Of a DNA stretch of 64,000 bases, positions 1 through 64,000 are shown one piece after another. The notes below the pieces were generated by a model. The model did no database searches and had not been told where the DNA came from. It worked only from the letters and a program-made list of their open reading frames with translations. How positions within the stretch are numbered: position 1 is the stretch's first letter; every line of letters begins with the position of its first letter. Made by a program: the position numbers and the translations under genes. The stretch lies in contig OY740802.1 in NCBI GenBank assembly GCA_963514005.1, positions 27,590,001 through 27,654,000 on the forward strand. Reading direction: 5' to 3'. The stretch is from Raja brachyura. Taxonomy: Eukaryota.

Positions 1-1352
1 AAAGCCCTAGCCTGCTCAACCTCTCCCTCAGCTCAGTCCCTCGGGTTCTCGCAACATCCTCGTAAATCTTCTCTGCACCATTTCCAGCTAGAAAACATAT
101 TTCCTAAAACATGAAGCCCAAAACCCTTCTACTCACCGAGTCCACACAAACCATCGATCACCCATTCTAAACCCATATTCTTTAGAGTTTGGATGAATGA
201 GAGGTTAGATTAAAACCCACAAAGTTCTAACAGGCCGGATGGAGGAACAATCTTGCTTCCAGCTGAGGAATCTAGTGGGGCTACAGATTCAGGATAAGTG
301 AGAAGGTATTTCAGACTGAAATTTCTTTGCTCAGAGAGAATGAATCTGTGGAATTCTCCAACCTGGAGGATCAGACACTCAGCCATCGTTCATTCACAAC
401 AAAAGTTTGCTGGGCATTGAGGAGAGAGTGAAGGAAAAATGTGGTCAGGTAGAAGATCCGTCATGATCTTGAAGATGAGAGGAGACTCAAAGCGTCGAAA
501 GGCCAAAGACTGTGCCTGATTACTATGTTCTTATCTTGTTTAAAGGAAAGGTGCAGAGTCTTCTGCCTGGAGCAAGCAGACAGGCGAGGAATATAAACAC
601 TGGCACAGGCTAGTTGAGTAAATGACCCATTTTCCCCTGTTACCTGCCGTGCGTGATATTTAGTTTAGTTTAGAGATATAGCTTGGGTGCTTCAGCCCAC
701 GCTGACCATTGATCACACAAGAGCTGGAGAAACTCAGCGGGTAAGGCAGCATCTCTGGAGAATGTATTTAGGTGAGGTTTCGAGATGCTTCTTCAGACTC
801 ACCGTTCACATGAGTCACAGTTTTATATAAAGTCATAGAGTTACGCAGAATGTAAACAGGCCCTTCAGCCCCACTTGCCTTATAAACAGGCCCTTTGGCC
901 CATATTCCTCTAAACCAATCCTATCCATTTACCTGTTAAACTGTTTTTTAAACATTGTGATAGTACCGGCCTCAACTACTTCGTCCATCAGCTTGTTTCA
1001 TACATCCACCACCCTTTGTGTGATAAAGTTACCCCTCAGGCTCCTATAAAATCTATCCCCCCTCACCGTAAACCTGTGTCCTAAGTCTTGTAAAACTAGT
1101 TCACGGTTATCCCACATTCTCATCCATTCCCGAAATACAAGGGGCAATTTTACAGAGGCCGATTAACCTACAAACCTGCACGTTTTCGGGGTGTGAGGGG
1201 AAACCGGAGCACCGGACAGAAACACACGCAGTGACAGGGAGAACATACAAACTCCACATAGGCAGCACTTGAAGTCAGGATCTAACCCAGGTCTCTGGGG
1301 CTGTGAGTCAGATGCTCTGTCGCCATGCCACTATGCTGTCCAGTTTGATTAC

Positions 1353-1492
1353 CGGTTTAATTTCCGTCCCTGCTTCAGGCTGCGTCTGCCCGATCCATTT
1401 GTACAACTTGCGGCAAACGATGTTATTCAAAATCTCTCGTGCTTTTTGTAGCTCAGGCTTGGGAGAATTCAGAATCTGTTCAAAGACGTTGT
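1353..1492 (-). CDS. SAMHD1: SAMHD1 exon 12 (DNVFEQILNSPKPELQKAREILNNIVCRKLYKWIGQTQPEAGTEIKP); later exons lie left of the window
   Basis: ttccag/gtaatc boundaries; 140 nt; AREIL..I..R.L.K motif. Confidence 0.94.
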
Positions 1493-2720
1493 CTGGAAAA
1501 ACAATAATCCAAGGTCACAGAAATAAAATATAACTAACACGCTAAGATATGAGAGGATATTTTCAGTCGTGGGAGAGTCTAGGACCAGAGCACAAACTCA
1601 GAACACAAAAATGCATCTTTACAAGATAGTGGATGGGTGATGTTTTGTGCCGGGACCCCTCTTCAAACAAGTCTGAAGAAGGGTCTCGTCTCGAAAAGTC
1701 ACCAATTCCTTTTCTCCAGAGATGTTGCCTATCCCGCTGAGTTACTCCAGCATTTTGTGTCTATCTTTGGTGTAAACCAACATCTGCAGTTCCTTCCTCT
1801 ACACAGGGAGATGCTCCAAGTTTATAAAACCTTGGTCAGACCTCAGCCGGAGTAACAGGTGCAGTTCTGGCCATTGTGGGCTGAAGAGCTGTTCCTCTGC
1901 TGCAGTGACCTACGTTCAACGTGCACTCCACCAGGGGCGCCGCACGATTGACAGCCCCGCCAACAGTCTGTCTGTTTTTGTCTTAAAAAAAATGTTTTAG
2001 TGCGTTTTAAAAGTCTGTGTAAATGTTCTCCGGTTTGTTTTATGTGGGCCGAGGTGGTCAGGGGAAACCTTTTTTCAGTTTCTTACCTTGCCGGAGATGC
2101 AATTTTTTTCCAGATCACATCTCCGGTTGCTCTGCGGCCTACCATCGATTGAGCTGGAGACCTCCTTGGACTGACCTTGAGCCCCACCGCGGGCCGTGGA
2201 CTTAACAGCGGAGTCGATCACTTGCCTGGGATCGCTCCAACCACGGCCTGCGGATCTTACCATCGAGAGCTCGCAGTCTCGGGAGAGTCTAGTCAGGAGC
2301 TCCACCGATGCAGAGGCTCGACCAGCCCCGACGCGGGGTTCGATCGCCTGGCGCGGGGGAAGCTGACATCCCCCCGATACACGAGCTGATCGCCCCGATG
2401 CGGAGGGCCAAAACGCCGCCGGCTACGGGAGTCAAGATCGTCCCATCAATGGAGGGCTCGAGGCCCCCGACCGTGGAAGAACAATGAAGGGAAGAGATTT
2501 GAACTTTCTTTTCGTCTTCCATCACAGTGAGGAATGTGGAGGAGTCACTGTGGTGGATGTTTATGTTAAAATGTATTTTGTGTGTTCCGTTGCTTTTTAT
2601 TAGTACGACTGACTTGGCAAATGAAATTCCTCATATGTTGCAAAACATACTTGACTAATAAAGTAATATTGTGTTTGTGAAGAGCAGACTTGGGTCGGAC
2701 TGAATGATAAGAGTGTTCAC

Positions 2721-2836
2721 CTGTGAGCTTGGTGTAGGCCTCCATGTCATCGATCGACTCGGAGATTTTGCAGATCTGCATATCTTTTCCAACGATCTGG
2801 ATGTGTGGATCTGCCAGCACCAGGGCTTCAGTGATC
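2721..2836 (-). CDS. SAMHD1: SAMHD1 exon 11 (ITEALVLADPHIQIVGKDMQICKISESIDDMEAYTKLT)
   Basis: cgtcag/gtgaac boundaries; 116 nt; IDDMEAYTKLT motif. Confidence 0.96.
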
Positions 2837-2931
2837 CTGACGGAGTAAGCATGTTCAGAAACACGTCAGCACTTGTCGAACCGAGCGGCACGGAGACGCA
2901 GCTGGCAGAGCCGCTTGCTCACAGCGCCAGG

Positions 2932-3042
2932 CAGTGGCGGACTGGCCAGGGTGTCAGCTTGCCCGATGGCAAGTGGGCCCCTGATGAAGTGGGCCTCCTT
3001 TGTCCCCTGGCAACTAATATTTTTAGACCCAGTCCGCCACTG
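2932..3042. mobile_element. 111-bp hAT MITE
   Basis: 14-bp perfect TIR CAGTGGCGGACTGG; 8-bp flanks gcgccagg/acgccatg match at 6 of 8 positions. Confidence 0.8.
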
Positions 3043-4056
3043 ACGCCATGGACCGTGCGTCGTTCCCGACCGCAGGTGCTGTCTGCATAGTTTGCACGTT
3101 CTTCCTGTGACCACGAGGGTTTCCTCCCACATCCCAACGGCATGCGGGTTTGTCAGTTAATTGGCCGCTAAATTGCCCGATGAATGGGGGAGTGGGACAA
3201 CATGGGGATTCGGTTTTTGTTGCATGCTATCCAGTCACAGATCATGTGAGCGGGTGATCGATGGTTGCCGTGGACTTGGTGAACCCATTTTCATGCTGTA
3301 CTTTCCACTCAAACATTGTTGCCCGCATTACGTCTTCACGACAACTTGACAGGGAAAACACTGGAAACAGATCTGCATTGGTTTCAACACCCTTGGGACA
3401 GGGCAAAGGAGGTTTAAAAGAAACGTTATTAGGCTCAAGCCCCGAGCAAAGGGTTGATGCAATGTAAACACATCATGTTCAGGTAAGTGAAGGGTGCAAC
3501 TGAATTGTTAGTTTAGTTTTTTTGTCACATGTATCAAGGTACAGTGATAAGTTTTTTTTGTTGCGTGCTATCCAGTCAGCAGAAAGACTGTGCATGATTA
3601 CAATCAAGCCGTCCCCAGTGTATAGATACAGGATGAAGGGAATAATGTTCAGTGCAGGATAAAGTCCAGTAACGTCCGATTAATGATTGTCTGAGGGTCT
3701 TCAATGAGGTAGATGGTATATCAGGACTGCTCTCTAGTTGGTGATAGTATGGCTCAGTTGCCTGATAAGAGCTGGGGAGAAACAGTTCCTGAATGTGGAG
3801 GTGTGCGTTTTCACACCTCTATACCTCTTTCCTGATGGGAGGGGAGAAGCGGGAGAGACCGTGGTGAGACTGGCACTTGATTATAAGTGTGAATGGAGTT
3901 AATGGAAGGGAGGTTGGTATGCATGATGGTCTGGGCTACGTCCACAATTTCTGTCATACTTCTCACACATCAGTTGCTTGCAAAAACATTTGTGGAGGTG
4001 GAGGTGTTTAAGGTTGGGGATGTGTGGAAGGGTGCAAGGTAATAATATGGAGAAAG

Positions 4057-4357
4057 GGGCAGCATGGTGGCCCAGCAGTAGAGTTGCTGCCTTACAGCGC
4101 CAGAGACCCAGGTTCGATCCTGACTATTGGTGATTGACTGAACAGAGTTTGTACGGTCTCCCCTTGATTTGTGTGGGTTTGCTCCAGGATCTCCAGTTTC
4201 ATCCTAAACTCCCAAGGTGTAAGGTTGGAAGGTTAATTAGGTTGGTATAATTGTAAATTGTCTCTAGTGCGTAGAGGATAGTGCAAGTGCGTGGGGACCG
4301 CTGGTCAGCATGGACTTGGTGGGCCGAAGTGCCTGTTTCTGTGCAGTAACACTAAAC
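4057..4357 (+). mobile_element. tRNA-derived V-SINE (elasmobranch HE1-like); other copies at ~1130-1340, 4607-4885, 8640-8940, 15400-15710, 16570-16812, 18860-19150, 44180-44400, 46560-46850, 57880-58470, 59110-59432
   Basis: tRNA-like head with a B box (ggttcgatcc), conserved central domain (gagtttgtacgttctcc...gggttt..ccgg..ctcc.gtttcc.ccca), and a (ctaaa)n tail. Confidence 0.8.
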
Positions 4358-4399
4358 AGAAGTATGGCTCCTTACCTGCCATACTGCAGGAGTACTCAC

Positions 4400-4491
4400 A
4401 TGCTCTCGATAATGTTAACCACTCGGTGTTGATAGGCCCTGCGGTGTAGCGTGATGCGTGTGTGAAACATGTTGTACAGGTCACCAACCTC
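4400..4491 (-). CDS. SAMHD1: SAMHD1 exon 10 ([31 protein letters not shown])
   Basis: ccgcag/gtgagt boundaries; 92 nt; [13 protein letters not shown] motif. Confidence 0.96.
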
Positions 4492-6242
4492 CTGCGGATG
4501 GAAAACGAGAGGTCACTTCTCCCTCGTCACGCTGCACGTCATGAACAGCAGTTCTGAAGCACGGAGTGATTCAGTTGCAGGGACAGAGCGATGTTTAAGA
4601 ATAAGAGGGCACAGTGGCGCAGCGGTAGAGTTGCTGCCTTGCAGCACCAGAGACCCAGTCTAGATCCTGACTATCGGTGCTGCCTGTAAGGAGCTCGTAC
4701 ATTCTCCCTGTGACCACGTGGATTTTCCAAGGGAGTTCCTGCTTCCTTCCACACTCCAAAGATTTGCTGGTTAATTGGCTTTGGTAAAGATTGTAAATTG
4801 TACCTTGTGTGTAGGGTAGTGCTAATGTACAGGGTGATCATTAGTTGGCATGGACTTAATGGGCCCCAAGGGCCTGTTTCTGGTGCTTGACTGCACGGAG
4901 TTTGTACGTTCTCCAAGTGTCCAGCGTGGGTTTGCTCAAAGTAAACTAAATATACTAAACTATTAAACCATCATTATAACGGTCCATGTGGTGGGGAGGT
5001 GAAATGGTCTCTGTTATTGCTGATTGTTCACAGGTTATATTGGCGATAGAGAGGTCAGATGGCTGATCTATCTGTCCCTCTCAACCCCATTCCCCTCCCT
5101 TCTCCCCATAGCCCTCGACACCCTTACTAATCAAGAGTCTGTCAATACAGCAACTGTCTGCTGTAACAGAGGAAAGGATTACTAAGTAATAGAGTGACGT
5201 TGCACTAATATTAAAAATAGAACGGCAGATGCTGGTTACAAAGTGCTGGAGTACACAGCAGGTCAGGCAGTATATCTGGAGGGCATGGATAGGTGACGTT
5301 TCAGGTCAGGACCCTTCTTCAGGCTCTTACTTGCCGTTACCTGGAGATACAATTCAACTAGTTTTTAAAAGCAACCCATTCTCAGTCTGGAACTGGGCCT
5401 GGGATCCGGGCGAGTTGCAACCAGGAGGGTAGAGGCGAGGATCGGCGGAGTCAATGGTCGCCAGAGCTTGGGTAAGGGTTGGCGGTGGTGGTGGGAAGTG
5501 TAGTCTGGATGGGGCTGTGTGGGCCAGCGGTGACGGCAGTAGGTCCGGCCTGGAAGCTGCTACAACCGAAAACCGTGATAAAGATGTCGGTAATAATGAG
5601 GATCTACTGTACTGACGTACGAGATATTCACTGATCAAAGCAACAGCACAGCTGATGCCGTTTAGCGCATCAGAGGCGTCAATACCTCGGCGTGGACTCA
5701 GTGGGCCAAAGGGCCTGTTTCCATGCTGTATTTCTAAAATAAATTTAACAATGACTCGTTCTGAACTGTCCTTGTCTGTATACCTAGCTTCAGCTTACAG
5801 AACTCCAGTGCACCTGTGAATGCTGACAAGAAGATTACTATCTGTTGGGTTTATAGAACTACAAGGGTGCCTGTGGTCTTTGGATTTGGATGCATCAATG
5901 GAAAAATGTCCTAGTTTCATCGACTGGGGAACCTCCTTCAGACCTTGCTGGTCTTTTAGAAATTCAATTATAAAAGTGATGAAAAAGTTTAAAGACATTT
6001 AATTAGTGACCGGGGCAGTCTAGTCCTGGTATCAAGGGCGCAGGATAGCTCAGAAAGCAAATGGAGATAACAATCTTGGAATGGTTGGGGTGATGTGTTA
6101 GGTGGAGGTATTGACGCCTCTGATGCACTAAACGGTGCTGAGAGGCAGCAGCTCACTGTGCTGCACTTTTGCTGGTCGTTTCCTCAGAAGACAGAAAGCA
6201 GTGGAGAGAAGATCTGAAGGCCGCTGCATGAACTAGAAAGCA

Positions 6243-6748
6243 AGACACAATGCTGGTGTAATTCAGTGGCAACATCTCTGGAGAAAAGGAAAAGGTGACG
6301 TTTGGGTCAAGACCCTTAACCAGACTGAGAGTCGGGGAGAGGTATGAAAAGGTTCAGAACAAATCAGAGCCAGCACTGATGACCAAGTGAAGGTGGAGCC
6401 CACAATGATCCATTCTAAGCTGTGGAAGGGGAGATAACAAAGGGATGCGAACAGTGAAACTAGCTGGACGCCTAGGATGAGGGAGGGAATGCAAGGGTTA
6501 CTTGAAATTAGAGAAGTCAAAATTCATACCGCTGGGCTGTAAGCTGCCCAAGCAAAATACGAGGTGCTGTTCCTCCCATCTGCGTGTGGACTCACCCTCA
6601 CAGTAGAAGAGGCCCAGGCCAGAAAGGTCAGTGCGGAAAATAAGTTAAAATGTTTGGCAACTTAGAGATTGCCTATGCCAGGGTGGGCTGAGCGTAGGTG
6701 TTCAGCGAAACAATCACCCGGTCTGCACTTGGTCTCGCCGATATACAG
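6243..6748 (-). mobile_element. Penelope-like retroelement 3' part (GIY-YIG endonuclease C-terminus and terminal repeat)
   Basis: Translates YIGETKCRPGDCFAEHLRS...EEQHLVFCLGSLQPSGMNFDFSNFK*. Confidence 0.85.
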
Positions 6749-6817
6749 ATCAAAATCAAGCAGCGGTTTTCAAAAACACACTCAAGAATCTCCTCGGCTT
6801 CTCACACCATTCATCAC

Positions 6818-6926
6818 CTTATCTCGAGTGCAAATGAGCTTCCTTTTGCCGACTTGACAAACTCGAGCGAACTTGAGGAAGCGTTCAAAGTCAAAGTTGT
6901 TCCGGATCCCCAGGTGGTGACAGTCC
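6818..6926 (-). CDS. SAMHD1: SAMHD1 exon 9 ([36 protein letters not shown])
   Basis: ctgaag/gtgatg boundaries; 109 nt; DCHHLG motif. Confidence 0.96.
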
Positions 6927-8516
6927 CTTCAGAAACAAGAGCAGACATCAATGGCAATCTCCGGCAGCCCGCGTTAAAGAATCCTCATATCCGGCTGATC
7001 ACTCACACGGAACCTGCCCCGCTGCTGAGATCTATGGGCTCACATCTCAATGTTTTAAAGTCCCTGGCGAGGATTAGGCAATCAACTCCTGAACATAGAA
7101 ACATAGAAAATAGGTGCAGGAGGAGGCCATTCGGCCCTTCGAGCCAGCACCGCCATTCATTGTGATCACGGCTGATCATCCCCAATCAATAACCCAATCA
7201 AGAACAGTTACGAATTATCTTCACTAGACTCTGGATTTACCGATACAGAATTTGTCACATTAGTTGGGGAAAACTGTCAATTGATTGACATTACTTAATA
7301 TCAGAGTGCAATAGCCAATCTGAAGAATGGTCCTGACCAGAAACATTTCCTGTTCATTCCCTCCACATACTGCATGGCCTGCTGTGTTCTTCCAGCATGT
7401 GTTTTTGCTTGTGATAGGCAGGCAACACATTCAAGGTGGCGTGTGGGTGAGGGAGAGACGCACATACACTGAACAGTACCGCACATGATGCCACGTTAAA
7501 CTGATCTCATCTGCCTGTTCACAACCCATATCCCTGCACTTCCATGTGCCAACCTAAAAGACTCTTAAATGCCACTATTGTAACTGCCTTCACCACCACC
7601 CCTGGCAGACCGTTGGTTGGCAGGGACTTGGTGAGTTAAAAGGCCTGTTTCCACGCTGTATCTCTAAATTAAACTAAAACTAAACTATCTGCCTCCAACA
7701 TCACCCATGGCAATGCGTTCCAGACCCCTAACACTCTATGTAACAAAAAAACCTGCCCGGCACATCTCCATTAAACTTTTCCCCGTTCACATGATAAATA
7801 ACCTACTAGTATTGGACACTCCCAACCTGGGAAAAAGGTTTTGACTGTCTACCCTATCTATGCCTCTCAGAGGTTTATATCCTTCTATCAAGTCTCACTG
7901 CAAGCCCTGACGTTCCAGAGAAATGTCCATCGGTTCAGTTCTCAAACAGATAGCTTTCATCAGAAGCAGTCAAGTCAAGGTCCCAGCGAGCCGCACATGG
8001 CAGCAAGTCCCAGCAATCTGGCTCACCCGCCGTGTGACCGGGAACCCAACTGTAGTGGGAGCTTTGTCTGAGGCTCGTCTCTTGCTCGCCCCGGAGAACC
8101 AGGAATTGGAGGGAGGGTGGAGGGAGTCAACAAAGGCAGTGGACGCTGGACGTAGGAACAGTAAGAATCCGAGGTTCTTGCCTTCCGCCCCTCGAGGTCG
8201 ACTGCAAGAGGCACCCTCGGGGCACGAAAGCTCCAGGTGTCCGGGCGAGGAGAGGGGCAATGGTTCACAGATGATGGAATGGAGGCAACGGGCCTTTATG
8301 GCCAGCTGCAGCTGGGACCTTGAAAGTGGTGCCAAAACCTGGTGACTATTGCATATGGACTCCGTGCCATTTTCCATGCATTCTGTACTTAAGCAGGGAT
8401 TGCGTGTACCTTGGTACATGGGGTAATAAAGAACCATTGGTTTAAACAAATGGCTGCCATGTCCCAGGAGTGCTCCGACTTAGAAAACGTCTAATCAGGA
8501 TCACACAGAGACTTAC

Positions 8517-8617
8517 CTGGCAAAGTAATCCCACTTATCGACATCAATCCCGCTCCTCTTATTGGCAACGATTTCATAGAGAAAGCCTTTCTCCCGAGAA
8601 CGGCCCTCGTACGGCCA
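8517..8617 (-). CDS. SAMHD1: SAMHD1 exon 8 (WPYEGRSREKGFLYEIVANKRSGIDVDKWDYFAR)
   Basis: ttccag/gtaagt boundaries; 101 nt; catalytic DVDKWDY motif. Confidence 0.97.
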
Positions 8618-9659
8618 CTGGAAAGATGAGATAGCAGAGTTTACTTTGGGCTTTAGAGAAACAGCACGGAAACAGGTCCTTCGGCCCACACTGACCAGCA
8701 ATCTGCTCAAACACTAGCACTATCATACACACTGGGGACATCTTACAATTTCACTGAAGCCAATTAACCTAAAACCTGTACGTCTTTAGAGTGTGGGAGG
8801 AAGCCAGAGCACATGGGGAAAATCCATGTGGTCACAGGGAGAAAGTACAAAGTCCGTACAGGCAGCACCCGAGGTCAGACCGAACCTGGGTCTCTGGGGC
8901 TGTGAGGCAGCAACTCTACCGCTGCGCCACTGTGCCGTCCTAAAATCCACAGATAAAGGATACATTCAATGCAAAGATATAACACTGAAGTTCGATTAAA
9001 GTTCAGAGGTCCAAACTCTGAACAGAAAGCACCCTTAGCCAGGATCAAGCCTGGGTCTCTGGCGCCATAAGCCAGCAACTTTACCATTGCCCCGCCATAA
9101 GTCAGTGATAGACACAGAGTGGAGACACAGGGAACAGATGATGCTCGCTGACAAAAACAAAAAACAATCTGGGTGGGAATCTGCCGTATCACCCATGTTT
9201 GATTCCAGGTACATCGCCGAGATTGACCCATAAATGTCCCCTAAGTGCAGAGACAAAGAAGGACAAACAATAGTGCCAGCCAGCATTGTCAACGACAGCA
9301 GCATCATATGAATGAATAAAAGCAATGAGGGTTCAAAAATCAATTCCAATTATAAAGCTATCTTTTGGACCGGGCACGACCTGCAGCAGCCCAGAGCAAA
9401 CGAGGACACCAATGGTTACACTTGGCTCGGCTGACCCTGCTACACCGCCAGGATAACCGGCCTTCATGGGTAAGTTAAGAGCTCTACACCTAGACCAACC
9501 GGGACTTGAAAATGGCAGTAAATCTGAGACTCTGTATACTGTCTCAGTTTACTATCACTTCTACTGTGTGCGAGATTGTTATCCAAGATGCATCTAAATG
9601 CTTATGTATAGTGATACATACTGAACTATATACAGAAATGAATTTCACTGTACCACAGT

Positions 9660-10085
9660 ACATTTCACGCTACCTCGGCAAGGCCACCAGCATAATCAAG
9701 GATGGGTCTCACTCCGGACATTTCCTTTTCTCCCCCTCTCCCATCAGACAAAAGGCACAGAAATACAAGAGGTACAGAAAACCCACACCTCCAGATTCAG
9801 GGATCATTTCTTCCCAGCTGTTATCAGGCAACTGAACCATCCTATCAACTACTGGAGAGCAGTCCTGACCTCCCATCTACCTCATTGGAGACCCTCAGAC
9901 TATCTTTAATTGGAGTTTACTGGGCTTTATCTTGCACTAAACTTTATTCCCTTTATCATGTATCTGCACACTGTGGACAACTCATAATATAATTATAATG
10001 TAATCATATGTAGTTTTTCCGCTGACTGGATAGCATGCAACAAAAGCTTTTCACTGTACTTCGGTACACGTGACAATAAACTAAA
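9660..10085 (+). mobile_element. Rex1/Babar-like LINE 3' end; related copies at ~3510-3950 (-), 14800-14950, 17880-18060, 53120-53640 (-), 61390-61780 (-)
   Basis: KATSIIKD.SHSGH.LFS..P..R...SFFP..IR.LN pattern and a shared 3' UTR ending gtgacaataaactaaac. Confidence 0.65.
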
Positions 10086-10407
10086 CGCGATAAATAAAGA
10101 ACCATTGCTTCAGTGTAAAAGAAAATATTGCACAAAAATGTTCTAGTTTTTATTCCCATCCCTTGTATCAACAGTATCAGTTTAGTTTTTGGAACTACAG
10201 CAGAGAAACAGGCATTTCGACCCACCGAATCCACGCCAACCAGCGATCCCCACACACTAACACTATCCTACACTAGGGACAATTTACAATTTTACCAATC
10301 CAATTACCATACAAACCTGCACATCATTGGAGTGTGGGAGGAAACTGGAGCACTTGGGGATAACCCACACAGGTCACAGGGAGGACGTACAAACTCCGTA
10401 CAGACTG

Positions 10408-11441
10408 TAGGTATGTTACAATACCTACCTTTAGCAGCGCTGCAGTTCTGCCGCTCCCCGTGTGCGCGACTTTGGCGCCTTTCAGAGGGGCGGCAGGTTT
10501 AAAATGCTGATTTTTTCTAGGCAGTCCAAATCGATCCATGTCGGGCGATTTCGTCGCTAAAGAGAAATCGCTCCGACATTTCATTCATAAAGGTATTTTT
10601 AAACTACGCTAGATTATTTATTAACTACAGTAGTTTACAAATCATCTTCTAAAGCTCTGAATGGTGACAGCGGAACGGACCCAAGGTAGGCGATAACAGC
10701 AGCTATACAGTTTATTTTTACATGAAAACTTGGTTTTTAGGGAGGCTTTAATCACATTATCTGTTGCGAAAAGGGGACAAAAAAAATGTATGAACCGGCT
10801 GTATTTTTCATACCGACTTCACCGCAAACCACAACGTTCTAATCCACCGCATTCCACTAAAACCCACTCGCTAGTTGATTTAAATGGCCATTAATTTACA
10901 GGCATTAAACACAAAATTCCTTCCATTTGGCCTATAAATTCATGAAAATGAGATAAAAAAATTATGTTATATTGTGGATTATTGTGTGAATGTTATTTGG
11001 ACACTTAGGCAATTTTAAAAAAGTTTACCTTTTCTTAAGAAATGGATGGATGTTTAGATCTACTCATTGAATTTTGTAATTAGCTACAATTAGATAACTA
11101 ACTAATTATATGCTTTAATTTCAGGTCATCCAAGTAAGATTGTGTCATATTTGTTTCAGAATGCTTCAATCTATAATAACTGAAAATTTAATTGAGTTCT
11201 CTTAATCTTTAAGAAAGTTATGGGCTTTTAACTGTTCCAGGTCACAGCTTTTGAGTTAAGTCAATTGAAAGGCAATGGGGAACAAGATGTTAATTTCCGA
11301 GTATGAAAATGGTCATAACTTTCTTAATACTGAAGATATGAAAGTGAATTAGGTGTCAAATTAAACTTATTTTTATGCTTTATCTGATGGGATAAATTGC
11401 AGACATGATTTTTAAAATCTCAAAATTTTGTAACATTGCTA
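10408..11441. mobile_element. AT-rich non-autonomous DNA transposon splitting a V-SINE
   Basis: TIRs taggtatgttacaa / ttgtaacattgcta; cagactg duplicated on both sides; the SINE continues colinearly on each side. Confidence 0.8.
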
Positions 11442-11526
11442 CAGACTGCACCCGTAGTCAGGATCGAACCCGGGTCTCTAGCGCTGCAAGGCAGCAACTC
11501 TACCACTGTTCCACCGTATCACTTAC

Positions 11527-11694
11527 ATCTTTAGCGCCGTCACCAGCTCCATCTCCTTCTGTTGGTCGGCCACGGATCTGTTCTTTTATAAACTTCACGT
11601 CTTCTGGTAACACCAAGCCATAGCTCAATAGCACATCTTCCAGCCCGTTGGAGGCGATCAAGTGGTCAAACATGTCCAACGAAGCATCTTCATG
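11527..11694 (-). CDS. SAMHD1: SAMHD1 exon 7 (HEDASLDMFDHLIASNGLEDVLLSYGLVLPEDVKFIKEQIRGRPTEGDGAGDGAKD)
   Basis: gtgcag/gtaagt boundaries; 168 nt, phase 0 at both ends; HE..S..MF.HLI..NG motif. Confidence 0.95.
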
Positions 11695-12267
11695 CTGCAC
11701 CAAGTTAAAGTTTAGTTTAGAAGCTCAATTCAGAGAAGGAAATGAAACATCATTCAATGCAAATAAGTAGCAATTAAAGTTTAGGTAAAGTGCTGGAGGA
11801 ACAGTGGTTCGGGCAACCTGTGTGGAGGGAATGGACAGACAACATTTTGGGTCAGGACCCTTCTTCAGACCGATCAAGAACCTTGATTGAGGGTGCAAAG
11901 CAACATACACAAATTTAACTAGTGCAAACTGTTTTAGTCAGTCATATAGCACAGAAACAGGCCCTTCAACTCAACTTGCCTATGACCAAGATGCACCATC
12001 TACACTGGTCCCACCTGGCTATATTTGGCCAACATCCCATTAAACCTTCCTGTCTATAAACCTGTCCAAATGTCTTTAAAAAGCGCTGTTATAATACCTG
12101 CATCAACTACATCGTCTTGTAGCTCGTTCCATGTACCCACCAGCATTATAATGAAAAATGTGTCCATCAGATTTCTATTAGATCTTTCCCCTCCCACCTG
12201 AAACCCATGCCTCTGGATTCCCGCACCATAGATACAAGGCTCTGAGTATTCATCTCATCTATCCTCC

Positions 12268-12860
12268 TAGGAGGATGCTTGGAGGCTGCAGGGTGATTTG
12301 GATAGGCTGAGTGAATGGGCAGATGCATGGCAGATGCAGTATAATGGGGATAAATGTGAGGTTATCCACTTTGGTGGCAAAAACATGAGGGTAAACTATT
12401 ATCTGAATGGTGGCAGATTTGGAAAAGGGGAGATGCAACGAGACCTGGGTGTCATGGTACACCAGTCATTGAAAGTAGGCATGCAGGTGCAGCAGGCAGT
12501 GAAAAAAGCAAATGGTATGTGAGCATTCATAGCGAAAGGATTTGAGTATAGGAGCAGGGAGGTTCTACTGCAGTTGTACAGGGTTTTGGTGAGGCCACAC
12601 CTGGAGTATTGCGTACAGTTTTGGTCTCCAAATCTGAGGAAAGACATTCTTGCCATAGACGGGGTACAAAGAAGATTCACCAGACTGATTCCTGGGATGT
12701 CAGGACTTTCATATGAGGAAAGACTGGATAGACTTGGCTTGTACTCGCTGGAATTTTGAAGATTGAGGGGAGATCTTATAAAAACTTACAAAATTCTTAA
12801 GGGGTTGTACAAGCTAGATGCTGGAAGATTTTTCCCGATGTTGGGGGAGTCCAGAACAAG
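12268..12860 (+). mobile_element. CR1 LINE ORF2 fragment
   Basis: [41 protein letters not shown], with stops. Confidence 0.92.
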
Positions 12861-13024
12861 GAGTCCAGAAAAAGAACCAGCCCTGCCATGTGACGACCCG
12901 CACCCTCTCCCCCACTCCTTAATCTCTACCCCCTCCCTCTACCCTCATCCTCTCCCTCTCTAACCGTTCCTGCACAGTTGGGGGCTATGTGTGAGTGGAT
13001 AGGGCGGGGGATCGGGGAAAATAA

Positions 13025-13630
13025 GATAGGAGTAGAATACAGCCATTCGGCCCATCAAGTCCACTTCGCCATTCAATCATGGCGGATCTACTGTATCTCT
13101 CCCTCCTAACCCCATTCTCCTGCCTTCTCCCCACAACCTCTGACACCTGCACTAATCAAGAATCTATCTGCCTTATAAATATCCACTGACTTGGCCTCCA
13201 CAGCCGTCTGCGGCAAAAAATTCCACAGTTTCACCACCCTCTGACCAAAGACATTGCTCCTCACCTCCTTTAATTCTGAGGCTTGGACCTCTAATCTTAG
13301 ACTTTCCCACTAGTGAAACTACCTATACACACCCACTCCATCCAAGCCTTTCACTATGTTCCAATGAGGTCCCCCCCTCATTCTGCTAAAATCCAATGAT
13401 AAATGCTCATCAGAGGTTAACCTATTAATTACTGGGATAATTCTTGTAAACCTCCTCTGGACCCTCTCCAGGGCCAGCACATCCTTCCTCAGATATGGTG
13501 CCCAAAATTACGCACAATATTCCAAATGCAGCCTTACCAGCGCCTCATAAAGCCTCAGCATTACATCCCTGTTTTCGTATACAAGCTCTCTTTAAATAAA
13601 TGCTAGCATTGAGTTTGCTTTCTTTACTAC
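13025..13630 (-). mobile_element. CR1 LINE 3' fragment
   Basis: Homologous to the CR1 3' ends elsewhere in the window (ccattctcctgccttctcccc...). Confidence 0.85.
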
Positions 13631-13717
13631 CATCGTTGGAGATGAGATCACTGCATGCGCCCATTGCCACGTTTCGCGTAACACACACACGTAAGCAAAC
13701 CTTGCATATTGCATTAC

Positions 13718-13788
13718 CTTCCATTTCTTATCTTTCCTCCTCTGAGGAATAAATTTTCCATCGAACAGGTGTGAGAAAGGCCCATGAC
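13718..13788 (-). CDS. SAMHD1: SAMHD1 exon 6 (HGPFSHLFDGKFIPQRRKDKKWK)
   Basis: ccccag/gtaatg boundaries; 71 nt; HGPFSH motif. Confidence 0.96.
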
Positions 13789-14404
13789 CTGGGGAACAAA
13801 AGAAAAGTCAATGTTGAAGGAAGGAACTGCAGATATTGGTTTAAACCGAAGATAGACACAAAATGCTGGAGTAACTCTATGGGACAGGCAGCATCACTGG
13901 ATAGAAAGAATGGGTGGCGTTTCTGGTTGAGACCTTTCAGACTTCTGAAGAAGGGTCTCAACCCGAAACGTCACCCAGTCCTTCTATCCAGGAATGCTGC
14001 CTGTCCCGCCGAGTTATTCCAACATTTTGTCTAAAGGTCAATGTTGAGATGGAAAGACACTTGAATCAGTAGGAGCAGAATTTAAAATGTCATCTCCTCC
14101 AACAGTGTAGCCCACCCTCAACAATGCACAGGGATGAGAGTCCAGGTCACTGTGTCAGGTAACTAGGCCTGGTTGTGTATCATTCTGCCTGGTATACAAT
14201 AAGCTGTTTACTGGATTTGAGGTATTTCCCTTCATCAGTTCAAGGAACAGCATTAGGCCTTTCGGTCCATCAAGTCTACTCCGCCATTCAATCATGGCTG
14301 ATCTATCTTTCCATCTCAACCTCACTCTCCTGCCTTCTCCCCATAACCCAGACACCCTTACTAATCACCCTTATTTCTCTTCCGCTAAAGAGCCACTCCC
14401 TCAC

Positions 14405-14520
14405 CTAGATCGTGGCAGAGTCCGGCGATCTGAACACACAGGATGTCTCGATTGTTAATCCAAAGTTCTGGTTGCCGACCACAGAGTGCTTTGACCAGCT
14501 GTCCTGCCAGATGTGCCACA
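14405..14520 (-). CDS. SAMHD1: SAMHD1 exon 5 ([39 protein letters not shown]; HD motif)
   Basis: cccgcag/gtgagg boundaries; 116 nt; contains the metal-binding CHDLG. Confidence 0.97.
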
Positions 14521-17269
14521 CTGCGGGACAAAGACACAACTATAGAATAAAGACACACAAGCTTTTATTCATTAACAACCTTCAAATGTAGATTTTTCAA
14601 AAAATCGATCCCTCTGTTCAGGTTTATTATTGTCACGTGGACAATCGTCCTGTTTGCATACTATTAAATATCATGAATAAATATGCATAGGGAGCAGCAC
14701 AGTGGCACAGCTGGTACAGCTGTTGGCTCACTGCGCCAGAGACTTGGGTTTGATCTCAACCTGTTGTCTGTGTGGAGTTTGCACTCCCCACCATTGACTC
14801 CACCTACGCAGCCAACATAAAAAAAAGACCTCTCCCAACCCGGTCATTCCTTCTCCTCTCTGTTCCCGTCAAGCATAAAAAACAGCAGCTTGAAAGCACA
14901 TAGTACCAGACTCAGAAACAGCTTACTCCGCTCTACTGTCAGGCTTCTGCACAGTCTTTCCATAAGCTAGGGTATTATCACAAATCTCTAGCCTACATCA
15001 TTATGGCCATTTTCTCTGGTACCTGTTTTCTTGCAGAATATATTCTACACTATCTTTCTCTTTGGTTTACCTTTTGTACTTGTATTTGGCTTGATTGTTT
15101 AGTTTAGCCAAGAGAAACAGCATTGAAATGGTCTATTCGCCACATAGATCAAAGCAATGCCAGAACCCTTAACACAACTACTGGTGAAACAGTTTAGTTT
15201 AGATGCTAATGTTTAGTTTAGAAGCTCAAAGTTAAATAACCTTGTGAAAATTATCCCCTCAAAAAATACATTTAAGGAAAAGCATTGCACGCTGGATGAA
15301 TAAATACTCTCATATAGGAAAGATAGTGCAACCAATACACGCCATATTCCAGAATACCTCACCTGTTGTGTAATAAACCTAAATCTTTCCACTATAACTT
15401 TTTTAGTTTATTTTGGAGATACAGCGCGGAAATAGGCCCTTCGGCACACCGGGTCCGCGCCAACCAGCGATCACCCCGCACATTAACACTATCCCACTAG
15501 GGACAATTTTTACATTTACCAAGCCAGTTAACTTACAAACCTGTACATCTTTGGAGTGTGGGAGCAAACCAAAATTCTCGGAGAAAACACATGCAGGTCA
15601 TGGGGAGAACGTACAAACTCCGTACAGACAGCACACATATTCGGGATTGAACCCGGGTCCGGCGCTGCATTCGCTGTAAGGCAGCAACTCTACCCCTGCG
15701 CCACCGTGAAGGCCCCACTCTGATAAGAGTCGAGATGCTTTGCAGAAAAACAATAAAGCTCTGCACCAGGAGAAGTTTGAAGGAGTAGCTTAAGACTGCA
15801 AATAGGCAACAAAACTGGAGAGGTTGTGGGAGACAATGCTAGATCTTTGCAACTTGGCAGACAAAGAGACAGCCATTAACCTTTGATCAAAGGAATCCAC
15901 ACACTCAGAGATGGGGTGAGACAAAGAGTTCTTGAAAAGGATTAGAGAATGAGAATTTTATAGCAAGATAAAACTCAGATTGCAGACAGATCAGATTTAT
16001 TGGAACAAATAGGTCACAATGCAAGTTAAAATACATGTTGAATGAGGTGGTGGAAGGCGGCTGACCCGCAAACTGGAGGAACTGCACCTCATATTCCTTA
16101 TGAGCACCTTAGGTAGTTTACAACGGAATGAACATTGAAGTCTCCAATTTTAGGTAACCTCGAACTAACTCCCTCCACACCCCTCTCCTTTCTCCCCCAC
16201 ACCCCTTCTTCACACCCCCCCACCTGGACTACCACCTATTTCAAGATGCCCTTGTATTACGTTTGATTTGTAATAACCATCTGTTGTTGAATAAGATTAA
16301 CATAAGCAAAAAGTATGTTATGAATGACTAATGAAATACTTGGTACCAATGTAGTTAATAGAATATTTTCATAGAGTAGTATCTAACAAAGGTTGTTTAC
16401 TGCACAGTATAACAGTCGGCTAATTCTGTTGTGAAGTCAGAGAACTGGTGAGCAGTTTACTGCAGCTATCTCTCCATGATATCATGCAATAAAATCTCGA
16501 AGCGAATCTGCGAAGTCCCCACTTTTCATTGTCCATTCATTTCCCTCTAAATTAATTTCTTCCACACTGCAGGTGCTGTCTGTACGGAGTTTGTAGGTTC
16601 TCCCTATGACCGCGTAGGTTTTCTCCGAGGGCCCCGGTTCCCTCCCACATCCCAAAGACGTGCGGGTTTGTAGGATAATTGGCTTCTGTAAATTGCATCT
16701 AGTGTGTGAAACTAGGATGACATAGAACTAGTGTACGGGTGATCATTGGGCAGCGTGGAATCGGTGGACCAAAGGGCCTGTTTCCACGCTATTTTTCTAA
16801 GCTAAAACTAAACCAAGGGGCACAGAGGAGGAGGTGACTGCATTTGCTCAAAGACCAGTGAAAGTATTTTACAGAAGGACTGGAGTAACTCAGCAGATCA
16901 AGCAGCATCTCTGAAGAACATGGATAGACGATGTTTTGGTTTGAGACCTTTCGTCTCCTCAACTTCAGAGATGCTGCAAGACCCGCTGAGTTACTCCAGC
17001 ACTTTGTGTCCTTTGTGAATTAACCAGAATCTGCAGTTCTTCGTTTCTACAATATTTCCCAGATGAGATGAGAGATTGAAGCCTTCAGTGCACCCTGGCC
17101 AGTCACCTGACAGCAACAAAAGGGCACTGAGCTCGGACTTGGTTACGAAGCTCCCACAGCTCAGAAGATCCACTGAACAAGCATGTGGATGGAGTTACCT
17201 AATCAACTCTGGGGAGATGGACCTCTCTTTGGAGGAGTACTCACCTGCTGGAACCTGGTCAAAGAACAT

Positions 17270-17650
17270 CTCAAATCCACGCCTCATGTTTCGCTTGGGC
17301 AACTTACAGCCCAGCGGTACAAACGTTGAATTCTCTCATATCAAGTAACTCCTGCATTCCCCCTCCCCCCCCCCCCCCCCCCCTAGTCACCCTACCAGTT
17401 TCACTGTTCGAATCCTTGTATCCCTTGTTATCACACATTCCGCATCCAACAATGGTCCATTGAGCTATCTGTTGTCAGCCCCGATCTGTTCTGGTTTTTT
17501 CCCGCCTCCAGATTATTTATCTCCCCCACTATTACTTTCTGTCAGATGAAGGGTTCCGATCCAAAACGCCACCTGTTCTTTATCTCCAGAGACCCAGCTT
17601 TTGTGTCTATCTTCTGTATAAACCAGCATCTGCAGTTCCTTCCTACACGT
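17270..17650 (+). mobile_element. Penelope-like 3' fragment
   Basis: RLMFRLGNLQPSGTNVEFSHIK* followed by the same terminal repeat as the other copies. Confidence 0.75.
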
Positions 17651-17676
17651 TCCAGAACTGCTCGCCCGGTCCTTAC

Positions 17677-17837
17677 CCGATGGAGTGCTCAAAGCGGTTG
17701 TGGGAAGCCCCAGGGTAGACGAAGTAGGCCCCTCCGAGCTGCTTAATGAAGCGGAGTCTCTGGAACTGCGGGGTGTCGATGATGCGGACGAGCAGTGGGT
17801 GCATCTCAATATGGCCATGAATCGGATCGTTGAACAC
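17677..17837 (-). CDS. SAMHD1: SAMHD1 exon 4 ([54 protein letters not shown])
   Basis: Near-identical to the SAMHD1 HD-domain start; cag/gtaagg boundaries; 161 nt. Confidence 0.97.
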
Positions 17838-19284
17838 CTGCAGGGAAGTCAATGCTCTCTGTTCATCTTTTTAAGTGATCTGTAGGAGTCATTGCCTCAG
17901 AAAGATAGCCAGCATCATCAGAGGCCCACACCACCCTGGCCACATCCGTTTCACTCCTGCCATCGGAGTACTGGTACAGGAGCCTGAAAACTGTAACGTC
18001 CAGGTTCAGGAGCAGCTACTTCCCTACAACCATCAGGCTATTAAACATTACAACCTCCAAATAAGCTTCAAACTACATAGACGTGGTGGCATTGTTTTTG
18101 TCTTTGCACTATTATTGTTTTTTTTATTAGTTATTATGGTGTTTACAAAGTTCTATATTTAAATATCTAAGATAGACACAAGGTGCTGGAGTAACTCAGC
18201 GGGTCAGGCAGCATCTTTGGTGAAAACGGATGAACGATGTTTCAGGTCCAGCACCTTCTTTGATATAAACAAACATCTACAGTTTGACCAGGCCCAATAG
18301 CAAACCAATCCCCTTCTCACCTAAACCTATGAACCTTTACCTCTTACCCCCTTCCCCCACATTGTGTTTATGTTTCCCATTAAATTAATCTAGGTAATGT
18401 ATCATTCTCCACACGCTGCCTGGCACGCTGGGTTTTTCCCCCCATCATTTTCCTTTTTTTTGTTCTATCGTGGCTTCTAAGAGAGAGAGAATGGTTCCAC
18501 ATTCCAGAATGAATGGTCCCAATCAGAAATGTCACCTGCCCATTCACTCCTTAGATTCTGCCTGATCCACTGAGTTTGTTCAGCATGCCGTGTTTTGTTC
18601 TACATTCTAACAACCGTCTTTCATTCTTCTTACCGTGAAGCAAAGATCTTATTTTCTGTTCCCTTATCAATGACAACACCTTCACCGTTGAACCCCCTTC
18701 ATTCATAAAGATGGCGTCCAATTGACATGCCCAACCCCCTTTTCTGGGGAGCTGTGAGCCCCTGCCTTTGCCAGGAGCTCTAACCGCACTAGATTAATTG
18801 CAGTCTAACAGTCCCTCATTCATGCATGGACACCCACCTTTTAAAAGGTTTTAAACTTCTTTAGACTTTAGATATAGTGTGGAAGCAGCCCCTTTGGCCC
18901 ACCGAGACCATGCTGACCAGCGATCACCTCGTGCATTTGCACTATCTTACACACTAGCGACAATTTACAAGTTTTTTCACCATAGCCAATTAACCTGCAA
19001 ACTTCTGTGTCTTTGGAGTGTGGGAGAAACTGGAGCACCCGGAGAAAACCCACGCAGTCACGGAGAAAATAAAAACTTCATGCAGAGAGCACCTGTAATC
19101 AGGATCAAAACCAGGCCCCTGGCGCCGTAAGGCAACAACTCTACTGACATGCAACTATCACTTGGGTGCAGTCACAAGATATTTGAAGGCTCTGCATGCC
19201 GTCACTTCTCCTGTGACTGCGCCCAAGTGATAACCAACCAAAACCCAGTGATGGTTTAATGCCCCGTCAGAAGTATCATCTTAC

Positions 19285-19354
19285 CTTTGCGTCAATAGGG
19301 TTCTGCCAGAGTGTATTAATGCACTTGATCAGTTTTAATCGGTCTCCCAGGACT
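19285..19354 (-). CDS. SAMHD1: SAMHD1 exon 3 (RVLGDRLKLIKCINTLWQNPIDAK)
   Basis: atatag acceptor, gtaaga donor, 70 nt, phase 2 to 0; LG.R.KL SAM-domain end motif. Confidence 0.9.
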
Positions 19355-19854
19355 CTATATCGACAATAAAACAGAAACAATAGTTACCTCCCAGGCAATG
19401 CAAAGACTCAGATATACCACAGAGTACATCCCTCACCATCCATTTGGATCAGCAGCACCATTACAAAGCTGGCAAAGCCACCGTCTCACTGCTCCAGGTT
19501 CAATCCCGATCTCTGATGCTATGTGGAGTTTGCACATTACCTGTGACCACATGGGCTTCCTCCAGTTGCTCTGATTTCCTCCCACACCCCCAAGACAGAC
19601 AGGTGGTTACTATAACGTTGATGGGAAAGTAGATTGCATAACGATTGATGTAAATGCGTGCTCGATAGTCAGCACAACTCAGTGGCCCGATCTGCCCGTT
19701 TGAACGACTCTTAAGACCATTGTTTCTTTGCTCCCTCTGCACCCCTCTAGTAACTATTTAGGGAATCAAAGCACACCACAGACTTTGAACTATTGGCAAT
19801 AATTTTTTTAATTGAGATAGAAAAATTAATACAGACGAGAATTCCATCTGTTTT

Positions 19855-21060
19855 AGACAATAGGTGCAGGAGTAGGCCATTCGGCCCTTCGAGCCACCAC
19901 CGCCATTCAATGTGATCATGGCTGATCATCCCCAATCAGTACCCCGTTCCTGCCTTCTCCCCATATCCCCTGACTCCGCTATCTTTAAGAGCCCTATCCA
20001 GCTCTCTCTTTAAATCATCCTGAGAACCTGCCTCCACCGCCCTCTGAGGCAGAGAATTCCACAGACTCACAACTCCCTGTGAGAAAAGGTGTTTCCTCGT
20101 CTCCGTTCTAAATGGCTTACCCCTTATTCTTAAACTGTTGTCCCTGGTTCTGGACTCCCCCAACATCAGGAACATGGTTCCTGCCTCTAGCATGTCCAAA
20201 CCCTTAACAATCTTATTTGTTTCAATAAGATCTCTCTCATCCTTCTAAACTCCAGAATGTACAAGCCCAGCCGCTCCATTCTCTCAGCATATGACAGTCC
20301 CGCCATCCCGGGAATTAACCTTGTAAACCTACGCTGCACCCCCTAAATAGCAAGAATGTCCTTCCACAAATTAGGGGACCAAAACTGCACACAATACTCC
20401 ATGTGTGGTCTCACTAGGGCTCTGTACAACTGCAGAAGGACCGTTTGCTCCTATAATCGACTCCTCTTGTTATAAAGGCCAACGTGCCATTCGCTTTCTT
20501 CACTTTCTTCACTGCATGCTTACTTTCATAGACTGACGTACAAGGACCCCCAGATCCCGTTGTACTTCCCCTTTTCCCAACTTGACGCCATTTAGATAGT
20601 AATCTGCATTCCTGTTTTTGCTACCAAAGTGGATAACCTCACATTTATCCGCATTAAACTTCATCTGCCATGCATCTGCCCACTCCCCCAACCTGTCCAA
20701 GTCACGCTGCATTCTCATAGCATCCTCCTCACATTTCACACTGCCACCCAGCTTTGAGTCATCTGCAAATTTGCTAATGTTACTTTGAATCCCTTCATCC
20801 AAATCATTGATGTATATTGTAAATAGCTGGGGTCCCAGCACCGAGCCTTGTGATACCCCACTAGTCACTGCCTGCCATTCTGAAAGGGACCTGTTAATCC
20901 CCACTCTCTGTTTCCTGCCTGCCAACCAAATTTCTATCCATTTCAGCACTCTACCCCAATACCATGTGCCCTCATTTTGCCCACTAATCTCCTATGTAGG
21001 ACTTTATCAAATGCTTTCTGAAAGTCCAGGTACACTACATCCACTGGCTCTCCCTTGTCC
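19855..21060 (-). mobile_element. CR1 LINE, 5'-truncated (RT C-terminal half and 3' end)
   Basis: SGVSQGSVLGPQLFTIYINDL...KFADDSKLGG; 3' end RGYGEKAGTGY*. Confidence 0.95.
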
Positions 21061-21064
21061 GTTT

Positions 21065-21590
21065 TCTGATGGAGGAGCTGCACCTCATGTTTCACTTGAG
21101 CAACTTACCACACAGCAATATAAATATTGACTCCTCTAGTTTCAAGCAACCCTTGCTTTCCTTTTCCGACCAATCTGACTGTCCTGATTAAATTTTATGT
21201 AGGAAGGAACTGCAGATGCTGGTTTAAACCGAAGACCGACACACAAAGCTGGAGTAACTCAGCGGGACAGGCAGCAACTCTGCAGAGAGGGAATGGGTGA
21301 CGTTTCAGGTCGAGACATTAAATTTTATCTTTGTATATGCTTTGTCATCTTTCCCTAGCTAACAATGATCTTTTCTACATTTTCCATGAACTTCATCCCC
21401 TTTGATGTCTCATTTTCACACCTTACCCTTCCATATCCGTCTCCCCCTCTCTCCTGACTATGTCTGAAGAAGGGTATCTACCCGAAACGTCACACATTCC
21501 TTCTTATCCATGCTGCCTGTCCCACTGAGTAACTCCAGCTTTTTGTATCTATCTTCGGTGTAAACCGGCATCTGCAGTTCCTTCCTACAC
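21065..21590 (+). mobile_element. Penelope-like 3' fragment with a hammerhead-like motif (21464-21491) and a nested inverted mini-copy
   Basis: MEELHLMFHLSNL...IDSSSFK-like remnant; attaaattttat is duplicated around the nested copy. Confidence 0.75.
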
Positions 21591-21643
21591 TTTCGGGAAC
21601 CTCTTTGCTGTTCCCAAAGGCCTGAACCAAAAGTTTTGCTTAC

Positions 21644-21710
21644 CTTACACCTGTCTTTTTTAAATCACGTTCTGTCAACATTGGCAAGACATCGCCCGAA
21701 AGCTGTGCAG
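21644..21710 (-). CDS. SAMHD1: SAMHD1 exon 2 (AAQLSGDVLPMLTERDLKKTGV; SAM domain)
   Basis: ctctcattag acceptor, gtaagc donor, 67 nt, phase 1 to 2; SAM-like G..L..L.E..L...GV pattern. Confidence 0.88.
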
Positions 21711-21873
21711 CTAATGAGAGGATTTACAGAAAAATGGAAGTGAAAGCAATATCCAAATAAGAATCATGTCCATGACACATTACCCAGGCAAATATTGCAA
21801 ACACCCTGTTGATTAGTGTGGTTAGCAAGGAGGACATTACATTTTCAAAACTGAGAATTTAGGCATTACATTT

Positions 21874-22530
21874 TTCTTTTGTTAATTTTTTTTATTAATT
21901 AGAAGCAACTACATAATAAAAAGCAGTTTGTTCGTTGTCGACATAATTAAAAGCATTTTCTTCGTTGTAGGCATACATTATCAGTATTATTTATATTAAC
22001 AATTGCATAATAATTGTACTTCTATATATTTTTTTTTTCCATTTTTATAAAGATAGAAATTAATAGAGAAAGGTTAAACAAAAAAAGGATAAAAAGTTAA
22101 GAATGGAATGTTCTATAGATTATGCATCGTTTGAGATATATCTGCGTTTTATGAAATGTACTTCTTCATCTATTCTTTGATTCAGGTTTCAGTCAGGTTC
22201 TCGTGCCGAACCAGTTTGCCCCTTCAAATATTCAATAAATGTGGACCATATTATTTTAAATAGTTCTTGTTTGTCCATTAAGACAAATCTTAATCTTTCC
22301 AAATATAGGGTCTCCGACATTTCTGTAGTCCACATTTTGATTGTGGGAGTTATAGGGCCTTTCCAAAATTGTAATATTAATTTTTCCCCAATTATTAAAC
22401 TATAATCAATAAAAGTTCTTTGATTCGAAGTAATGAGTTGATTTTGTTCTGTTATTCCTAATATTATTAATTTTGAGTCAGGGACCAGTTTGGTATTGAC
22501 GGCTTCTGAAATTATCTTAAAAATTTCCAT
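21874..22530 (-). mobile_element. 5'-truncated L1/Tx1-type LINE (ORF2 C-terminus, 3' UTR, AATAAA and A-rich tail) with a ~178-bp flanking direct repeat
   Basis: ORF 22189-22530 has the L1 ORF2 C-terminal pattern (ILQFWK..P....W..E....LE.....F...W..F..YL). AATAAA at 21896-21891 followed by an A-rich tail. Direct repeats at 21696-21873 and 22531-22910. Confidence 0.85.
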
Positions 22531-22690
22531 CCGAAAGCTGTGCAGCTAATGAGAGTATTTACAGGAAAATGAAAGTGAAAGCAATATCCAAAAAAGAATT
22601 GTAAAAGAAGGAACTGCAGATGCTGGAGAATCGAGGGTACACAAAAAGCTGGAGAAACTCAGCGGGTGCAGCAGCATCTAAGGAGCGAAG

Positions 22691-22727
22691 AAGGTCTGAA
22701 GAAGGGTCTCGACCCGAAACGTCGCCT
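22691..22727 (+). ncRNA. Minimal hammerhead-ribozyme motif (best-preserved example of a dispersed Penelope-associated family)
   Basis: aggt-CTGAAGA-A-GGGTC-tc-GACCC-GAAAC-GTC-gcct: conserved core, 5-bp helix II, minimal helix III, helix I aggu/gccu. Activity is untested. Confidence 0.65.
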
Positions 22728-23564
22728 ATCTCCTTCGCTCCTTAGATGCTGCTGCACCCGCTGAGTTTCTCCAGCTTTTTGTGTACCATCCAAGTAAGAA
22801 TCATGACCATGACACATAGCCCAGGCAAATATTACAAACACCCTGTTGATTAGTGTGGATAGCATGGAGGACATTACATTTTCAAAACTGAGAATTTAGG
22901 CGTTAAATTTAATGGTAAACTTTTCAACCTATATCTCCAGTTCTGAAGGTACACAAAATGCTGGAGAAACTCAGAGGGTGCAGCAGCATCTAAGGAGCGA
23001 AGGAGATAGGCAACGTTTCGGGCCGAAACCCTTCTTCAGACCCTTTCTCCAGTTCTGAAACCCGGTAGTAAACCATGTGTTACCGTGGCGACGCCGTTTC
23101 GGCAGCACACACACCGAGTGCGTTGAACATGTCACTAATATTAGACTCGCCACATTTAATATCGAGGCTTTTGATGAAAATGAAAGGTGTCCCGGAATGA
23201 TCAAAGGGGCGAGAAAAGTCTGAGTGCCCCGCCGTGGCATTCCCAAACACAAGATCATTAATACCAACAAACGTGCAAGGCATTGCACCGAAACGATAAA
23301 TGATGTTTCCAAGTGCTTGCTTCCCTGCTTGCCTTTGCCATGTGTTTGAACTCTTCCGATGAAAATTGCAGGGAAAGGTTGGGATATACAGCAATAACAA
23401 GGAACTGCGGATGCTGGTTTATACCAAAGATAGACAACAAAGTCAGACAGCATCACTGGAGAACATAGATAGACCAGTCCAGCTTCCCCCCCCCCCCCCC
23501 CGCCCCCCCAAAAAAGCCGGCACGGGTGGGAAGGGTTTGCACGATTCTCTGGTTCCATACTTGC

Positions 23565-23736
23565 CTCTAAATAGCTGCTCGAACTTTCCCAAGCCTTGCA
23601 CCCGCAGGAAGAGGCAAACATCCTCTACGGCCCATTCCAGGTAATTCGATTTATTCGGCTGCAAAACTCCCCGCTTGGGGCTGCCTCTGTCAGGGCTGAA
23701 GGATCTCCGTCTCTTGCTGCTTTCGCCCAGGTTCAT
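23565..23736 (-). CDS. SAMHD1: SAMHD1 coding exon 1 (MNLGESSKRRR...WAVEDVCLFLRVQGLGKFEQLFR; NLS-like KRRR and start of the SAM domain)
   Basis: ATG at 23736; 57 codons plus 1 nt. It resembles human exon 1 (KRPR NLS, W..EQVC.FLR). It ends at a GC donor (AG|GCAAGT) in phase 1, the phase exon 2 requires. Confidence 0.88.
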
Positions 23737-23759
23737 CTTGCTCTGAATCTCCGCTGCCA

Positions 23760-23880
23760 GAGCTGCGCCTGCTCGTCGCCTCTGATTGACAGTTGTGGAA
23801 AGCAAAGATCATGGTGGAATATCCCGGGAATCCGGGCCCCGCTCGCTGTCAATCAAACCCAGACACCTCCCATTTAAAGG
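23760..23880 (-). promoter_or_regulatory. Probable SAMHD1 promoter/5' UTR with two inverted TGATTGACAG decamers (23783-23792, 23846-23855)
   Basis: CpG-rich segment directly upstream of the ATG; both decamers match the PBX-PKNOX/MEIS motif exactly. Confidence 0.55.
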
Positions 23881-24888
23881 CCCAACGTACCCATTGCAAA
23901 AGCACTCGACAGAAGGTCAGAGTTCAGCACTAAACCCGCTGCCTCAAGTATTTATGTTTAAGAAGGAACTGCAGATGCTGGAAAATCGAAGGTAGACAAA
24001 AATGCTGGAGAAACTCAGCGGGTGAGGCAGCACATATGGAGCGAAGGAAATAATCAACGTTTCGGGCCGAAACCCTTCTTCAGACCAAAGATCCTATAGT
24101 GAGGAAGATAGTCCACTTGACGAAAAAGACGTAGTAGGGTCATGGGCAGAGTCATGGGTAATCTTCAGTCCCATTACCGTAACCGGCTTCCATCTCAGCA
24201 CCAAAGATCCCATAGCAAAGATACTAATGCGGAGGCGGAGACGGAAGCCGGTTACGGAAACATCTTTGTAAAAATCAAAGATCTTTGGTAAAAATCTTCT
24301 CATTTTCTTTCTGCCTCTCTGCCTCACAATAAAAAACAAAAAGATGCCAATATTCTTTCCACAGCATGTGGGGAGTCTGGCCGAGATCAGCACGGCTGGG
24401 ATGCCAGGGTAAAGTCAGGGCTGCCAACATTCGGTGAGAGAGTGGGAAATTGCAAGAGAGCATAGTGACGGGGGGGGGGGGGGGGGGGGGGGGAGGGGGG
24501 ACAGTGTGGGAGGGGGGCACACCACTCCCATGGTAGGGAGCTTTAGCATTTTTCAGCTTGAAATTGTGCAATCTGGTACATAATGTAGCGAGTCTTTTAA
24601 TGCAACATTTATGCTTTAAATTGGATTATGTATGAATAAGGTTAAGCTGAATTACGTTCCTAATTACATTCCACAGTAGAGCCAGGCTCTGATTAACAGG
24701 TGCACCACATGAATTACTATATTCATGTATGGAAATCAGATTATAATTCATGCTGTTATGCATATATATATACAGAAAAAAACAGAGAATCATAGCAAGA
24801 GTTGGACTTCCATCACTGTTCTGCACAAATAAATTAATCAACCTTACCCTTTGACTATAGAAACAAGACGAAAATAATGCCATATATT

Positions 24889-27800
24889 AGTAAGATCAAA
24901 TGAGAACTTACCAGTTTGAAATTTGATCTTTATTTTAGGACGCGTTACGATGAGGGATTATGTGAAGAACTTGCCAGCATGCATGCGCATCAATCTTCAA
25001 AGCAGCGGTGTGAAATCACAGATAACAGTTGTTGAACTGACGATAGTAAGATTCGAGAAACTAGAACTGCCAGCTGATCTTTATGAGAGAGGGTTGGGAG
25101 CGGAGGGCACGTAATCCCTCATCGTAACTCCTCATAAAATAAAGATCAAACTTCAAACTGGTAAATTCTCGTTTATTCTTACTATTTTACTTCAAAGCTC
25201 TGTGATTTCATGCTGTGGAAACGAGTCCATGCGTCACACACTGCATAAATTGACCAGGGTTGAGTGAAATTTAAGTATCCCAGCCCATCAGGAGGAATTA
25301 AAAAATAGAGCCTAAAAATAGTGTTGGCAAATACCCCCGGTCTGGCAATGGGTTGTTATAACACATTTGGAAATTCGTTTGTTTGACTGTCCTGCAGCCG
25401 CTAGGATGAGGTCCAGCAAAACATCCATAACCCTCGCTGCTGATGGAGTAGGATTTGAAAACATCAGTGTTCACTCCTGCACAAACCAGAACCCGTTAAA
25501 TCACCTGGGGATAGTCTATACTGATAGCTGTGTATGAGGTTTTGTAATTAACAAACATTGCTAGTTCAGAGCCTTTAAGGCTTTAGATGACATAATGACT
25601 GTATAGATGTGTGACCACACAGACAACCAAAGGTCCATGGGGTATGCCATGAAACTAGTTTGAGACCTGACGCCCCCGGTCTACTTTGCAAGGCTAAGTC
25701 GTGAACAAAAGTATCATATTATTTGCAGCTGTAACCATCCTGTCCAGTCATAGCTTATGCGACGACTGGACTCGTTGCACTGAACCCAGCGCCATGAGGA
25801 TAACTTTGTAAGTGATTTAGACCAAGGACAGGAATGTAGCTGGAGCCCACCGGCGACGCAGCGTCAGCAGGACATAACATCCCATATCTCCGAGTACCTG
25901 GGCCTGGGGGAATTTTGAGTTGAAGATACCCTTCATAAATCTGGATATCAGAGCAGGAAGTATGATGACAAGGCACTTTAGACACAATTTATATAGCACT
26001 AAAACTCGCAAAATACATCTCTCGTAAAATACAGCTTTGAGAGGAAACCCAAGACATCGGTTATATGCACCAACACGGTACAAGCGGGGCTGAAGGCAGA
26101 AATTCTGCCTATGCAGCACTGCGCATGCGCATCAGTCTATTGCGCATGCGCAGCGCAAGTTTCTTGGAGGGGTTTACAAATATGGTTTGTCGTGTACCAA
26201 TGATGTGGTAAGTACATTTCTTGGTGATGTTTTTAAATATCGTATTTTCCGGGGTGTGGGGGTGTGGGGGTGGGGGGAGAGCTCCTTTCCAAGCATTTGG
26301 GGAGTCTGGCACGGGGTAAAGTTGGGGGGAGGGCACAAATGTTATGAAGGAGGGGATTGGGATAATGCCACTTGCGACGCTCCTTGCATAGAGGCGTGGA
26401 ATGCCACCGCATTGAGGCCGGGGGGAAGGGGTGGGGTGGAGAGAGAAGTAGCTTTGGTGGCTGAGCGGCCGCCGGGCCGGACAGCGGAACCAGCCACCAA
26501 CTTAGCTCCTTCTGCCAGTCCCCACTCACCTCTGGCAGCTCTCCGTCTAAAAACCTCTCTCCTGCCGCTCGCTGGCCTCACTCATGTCCTTAAATTCCGA
26601 CAGCGCAATTGAGGTTACTCGGCTGTGGGAATTTAAGGATTTGCAGGAAGCCGCTGACATGAGCGAAGTCTGCGAATGGCAGGTGACAGGTGTTCCGACG
26701 GAGAGCAGTGCCAAAGGTGAGCGGGCCAGCAGAAGGCGCTGAAGTGGCGGCCAGTTCTGCTGTCGGGTCCCGGTGGCCGCTCGCAGCTACCCGAGCTGCT
26801 TATATCCCCAGCTACAGTGCGTGGCTTTGCGCCCGGAGAGCTGCAGTAGCAGTAAGTGAGTGAGTTACTGGCAGTATCTCTGACACCCTCCTTCTCAACA
26901 CTCGTGCCCTCACCACAACTTTACCCCTGGCACAGACTGTCCACACGCTTTGAAAGGAACTGTTCCCCCAATTGGTCCCTTGAACAAGTGTTGTCATTCA
27001 ATAAGATGTCAACTGATTCAACTATTCCCTGTACTCCCATTTTTCCCATCATCTCTCCATCTGCCATCACCCTTCATCCCTCCCCCCCCACATTCAGTAA
27101 TTCAGAATAAAGGAGACTAGGAAGCCTTGGGCAAATTGAATTGTCACTGTTTTTTTTTGTTCTTTTTAACGGAGAGAACAATCTGCGCATGCGCGGTTTA
27201 CTTTTTTTAAAGCCGACTGAGTGCCTACCCTGAGTAATCACTCACTGCACATGCCTGGTACCGTGTCATACGATATGTTGGACTGTAAACAGGACACTTA
27301 CATTTCTTGATATAGGAGATGTATTGTTTCTTGGTACTATCTCTTCAGGCCGCAGTGATTACATCCACCGTACAACCTGACAGTCCGTACCCCAGGAAAG
27401 GTCTTCTCATAGTCTACAACCCAACAATATTATTCGCTCATGCAGAGGATGGTTCTCCCCAGTCACAGGTAAACCAGCAGATTTCTGCATTTGGGAACAG
27501 CCATAAAAGGCTCTGTTATCATTTGCAGTATGAGTGGACCCAATGGCTGTGTAGGCCAGTCAGGCACAATCAAAGCCCGAGGCGGAATCTTGCTGGTTTT
27601 TGAGCAAGCACCGACTGATGAGGCAAAATGGAGGAAAGACATAACGAACATTCCTCCCCAGTGTAGCGAGAATGCATCCATCGCCACTGCCCCTGTGAAT
27701 GGCCGCCATGCCAGATATTTTTGCAAGATTATTTTGGTGTTCCATCAATCCACAATGTCATTAAATACTTTGTGATCCAACATCCATTCTGTGTTGTCAT

Positions 27801-28330
27801 TGATTTACTTGTGGATACACCAGCGCCAAATGAAGTTAGGTAAACTATCACTGGATATTGACTTGATTGAACCCATGGGATTAATATATGCCACCACCGT
27901 AGTGTGTTAACTTGTAGGAGAGCATGCAGATATGCATATTCGCACAATAACCTTTAACCCATAGAATGCACCTAGTGATTTTAGGTAGTTGATACCAAAT
28001 AACTGAGGGATTAGGAACTCATGCACATCCGATCCGCATCTGTGACTAGAGATGGAATAGTAATTTCCCATCTTTGAGCACTAGCATCAGTTTATAACAT
28101 AACTGAAGGTTAAATGACCAAAGTACTGGAGCAATGCTGAATACTGTTTGTCCATCATTTGACTTATAACTTTCAGAATGATGGCAGTCAACTAACAATC
28201 AACTAACAAATTAAAGCAAACTAAAAAAAGCATGTTTCCTTTCCTGACTGTACCTTATAAGTACTTTAACGCTGTTCACAGAGCAAAGGGATATTAATCT
28301 CAAGAATCAAAATGGGGAAAGTGGGGGCAA
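24889..28330 (-). mobile_element. Degenerate DIRS1-like tyrosine-recombinase retrotransposon (RNase H, methyltransferase-like and YR remnants; complementary terminal region), interrupted at 26088-27257
   Basis: Minus-strand fragments: TDAS, GINYLKSLGAFYGLK and VVAYIN (RNase H); DAFSLHW..FPPFCLISRCL..LIVPDWPTQP (MT-like); LISRFMKGIFN and AGVNTDVFKSYS..LILAAAG.S (YR). Inverted repeat at 24889-24964 / 25108-25184. The 5' boundary is approximate. Confidence 0.85.
26088..27257. mobile_element. Truncated copy of the hAT-like element at 29343-30761, in opposite orientation, inserted in the DIRS
   Basis: Reverse-complement similarity to 29343-30525, including the internal palindrome and one terminus (gcacatgcctg). 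Confidence 0.8.
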
Positions 28331-29342
28331 TTTTGCTTAAATGGTAATTCTAAGCCCATTCAGATCTGCAAAGAGTCAGAATTATACAACATGTACAGGG
28401 CTGGCCCAATTTGTCCATACTGATCAAGTTGGCATTCTGCGTGCCCAGGGACTGGCTGCAGTTCCCAGATCAGCTCGCGTCCCAGGGACTGGCTGCAGTT
28501 TCCAGGTCGGCTCGCCTGCCCCAACCCCGCGAAAATGAATTGGAAAAAAATCCGGGTTTTTCGGGTGTACGGATGGTTGGCCTCATTGTGGTCTCCCCCA
28601 AATGTTTTACAACTGATTAACCTGGTTAGTTCCATCTCTGGCTGTTGTCGGCGGCTGCACATCCGACCAAGAGAGAAGAGAAGAAACACGACGTCACTCA
28701 CAGCCGTCAACCAATATGCTTCCCCAGACCGCACAGATCGCTGTCATGTGGTGCATTGAGACAATGCACCACATGACAAACTGTGCAGAGACTGAAGATA
28801 GCGTGAGAATTCTGTCATCAGCGTGAGAATTGGCTGAAATGCGTGACTCTCACACTCAAAGGCTGAGGGTTGGCAGCCCTGTCTAAGGCCGGATGTGACA
28901 ACACACACACAGGGAGTCACATACTCAAAGGAACAGCTCAACAGACCCGGGCCAGACACTGACCACGGACGAGCAGGATGTCTCTCACTCACCAAAGCAT
29001 TATAAAGCAATAAAAACGACAAAATAATCTTAGCTTTTAACAAAAGAACAATAAATACAAGTACTTCATTGTTTGAAAGCAATATTTTCTTACCTAGAAG
29101 AATCAAAGCTGGAAAAAACAGAGGAAATGAAGGTTCACTGCTTCACTGGGCTGTTTATGCATAATGACCTATGACCTGGACATGCGCACTTGGTGGATCA
29201 TGACAACTTGTAAACAGAGGAAAATGGACCCAAACACAATGGAGCAATGTTTCCATTGAGCATAGATACAGTAGGCACAAAGTGCTGGAGTAACCCAGCA
29301 GCTCAGGCAGCATCTCTGATGAAAACGATCGTTGACCTGTTG

Positions 29343-30761
29343 CAGGCACGTGCCGTGAGTAATTACTTAGGGTAGGCAGTCAGTCGGCTTTAAAAAAAAA
29401 TCTTAAACCACGCATGCGCAGATTGTTCTCCTCTCCGTAAAAATAAAACATAAAAATAAAGAAAGTAACAAATCAATTTGCCTAAGGCTTCCAAATCTCC
29501 TTCATTCTGAATTACTGAATGGGTGGGGGGTGGAGGGTGACGGCAGGTGGACAGATGGTTGGAAAAACGGGAGCACACCGGAACAAGTTGAATCAGTTGT
29601 GATCTTATTGAATGACAATAATGAATGAATGAATGAATATGTTTTTACTAATACTAATTCAAGGGACCAATTGGGGGGAGAGCTCCTTTCACAGCGTGGA
29701 GAGTCTGGCCAGGGGTAAAGTTGTGGGGAGGGAGGAACATTGAGAAGGAGGGGGTCGGGGATCATACTAGTAACCCACTCACTCAACGCTGGCGCGGAGC
29801 CAGCGCATTGCGGACAGGGAGGGAAGCAGCTCATGTGGCTGCGAGCGGCCGTCGGGACCGGACAGCAGAACTGGCCGCCACATCAGCGCCTTCTGCCGGC
29901 CCGCTCACCTCTGCCAGTGCTCTCTGTCTGAACATGTCTCACCTGCCGCTCGCCGGCTTCACTCATGTCAGCCGCTGCCCGCAAATCCTTAAATTCCCAC
30001 AGCCTAGTAACCTCAGTTGGTCCCTTGATCGCGCTGTCGGAATTTAAGGATTTGCGGAAAGCGGCTGACATGAGTGAGGCCGGCGAGCGGCAGGAGAGAG
30101 ATTTTCAGCCGGAGAGCACTGCCAGAGGTGAGCGGGGGCCAGCAGAACGTGCTGTCCATGCCCGGCGGCCGCTCGCAGCCACCTGAGCTACTTCTCACCC
30201 GGCCACATGAGCCCCGACCCTCTCCTTCTCAACACTCCTGCCCTCCCCGCAACGTTACCCCGGGCCACTCCCCACAGGCTGTGAAAAGAACTCTTTCTCC
30301 CACCCCCCCCCCCCCCCCATACCCCACCACGGGAAATACGGTATTTAAAAACATATAGCACCAAGAAATGTACTTATCACATTATCGGTACACGAACTCC
30401 ATTCTTCTCTCTTTGTTTCCTAAGATGCTCTTAAGATAATGGCAATTCATGTTTGAAAAACCCGCCAAGAAACTTGCGCTGCGCATGCGCAGTACTGCAA
30501 AGGCAGAATTTCAGTTGCCTTCAGCTCTCCCTGTCATTGACGGCTTGAAGCCGCACCGACGGCACGTGAGCTGCACATACATTCGCATGTTACAAGTACT
30601 GCGGATGAAAGGCACGGAGAATTATGCCTACCTAAGAGATCGATCTCTTAGATAGGCATATTTCTCCCATGCCTTTACCATTTATATATAATAATTACCA
30701 TTTTATAATTTTAGTCAGGGTCGGCAGTGCCTACCTTGCCTACCCTGACAGCACCTGCCTG
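29343..30761. mobile_element. Non-autonomous hAT transposon with 8-bp TSD ACCTGTTG and a long internal palindrome
   Basis: Imperfect 17-bp TIRs (caggcacgtgccgtgag / ctgacagcacctgcctg); TSD at 29335-29342 and 30762-30769; it splits a Penelope-end fragment. Confidence 0.88.
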
Positions 30762-31706
30762 ACCTGTTGTGTCAGGAGTCTTCTTCAGAAACATTATATC
30801 CATCTTTGGTACATACCAGCATCTGCTTTTCTTTATTTCTACATATGGTTAGGTGACATTTTGGAACCTTTCAGACTCCCGACCCAAAACGTCACCTGTC
30901 CATGTCATAAATGACAAGAGCAGAATTAGGCCATTCGACCCACCCAGTCTACTCTGCCATTCAAACATGGCTCATCTACCTCTCCTTCCTAACACTATTC
31001 TCCCCATAACCCCTGACACCCATACTAATCATGAATCTATCTATCTCTGGTTTAACAAAATCCATTTCCTTGGCCTCAACAACCTTCTGTGGCAAAGAAT
31101 TCCACCCACCCGGATAAATGCCAATAAAAGTTAAGAAATTGCCAGTATAGTAAAGTAAAAACTGTCTCTACGAGTGGAAGTGAAGAAGAAAGCTGAATCT
31201 CTACGATTGAGATTAGAGCTTGGAATCCTGGAACAAAGAATCTGCCAGTCGCAGGCAAATCGACACGGTGAATCTGTGCCATCTGAAGAACGAAGACGCA
31301 AGACTTCGAAAGCCAATCACAGGGATTCACGAGTAAGAACGACGACATTGTCATATATAGAACAGTATTTTCATTAAAAGCTAAGAGCTTTAAAGTTTAG
31401 TGCTGAAGAAAACAATAGGAAAGCTGTTTATAGAAGGCTTAAAGATAAGCTACAAGCACCAGAACAGGTGGTGACCTTAAAAATCTCAAATGTAATGATG
31501 TTTTGAATTGCAAGCTTAGTTGTGCTGTTGTACAATTGTTTACCATAGAATTAATGATGTTTTGAAATATAGCACAGTTTCTTTTGAATTCCTGCTGATG
31601 TTTTGAAGAACATAAGGATACATTTAATCCAAGCAAGTATGTTTAAAGAACAGCCACAGGAGGGCGCAGAAGAGCCGGATTCGAGAAGATGGGGAAAAAG
31701 GACCAT

Positions 31707-31939
31707 TGTAGCGGCACCTGCTGGTGCCTTTTGGTAATCGAACCCTCCGAACGATTGGCTACCTCAGTCACGTGGGCGTGGGGAGGGTTTTTTTCGCGCG
31801 CGTTTGGGCAAACCCATTCATTTTGATCACCACCCTTGTGGTAGCAACATCGTTATTTAGCCGTCTATAGACGCTCGTTGTTTTTTGTTTAACTTTCGCA
31901 ATAAAGTTCTTTGAAAATCAACCTGCTAAATCTGCTAAA
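31707..31939 (+). mobile_element. Solo LTR (probably Gypsy-type) inserted in the BEL gag, 4-bp TSD CCAT
   Basis: Ends TGTAGC...GCTAAA (one mismatch from a perfect inverted end); AATAAA at 31899; CCAT at 31703-31706 and 31940-31943. Removing it restores GKRTIELSEKA. Confidence 0.7.
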
Positions 31940-32479
31940 CCATCGAACTTTCCGAAAAAGGCCAAACTATGTTCCTGGATAAATACCAGAAGGCAAGAAA
32001 CAAGTCATGGAAACAGGTTCGCAATCAATTGAAAACCAGAGGGAACTCATGAAATCAGATAAGAATGATAACAAAGTACAATCTAATCTGGATCAATTGA
32101 TGAACCTCTGTCATGAGGTCGGGGATAACCACAACTTAATACTGGGGTTACCACTGCATGAGAAGAACAAGAAAGGCAAAATTAGTAGTTTCAAGAGAAA
32201 ACTGAATTTTTCTATGGTATCGTAGAAAACGTGAAGTGGTTATCTGAAATTGGACCACAAACTACGTGCTCTACAGTGGGAAGAGCTATGCAACAAAGTG
32301 TTGTAACTACAGAAGAAATTAGACCTGAAGACAGGGTCTCAAATGTTCTGTAGCCAGTGCATCTTCAAGGGTCTCTGCTCATATGGAAGTTGGTAGATTT
32401 AGCTGTTCTCTCGCAACAAGCTGTCGCCTTGAAGAAAAAGCATGCGATTGAAGCACAGGATGAACACTTGAGACGAGAG

Positions 32480-32600
32480 GAGAAACAGATGAAGAGAAAG
32501 GAAGAACAGATGAAGAGAGAGGCTGAGGCACATGTGGAACAGATGAAGAGAAAGGCTGAGGCACGTAGAGAACAGATGAAGAGAGAGGCTGAGGAACGAA
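32480..32600 (+). repeat. 33-bp tandem repeat in the BEL gag coding EQMKREAEA-like units
   Basis: gaacagatgaagag occurs repeatedly at 33-bp spacing. Confidence 0.8.
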
Positions 32601-35600
32601 GGGGGCTGTTGAAAAGAGAGAAGGAACAGTGGAACTAGATACGAAGTTGGCAGTGGCCAGGACGAGGATGGATATATTTGAGGGCCAAGGTTCAAGATCA
32701 GCTCGAGAGTATCTCAGAAGAAGAGTTCCTTAGTCGAAGAAGGTGAGTATAGGTACGCAGAACACTGTTAACACTACTCCCTCTGTGCCCAATGAAGGAT
32801 TTCAACGTGAATTCTGTGACTTGATGAAGAACCAAAATGAAATTACTAAGCTCAACAAAATATCTCTTCTTCCTTGCCTCCAAGAGAAATTCCTGTTTTT
32901 GCCAGCGATCCTTTGCAGTATGAAGCTTTCGTTATAGCATTTGAGGGAGTGGAAAGAAAAACTACTAATGGGAAAGATTGCTTGCACTTTTTGGAGCAAA
33001 ACACAAGCGGATATTCAAAGCAACCTGTTCACAGTTACTGACATTTGCCTTCAGCTGTGGGCTATCAAAGGGAAAGAAATGCGCTTAAAGAGCATTTTGG
33101 TAACAAACACAAGATTGCTAATGCATACAAGAAAAAGGCCTTTGTTTGGTCAGTTATCAAGGCAGAGGATGTGAAGGCATTGCATGAGTTTTCGATGTTT
33201 CTTAGAGGATGTTGCAACGCAATGGAAAATCTCAACCATATGGAATAAATCAATGTTGCTGCTATTATGAAGACTACCCTTCTAAAATTGCCCTAAATGC
33301 TTAGAGTAAAGTGGAGGGATAGGGCAGGTCAGATATGGGAAAACCATAGCGGTGGAGCCAAGTTTCCTGACCTGGTGAATTTCATGAAGTACAAAGTTCT
33401 GTTTTGCGCAGAAAGCTTGATGAAAAGACTGAACATTACAGAACAAAAGACGAGGATTCTCCTGCGTGCCATAAATGAAGAGAAGTCTATATCTAGTCAT
33501 CATATCATAGGTTTGGAAATATCTAGTCTGGATAAAGACAATTTTATACAACTATCTGATGTGTTTACACATAAGACCATGCCTATTTCTCATCTAAACA
33601 TACCCAAGCAGGAAGACATGAGACAATGGCCTTACTTGAAGAATATCAAGATTCCTAAAATAGAATCTGACATCAACCTACTCATCGGAAGAAATGCTTC
33701 GAAGGTATTGGAGCCTAGAGAGTTGGTTAACAGTCAAGGGGACGGACCATTTGCTGCGAGGACCCTACTCGGATGGGTTATTTATGGTCCCTTGAGAAGG
33801 AACAACAAAAGCAGGGATGAGAATAACTACCCTGCTGCTGCTGCTGTCAATCGAATATATACCGTAAATTTAGAGGAGATACTGATCAAGCAATACAATC
33901 ACGACTTCAATGTAAGAACCAGCAGGGAATCAGATGAGATGTGCGGAGAAGATGTAAAGTTCTTGGATATTATGAAACACTCAGTGAAGATGATAGATAG
34001 ACACTATTGTCTAGGCTTACCTTTCAAACAAGTGTTAGTCTGCCGAATAACCGTTGCATTGCTGAGCAGCGCATTCAGAACCTGAAACGCAGGTTTGGCA
34101 AGAATAAGAAATTTCATGATGAATATAAATCTTTCTCAAAAAAAAAGATTGACATTGATTATGCTGAAATGGTACCAGTGGACCAGCTGAATTGAAGTGA
34201 TGGAGAGCTCTGATACATCCCCCACCATGGGATGTATCACTCAAGGAAATGGACTTTGAGGGTGATCTTTAACCGTGGGGCAGTCTTCAAAGGAACATCA
34301 CTTAACTGTCAACTGCTGCAGGGTCCAGACCTTACCAACTCACTCATTCGAGTTCTCATCAGACAAGATTCAGACAAGAACCGGTTGCTTTGATGGCTGA
34401 TATTAAAGCAATCTTTCATCGTCAAAGTATCAGAAAAGCATATTGACTATCTGCTATTCCTGTGGTGGACTGAGGGTGATGCACAGCAAGATCTTGTTGA
34501 ATACTGGATGAAGGTACATTCCTTTGGAGCAGTGTCATCACCAAGTTGTGCAAACTTTGCATTAAGGAAGACTGCTGAGGAAAACAAAGCTCACTTTCCA
34601 GAAGAGGTGACAAATACAGTAAAAGACAACTTCTATGTGGATGATTGGTTAAAATCCATGTGTTCAGAACCAGAAAATTCAAATGGTAGCATACCTGACT
34701 TCCTTCTGCCAAAAGGGAGGATTCATGCTATCGAAGTGGATCAGCAACAGCCGTGCTGTATTGGAAACCATTCCACCAGATAACAGAGCCAAGGAGACCA
34801 GGGAATTGGATTTGGACAAAGACAATCTTCCTATGGAAAGAGCACTGGGATTGCATTGGTGTGTTGAAATAGATGTGTTCAAGTTCAGAATCTTGATTCA
34901 GGAGTGACCATATACTAGACTGGCCATCCTATCCATGGTTGGTTCTGTATACGACCCTTTGGGATTTCTTGCACCATTTACTCTGCCGGTCAAGTTGATT
35001 ATGCAAGAGCTCTGTAAGAAAAAACTTGGATGGGATGAGAGTATAACGCAAACCTTCTCTCAGCGATGGCAGAGTGGTTAGCAGATCTCGACAAGATATC
35101 AGAATTCAAAGTGGACCGTTGCATGAAGTCTGCAAACTTTGGCCAAATCAGATATGCACAACTGCACCACTTTTCAGACTCAAGTGAAAGTGGTTATGGT
35201 ACTGTTTCATATCTAATACTGGAAAATGATAACAAAGAAGTACATGTTGCATTTGTAATGGGAAAAGCCAGAGTGGCACCATTAAAGCAAATGACGATTC
35301 CCAGATTGGAGCTTACAGTGTTTGCTGTCCGAATTGAATGGAATTATAGCTTTAGCTGGAGAAATCCATCTTCTGGACTGATAGCACAATAGTGCTTAAG
35401 TACATTCAAAAATGAAAACAAACGCTTTCTGGGGTCTGAAGAAGGGTTTTGGGCCTATCTCCTTCGCTCCTTAGATGCTGCTGCACCCGCTGAGTTACTC
35501 CAGCCTTTTGTGTACCCTCGCTTTCAAACATTTGTAGCAAACAGAATCTCTTATGTAAGAGGTGCTACTAATGTATCACAGTGGAGATACGTTAACACAA

Positions 35601-35606
35601 AGGTAA

Positions 35607-35992
35607 ATATAGAAACATAGAAATTAGGTGCAGGAGTAGGCCATTCGGCCCTTCGAGCCTGCACCGCCATTCAATATGATCATGGCTGATCATCCAACTC
35701 AGTATCCCGTACCTGCCTTCTCTCCATACCCTCTGATCCCCTTAGCCACAAGGGCCACATCTAACTCCCTCTTAAATATAGCCAATGAACTGGCCTCAAC
35801 TACCCTCTGTGGCAGAGAGTTCCAGAGACCCACCACTCTCTGTGTGAAAAACGTCCTTCTCATCTCGGTCCTAAAGGATTTCCCCCTTATCCTTAAGCTG
35901 TGACCCCTTGTCCTGGACCACCCCAACATCGGGAACAATCTTCCTGCATCTAGCCTGTCCAACCCCTTAAGAATTTTGTAAATTTCTATAAG
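35607..35992 (-). mobile_element. CR1 3' fragment inserted in the BEL element
   Basis: LIEIYKILKGLDRLD...FFTQRVVGLWNSLPQ; atagaaac-type tail. Confidence 0.9.
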
Positions 35993-38900
35993 ACCTAAAT
36001 CCTGCGGACGAAGCCTCTGGAGGACAAATAGCACACCGCTTGTTAAGCAATAACAGATGGATCATGGGAACGGAATTTTTCTGTAAGCCAGACAGAGAAT
36101 GCCCAAAGCTTAACCTGGAAATTTTAGCTAATGATCCAGAAATTAAGCAAGACATCACAGTGAATGTTATTGTCGAGGATCCATTAGACCCAACAAACCA
36201 TTTAATTACCCATTTCTCATCAGAATCTGAAGACTGTGGTGGCTTGGTTTCTTAAACTAAGGACAATGTTCTTGCTGTTGGCTCGAAAAAGAAAGGAGAT
36301 TGCTGAAAGTATCTTTGAAAATGATCCTGGCGAACTAGAGGAAAAGGTTGATTAAAAAATGCAAGTCTTTAAAGCATCTTATCGTGGACAATGTTTATGT
36401 CCTGATGATCTTCTCCAGGCAGAAAACGCTGTTATCTCTTTCTGTCAAAGACAAAAATTCAAAGAAGATTTATCAACATTAGAAGCTGATGTAGATGGTG
36501 TTAAAAGAAGCAGTCATTTGTACAAGCTAGATGCCTGAAGAGGCTAAGCATCCTATTATTCTCTCGAAGGATTTTCACATTTCTCCACTACTGTTACGAC
36601 ATATTCATGAACAGCTTGGACATGGAGGAAGAAATTATATGCTGTCGAAACTTCGTAAAAAATACTGGATTATCAAAGCTAACTCTACTGCAAAAAAGGT
36701 CATAAAAGATTGTTTTAGGTGTAGACGACAGCGTGGACGAGTTGGAGAACATAAAATGGCAGACTTACCTCTGGAGAAGAGGATTCTACCTGATAAGTCT
36801 CCATTTACGGATGTAGGAGCAGACTACTTCAGTCCTATAGAGGTCAAGAGAGACAAAGTCTTGTAAAAAGCTACGGTGTAATCTTCACTTGCCTGGCAAG
36901 CAAAGCAGTACATCTTGAAGTTGCATCTACACTTGCACAGACTCCTGCATTCATGCATTACAAAGATTCATCTGTCGATGAGGTCATGTTTAATCTTTAA
37001 GATCAGATAATAGTACAAATTTTAGTATAATGGACACGAGAATACTTGCCTCTAATCCAAGAACGACAAAGATGGTCTATGGTTAGAATAAATTTTATTC
37101 CATTTGATATCGTTTTGGTGGTTGATTCAACAACACCACGAGGTTCCTGGCTGATGGGCAGAATATTGAATGAATGAGTTTATTGGCCAAGTATATTCAC
37201 ATACAAGGAATTTGCCTGGTGCTCCACCCACTAGAGACAACATGACATACAATGACAGTTAGGAATGACACATAAAACATTAAACATTAATAATAAAATA
37301 TTCTCGATTAAACATGTGAAATAAATAAAATACAAGAGCAAAAGGAGGCTACAGACTTTTGGTTATTGAGCACAGGTACTACTCGAGGGAAAAAAAGCTG
37401 TTTTTATGTCTGGCTGTGGCTGGTTTGACAGTCCGGAGTCACCTTCCAGAGGGAAGTGATTCAAAGAGTTTGTGGCCAGGGTGAGAGGGGTCAGAAATGG
37501 TCTTAGCCGCTCACTTCCTGGCCCTTGCAGTGTACAGTTCGTCAATGGAGGGAAGGTTGCAGCCAATAACCTTCTCAACTGATCGGACAATTCGCTGCAG
37601 CCTCCGGATATTAGAGATCATACTAGAGATAATATTGGAGAGCATACCAGACGCTAAAGGTTTGGTGCATACAGTACGACTTCAGACTAAGAACATCTTG
37701 GTAAGACCGATAACCAAGATATGTCTGCTCCTAAAAGCCGAAGAAGAAGATTAAAAAATCGCTAAAGAAGTTTGTATGCTTACATATAGTGCATATTTCT
37801 TTTGTTTTTTGATATATGTTAAGCTTTTATAGCTCCTTTTAGTCTATTGGTAATTGCTTCGTTTATGCATAGAACAATTAGGGGTCGGTATGTAGGAGCC
37901 ATTTATGCTTAAGTTAGTTACTGTTAATATATTATAGCCATGTCTAGATATTTTCTTTTTTGTTATGCTTGTGGGTGGGATTTGATACGTAGAAGGGGGT
38001 GTCTACATCTGAGGAGGCTAGCGTAGCCACAGAGATTGGGAGTCAGTTTAGCCTCGAGGGATGGTTGAGACAACAGTTTTTACCACACTCTCACACGACT
38101 CTATATGACATGACACGGATGAAACAGTTAGTAAGAATGAAAAGTTACAATTTGTATTGGAATAAGAAATACTGAATATGAATCATTTCTTTGTTTGTAC
38201 TACTTCAATAAAAGACCAATTAATCGAGAAACGATTGGAAGATTCATTTTTGTTATCTGCGAGAGCATAAGCTATATCTCTTTTACATCCCCGAGTAGTA
38301 ATGGCAATCAAAAGTTGGACATTGGAAAGTTAAGAAATTGCCATCACACTACGTTTCATGTGAACAAAAAGGTTCTCATTGACCCAGATAAAGTCCACTA
38401 TGTTTAATTCCCACTAACTCACTTATCTCAAACCAATAAACTTGCAGCTAGGGCTCTGTCAAAGTCAGGAATGGTTTGTTTAAACTTTGCCCTTACAGCT
38501 TATTTGTTTCTATCTCTTCTGCTTTGCATGATCCATAATTTGCAAAATTTGCAATTTGCACAATGTTTGTGCCGAACATGATGTCAAGTTAAACTGATCT
38601 TATCAGCCAAAATATGATCGATGTTTCCCTATTCCCTGCATTTCCATGTACCTATCTAAAAGTTAAACGACACTATCGTATCAGCCTCCACCACATCTGG
38701 CAATGAGTTCCAGACCCCACCACTCTCTGTGTTAAAATAACTTAAAATAATCATAGAGTTATACCGCACGGAAACAGGGCTTTGGCCGAACGCGCATGCC
38801 GAATATGCCCTGTCTATCTATGCTAGTCCTACCTGCCCACATTTGGCACAGATCCTTCTAAATCTATAGAGAAAGATTTCTATGATCTAGAGTTTTTAAA

Positions 38901-39569
38901 GAAATGAAACAAATTGGCTATAGTTTGAAGGGTGTGTAAAAGTGGACGTGTCATATGATTATTAGCTCTCATCTGACAGATCAAGCAAAACACAAAGTGC
39001 TGGAGTAACTCAGCAGGTCAGGCTGTATTGCTGGCAGTACCTCTTGCCTGATGAGAGTGAAAGAAAAGGGAGTGACTAGGGTGTGACTCGTTCTTGATTA
39101 TGCTGGTGATCTTGCCAAGGCAACCAGTCTGCTTCCTATTGAAGATAGACACAAAATACTGGAGTAACTTAGCAGGTCAGGCAGCATCTCTGGAGAGAAG
39201 GAATGGGTGATGTTTCGGCTTGCGACCCTTCTTCACACTAACCTGAAACATCACCCATTCTTTCTCTCCAGCTGAGTTACTCCAGTTTTTTGTGTCTATC
39301 TTCGGTGTAAACCAGCATCTGCAGTTCCTTCCTACACATTTGGCCTTTTCCCAGTCATTCAGTACATTTCACACCTATTCATCTACATTAATCTGTTGCC
39401 GTCTCATGTTGTCCTTGTTGCATCAGCGTTTCTCAGTTCAGAGTTTCAATACGTCTCTCAACTTGTATCATCTAGATTTCTGCCAACTCAGCACATTGTC
39501 TTATCTGACCGCAACCTGGTCCATTTACGATCGTTTGGTCAGATATCCCAGACTGTCGTTTATAAGTCT

Positions 39570-39920
39570 TAGGAGCAGAATTACGCCATCAGTTCATCGA
39601 GTCTACTCCGCCATTCAATCATGGCTGGTCTATCTTTCCCTCTTAACCCTATTCTCCTATCTTCTCCTCATAACCTTTGACACCCTTACTAATAAAGTCC
39701 TTTCAATCTCCACTTTAAAAATACCGAATGACGGCCTCCATAGCCGTATGTTGCAATGAATTCTACAGATGCACATCCTGAACTAAATAAATTCCTCCTC
39801 ATGTCCATTCCAAAGGTACATACCTTTCTTTTGAGGCTGTGTCCTCCAGTCCTAGATTCTCCCACTAGTGGAAACATCCTCTGCACACCCACCCTATTCA
39901 GGTCTTTCACTATTCGGTAA
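39570..39920 (-). mobile_element. CR1 3' fragment
   Basis: MFPLVGESRTGGHSLK. Confidence 0.85.
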
Positions 39921-40254
39921 GTAGCATGGTCACGTTATATGGATGTCTGTCCCAGTACTGCACAAATAGGCAGAGTAAGACACAGAATGCTGGAATAACT
40001 CATTGGGTCAAGCAACATATCAGGTAGACGTAGATAGGTGATATTTCGGGTTGGGGGTCATTCTTCAAACAGCTGGAGGGCATATGTGAGCTTTACGTTA
40101 ATACTTCTTTGTTTTCAAAGTCTTCCAGCTTTCTTTACCGCTCACCCCTGCAATCAGTCTGAAGAATCCCAGATCCAAAATATCACATATCCATGTTCTC
40201 CAGAGGTGCTGTCTGACCCACTGAGTTACTCCAGCATTTGCTGTCTTTCCTTTA

Positions 40255-40405
40255 CGTTAATACTCCTCACTTGTTCCTATACCTTCTCCTTCACCTCCAA
40301 CCAGGGACCCCAGTAGCCCTACCAGGTGAGACAGAGGTTCACATGCACCTCCTCTCACCTCACCTAATGCGTTTGGTGCTTCCGATGTGGCTTCCTTTGC
40401 ATTGG
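40255..40405 (+). mobile_element. Penelope-like GIY-YIG N-terminal fragment
   Basis: QGPQ..QVRQRFTCTSS...CFRCGFLCIG pattern. Confidence 0.6.
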
Positions 40406-41234
40406 CGTGGCTTAGCTGAGGTAGGATGAGTGCTGTGCAGGTCGGGTCACACACCTGATGATTGCAAGAAAGCAGCTGTGCCTTACCTGGTGTGGAGGCT
40501 TCTGTACCTCCTGCCCAACGGTAGCAGCAAGATGAGGGCATGGCAAAGATAGTGGGATGCTTGGTGATAGATGCCACATTTGTGAGATACTTTTGATGCC
40601 ATTACATCAGGATAACATCACTTCCAGGAGACAGATAGGGTTTTAATGACATATAAACAAGAAATGGTGGAAATACTCTGCAGGTCGGACAGTATATGTG
40701 GAGAAATATGTATTTCAGGTCCATGATATAACACCAAGTCAAAAGTGTTTGTCATATATAACAAAACAGGAAATTTCCCACAATTTCTGCCTTGACACTT
40801 GGATGGGTACATGGTCTGACCTGCCCACACTTGGCCCATAACCCTCTAAACTGGTTCTATCCATACACTTATCCAAATGTCTCTTGAACATTATGATAGG
40901 TCCCGTCTCAACTACCTCCTCCAGCAGTTTGTTCCATATACCCACCACCCTTTGTGTAAAAAAGTTACACCTCAGGTTCCGATTAAATCATTCTTCGCAT
41001 CACAAACCTGTGTCTGGTTTTCAATTCCCCTACTCTAGGCAAAAGACTCTGTGCATTTCCGCCATCTATTTCTCCCATGACCTTGTACACTTATATACAA
41101 CCCCTATCTTTGCATTCCAAGCTCCATAGATAAAGGATATAGCATTTAGCACAAGATATAAAGTCTCATTGAAGTCCAATTAAAGATAGTTCGAAGGTCT
41201 ACAGGTACTGCAGACACAGTACAGATAGCGAGAA

Positions 41235-41745
41235 ATGCAGTCTTCAGACTGAGAATCAGGGGAGAGGGAGACAGAGATAAGGAAGGGAGAGGGAGACAGA
41301 GATAAGGAAGGGTAAGGTGTAAAAAAGAGGCATTAAAAGAGATGGCGGACAAGGAAAATGTAGAATAGATCATTGTTAGCTGGGAGAAGTTGAGAACGAT
41401 GCAAACAGAGATAACATTTAATCAGGAACAGTCAGAGAACTAGGATGGTGGAGGGATGGAGAGGGAGGGAAAGCAAGGGTTACTTGACATTAGAGAAGTC
41501 AATTCTGCTGAGGTGTAAGCTGCCCAAGCGAAATATGAGGTGCTGTTCCTCTAATTTGCGATGGGCCTCACTCTGACGATGGAGGAGGCCCAGGACAGAA
41601 AAATGGAATTGGGACTAAAAGTGTCACTGGGTCTATCTGGGTGGGGGCAACTGTCTGAAGAAGGGTCTCGACCGGAAACGTCGCCTATCTCCTTCGCTCC
41701 ATAGATGCTGCTGCACCCGCTGAGTTTCTCCAGCTTTTTGTGCAA
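41235..41745. mobile_element. Penelope-like 3' fragment (minus) next to an inverted terminal unit (plus, hammerhead-like core at 41655), just upstream of the GSS promoter
   Basis: EEQHLIFRLGSL on the minus strand; ctgaagaagggtctcgaccggaaacgtc on the plus strand. Confidence 0.8.
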
Positions 41746-41769
41746 CCCCCTGACTTCCCTCAGCCCTGC

Positions 41770-42067
41770 TCACGACGGACGGGCCGGCGGACGGGCGGGT
41801 CACGTGTCCTCACCGCCAAGCCCCGCCCCTTCCTTCTGACTTTGCAGCGCGGTCGCCATGGCAACCCGTAGCTTCAACCCGCCGCCCCCCTCCCCGCCAG
41901 CCAGGCGCGCCCAGTGGCTGGAGCGGCTGTCAATCACCAGCAGGCGGAGAGAAGGCGGGCTCTTTGCGCCGCCGCAGGGTCTGGAGGGCAAAGTGGCGCT
42001 GAACGCGGGCGGCGGGAGCGAGGCCGGCACGGCCACCGGCAGCAGCAGCGGCGGCGGCGGCAGCAGG
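41770..42067 (+). promoter_or_regulatory. GSS CpG-island promoter/5' UTR: E-box GTCACGTG (41799), GC box (41821), RFX X-box GTCGCCATGGCAAC (41852-41865), CTGTCAATCA (41927)
   Basis: Very GC/CpG-rich; motifs read directly; followed by a consensus donor GAG|GTAAGT at 42166/42167. Confidence 0.7.
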
Positions 42068-42166
42068 ATGCACAGCCGCGTGCACAGCCTGATACACAGC
42101 CAGGTACACAGCCGGGTACAGAGCCGGTTGCCCAGCCTCAGCGTGCCCAAGCGCACCGAGAGTGAG
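42068..42166 (+). CDS. GSS: GSS exon 1, putative coding part (MHSRVHSLIHSQVHSRVQSRLPSLSVPKRTESE); the frame is also open from ATG 41858
   Basis: Strong phase-0 donor in frame with exon 2, which has no ATG at its N-terminal end. Which start codon is used is inferred. Confidence 0.6.
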
Positions 42167-43734
42167 GTAAGTGTCTGCCACTGCACCCATCCTTACTTAC
42201 TTACTTACACCCCTAATAGTTAAAAGTGCCCACAAAGGCGAGATTTGCTAGAGAAGGTCAGATGTCGAGGTGGAAGAGTGAGGGGGAAAGTAACTGTCAG
42301 TGTTTAGGCCCTGCTTCAGAGACAGGGAATCTCTCTGGCGAAGGTACACAGGGCCCACAGGCCAGTTCCTGCCCAGTGCAAGGTTCAACCTGGTACCTCC
42401 AGCCGAGATTGTCACAATGCCAACCTCTCAATGCATGCGATTGCTGTTAAAACAACTGTCAGTATTAATCGCAGTAACTCAGTCCATTACTTCCCCCCCC
42501 CCCCCCCCCGATGATTTATGTTTTTAATTCCGTATTACTATACTTGTTTGGAATTTCCTGTTTAAATAAGCAACGCAGAAGCAATTCAGAGGAAATGGTC
42601 CAAAGTTAATTTTTCTTCAAGCCAGCGAGTTATTTAAATATATAGGACGGAACTGCAGATACTGATTCACACCGAAGTTCTGGAGTAATTTAGCGGGTCA
42701 GGCAGCATCTGTGGAGGAAAAGGTGACGTTTCGAGTCGAGACCCTTCTTCAGACTGAGTGTCAGGGGAAAGGGAAAAGGACAAAGGGACAAGGACAAAGG
42801 ACATTTATTATCACATACACCAATTGGTGTAGGGAAATTTGACTTGTCATTGCAGCACACAAATAAAGATAAGACACAACGTCAAGAGTTTCACAGTAAG
42901 CATAAAAACATCCCCCCACAATGGTTTCCACTTTGGGGGAAGGCATCAAAAGTCCAGTCCCTGTCCTCTGTTCACCCATAAAGGTTCAACCTATTCCTAT
43001 TCTACCAGAGATGCTGCCTGACCTGCCGAGTTACTCCAGTATTTTGTGTCTATCATAGATATTTAAATACATGTTTAAGAAGCCAGAGAGATTATAATTC
43101 CACTCCAGCCTTAATGTGTAATAGGGGGGTTGCACATAAGGTCAAAGGGCGTGATGCACGGAGTATCTCAATCCTTCTGGAGTACATGGCAGCTTCCGGC
43201 ATACGCTAGTAACTCACGAAACACGTACGATCTTACCTGTTAAAAACCTCCAAAATGGTCAATTTTTGCACTGTAAAAATTTGTGGAAATGGGGGTAACC
43301 GTGAGAGAAATCCACCAAAATCACTGCTGCTCACTGACTTGCGAAAGAGCAGTGTGCCAGCGGTTTGAGGGCAAATCTCGGCCCACAACAGCCCGGGGCT
43401 GGAGGGTGACTGAGCGCTCAAGTCACCTGAGCACCAAGATGTAAGCGGCCGAAGGAGCGGATTCCTCGGGACAGCCCCCACTCTCTTCCCGGGGTTAGCG
43501 CTGTCCGGCCACGGCCGCCCTCCACTCCGTCTCCCCCTGTGTGGCCGCACTGTGACGGGCTGTGGGTCGGAGGCGCGCACACACACGGTGCTGGGTGGAA
43601 TGGGGCCTCGGCTCCAGGCAGCGGACACACGGAGCCATAAACCTGGCAACGTCAGCTGCAGCAGAGTTGGGGCCAGTCTGGTCCCTCTGCCCAACCAGAG
43701 TCGCTGACCGTACTGCACCGACACCGGACACCGA

Positions 43735-44130
43735 CCCCCACACCGGGGCGATTCACCTACCCAACCCCCGGACCCCGACCCACACATGACACACGGGGTG
43801 ATTATCCTCCTCCCAGACCCCCACCACCACAAGGGGTGATTCAGACCCCCGACCTCTGGACCCCCACCACCACAGGGGGTGATTCACCCCCCCCCCCCCA
43901 GGACCCCCACCACTACACGGGGTGATTCGACCCCCAGATCCCGACCCACACACGAGGTGATTCACGATATCCCCACGACCTCCACCACCACATGGGGTGA
44001 TTCACGACCCTCTCCGGACCCCCACCACCACACGGGGTGATTCAGCCCCCGGACCCCGGCCCACGCATGGGGTGATTGTTTCCCTGACACCCACAACCGG
44101 GTGATTCGCCTCCCCCGACCCCCACATGGG
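43735..44130. repeat. GC-rich minisatellite, ~35-38-bp unit (cacacggggtgattca...ggacccccaccac), about 10 copies
   Basis: ggggtgatt recurs at regular spacing. Confidence 0.85.
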
Positions 44131-47100
44131 CGACAGATGGCCCGGGATCCACGTGTGTGGAACCAGTCAGCGTGGAGTGCGGATGCTGTCTGTAAAGAGT
44201 TTGCACATTCTCCTTGTGAACGCGAGGGTTTTCTCTGGGTGCTCCGGTTTCCTTCCATATTCCAAAGGCGTGCAGATTTGTAGGTTAATTGACTTCAGTA
44301 AAATTGCCATTATGGCATGTGTATGGGATGATTGTTGATCTGTACAGACTTGATAGGCCGAAGGGCCTGTTTCCACACTGTATCTTTAAACTAAACTAAG
44401 ATAGGGTAGACAGTCGGAACCATTTTCCCAGGTTGGAGAAATCAAATACCAGAGGGCATAGGTTTAAGGTAAAAGTGGCAATGTTTGAAGGAGATGTGGG
44501 GGTTTTTTACACAGAGGGTGGTGACTACCTGGAACACACTGCCAGGAGGCAGATGCGGTAGTGGCATTTAAGACACTTTTGGATAGGCAGATGCAGGGGA
44601 TGGAGGGCTATGGATTATGCAGAGGTACATGCCCTCTATAATGTTTATTTGCTCTGTACTCCACAATTTGAGGTTCGTAATAGAAAAAAATGACGTGGTT
44701 AAAGTAGACATTGTCAGATTTTAATAAAGGTAATTTTTATACTTTTTGGTTTCACCATGTAGAAATTACAGCAGTGCTTATACATAGCCCCCCCAAACCA
44801 AATTAGGCTGCTGGCGATATGGATGCCAAGGACCATCTCCCCAGCAGCTCTGTTGAGAAGGACACAGGTTGTGCTTTCTTATGTCAGCAACAAACTTTTT
44901 TGTCTTGCTGACTCTGGATGCATTACTCTGGGAATCCCCTTGCAAGACTACAGCTGCATTCTTCCCACCACCCTGATAGAAGTATATAAAATGATTAGAA
45001 GCTTGGTAGGGTAGACAGTCTGATCCTTTTATTTTCCCCAGGGTGGAAATGTCAAAGAATAGCATTGAGGTGTGAGAGGCAATGTTTAAAGGAGATGTGC
45101 TGAGCAATTTTTGTTCCATAGTCGGTGTCTGGAACATGTTTCCAGTGGTAGAGGTGGAGGCAGATACAGAGGTGGTGTTTAAGAGACTTTTGGATAGCGA
45201 TATGGATCATGTGACAGTAGAGGCATTATGTTCAGCATGGACGTTGGGGGCCAAAGGGCCTTTCCTGTGTTGTGTTATTCCTGTATGTTCTCAAAGTTGT
45301 ATCAAAGCTTTTGTACTTTTATGCACCATATCACTTGTTGTCAAGGTCCTCTTTGTTTCATACTTTCTGACATAAGGGATCCTATTCATTCTGTACTTTT
45401 GCATATGTGGGCAAGCCCTAGCATGTGAGGTCTGATGCAATCGAATGGAATTTCAGAACACACATACTTATGTTCTGCAAGACGTCCGAAAGTTGAAGGA
45501 CTGGAGAGGAAAGGGACAGCTCGCTGATGAACCATATGAAGGGGGGAGACCGCTGGGCTGCCGAGAACAAAGAGGAACCTGGGGGGGGGGGGTGGGGGGG
45601 GGGGGTGGGGGGGGGTGGGGGGGGGGTGGGGGGGGTGACTGTGACAATAAAGCATGTGACAATAAGGCACATGTGACAATAGAGCATCATTGAATTTGCC
45701 TATACTGTTGTCACCCATCAGGGCAATGTAGACTAATGCATATCAGCAATATCATAGATAGAGATGTGGATACTAGGAACTGCAGATGCTGCTTTACAAC
45801 AAAAGACACAACGTGCTGGAGTAATAGCGGATCAGACAGCATCTCTGAAGATGGAAGTGCTAGCAATCCTAGTTTATTGAAGGGCCATTCAGGAACATCA
45901 TACCAGAGGGGAAGTTTGAATTGACCCTTTTAGTGTCATTTTAACTAATTCTTTGGCAAGATCTTAATTTTCTTTCACTTATTTGCAAATGTCTGTCTTT
46001 CTCTGACCCATTCCAGAACATCCGGAGAAAATCCACTTGGTCACACAGAGAAAGTACAAACTCTGTACAGACAGCGCCCGTGATCAGTAATAAACCTGGG
46101 TCTCTGGCGCTGTAAGGCAGCAACGCTACTGCTGCACTATTGTGTCGCCCTAGAAAAGGTTGTAGGGGTTGGCCTGGCGATGATATTGGTGTCTTCCACT
46201 GCTGCTCTTTGTTGATGTAGGTTGTGTCTGATCTGTGCACTCGTTTGATCTCTGGGGGTTCTCTCGGTAATGTCTGGTTCATGAGAAAACCTCTCTTGGG
46301 GTTAACCACAACATGCAGGCTAGAGAAATAGCAGCCTTTTGTACCCTTGGGATGTGTTCCCACTAACCATCTTTCGGGTTGTTACCTGCTGCTTATTGCG
46401 AGCATTTTCTGCCTTTAGTCTCAAAGGTGTGGCATCTGCAGCTCTCCACTCGCTTTCTGCAAAGTCATGGTGAGTTTCTGGCTCGGCTATGCTGCACTGT
46501 GAAGCTCACACTGAGTGCATATGTTCAGACTCCTCTTTTGTGTGATTGCTCTGAAGGACTTTAGAGATACAGCATGGAAACGTGTCCTTCGGCCCACCAG
46601 GTCTGCGCCAACCAGCGATCACCCTGCACACTATCCCTATCCTACACACTAGGGACAATTTAACCATTTTTATCAAAGCCAATTAGCTTGCAAATCTACA
46701 CATCTTTGGAATGTGGGAGGAAACCAGCACAGCCGGAGAAAACCCACGCTGCCACAAGGAGAATGTGCAAACTCGGTTCTGGCAGCAGTCACAGTCAGGA
46801 TTGAACTTGGGTCTCTGGTGCTGCGTGGCAGCAACTCTACTATTTTGCCCCTAATTGTCATCTAAAGAGGGCTGTATAGGAAGGAACTGTAGATGCTGGT
46901 TTACACTGAAGATAGGCACAACATGCTGGAGTAACTCAGCGGGACAGGCAGCATCACGGGATAGAAGGAATGGGTGATGCTTTGGGTCGAGACCCTTCTT
47001 CAGACTAGAAGAGGGGTTTTGACCCGAAACGTCACGCATTCCTTCTATCCAGTGATGTTGCCTATCCCGCTGAGTTACTCCAGCATTTTGTGTCTATCAA

Positions 47101-47324
47101 AAGAGAGCTGTAGTTCTTTAGTTTCAGAAGATGTTAATGAAGATGCAATCTAGTTTCAATAGATCTTGAGTCAGGTCGAGTTTACTACCATATGCATGAG
47201 CATGGTGAGGTACAGGTGCAATGACGATCTTGCGTCCAGCAGCATCACCGATGCAGAATCGAGCTAACCCAGCAAAAACATTACAGTAAACCCTTGTTGT
47301 AATGGATTTTCACTGCCGACACCA

Positions 47325-47820
47325 CGTTGAAGAGGGTCCAGATGGAATTTACGAGAATGATCCCAGGAATGGTTGGGTTAACATATGAGGAGCGTTTGAC
47401 AATTCTGGGCCTGTAGTTGCTGGCCTTTAGAAGGATAAGGGGGGACTTAATCGAAACTTACCGAATAGTGAAAGGCCTGGATAGAGTGGATGTGGATAGT
47501 ATGTTTCGACTAATGGGAGAGTCTAGGACCAAAGGCCATAGCCTCAAATTAAAAGGACATAACTTTTTGAAAGGAGATGAAGAGGAATTTCTTTAGTCAG
47601 AGGATGGTGAATCTGTGGAATTCACAGATTGGCTGCAGAGGCCATCAATGGATATTTTTAAGGCGGAGATTGACAGATTGTTGATTAATAAGGATGTCAG
47701 GGGTTATAGGGAGAAGGCAGGAGAATAAATTTGGGAGAGAAAGATAGATCTGCCACGATTGAATGGCTGAGTAGACTTGATGGTCCGAATGGCCAAATTC
47801 AGCTCCTTTAACTTGTGAAC
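47325..47820 (+). mobile_element. CR1 3' fragment
   Basis: FTRMIPG..YEERL..LGL..; ggagagtctaggacc motif. Confidence 0.85.
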
Positions 47821-48552
47821 ATATGAAGGTAAAAATATCTCCAAAAGGGCCTTGGTAATCACATCCCTTGCTTCCCTTAGCATCCTAGAATAGACCCAGT
47901 CAGGCCAAAGGGACATGTCAATTCTAGTGCATGCTAATATCTCTGACATTCCTTCTTTCCCTAACGTGCTCCAGAATATTCTGAGTTCCCCTCCATTTAC
48001 TCACCTGCCTCTAACACTCTTGCTCTCTGGTGAACACTGATGGGAAGTTTTAACTTGGGGTTTTGCTCATATCACTTGGCTCCATGCAAAGATTATTATT
48101 TTGGTTATTAATTCCTTCGCTACCCTCTTCTAATATACTTATAAAAGGGTCATAAAGTGAAAGAATAACTCAGTGGGTCAGGCAACATCTCTGGAAAAAA
48201 TGGATAGGTGACATTTTTGGTCGGGGCCCTTCTTCAGAAGAAACAACCCACAGGGAAGAGTTGGTCGCAGATGGCAACAAGCATTGAGTGACGTAATCCA
48301 AAAAGTTCCATGTTCACCAGAGATGCTGCCTGACCTGCTGGGTTACTCCAGTACTTTCTGTCTCTTTTTGGAAACCAGCATATGTAGTTCCTTGTGTCTC
48401 TACTTATAAAAGATGATGGGATTCTCCTGAATCCTACTTGCCAGTGTAATTTCGTGGCCACTTTTAGCTCTGCTTATTTCTTAAAATCTCTCAATTTCTG
48501 CTTTAAATTGCAGAGGACTCATTCAATGTTTAAATTTCAAATGTGCATCATG

Positions 48553-49687
48553 CGGAGCTGCCAAGTAGTACGGATTTTCCGTATTTTCTACATAAATGCG
48601 ATAAGAATATGGTTTTGAGTTGTCAAATATGGATTTTTTGGAAGTCCCAACTTCTTGTTTCATTGCCATGCCACTCGCCAATGGAGGGGTGGTGGCCCAG
48701 TGGGGTTGACTTAGGGTGTTGCTGCTTGGAAAATGCAGGGATATGGGGGGTCATGCTATACCTCTGTGGGTGCCACCTGGCCCGCTGAGTTCCTCCAGAA
48801 ATCTGTGTTTTTTGCTTTGCTCTGGAGTTGTAGGTGGACACGGGGGGCTGGAGTGGCTCAGCGGGACGGGCGACGGCTCTGGGTGTGGGTGGCGTTTCGG
48901 GTGGAGACCCTTCTTCAGACAATCACAAGTACTCTCACCGACGAGAGTTCAGTTCAGTCTGAAAAAGGGTCTCGACCCAAAACGTCACCCATTCCTTCTC
49001 TCCAGAGATGCTGCCTCACCCGCTGAGTTACGCCAGCTTTTTGTCTATCTTCAATTTCAGAGTTAAATAAAAAAACAGAGTGCTGGAGGAACTCAGCGGG
49101 CTAGGCAGCACCTGTGGGGGAATGGATTAGGAATTGTTTTGGGCCAGGGTTCTTCTTCAATAGGAAGGAACCGCAGATCAGGCATGATATTCTTCCGATT
49201 TAAATCCCATTTGTTTTCCTATTTGTCCATTTTTAGTGCCTGATTATTTGGCAGCCAATCAACTGCCGTCTCTAAGGGGGTTGCATCCAATCACCGACCA
49301 GCTTCCCTTGACATTCCCGTCCAATCAGTCTCCTCCATCCAATCAGCCGCTGTCTCCAAGGGCATTGTATTTAATCACATAATGCGCTTGTCACTCGGCG
49401 GCCAATCAGATGCAATCTCCGAGGGGCGTTGCGACCAATCACCGACTAGCTTCCCTTACTGAAGCAGACGATGGCAGCAGCCAACACAGAGAGAGAGCGA
49501 GAGAAGCAAGAAAGCAGCTATGACATATAACACAGAATAAACTGTTTTACAAATACACAACAAACAAGTTATGCAATTTTATAAATTCAGCAACGTGGCC
49601 CCGCGTAAAAGTACTGATTTCCTCAGCAAAATACTGATTTTCAGGTACTAGAATACTGAAATGCTGTGGCAAAACATGGCAGCTCTG
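48553..49687. mobile_element. hAT-like non-autonomous element with 6-bp TSD ATCATG, containing a CCAAT cluster and Penelope-end insertions
   Basis: cggagctgccaagt ... acatggcagctctg; atcatg at 48547-48552 and 49688-49693. Confidence 0.7.
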
Positions 49688-49942
49688 ATCATGTGCACCT
49701 TTCGCTTCCTTGGTCCTTTCTAAACTAAGTTTCCCCAAACTTGCCATTTCACCTCTTGCCCATGGCAGGAACTCTGAACTACAGATTAGGAACTGCACCC
49801 CCACTTATCCAATGTTGTTTTCTCTTTTGCAGCTGCTCCCAAGGTATTTTTGGCAGCTCATTTTCTACACTGTAGAAATCTGCATATACTGGGCCCTTGG
49901 GCCCTTTCATGAATAGGAACAGGAATACTTTATTGTCACATT

Positions 49943-52510
49943 CAACTTTTTTTCCCGGTTGCCAGCCGGGCAACCTTGGCAGCTTTTTAGGTTGCCAAAT
50001 GACAGTTTAGGTGGTCATTTAAGACGGTTTGCATGACACGTACGATAATGTGCTCGGACTAAGTGCGTAGTTACCAGTTGGAATTATGCTCAATGAAGCA
50101 GTCACATGTTATTTCTGCTTCAAAGTCACAAACTAAACATGTTCACCAATCAAGACCTGATATATACCACAATGACATGCAGCAAAATTATAATACAATA
50201 TCGCAACTCTTTTTACACATTGCAATTAATTCAATTTCTATTAGTTCTTTTCACTTTCAAACAAAAATGTGGTTGGATTATTCAGCGTATGATCAACCTG
50301 TGTCAATAAATCCTGGACCATGGTCACATATATGCTTAACCATGCACACTACAGATTGATGCAAGCATGTTTTCTGTGAAGGACTGAAAATTACCATGAC
50401 ATAGGTGTAGCATGGGTCATTATTGCTATTGGTACATAAACACTCTCGCTTCCCACATAATCTATCCATAACAAAATATACAGGTTGCAAGGAAATTTCT
50501 AAAGGCATTTTATGATAATAGCTGTTAAATCCAACTATACCCATCTGACAGGTTAAACATTACACTAATTGACAAGAGATGGCCAAAGGACATAACTGCA
50601 GCATATGTTCTTTTGGTAATATGTTTAAAGGTGTCAATACGCCACATTACCGGACATTCAGATTAGATGTACGTGTTGTGAACAGCAAAGGAGATACCCA
50701 GTTTGTACGCACCAGATTTAAAACAAATTATTGATAAACGCTGTTTCCATCATTCCGACTTCAGAATTAACGTTAAAATTTCAACTGAAATGTCTCATGA
50801 CCAAATTTGTGATGTATATCACCGACTGTAGAAGTAAAACCTGGATAAATTGTATAGTTGTACGTATAGTTGTGAATGTTGCTCATTAAATAACTATGGT
50901 ACTGATACTTCATATTAAGAGCATTGATTTGCCGTTAAAATGAATTCTGTAATAATGTGTCAATGGTAGCAGTGACAATCGAACACTGCGGTTTTAACGT
51001 TTCACGTGTTCACAATTTAATTAATCCATGTTTATGGACTAAAACAAATAATAACATTGGGAATTAAAACACATTTGATTGCATTCCATTATCAAACATA
51101 GTCAGTGTTCGCTCTGAAGACATTTCCAGCACAATAGGATCGGGGGGGGGGGGGGGTGAATCGGTGCGGGATGGCTTAGGTGGCGGGGGGGGGGGGGGGG
51201 GGGGGTGGTTGAGAAGGCAATCGGTGCGGGATGGATGGATTGAGGCAGGTGAATTAGTATGTGTTGGTTGGAGTATGTAAAATTGTGAGGGAAGAGCACT
51301 GGGGATGTCAGTGGTGTTAAATGGGGAGATCAGTATGGGATGGATAGGGGGGGGGGGGGTCAGTACAGTGTGAACCGGAGGGTCTGTGCAGGATGAATCA
51401 GGGGATCACTACAGGATGAATCAGGGGATCAGTACAGAATGAATGGGGGGGTATCAGTACAGGATGAATGGGGGGGATTCAGTAAAAGATGAATGAGGAG
51501 ATCAGCACAGGATGAATGAGGGGAACAGTATTGGATGAATGGGAGATCAGTACAAGATGAATGAGAGGATCAGTACAGGATGAATGGGTGGATCAGTAAA
51601 AGATGAATTGGGAGATCAGGATCGATGGGGGGATCGGTGCAGGGTAAATGGAGAGTGGGTCAGTACGGGATGAATAGGGGGAGATCAGTGCAGGATGAAT
51701 GGGTGGTGGCAGGAGAATCAATGCGAGGTGGATAGGGTGATCAGCGCAGGATGAATAGATGGGGAGGAGACCACGGGGATGTCAGTGAGGACTGAATAGA
51801 GGCAGGAATGGGGATCAGTGCGGGATGCAGAAAAGGGGTCTCAGGATAAGGGGGGAGGGGTGGATGGGGCGTACAAGGGAGGGGGGGGAAGGGGCAGAGG
51901 AGGTGGGGAGGAAGGAAGGTCAGCGCTCCTCGGACAACATTTCCCGGCTACCTTGGCCGTCCCTGTCCACCGCCAAGTGCCGTCGTCAAAGGGATCTCCT
52001 CGCCACCACCTCCCCTCCTCCACCAGCCAACAGCAAGGTGCGGGGCCGAGCGGTGCAGCTCAAAGATCCTATAGCTATAGGATCTTTCGTGCAGCTGCTT
52101 CAGACGGCGGAAGGAGCCCTCCCTCCTCCCGGTCTTGGCGTGCAAGAGGGTTTGTTTTGAAAGTGGTTATCGCCGTTAGTGGATTTGCAAACAGTGGCCG
52201 CTATCAGGGCGGGCGAGGTACGGGAGGAGGAGGCGGTGGGGCCGCTGCTGCCACTGTGCGGGGCCCGTCATTCGCTCCGACCCTTTGTCACCACACACCT
52301 AATATCTTTGCCACGCACAACAGCCATTGCCAACATGAAATGTCATGTTCCTTTTCTCCAGAGAAGCTGCCTGACCCGCTGAGTTACTCCAGTTTTTTGT
52401 GTCTATGTTCAGTATAAACCAGTACCGGGCAAAATGACTCGCCCTTTAGGTTGCCCAGCGGCACTTTGGGTGGTCATTGGCACTCGGGCAACCGCTAATT
52501 TCGAGCCCTG
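49943..52510. mobile_element. hAT-like non-autonomous element with only the right terminus intact (...aatttcgagccctg)
   Basis: Repeated ggttgcc/gggcaacc subterminal motifs at both ends; CAGGGCTCGAAATT-type terminus at 52510; contains a minisatellite. Confidence 0.6.
51300..51830. repeat. Minisatellite, ~22-bp unit (gggggatcagtacaggatgaat), about 20 copies
   Basis: atcagtacaggatgaat is repeated in tandem. Confidence 0.9.
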
Positions 52511-53740
52511 ACATTTGACTAGGCACAGTGAGATTATTTGCCTGCATACACAATGTATGCAAATAGCAGCCACCTACGGCGCTGACAAAGTTACAAAGCA
52601 TGCCGGGTCCCCGTTGTCCATTGTTCTCCTCTCAGTTCCCTCATGGAGGCCCCCCACTTTGGGTCCTCCATTTTTCTTCCCCCTCCCTCACGGCGGTCCT
52701 CCACGCTCCCATCGACCATCGACTATGTGTCGAGCCACGAGGCCTTGCCGACGCCATGAGGCTTCACCACCACGGAGACCCCAGCGTCGCAAAGCTTTAT
52801 GTCCGCAGTTGCCGCTACCGAGGTCTCACCGCTGTCGACACCCCACTTCACCCCACCGTGAAATGGGGCGCCACACGATTCGCTGCCCCGCCAACAGTCT
52901 GTCTGTTTTTTTGTCTTTTTTTAAATGTTTAATGTGTGTTAAAAGTCTGTAAATGTTCTCCGGTTTGTTTTATGTGGGGGGAGGGAGTGGGGGAGACCGT
53001 AATCAGGATCTGTGAGGCAGCAGCTCCACCGCTGCGCCACTGTGCTGCCCCGTCAGAGAGGAAATGTGACCAACACTTGGTCAGAGTTGTGCAGAATCAT
53101 ATTCCTGGATAAATTCATTTTGTTTCGTTTATTGCCACATGTATCGAGGTACAGTGAAAAGTTTTTGTTACATGCTAACCAGTCAGCGGAAAGAAAATGT
53201 ATTGATTACAATTAAGCCATCCGCAGTGTACAGATACATGATAAAGGGAATAACATTTAAGGCAAGATAAACTCCAGTAAAGTCTGATTAAAGATAGTCT
53301 GAGGGACTCCAATGAGGTAGGTAGTAGCCCAGGACTGTTCTCCATTTGTTAGTAGGAGCGTTCAGTTGCCTGATAACAGCGGGGAAGAAACTGTCCCTGA
53401 ATATGGAGGTATGCGTTTTCACACTTCTGCACCTCTTGTCAGAGGGGAGAAAGGTGAATGTCCGGGGTGCGACTCGTCGTTGATTATGCTGGTGGCCTTG
53501 CCGAAGCAGTGTGAAGTATAGATGGAGTCAATTGAAGTGAGTTTGGTTTGCCTGATGGTCTGGGCAGCATCCACAATTCCCAGCAATTTCTTACGGTCTT
53601 AGATGGAGCTGATCCTGAACCATGCTGTCATGTATCCCGATTAAATAGATTTGGCAGAGGTGGCGGTGGGAATATGAAAGGAGCAATAATTCTGATATCT
53701 AGGTGTATATTAGCTTTAAGCTTCCTCTGTTGTTCCACAG

Positions 53741-53875
53741 ATTTTGATCCCAGTTGTACCAGATGAAGTTCTACTGAACAGTAATCTCATCCAGCACCTA
53801 GCACTTAATGCCAAAGATGCAGCTCTCCTTTATGGCGTGCTTATGAGGACCAAAGAAGATCCAAATTCCAGTGAG
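53741..53875 (+). CDS. GSS: GSS exon 2 (ILIPVVPDEVLLNSNLIQHLALNAKDAALLYGVLMRTKEDPNSSE)
   Basis: ttccacag/gtcagt boundaries; 135 nt; aligns to the GSS N-terminus (A.D.AL..GVL.RT...P.SSE). Confidence 0.93.
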
Positions 53876-54562
53876 GTCAGTACTGGTGAAAATGGCCTTT
53901 TATTTTGGGCGGTATGACTTTACATTTTACTTTATTTAAACTTTAGAGATACAGCCTGGAAACGGGCCCTTTGGCCCATCAAGTCAGCACCAACCAGCGA
54001 ATCACCCATACACTAGCACTAATAAAGACAATTGTTTAAATGGGGTAAGGGGATTAGAGGTTCAATGGTTTCAGACTCACAATAACCTTTTTTTGTGGGG
54101 GGGGGAGAATAGAAGGCCTTTTCAACAGAAAGATTATTTTTATTACTGCAAGGTACAATTACTAGATGCTGTATGTTATTATTTATTAGAGTATTGTTGC
54201 AGAAGTGTCAAAAGAAACAATTGCTTGTCAATTTTAAAGGCCACCTGTTGCAAAACTGTTTAAGAAGGAACTGCAGATGCTGGAAAATCGAAGGTAGACA
54301 AAAGTGCTGGAGAAACTCAGCGGGTGCAGCAGCATCTATGGAGTGAAGGAAATAGGCAATGTTTTGGGCCGAAACCCTTCTACAGACTGTTGCAAAACTG
54401 ACAGATTGTGTTAAGAAACAATGGTGCCTGAATACCAAGGGCATGTTACATGGAAACGGGTTTTTTGCCCTAATACTGTTTAAACTCAAGACAGCTTTTT
54501 CTCTGATTGTTAATTTCCAAAGTAACCTTTGAGAAGTTCCCTCGATTCGAATCACAATTGTG

Positions 54563-55160
54563 TTACGATATGATACGATATAACTTTTTATTTATCCCAG
54601 GAGGGAAATTGATCTGCCAACAGTCATAAAACACAAGATACATGAAATATGAGATTAAAGTGACGTGGAAAGGATTTGGGATGTGCAAAGATTTTTTTTG
54701 GGGGGGGGGGGGTACGTAGGGGACAGAAGGGGGAGGAGTTGTACACCTTGATAGCCACAAGGAAGAAGGATCTCCTGCAGCGTTCTGTGCTGCAACTTTT
54801 TGGAACCAGTCTGTTGCTGAAGGTGCTCCTCAGGTTGACCAGTGTTTCATGGAGGGGGTGAGCTGTATTGTCCAAGATGCTCTGCAATTTGAGGAGCATC
54901 CTCCCCTCCAAGACCACCTCTTATGGATCCAATTCCGCCCCCAGGACAGAGCCAGCCTTCCTGATGAGTTTGTTAATCCTGTTTGCATCCGCGGTCTTTG
55001 TCCTGCTGCCCCAGCACACGACAGCGAAGAAGATGGTACTGGCTACCACTGGCTGCAGCATCTTGATGAATGAGCGGAGACTCCTCAAAAAGTACAGCCG
55101 GCTCTGTCACTTTTTGTACAGGGTCTCAGTGTTGCTGGACCAGTCCAGTTTACTGTCCAG
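54563..55160 (-). mobile_element. Rex1/Babar-type LINE 3' fragment
   Basis: ILDNTAHPLHETL...TERCRRSFF..AIKVYN; short tandem tail (tatcg-like). Confidence 0.8.
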
Positions 55161-55348
55161 GAGTGCTGTTGTAAGCAATGTTATTAGCAGTTTGACCTTG
55201 GTGGTAGTGTTCCTTAATTCATCACTTGTGTTGTATTGTGCAACTGTGCGTTATGCAGAGCTACCTGTACTAGATTTTGCCTCTAAAGTTGATAATTCCA
55301 GTGTCTCACACACTGAGTTGAATGGATCTTACACTTTTTCCCTTCTAG

Positions 55349-55494
55349 ACAATCAACTATGCTCCCTTCACCCTGTTCCCATCGCCGGTACCAACAAGTC
55401 TCTTCAACCAGGCATTTGAGGTCCAGCAAGATTTCAACTTGCTGGTTGATAAAATCAGCATGGATTCCGAATTTCTGAAAAATTCGTTAGCTAG
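55349..55494 (+). CDS. GSS: GSS exon 3 (TINYAPFTLFPSPVPTSLFNQAFEVQQDFNLLVDKISMDSEFLKNSLAS)
   Basis: ttctag/gtaaga boundaries; 146 nt; YAPFTLFPS motif. Confidence 0.97.
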
Positions 55495-55928
55495 GTAAGA
55501 TTCGAGCATTGTGACTCACAGATGACCCCCACGACCTCTTTCCACCATCCCCACCTATCTACTCACTGTAAATGGCACGATTGTAATCATGTATTATCTT
55601 TCCACTGACTGGATAGCACACAACATAAGCTTTTCACTATACCTCAGTACATGTGACAATAAACTAAACTGAACTATCACTTACCAGGTTTTGTTCCAAC
55701 CCTCTTTTTCAGTGCCCTCCGCCTTCTACTATCAGTCTGAGGAAGGGTCCCAACCTGAAATGTCACCTATCCATTCTCTCCACAGATGCTGTCTGACTCG
55801 CTGAGTTCTCCAGTACTTTTTTTTTTCTGCTCAAGATTCCAGATCTGCAGTTTCTTGTGCCTCTCTTTGTTTTGTTTGTTTAACTACTGCAATCCTATCG
55901 AATATGTTTTCTTTGCTGTCACTTCTAG

Positions 55929-56004
55929 CACAGCAGAAGCTGATGAATTTACAGCTCGCCTGTTCAACATCTACACTCAGGTGCTTGATGAAGGCATTGC
56001 CCAG
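55929..56004 (+). CDS. GSS: GSS exon 4 (TAEADEFTARLFNIYTQVLDEGIAQ)
   Basis: ttctag/gtaatt boundaries; 76 nt; D.FTARLF motif. Confidence 0.96.
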
Positions 56005-56039
56005 GTAATTGATTGTGCTTTGTACTGTTAAATTCATGT

Positions 56040-56565
56040 TCTAGGTGCAGAATTAGGCCATTTGGCCTTCTCCGCCTTTATAAGCATGGCTAATAATCAT
56101 GACTAAATAATCTTTCTCTTTTCCCTTCCCCTTCCTTCTCCCCATAACCCTTGACACCCATACTTATCAAGAATCTGTCCATCTCCACGTTAAAATGATC
56201 CATCGACTTGGCCTCCACAGCCGTTTATGGCTATGAACTCCACAGATTTACCACCCTCTGACTAAAACAAGTTCTTCCTCATTTCCTTTCTAAAGGTGCG
56301 CCCTTTTATTTTGAGGCTATGGCCTCTGGTCCTAGATTCTCCCTCTAATGGAAACATCCTATCCGCATCCACTCTATCCAGGCCTTGCACTATTTGGTAA
56401 GTTTCAATGAGGTTCCCGCTCATTCTTCTAAACTCCAGTGAGTACAGGCCCAGTGCCATCAAACACTCATCCTATGTTAACCCAATCACCCCTGGGATTA
56501 TTTCTTGTAAACCTCCTCTGGACCCTCTCCCATACTAGCACATCCTTCCTCAGATATGGGGCCCA
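56040..56565 (-). mobile_element. CR1 3' fragment
   Basis: LGLYSLEFRRMSGNLIETY...MFPLEGESRTRGHSL. Confidence 0.88.
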
Positions 56566-56813
56566 AAGCATTACTGGATTAAAGTTCAGTTCCCACCGTA
56601 TGAAGTGCTGCCCGTGATCATGACAAGGTGGAAGAACAGTTCAGTTCTCTCAATTCTCAAAGAACTTAATTTGATTTCTGAAATAATGACCACTTTCTTA
56701 AATCTTACACACCGGGAAATGAGGTCTGGAAATGTATTGCATGGAAAGTGCTTGACCTCTTGCTTTTGTGTAAACTAAAGTCTGATCTTTTTTTATTCAT
56801 TTCCCTTGTTCAG

Positions 56814-56953
56814 TCTATTACGCTGGGAGTGAACAGGTCAGATTACATGTTTGACAAAAGACCCAAGCTGACTGCTACTTTGAAACAGGTTGAGATTAAC
56901 ACCATTGCTGCCAGTTTTGCAGGATTGGCTGCCAGAGTCCCAGAAGTGCATCG
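56814..56953 (+). CDS. GSS: GSS exon 5 (SITLGVNRSDYMFDKRPKLTATLKQVEINTIAASFAGLAARVPEVHR)
   Basis: gttcag/gtaagt boundaries; 140 nt; catalytic RSDY and EINT motifs. Confidence 0.97.
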
Positions 56954-58573
56954 GTAAGTCCACATGGATGACTTCTGCCTGTTTAATTGATGTTGGTCTT
57001 CCCTTTTGTGTCCGGGCTCACTGTTTCCTCCCCGCTTGCATCCATCCTGGAACTCACCGCTCATAACAACTTGAGCATGGATGGACATGGTGCCTCTTAC
57101 AAGCTCAGTAGAGTAATTCTGTACAATTTGCTAATTGGAGATGTGCTTGGGTAGGGCCATGCTCTACTGGACTGTTTCTAAGTTTCCAAGAAAATAATTT
57201 TACTGTGCATTTACACTTTGCGCATATGACAATAAAAGCTCCATTGAGCTATGCTTCAATACCGTGGATATTTCCACCAGTAGGAGAATCTAACACCGGA
57301 GGAATAACAGCCTCGGACACAGCTTTAGAATGGAGATGAGGAAGAATTCCTTTAGCTAGAGGGTGGTGAATCGGTGGATTTCATTGCCACAGAGGGTTTT
57401 TCTTTGGAGATACAGTGTGGAAACAGAGTGTGACAGGAAACCAGACCAGCCAGAAGAAACCCACACAGTTGCAGGGAGAATGTTCAAACTCTGTACCGAC
57501 AGCACCTGTAATCAGGATCGATCCCGGATCTCTGGTGCTATAAGGTGGCAGCTCTACTGCTGTAGAGGCCATGTCATTGGGTATTTTTCAAACAGAAATT
57601 GATACGTTCTTTATTAGTAGGGATGTCAAAGGTTATGGGGAGAAGGTAGGAGAATGGGGTTGAGATGGGGGAATAATAGATTGGCTGTGATTGAATGCCA
57701 GAGCAGACTTGATGGGCTGAATGGCGTAATTCTGTTGCAATGTCTTATGATCTAATACCTGGATCTTTCTGTTGAAAAGCACTTTGCAGAATTCATGATT
57801 TGGCTTCAACAAGATCCCAAACCACCCTAGCAGTGGTCAGACTGGAAGGTGTGGCCTGGGCTGTTTACTGTTTGGTTGTGCAGTGGCACAGCTAGTAGAG
57901 TCTCCAGCTTCCCGGCTTCGCCCCTGACCTTGGGTGCTGTCTCTCTGGAGCTCCTGTGATCTACCTGTGATCATGTAGGTTTTCTCCTGGTGCTCTGGTT
58001 TTCTCCCCCATCTCAAAGATGTGCAGGGTTGGTATATTACCTGGCCCTCTGCAAATTGGCCCTAGTGTGTATGTTAGTGGCTGAATGTGGCTGGAGTTGA
58101 TGTGCATGGAATAGATCGGGATTAGAATAGGATTGACGTAAATGGTCAGTGTGGACCCATGTAGATCCAAAGGACCTGTCACATGGCTGTTTGTCTTTGC
58201 AATTTACTTTAGAGATGCCATGCAGAACCAGCCCACCGAGTCTGTGCTAACCAGCAATTCCTATACACTAGCACTATCCTGCACACTACGGACAATTTAC
58301 AATGTTTATCAAAGCCAATTAACCTCAAACTGTCGTCTTTGGAGTGTGGGAGGAAACCCACACGATCACGTGGAGAACAGAAACTCCTTACAAACAACGG
58401 CCATAGTCATGATCGAACCCGGATCTCTGGCGTTGTAAGGCAGCAACACTGCCGCTGTGCCACCGTGCCACCCCCCTTCCCTCCCCCATTGTGTTGCCTC
58501 TGAAAGATTTGTGTTCATAAACAAGATTTTTGCATCCTTTTAACACTGTGCTAGCTAATGTTATGTGTACTTA

Positions 58574-58844
58574 CAGTGCCCTCCATAATGTTTGGGTCAA
58601 AGACATTTACATGACATTGCTGTGTCCCAAACATTATGGTGCCCTGAAATGGAGGGACCATGGATAAATACTGCTGTACTTTCTACAGAGTGAAACCAAA
58701 ATGTGTAAAAATGGCCTTTATTAAAATCTGACAATGTGCACTTTAACCACATGTGATATTTTCTATTACTAATCTCAAATTGTGGAGCAGAGAGGCAAAT
58801 AAATAAATGATGGGTCTTTGTCCCAAACATTATGGTGGGCACTG
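58574..58844. mobile_element. Tc1/mariner-type MITE; a partial related copy lies at ~44628-44790
   Basis: TIRs cagtgccctccataatgtttggg / cccaaacattatggtgggcactg, flanked by TA. Confidence 0.9.
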
Positions 58845-58895
58845 TATGCTTTTAAAGACATAAGCAGTGTCTATATATTTCTAATTTTCACGTAG

Positions 58896-59012
58896 GCATG
58901 TAATGAATGTCTGGGGAAAACCTGATGAAGCGGCAAAGATCCTGAGTAACAAAGCAGTGAAAGGAATTTGCAAAGGCATCGCAAGAGCCTGGCACTTGTA
59001 TGGGTCGCCAGA
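58896..59012 (+). CDS. GSS: GSS exon 6 ([38 protein letters not shown])
   Basis: cacgtag/gtaagt boundaries; 117 nt; GIA.AW.LYGS motif. Confidence 0.96.
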
Positions 59013-59569
59013 GTAAGTACTATTCAACAGCAAATGAAAATAAAAAGAACTGTAGATGCTGTGTAATCTGACCTAAAATTCTCAACAGTTCAGGCAGCAT
59101 CTGTGCCTTTAGACTTGAGATACAGTATGGAAACAGTCCCTTTGTACCACCAAGTCAGCATGAACCAGCGATCACCTATGCATACATGACAATGAAAACC
59201 CATTGAAGCCCGTACTCCAGCACTGCCCTATGCACACAGAACAATTTACAATTTTACCAAAGCTAATTAATCTACAAACCTGTATGTGTGTGGGAGGAAA
59301 CCGGAGCACCCAGTGAAAACCCACGTAATCACAGGGAGAACGTACAAACTCAATGTACAGGCAGCATCCATAGTCAGGATTGAACCTGGGTCACTGGCGC
59401 TGTAAGGCAGCAGCTCTACCACTGTGCCACCCTTTAGGGCAATGCTATACAAATTCCAGGTGAAGGACCCTTGATCCGTATAAGAGATTTAAATGCACCA
59501 GTCAAACTTGTAACCTGTCTTTTACTACAATTGTGTGCGCAGAGGCCACACAAGTTCACAAGTTTTCGG

Positions 59570-60075
59570 AGTAGAATTGGGGCATTCAGTAAATGGAGTC
59601 CATTCTGCCATACAGTCATGGTGGATCTCTGCCTCCTAATCCCATTTTGCTGCCTTCTCCCCATAACCCTTGACACTTGTTCTAATCAAGGATTTGTCTA
59701 TCCCTGCCTTAAAAATACCCACTGACTTGGCCTCCACAGCCCTCTGTGGCAATGAGTTCCACAGATTAACTACCCTCTGAGTAAAGAAGTTCTTCCTCGC
59801 CTCCTTTCTAAAAGTGCGCCCTTTAATCAGGAGAGTTCTAGACTCTCCCAAACATCCTTTCCACATCCACTCTATCTATGTCTTTCATTATTCTGTAAGT
59901 TTCAATGAGGTCCCCCCTCACCTTCTAAACTCCAGTGAGTAGAGGTCCAGTGCTGTCAAACACTCATCATATGCACTAATTCCTGGAATCATTCTTGTAA
60001 ATCTCCTCTGGCCCCTCTCCAGAGCCAGCCCATCCTTCCTTAGAAATGGGGCCCACATTTGCTCACAGTACTCGA
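59570..60075 (-). mobile_element. CR1 3' fragment; another copy lies on the plus strand at ~60810-61230
   Basis: FEYCEQMWAPFLRKD...NFFTQRVVNLWNSLPQ. Confidence 0.88.
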
Positions 60076-60406
60076 AATGTGAGTGCATTGTCCACACACA
60101 ATGGTGATAAAAAAATAACAAGTATTTAATAATCCTATAGTTAAATAAATACCATATAACTTGATCACGACAAGTCGGCTGCCATAGCTCTAGTTCCCTC
60201 TTCAGATCCCATTTTCAATTTAAAAACCTGTGGATTGGCTAGTGCAAGTCGTTTAATACAGATAATTTTGTTTTCCGTAACGGTACGCGCTGGTGTTACT
60301 CAAAGTTACTCGATGTGTAGCATCCCATGAGCTGTTGTATGCATACTGACACCCATTTGTCTACAAAAAAGCACTGTGTAATGCTAACCTTTTGTGTTGA
60401 TTACAG

Positions 60407-60487
60407 CGCAGTGGTTCTCTTCCTGGTTGAGAAGATCTCGAGGAATATATTTGACCAGCGTTGCTTGGAAATGGAGCTTTGGAAAAA
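60407..60487 (+). CDS. GSS: GSS exon 7 (AVVLFLVEKISRNIFDQRCLEMELWK)
   Basis: ttacag/gtatgt boundaries; 81 nt; RNIFDQR motif. Confidence 0.96.
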
Positions 60488-62076
60488 GTATGTGTCCGTG
60501 AGGTTGAAGTGTCGGTTCATCTATTTTTTTAAAATTAAAATTGTACTCGTTGTATTACACAGCCATCATGAGATAAAGGACCTGATCTTGTGCTGCATTG
60601 TTCTATGTGTAGCTATGGACATGTTTCATGCTGCTAATGTCCTGTACCATCATAGATTTGAAAGGAGTGTCTCAACCCGTAACATCACCTATCCATGTTG
60701 TCCTGAGATACCCCCTGACCCGCTGATTGCTCCAACACACTGTTGTTTTTCTTTGGTAAACCGTCTTGAATTTCCTTGTTTTTACGGTGTCCTGCACACT
60801 CCTCACATTCATTTGATGGCCTGTACTTGATGGAGTTTAGAAGGATGAAGGGAGACCTCATTGAAACTTAGTGAATAATGAAGGGCCTGGTTAGAGTGGA
60901 TGTGGAGAGAATGTTTCCACTAGTGGGAGAGTCTAGGACCGGAGGGCACAGCCTCAGAATATAAGGATGTATGTTTAGAAAGGTGATGAGGAAGAATTTC
61001 TATAGACAGAGGGTGATGAATCTGAAATGCATTGCCACAGACAGCTGTTGATGCCATTCGGTATTTCTAAGGTAAGATTAACAGATTCTTGATTAGTAAG
61101 GGTGTCAAGTGTTATGGGGAGAACGTAGGAGAATGGGGTTGAGAGGGAAAGCTAGAACAGCCATGATTGAATGGCGGAGTAGACTCAATCGGTTAAATTA
61201 CCAAATTCTGCTTCTATGATTTATGAACTCCAAATAAAACTAAATTAATCTGCTGATTACTATCTGCATGTAATATTTACCCCTCCGTTCCCTACATGTT
61301 CAGATGCCTACCTAAAGCCTCCTAAATGCCACTCTTGTATCTGTTTGCACCACCACCCCTGGCAGCATATTCTAGGCACCTACAATTTTATGTAAACTTT
61401 AGTTTTGTTTATTATTGTACAGTGAAAAGCTGTTGTTTGCGTGCTATCCAGTCAAAGAAAAGACGATACACGAGTACAATCAAGCCGTCCACGGTGTACA
61501 GATAAAGGGTATACTGTTTAGTGCAAGATATAGTCTGATTAAATATGGTTTAAAAGTCTCCAAGGAGGTGTGATAGGAAGTCTGGACCGCTCTCCAGCTG
61601 GTGAGAGGACAGTTCAGTTGCCCGACAACAGCAGGGGAAGAAACTGTCCCTGAACCTGTCGGAATGTGTATTCGAACTTCTGTACCTCTTGCCTGATGGG
61701 AGAGGGGAGAAGAGGAAGCGCCTGGGGTGAGACTGGTTCTTGATTATGTTGGTGGACTTGCTGAGGCAGCATGAACAAACTTGTCTTGCGCATCTCCTTT
61801 TAAACTTTCTCCCTCTGACCTTAAAGCTATGCCCTTAGTATTTGACATTTCCAATGTGGGGAATGAAATGTTCTGACTCTCTACCCTATCTCATGCTCTT
61901 ATAATTTTATGCAGTGAATGTGTTTTGGGGCCGAGTGCTTTTGGGGTTAAGCACTATCAGTCCACTAATGGCCTGATAACCAAAGAGATAGACAGGTCTG
62001 GCAACTTTTAAAGCATGGGAAAATAATTAAACGTAAATTCAGCCCTAACACCGCATGAGTCTCTGGTTTCATTTTA

Positions 62077-63690
62077 ACCATATAACCATATAACAATTGG
62101 AGCACGGAACAGGCCTTCTCGGCCCTTCCAGTCCGTGCCGACCATTTATTTTCCCCTAGTCCCATCTACCTGCACTCAGACCATACCCCTCCATTTCCTT
62201 CCCGTCCATATACCTATCTACTTTACTTTTAAATGTTAAAATCGATCCTGCCTCCACCACTTCTGCAGGAAGATCATTCCACACAGCCACCACTCTCTGA
62301 GTAAAGAAGTTCCCCCTCATGTTACCCCTAAACTTCTGTCCCTTAATTCTCATGTCATGCCCTCTTGTTTGAATCTTTCCTACCCTCAATGGGAAAAGCT
62401 TATCCACGTCAACTCTGTCCATCCCTTTCATCATTTTAAAGACCTCAATCAAGTCCCCCCCCCCTTAACCTTCTACGCTCCAAAGAATAAAGACCTAACT
62501 TGTTCAACCTTTCTCTGTAACTTAGTTCCTGGAACCCAGGCAACATTCTAGTAAATCTCCTCTGTACTCTCTCTATTTTGTTGACATCCTTCCTATAATT
62601 AGGCGACCAAAATTGTACACCATACTCCAGAATTGGTCTCACCAATGCCTTGTACAATTTTAACATTACTTCCCTACTATATTCAATGCTCTGATTTATA
62701 AAAGCCAGCACACCAAAAGCTTTTTTTACCACCCTATCTACATGCGATTCCACCTTCAGGGAACTATGCACAGTTATTCCTAGATCCCTCTGTTCCACAG
62801 CATTCCTCAGTTCCCTACCATTTACCATGTAGTCCTATTTTGATTTGCCCTGCCAAGATGGAGCACCTCACACTTATCAGCATTAAACTCCATCTGCCAT
62901 CTTTCAGCCCACTCTTCCAAATGGCCCAAATCTCTCTGTAGACTTTGAAAATCTACTTCATTATTCACAGCACCCCCTATCTTAGTATCATCTGCATACT
63001 TACTTATCCAATTTTCCACCCCATCATCTAGATCATTGATGTACATGACAAATAACAGTGGACCCAACACAGATCCCTGAGGCACCCCACTGGCCACCGG
63101 CCTCCAACCTGTTCCAGACAAACAGCTATCCACCATTACTTTCTGGTATCTCCCATTCAGCCACTGTTGAATCCATCTTGCTACTCCGCCATTAACACCC
63201 AAAGATTGAACCTTCTTAACCAACCTTCCATGGGGAACCTTGTCAAAGGCCTTACTGAAACCCATATAGACAACATCCACTGCTTTACGGTCATCAATTT
63301 CCCTAGTAACCTCTTCAAAAGATTCAAGAAGGTTTGTCAAACATGACCTTCCAGGCACAAATCCATGTTGACTGTTCTTGAACAGACCCTGTTTATCCAG
63401 ATGCTTATATATATTACCTCTAAGTATCCTTTCCATTAATTTGCCCACCACTGACGTCAAACTAACAGGTCTATAAATGCTAGGTTTATTCTTTGAACCC
63501 TTTTTAAACAATGGAACAACATGCGCAGTATGCCAATCCTCCGGCACTATTCCCGTTTCTAATGACATTTGAAATATTTCTGTCATAGCCCCTGCTATTT
63601 CAACACTAACTTCCCTCAATGTCCTAGGGAATATCCTGTCAGGACCTGGAGACTTATCCACTTTTATATTTTTCAAAATGTCAGTACTTC
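62077..63690 (-). mobile_element. CR1 LINE with a nearly complete RT domain (frameshifted)
   Basis: KSPGPD..YRPVSLTS..QHGF..KAFDKV..GVPQGSVLGP..YADD; short repeat tail (aaccatat). Confidence 0.95.
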
Positions 63691-63782
63691 CTCCTCTTTT
63701 TCTTGATAGTTCATTGCTTTGAGTGTTATTTTTCACTTATCTGCTGTTAAACAATTGACACTTTCATTATTTTTTGTGGCAG

Positions 63783-63860
63783 GAATGTGCAGGTGATAAG
63801 GAGGCAAATGTATGAAATATATCAGAGAGGGACCTTGGATGACAACAAAAAACTTTTTGT
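63783..63860 (+). CDS. GSS: GSS exon 8 (NVQVIRRQMYEIYQRGTLDDNKKLFV); the gene continues right of the window
   Basis: tggcag/gtgagt boundaries; 78 nt; VIRR...I...G.LD....LFV motif. Confidence 0.94.
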
Positions 63861-64000
63861 GTGAGTTTTATTTTTAGTGTGAGCTTTCTTTTCCCTCTCG
63901 CTGATTGTGAAGCTGAGGATTCTGACTAGTTGACATGAGTTGCCTGAATTACTTTAAAAAGATTGGACACAAAGTGCTGGAGTAATCCAAAATGTCACCC

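Follow-up and report, generated by a model that had tools for sequence, protein, structure and literature searches.

A likely 178-bp target-site duplication of a truncated L1 element carries a second copy of the exon-2 acceptor of a skate SAMHD1 gene

Results

SAMHD1 gene A belongs to a cluster of paralogues

The window, a 64,000-nt stretch of Raja brachyura contig OY740802.1 (positions 27,590,001 to 27,654,000), carries a SAMHD1 gene on its minus strand, hereafter gene A. Its exon 4 (17677–17837), in which the HD domain begins, matches SAMHD1 in the PDB (E = 1e-28), and nearly all of the highest-identity protein matches listed (94–98%) are shark and ray SAMHD1-like proteins, several per species. 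Mapping of skate proteins onto the genome delimited 16 exons that join into an open frame of 619 codons up to the first stop, with AG at 15/15 acceptors and GT at 14/15 donors, intron 1 being GC-AG. The coding part of exon 1 (172 nt, GC donor) lies at 23565–23736 and exon 3 at 19285–19354, the latter placed by protein mapping. Exon 2, which encodes the SAM domain and ends in a GT donor, occupies 67 nt at 21644–21710 and is supported both by protein mapping and by a spliced joint, 23565–21710, in RNA-like contigs. Two further full SAMHD1 exon sets are found downstream on the same contig (B at 27.47–27.53 Mb and C at 27.43–27.46 Mb), along with a partial 3' copy at 27.547–27.560 Mb; the complete reading-frame check covered gene A, and paralogues B and C are known as full exon sets.

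Some features of the cluster are recorded here in their own right. The GC donor of intron 1 (23563–23564) is common to all three paralogues and is used in RNA-like contigs. Two database models (P0028 and P0032) end exon 1 early and omit exon 2, possibly as an annotation artefact of this GC donor. Genes A and B differ at 16/67 nt of exon 2, where 11 of the 12 changed codons are non-synonymous, compared with 7/161 nt of exon 4 (p = 3e-5 against exon 2) and 14/108 nt of the intron adjoining exon 2 (p = 0.07 against exon 2); relatives also vary at the amino-acid-changing exon 2 sites 21660 and 21661. This divergence suggests diversifying selection, with gene conversion as an alternative. Elsewhere in the window, six-frame translation revealed broken reading frames at about 32350–36250, which we take to be like the polyprotein of a BEL/Pao-type LTR retrotransposon.

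A truncated L1 in intron 1 is flanked by a 178-bp direct repeat

Intron 1 of gene A contains a 5'-truncated L1 of 657 nt (21874–22530, minus strand), recognizable by the C-terminus of ORF2, a 3' UTR and an A-tail. A preliminary description of this DNA had proposed that the element, lying in the sense of SAMHD1, is flanked by a repeat of 21696–21873 at 22531–22910, the second copy having been split later. Both points hold, and all the coordinates proved correct: 21751–21873 aligns with 22788–22910 (123 nt, 93%) and 21696–21764 with 22531–22599 (69 nt, 94%). Since these two pieces overlap by a 14-nt duplication around a 188-nt insert at 22600–22787, the repeat unit is 178 bp, with 12 differences between the copies. 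The copies directly adjoin both ends of the L1. A search of the same genome with the unit returned four matches, namely the parts of both copies and one 84% match in a paralogue, which rules out a chance repeat; the unit itself occurs in two copies only.

The downstream copy (21696–21873, minus strand) holds the real exon-2 acceptor. The upstream copy consists of a first part of 123 nt (22788–22910, minus strand) and a second part (22531–22599, minus strand) that carries a decoy acceptor and, as described earlier, the first 15 nt of exon 2; the first exonic base of the decoy is 22545, and the 15 exonic bases are identical between copies. Splicing to the decoy would reach a stop after 66 codons and then the AATAAA of the L1 (21891–21896, minus strand), the sole such signal in intron 1, again in line with the early stop and poly(A) signal previously reported. 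At its other end the repeat terminates at TT|AAAT in the L1 sense (22911|22910), which has the character of an L1-endonuclease nick, as had been suggested, and agrees with nick contexts in the family. In the ancestral single copy this putative nick would have lain 163 nt before exon 2.

The element is a non-LTR retrotransposon of the L1 clade, the domain evidence coming from its full-length relatives and not from the truncated copy. A similarity search with this L1 gave 5730 first-look candidates, the best other copy being 95% identical. Full-length family copies (L109 and L115) have Pfam Exo_endo_phos and RVT_1 domains, corresponding to an APE endonuclease and a reverse transcriptase. Full-length members match human LINE-1 ORF2p (E = 4.8e-56), and human LINE-1 ORF1p provides the best, albeit weak, PDB matches for their ORF1 (E = 0.0027). 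No Pfam match was obtained for ORF1 of the full-length copies or for the truncated fragment in SAMHD1, and a PDB search with an ORF2 C-terminal piece was likewise negative. The family is further characterized by a 3' poly(A) signal, an A-tail, TT|AAAA-like targets and short target-site duplications (TSDs) in most copies that have a TSD.

The 188-nt nested insert (22600–22787) is bounded by a 14-nt TSD of its own and contains fold-back arms and a core that resembles a hammerhead, CTGAnGA...GAAA, which we take to be of the minimal type. An Rfam search with the insert gave no hammerhead match and only sub-threshold hairpin matches. The insert matches (74%) a repeat just before a broken frame near 40.3 kb that is presumably GIY-YIG-like. 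Minimal hammerheads occur in fish Penelope-like elements (PMC4209133). Of the earlier reading as a Penelope mini-insertion, the insertion itself is confirmed, and its derivation from a Penelope element is plausible. The insert's repeat family has 73 matches in 204 kb, and the best-scoring AG of intron 1 lies within the insert at 22622 (11.4, compared with 3.4 for the real acceptor).

Junctions and a related genome point to a probable target-site duplication

In target-primed reverse transcription, the first nick marks both the 3' end of the L1 and the start of the TSD, and the repeat at this locus has that geometry. At the opposite junction, 33/41 family copies have TTTTGG just upstream of the truncation point where the target has TTTCGG, a microhomology of 2 nt exact and of 5 of 6 nt in all. 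The two copies of the repeat differ at 12/178 sites, against 11.9 expected if each had aged like the L1, which differs at 22/656 sites from the majority sequence of the 40 aligned relatives nearest to it; this clock is rough and the agreement carries little weight, with the other five long repeats described below differing by 3–5% and their elements by 4–8% from a broad majority.

The preliminary description had proposed looking for an empty site in related species, and DNA contigs of four relatives were inspected across the locus. In organism E (run X12), one 377-nt contig covers 21568–21841 and a piece of the same depth lies at 22924–22936. Depth is zero at 22807–22873, a gap that also occurs in runs X8 and X5 and is by itself not diagnostic, and again at 22132 and 22143 within the L1, two positions at which the DNA runs of the other three relatives reach thousands-fold depth. 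From a single copy running into the upstream flank together with the lack of L1 cover, judged from contig pieces and depths, organism E appears to have a single-copy empty site without the L1. Organism D (run X8), on the other hand, has the L1|decoy|insert junctions without differences, and organism A has depth on both 178-bp copies. Paralogue B was considered as an empty site and rejected, its homology stopping at 21818, short of the nick. Taken together, the nick, the microhomology, the exact abutment, the roughly matching age and the putative empty site support the earlier claim that the repeats are a long TSD of this L1, which we consider likely.

Long target-site duplications recur in this L1 family

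We surveyed TSDs across the family starting from 344 loci obtained by similarity searches and extensions, which reduced to 177 independent insertions. Twenty-five were dropped (20 lacking a complete 3' end, 3 whose 5' end lies too close to an edge and 2 with a short right flank), leaving 152 scored insertions, a sample of top matches rather than a random one, in which flanks of ~1.2–1.4 kb bound the visible TSD length. Six of these, including SAMHD1, have long TSDs (66, 117, ~149, 177, 178 and 267 bp), 57 have short ones, 4 lie in tandem arrays and 85 show no clear TSD. The short TSDs measure 11–22 bp with a mode of 15, and 25/57 are of 15–16 bp; as a null, 1/150 shuffled flank pairs reached the threshold. 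Besides SAMHD1, long TSDs account for 5/151 insertions (3.3%, 95% interval 1.1–7.6%) and those above 100 bp for 4/151. The five are L116 on C15 (177 bp), L366 on C16 (about 149 bp), L331 on C2 (117 bp), L362 on C1 (66 bp) and L311 on C4 (267 bp, with about 25 extra nt at the 5' junction). Each of their units occurs twice, only within its own locus and with 93–97% identity; it adjoins the tail on one side and, on the other, reaches the 5' end of the element or comes to within about 25 nt of it. The nick context is non-TT in 2/6 long cases, and the commonest context among short TSDs is TT|AAAA (6/57). Overall, long TSDs have arisen repeatedly, though in a small minority of insertions, for this L1 family in the genome studied, the empty-site evidence covering the SAMHD1 locus and the other five being read from the geometry of their repeats.

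A smaller first survey of 43 copies had contained no long TSD. Several candidates were set aside: L065, L236, L308 and L327 are insertions in tandem arrays and were left out of the count, and L226, L318 and L324 had been flagged but proved to have unrelated repeats on both flanks. The lengths 177, ~149 and 178 bp had raised the idea of a nucleosome ladder, to which the range of 66–267 bp in the larger sample gives no support. The same L1 fragment recurs at regular spacing at C25:13.1–13.5 Mb (genome G000) and on C124 and C51, a pattern indicative of large tandem segmental arrays.

The exon-1 joint listed in RNA-like contigs leads to the real acceptor

Four contig runs were inspected for use of the decoy (X7, X16, X18 and X20, of which X18 and X20 have no cover of exon 2); that they are RNA is a guess, and contigs lose rare variants and show no RNA ends. 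In X7, from organism C, a contig spans the 3' junction of the L1, so the insertion is present there, and X7 has no cover at 22858–22870 of the upstream copy, the decoy of organism C thus not being seen base by base. The joint of exon 1 to the real acceptor (21710–23565) has a depth of 255.5 in this run, exon 1 a depth of 241.6, intronic contigs 14–38, and contigs of the L1 3' end that look locus-specific 13.7–14.2. The same joint is found in X16, from organism E. The exon 1 to 22545 junctions proposed in the preliminary description were sought, and none is present among the 15 joints listed of 67 in the RNA-like contigs. Beyond the junction, only the first 15 nt are common to the real and decoy products, and the X7 junction contig has 28 letters on its shorter side; as this exceeds the shared stretch, no fork at exon 2 +15 is retained in X7. 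The decoy is not a major form in the X7 sample, a result compatible with low-level use.

With splice-site matrices built from 17 acceptors and 14 donors of this cluster only, the real acceptor scored 3.4 and the decoy 2.0, both low, and at least five other AGs in intron 1 scored above both. The first donor-like site that scores in the range of the gene's own donors lies 569 nt after the decoy, whereas the real exon has its GT donor at 67 nt. A nearby donor for the real exon and none for the decoy fits exon definition, through which splicing likely stays on the real acceptor. Eight differences between the copies were polarized by paralogue B: the derived state belongs to the decoy copy at 3, one of which is in the pyrimidine tract, and to the real copy at 4, while 1 is unclear. 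The AG and the AATAAA of the decoy route are intact, an intact AG plus 15 nt being expected 56% of the time at this age. With 3 against 4 derived changes in such young copies, the decoy shows no sign of conservation, a comparison of little statistical power.

The predicted decoy product has 66 residues and lacks the HD domain. A transcript spliced to the decoy and ending at the L1 poly(A) site would stop in its terminal exon and would hence be no target of nonsense-mediated decay (NMD), so that NMD inhibition would probe only a variant spliced onward. The proposal that a poison or premature-poly(A) isoform tunes SAMHD1 is not supported by these observations: the displayed joint of exon 1 is only to the real acceptor, the decoy has no nearby donor and it has decayed like its twin. 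A regulatory role of the decoy is unlikely.

Discussion

We propose that the first nick, made by the L1 endonuclease, fell at TT|AAAT in intron 1, 163 nt short of exon 2, and that 657 nt were reverse-transcribed before synthesis ended. Opening of the second strand would have followed at a distance of 178 nt, at a point 15 nt into exon 2, and there 2–6 nt of microhomology may have caught the end of the cDNA. Fill-in would then have duplicated the interval, so that the exon stayed intact on the downstream side and an extra acceptor arose on the upstream side, and a small fold-back element would have inserted into the upstream copy later. The copied acceptor is probably a mostly unused by-product, and we regard this account as a whole as fairly probable. 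It departs from the preliminary description, according to which the gene survived only because the duplication rebuilt its acceptor. The nick is intronic, 163 nt upstream of the exon, so that an ordinary 15-bp stagger would have stayed within the intron and left the exon untouched, and two full-length paralogues lie downstream. The exon was reached by the distant second break alone, and as fill-in by definition restores both sides, the long stagger would have made a decoy and not a rescue. Similarly, the implied link to the role of SAMHD1 against L1 looks incidental, with thousands of family copies in the genome and long TSDs recurring elsewhere. SAMHD1 has been named among retrotransposon restriction factors (review, PMC4982230).

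The same product could arise without a distant second nick if the end of the L1 cDNA switched to the sense pre-mRNA while this was being made, or entered the DNA downstream through the microhomology, and the 178 nt up to the nick were then copied. The shared sense of L1 and host transcript and the microhomology at the 5' junction would suit such a switch, as would the about 25 extra nt at the 5' junction of L311, and sense-oriented L1 chimeras do arise by template switching (PMC13174262). From one sequence, a distant nick cannot be told apart from a template switch, as their products are identical; yet in 6/6 long cases the nick marks the exact end of the copied stretch and staggered breaks need no extra assumption, and we consider the template switch unlikely. 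Still less credible, and in our view extremely improbable, is an independent 178-bp tandem duplication with an L1 landing at its junction, or a pseudo-TSD from later rearrangement. The locus is indeed duplication-prone, with three paralogues and a partial copy, and pseudo-TSD models have been raised for long TSDs of HERV-K (PMC5488345, accessible portion), but organism E apparently has one copy and no L1, the abutment is exact at both ends with matching age, and five more cases share the geometry.

Regarding function, the decoy and the L1 poly(A) signal could serve as an alternative last exon, or as a poison exon, at the expense of full-length SAMHD1. Such an isoform has an intact AG with 15 exonic bases, a score close to that of a weak real acceptor, a stop after 66 codons with the intron's sole AATAAA downstream of the decoy, and L1|decoy|insert junctions that are without differences in organism D. 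Against this, the 15 displayed joints include only that to the real acceptor and no fork is retained, contigs of the L1 3' end reach 13.7–14.2 against 242–255 for exon 1, chance alone would leave the AG and 15 nt unchanged somewhat over half of the time, at least five other AGs of intron 1 outscore both acceptors, and SAMHD1 is present as three paralogues. We judge this isoform very unlikely, and prefer the reading of an inherited long TSD with a largely idle acceptor.

Long L1 TSDs have been described before; those of the skate are inherited and recur. In the accessible portions of the reports compared below, TSDs of engineered L1 exceeded 100 bp in no more than 10% of insertions in HeLa cells, compared with 4/151 other copies of the skate family, and in the majority of those in cells deficient in nucleotide excision repair (NER), and exon-sequence duplication and loss of L1 by recombination between long TSDs were predicted (Servant et al., PMC5223499). 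The skate case shares with those events the length above 100 bp, the endonuclease-type nick and the A-tail, but theirs were de novo in cultured cells, with a median of about 1.5 kb under NER deficiency, whereas the skate copies are inherited and several percent diverged. Endogenous L1 insertions with long TSDs (above 40 bp, one of 92 bp) and hallmarks of target-primed reverse transcription were reported by Upton et al. (PMC4398972); these were somatic, human and neuronal, and the polymorphic germline copies of that study had shorter TSDs. In human and chimpanzee, Kojima 2010 (PMC2912911) found a TSD peak at 14–16 bp, like the short TSDs of the skate family, and aberrant sites accompanying 5'-truncated copies; that survey took 5–30 bp only and left long in vivo TSDs open. 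HERV-K (HML-2) TSDs of 111 and 250 bp (Kahyo et al., PMC5488345) are likewise inherited and share the ambiguity between an empty and a recombined site, but HERV-K is an integrase-mediated LTR element and does not use target-primed reverse transcription. For zebrafish ZfL2-2 in chicken DT40 cells, 1/25 wild-type insertions was long (1228 bp), a similar rate, although for an engineered L2-clade element in cultured cells (Suzuki et al., PMC2666801). Finally, L1 and Alu insertions in NF1 (Wimmer et al., PMC3219598) are also L1-endonuclease insertions by acceptors at which splicing can change, but they are pathogenic, have TSDs of 6–17 bp and duplicate no whole acceptor region.

A literature search of titles and abstract openings, with few subscription journals, returned no report of long L1 TSDs in sharks or skates, and within the same scope none on a TSD duplicating an acceptor and none on expansion of SAMHD1 in cartilaginous fish; the accessible portions of 10.1101/522623, PMC13141329, PMC5932605 and PMC4408412 contain nothing on long TSDs. 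By what means L1 insertion opens the second strand is still an open question, and long TSDs have been treated largely as an outcome of cultured cells or repair deficiency. An inherited set allows their length distribution, context and half-life to be measured in a vertebrate genome. The SAMHD1 locus offers a natural example of the predicted exon-sequence duplication, and its two near-identical acceptors a natural experiment on acceptor choice. Regulation of SAMHD1 by the decoy would matter more if true, but has no support.

More speculatively, the skate germline L1 may regularly fix TSDs of 60–270 bp (about 3% of copies and 8% of those with a detectable TSD), which would amount to roughly a hundred or more genomic records of distant second-strand opening. 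The long repeats might also make insertions reversible: in at least one relative (organism B), recombination may have removed the L1-plus-decoy cassette, so that alleles with and without it would coexist in an antiviral gene that evolves fast. We offer this wider picture tentatively and think it somewhat unlikely in full. It touches on a 359-nt contig of run X5 from organism B (within 21576–22974), whose aligned part is identical to the downstream copy, derived bases included. The match stops exactly at the edge of a 36-nt run identical in both copies (21829–21864 and 22866–22901), and 106 letters remain, about the distance to contig ends in other runs, at a depth of 3.8. This pattern fits either an L1-free allele produced by recombination between the TSD copies or a chimeric low-depth contig.

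Follow-up and report, generated by a model that had tools for sequence, protein, structure and literature searches.

Where does translation of glutathione synthetase (GSS) begin in a skate whose GSS exon 2 opens without a methionine codon, and what are the residues contributed by exon 1 for? The locus lies in a 64,000-nucleotide stretch of Raja brachyura DNA (the window, to whose first letter all positions refer unless stated otherwise). The 45 codons of exon 2 are 98% identical to a skate glutathione synthetase, and the codons at 53741-53875 also match residues 10-43 of human GSS. A tblastn search placed exon 1 at 42068-42166 and exons 2-8 within the window, with the remainder, up to window-relative position 74136, in adjoining stretches of the same genome. 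The 13 GSS coding stretches follow one another in the correct order, with zero stops in the aligned stretches of this copy (copy 1), and the exon matches are 77-97% identical to the Leucoraja protein. The Leucoraja ortholog aligns with human GSS (2hgs) over residues 10-473 (E=6.8e-173). By homology, the locus is predicted to encode a eukaryotic glutathione synthetase (PF03917/PF03199) with full-length ATP-grasp GSH synthase domains. Its features are as follows.

41793..42012, + strand: CpG-rich promoter-like region, CpG observed/expected 0.8-0.9, no TATA match (regex scan)
41858..42166, + strand: 103-codon frame from an ATG in an X-box, likely not the translation start
41997..42166, + strand: GSS exon 1, 5' end approximate, phase-0 donor GAG/GTAAGT (contigs of a relative)
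42068..42166, + strand: putative N-terminal tail of 33 codons from ATG 42068, with A at -3 (open frame; homologous elasmobranch tails)
42071..42127, + strand: 12-bp tandem repeat, 4.8 copies (repeat scan)
42125..42154, + strand: conserved motif RLPSLSVPKR (alignment of elasmobranch tails)
42167..53740, + strand: intron 1, 11,574 bp, rich in interspersed repeats (sequence)
53741..53875, + strand: GSS exon 2, 45 codons, candidate old starts ATT 53741 and ATC 53747, next in-frame ATG 53843
55349..63852, + strand: GSS exons 3-8, approximate limits (tblastn)

In the intron before exon 8, the minus strand carries decayed reverse-transcriptase frames of 304 and 129 aa (62156-63736), which we take from their sequence to be LINE-like.

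An earlier note on this DNA had proposed that GSS lost its start codon in exon 2 and gained a coding extension from exon 1, and its reading of the letters holds. Exon 2 opens ATT TTG ATC CCA at 53741; counting 43 codons back from SSE, which in the human protein ends at residue 43, lands on ATC 53747, and the next in-frame ATG (53843) is 32 codons downstream. Exon 1 ends in phase 0 at its donor GAG/GTAAGT (42166) and is open in frame from both ATG 42068 (33 aa) and ATG 41858 (103 aa), the first in-frame stop upstream lying at 41837. The junction 42166-53741 is present in the contigs of two out of two sequencing runs, which were taken as RNA by guess and represent two samples of one related skate from one study. 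These contigs, which skip two introns, depart from the genomic sequence at 42166 and run into the opening 30 bases of exon 2; over exon 2 they enter from the end of exon 1 and exit to exon 3, with the same ATT TTG ATC opening. Positions 42024-42073 were skipped as repeat, so ATG 42068 falls outside their reading. An assembly error at 53747 was considered and rejected through relatives, the contigs of the skate's own run leaving 53658-53809 uncovered; such an error is unlikely because the relative's contigs carry no differing letter at 53741-53779 and the GSS models of three other skates read ILIP at the exon-2 opening.

The precise position of the lost start, which had been put at ATC 53747, is less certain. 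Codon 3 remains a candidate, and so does codon 1 (ATT 53741): the chimaera and the coelacanth have Met as the first codon of exon 2, and in three of the 11 sharks (Stegostoma, Rhincodon and Pristiophorus) Met occupies codon 3, aligned with ATC 53747.

We consider it very improbable that the main protein starts within exon 2 (at a near-cognate ATT, TTG or ATC, or at ATG 53843) or from another first exon, with the tail as a minor product. Speaking for it are 443-aa RefSeq forms of Rhinoraja and Chiloscyllium whose first residue is the GVLM Met, and an alternative first exon, 5 aa long, of Cetorhinus X2; however, ATG 42068 has A at -3 and precedes exon 2 on the spliced RNA, exon-2 codon 1 varies among I, L and V across elasmobranchs, and a start at 53843 would delete the first helix (H43-59 in the AlphaFold2 model). 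As a separate observation, the 5-aa first exons of Cetorhinus X2 and of the catshark GSS-like protein resemble each other (M-[HQ]-H-x-E), which suggests that sharks may possess an additional, short first exon. An exon of this form was sought in intron 1 and between the two GSS copies of the skate and was not found, and its absence from intron 1 also counts against another first exon. A scan of intron 1 (42167-53740) for AG/GT[AG]AG donors gave none inside it. Exon-2-skipping models of Amblyraja and Mobula fuse the tail directly to exon 3, both exons ending in phase 0. We also considered whether exon 1 arose as a copy of another sequence, and dropped the idea because exon 1 matches nothing in the genome except itself.

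The region ahead of exon 1 contains consensus matches only, comprising GC boxes at 41793, 41823, 41882 and 42007, an E-box at 41801, and the X-box GTCGCCATGGCAAC at 41852-41865. The motif assignments (RFX X-box, ARE-like, E-box, GC boxes) are to be taken as presumptive. ATG 41858 sits in the X-box and had been suspected of lying upstream of the transcript. We rejected it as the likely start through two observations: the contigs of the relative start at ~41997-41999, downstream of ATG 41858 and upstream of ATG 42068, and another skate record reads the X-box region in a frame other than that of the GSS tail. The 103-aa frame is therefore not conserved, whereas the contig beginnings near 41997 are only a hint on the transcription start site, because contigs cannot fix one. 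Besides, an ARE-like site TGACTTTGC (TGACnnnGC, 41837-41845) stands six bases ahead of the RFX X-box, with the E-box at 41801; NRF2 controls GSS, with which an ARE-like site would fit.

Human GSS exon 1 is non-coding, and the animal enzyme is generally regarded as constitutively cytosolic, with no regulatory tail. The suppositions that the extension is a novelty of this skate locus or a product of its repeat are not borne out: an exon-1 tail of 15-29 aa is present in 20/20 other elasmobranch GSS models (11 sharks and 9 batoids), and its conserved part lies after the repeat. The N-termini compared are annotation models, that is, predictions, with one main-copy model per species; shorter isoforms, partial records and two GSS-like paralogs were left out. 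At 33 aa the window tail is the longest of the 21. No Met is found at the exon-2 start in 17/20 models. Callorhinchus isoform X1 has a 15-aa tail plus Met at exon-2 codon 1, hence the chimaera keeps both starts; its tail is likely homologous to that of sharks, judging by position and a few shared residues.

Whereas elasmobranch GSS carries a 15-33 aa tail in which a motif is fixed, GSS of human and other bony vertebrates starts within ~33 residues of the GVLMR anchor. Among 108 non-chondrichthyan proteins (17 without the anchor were not counted), Met occurs within ~33 residues of GVLMR in 90/91 anchored ones: 77 start there, 13 are longer with Met kept there, and one lacks it. Since non-chondrichthyan proteins keep a Met near the anchor, we infer that the short form is ancestral and the tail derived. 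The Met counts support the proposal that exon 1 supplies the start, as a predicted start, together with a derived coding extension. The tail is predicted in sharks, skates and rays and appears absent from bony vertebrates. In an older Latimeria model the exon-2 Met is preceded by an acidic extension of 9 aa, which is unrelated to the shark tail. When the 33-aa tail was searched against 1.84 billion proteins, three matches were found, of which one is an exon-1 frame of a skate and the other two are repeat proteins with no relation to it; an ESM Atlas search with the tail gave no usable match.

These comparisons suggest a possible history. An in-frame AUG would have arisen in exon 1 of a chondrichthyan ancestor, leaving two starts, both of which persist in the chimaera; the tail would have become fixed in stem elasmobranchs as [RK]-L-P-[ST]-L-x-[LV]-P-[RK]-[RK]; the exon-2 AUG may then have lapsed in most lineages, by which the tail would become obligatory; and skates would later have extended it via the 12-bp repeat. 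With two starts in the chimaera, the second lost in most elasmobranchs, and repeat growth in skates, the series is unusually complete, and therefore offers a testable case of a leader sequence turned into constrained protein. The tail itself is already known as the annotated N-terminus of RefSeq elasmobranch GSS models (XP_032897692.1, XP_055508215.1, XP_048406553.1 and others), which are automatic predictions without functional comment, so what is new here is its breadth, motif and history. No paper on the elasmobranch GSS tail was found in the literature searched, a search to which most subscription journals were external.

Alignment of the tails revealed the pattern [RK]LP[ST]L.[LV]P[RKQ] in 19/21 elasmobranchs, including the window; it is missing in Narcine and Heterodontus and from the chimaera tail, and occurs in 0/107 further GSS proteins checked, 105 of them non-chondrichthyan. 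Its L, P, L and P columns are invariant in 17/17 gap-free rows, and the neighbouring columns swap only R/K, S/T, V/L and D/E across sharks and rays. Sharks and batoids are 59% identical in the final 16 residues of the tail, compared with 61% in the first 17 residues of exon 2 and 76% in the core. To judge selection, skate DNA was drifted neutrally to an assumed distance of d=0.3 and compared with 10 related sharks. The tail mismatches are conservative, with a mean BLOSUM62 score of +0.71 observed, compared with -0.60 when neutral drift is run to the same identity (P=0.015), and 29% of the trials at d=0.3 acquired a stop. With d=0.15, the P value for conservative mismatches is 0.058. The tail is apparently under selection at the protein level, a conclusion that is supported rather than proven, because the neutral distance was assumed and the 10 sharks are related.

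These data also bear on the proposal that the tail is a tolerated by-product, in which an upstream AUG rescued translation and the residues were kept for frame, solubility or a stable N-terminus with no partner. We regard this as unlikely. The tail length ranges from 15 to 33 aa, no known motif is matched strictly, and at a neutral distance of 0.3 or less the identity of the tail alone is unremarkable, all as would be expected of a passive extension. Set against them are the four invariant Leu/Pro columns and the restriction of changes to R/K, D/E and V/L swaps in both sharks and rays, in addition to the persistence of the tail in the three sharks that have Met at exon-2 codon 3.

The 33-aa window peptide had been described as built from the 12-bp repeat and as a possible mitochondrial targeting peptide. 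The repeat itself is real, but makes only the first ~16 residues. It is confined to skates and variable in copy number: tails are 17, 27 and 29 aa long in three skates, the contigs of the related skate have one more unit than the window, and the Rhinoraja tail is of the 17-aa shark type with no repeat. The absence of acidic residues from the first 30 positions was read correctly, the first acid being residue 31.

As a presequence, the tail has a suitable composition in the window, which is not found in relatives, so this part of the proposal is graded weak. It is unlikely, in our judgement, that the tail acts as a weak mitochondrial presequence giving a dual location in cytosol and mitochondria, strongest in the repeat-bearing skates, whose repeat brought in Arg, Ser and His and moved the first acid further from the N-terminus. 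The window tail carries a net charge of +5 over 30 aa with four Arg, close to the Rieske N-terminus of the same genome (+5, five Arg, first acid at 34), whereas the 20 relatives range from -2 to +2 over 30 aa, and sharks from -2 to 0. Low charge is no bar to import, because the GLUD1 N-terminus of the same genome is only +1. The ancestral 17-aa form, however, contains two invariant prolines, and in sharks an acidic residue occurs no later than residue 15; Pristis has Glu already at residue 5. A Tom20-like phi-x-x-phi-phi pattern is present in the window tail and in 6/22 rows altogether (background 0.17). Amphipathicity is not above that of shuffled sequences in 21/21 rows (lowest P 0.13; window P=0.75), a result that separates little because the hydrophobic-moment metric gave cytosolic GCLC a value of 7.2, no lower than those of true presequences. 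Among peptidase sites assessed by eye, R-2 is trivially present, and R-x-Y occurs only in the chimaera tail, at residues 5-7.

Functional presequences are acid- and proline-poor and without a consensus sequence, and a quarter of random 10-mers act as presequences in yeast, according to PMC13684279; the latter figure makes import easier to credit. In contrast to presequences so described, the tail keeps a consensus and two invariant Pro, and is thus neither proline-depleted nor free of fixed sequence. With only one start, moreover, complete import would leave the cytosol without GSS, and GCLC, the upstream enzyme, has no shared extension. In this respect 21 elasmobranch GCLC models were compared (15 from one 47-member cluster and six others), of which 15 start at the canonical Met, four have unrelated extensions and two are truncated; no extension is shared among them. 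In three elasmobranchs the GCLC X1 model carries an unrelated extension at its N-terminus, that of Amblyraja being 28 aa, Ser/Pro-rich and acid-free.

Dogfish glutamine synthetase is an elasmobranch enzyme whose presequence comes from an alternative (optional) exon. Its location in liver is reported to be mitochondrial (attributed to Casey and Anderson, 1982). The enzyme differs from the present case in being another enzyme, which serves urea synthesis, whereas the elasmobranch GSS tail belongs to a constitutive first exon. Arabidopsis GSH2 keeps a short cytosolic isoform. This glutathione-pathway enzyme resides in two compartments, plastid and cytosol, according to PMC9426629. Similarly, C. 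elegans GSR-1a/b occupies two compartments, and the 14 extra residues of GSR-1a are predicted to target mitochondria in PMC6429583; the two-AUG layout of the chimaera resembles this arrangement and speaks for a presequence. According to the same paper, GSR-1 keeps a short cytosolic isoform, whereas 17/20 elasmobranch GSS lack a second Met at the exon-2 start. The elasmobranch tail further differs from both GSH2 and GSR-1 in keeping a fixed proline-rich motif.

GSH synthesis is described as cytosolic, with mitochondria supplied by carrier import, in bioRxiv 10.1101/2021.09.15.460381. The broader proposal that cartilaginous fishes import GSS into mitochondria, the chimaera through its long form alongside a short one and skates through a tail made a presequence by repeat expansion, is in our view rather improbable. 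If true, it would mean that glutathione synthesis in animals is not confined to the cytosol, contrary to the rule, and would provide a natural example of its final step taking place within animal mitochondria.

The reading that we prefer, with a probability of about 0.5, is that elasmobranch GSS is a cytosolic enzyme bearing a regulatory tail for docking and phosphorylation. Exon 1 would supply the start codon and a disordered tail on an enzyme likely staying in the cytosol. In an AlphaFold2 model built from a 37-row alignment, pLDDT is ~30 for residues 1-30 and below 50 for residues 1-34, with an overall pTM of 0.85 and the remainder of the protein well folded; the tail is thus predicted to be disordered, and low pLDDT would be equally expected of a presequence. 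The fixed Leu/Pro spacing with basic flanks in a disordered tail resembles a short linear motif. The tail may bind a partner in extended form via the Leu and Pro positions, and the Ser of R-L-P-S may serve as a basophilic-kinase site; R-L-P-[ST], which we take to be a basophilic-kinase pattern, was read from the alignments in 19/21 elasmobranchs. With such a motif kept in sharks and rays alike, the GSS step would have, in one class of vertebrates, either a point of control or a signal for its location.

Among named partners, calcineurin fits best through L-x-[VL]-P, as a candidate at long odds. The loose calcineurin LxVP pattern, L.[ILV]P in bioRxiv 10.1101/632547, matches 19/21 elasmobranch tails against a shuffled background of 0.04, a count that amounts to about one event because the shuffle treats rows singly while rows share ancestry. 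The predicted disordered setting is likewise that of the docking motif. In the structure-based form (polar residue at -2, hydrophobic at -1, Val core, as outlined in PMC5156906) the motif is not found, since Pro stands at -2 in every motif-carrying row; Leu replaces Val in about half of the tails, and strict L.VP occurs in only 9/21. The calcineurin PxIxIT pattern, P[^PG][FILV][^PG][FILV][^PG], is found in 0/22 rows. Of the MAPK D-motifs (PMC4670726 Appendix Fig. S2), the JIP1, NFAT4 and MEF2A classes match 0 and the DCC class 1 of 22 rows, the single match being the window tail, where the repeat created it. EB1 SxIP, ankyrin PxLPxL, export-signal and PTS2 patterns were considered and dropped by eye.

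It seems quite improbable that the tail instead folds back onto the enzyme that carries it, or across the dimer, to tune activity. In favour, the conserved hydrophobic pattern adjoins the N-terminal helix, whereas the monomer model leaves residues 1-34 at pLDDT <50. When the tail was modelled against its own core dimer the score was 0.00, which speaks neither for nor against fold-back.

In addition, a tandem second GSS copy lies 14 kb beyond the end of the gene (27678193-27700768 of the contig, window-relative 88193-110768). It comprises exons 2-13 with the same ATT exon-2 opening, no exon-1 match, two in-exon stops and one frameshift. The matching Leucoraja paralog is annotated as intact with a different first exon; in the tree it is sister to the skate main copies (99/96), and the catshark GSS-like gene is a separate young duplicate.
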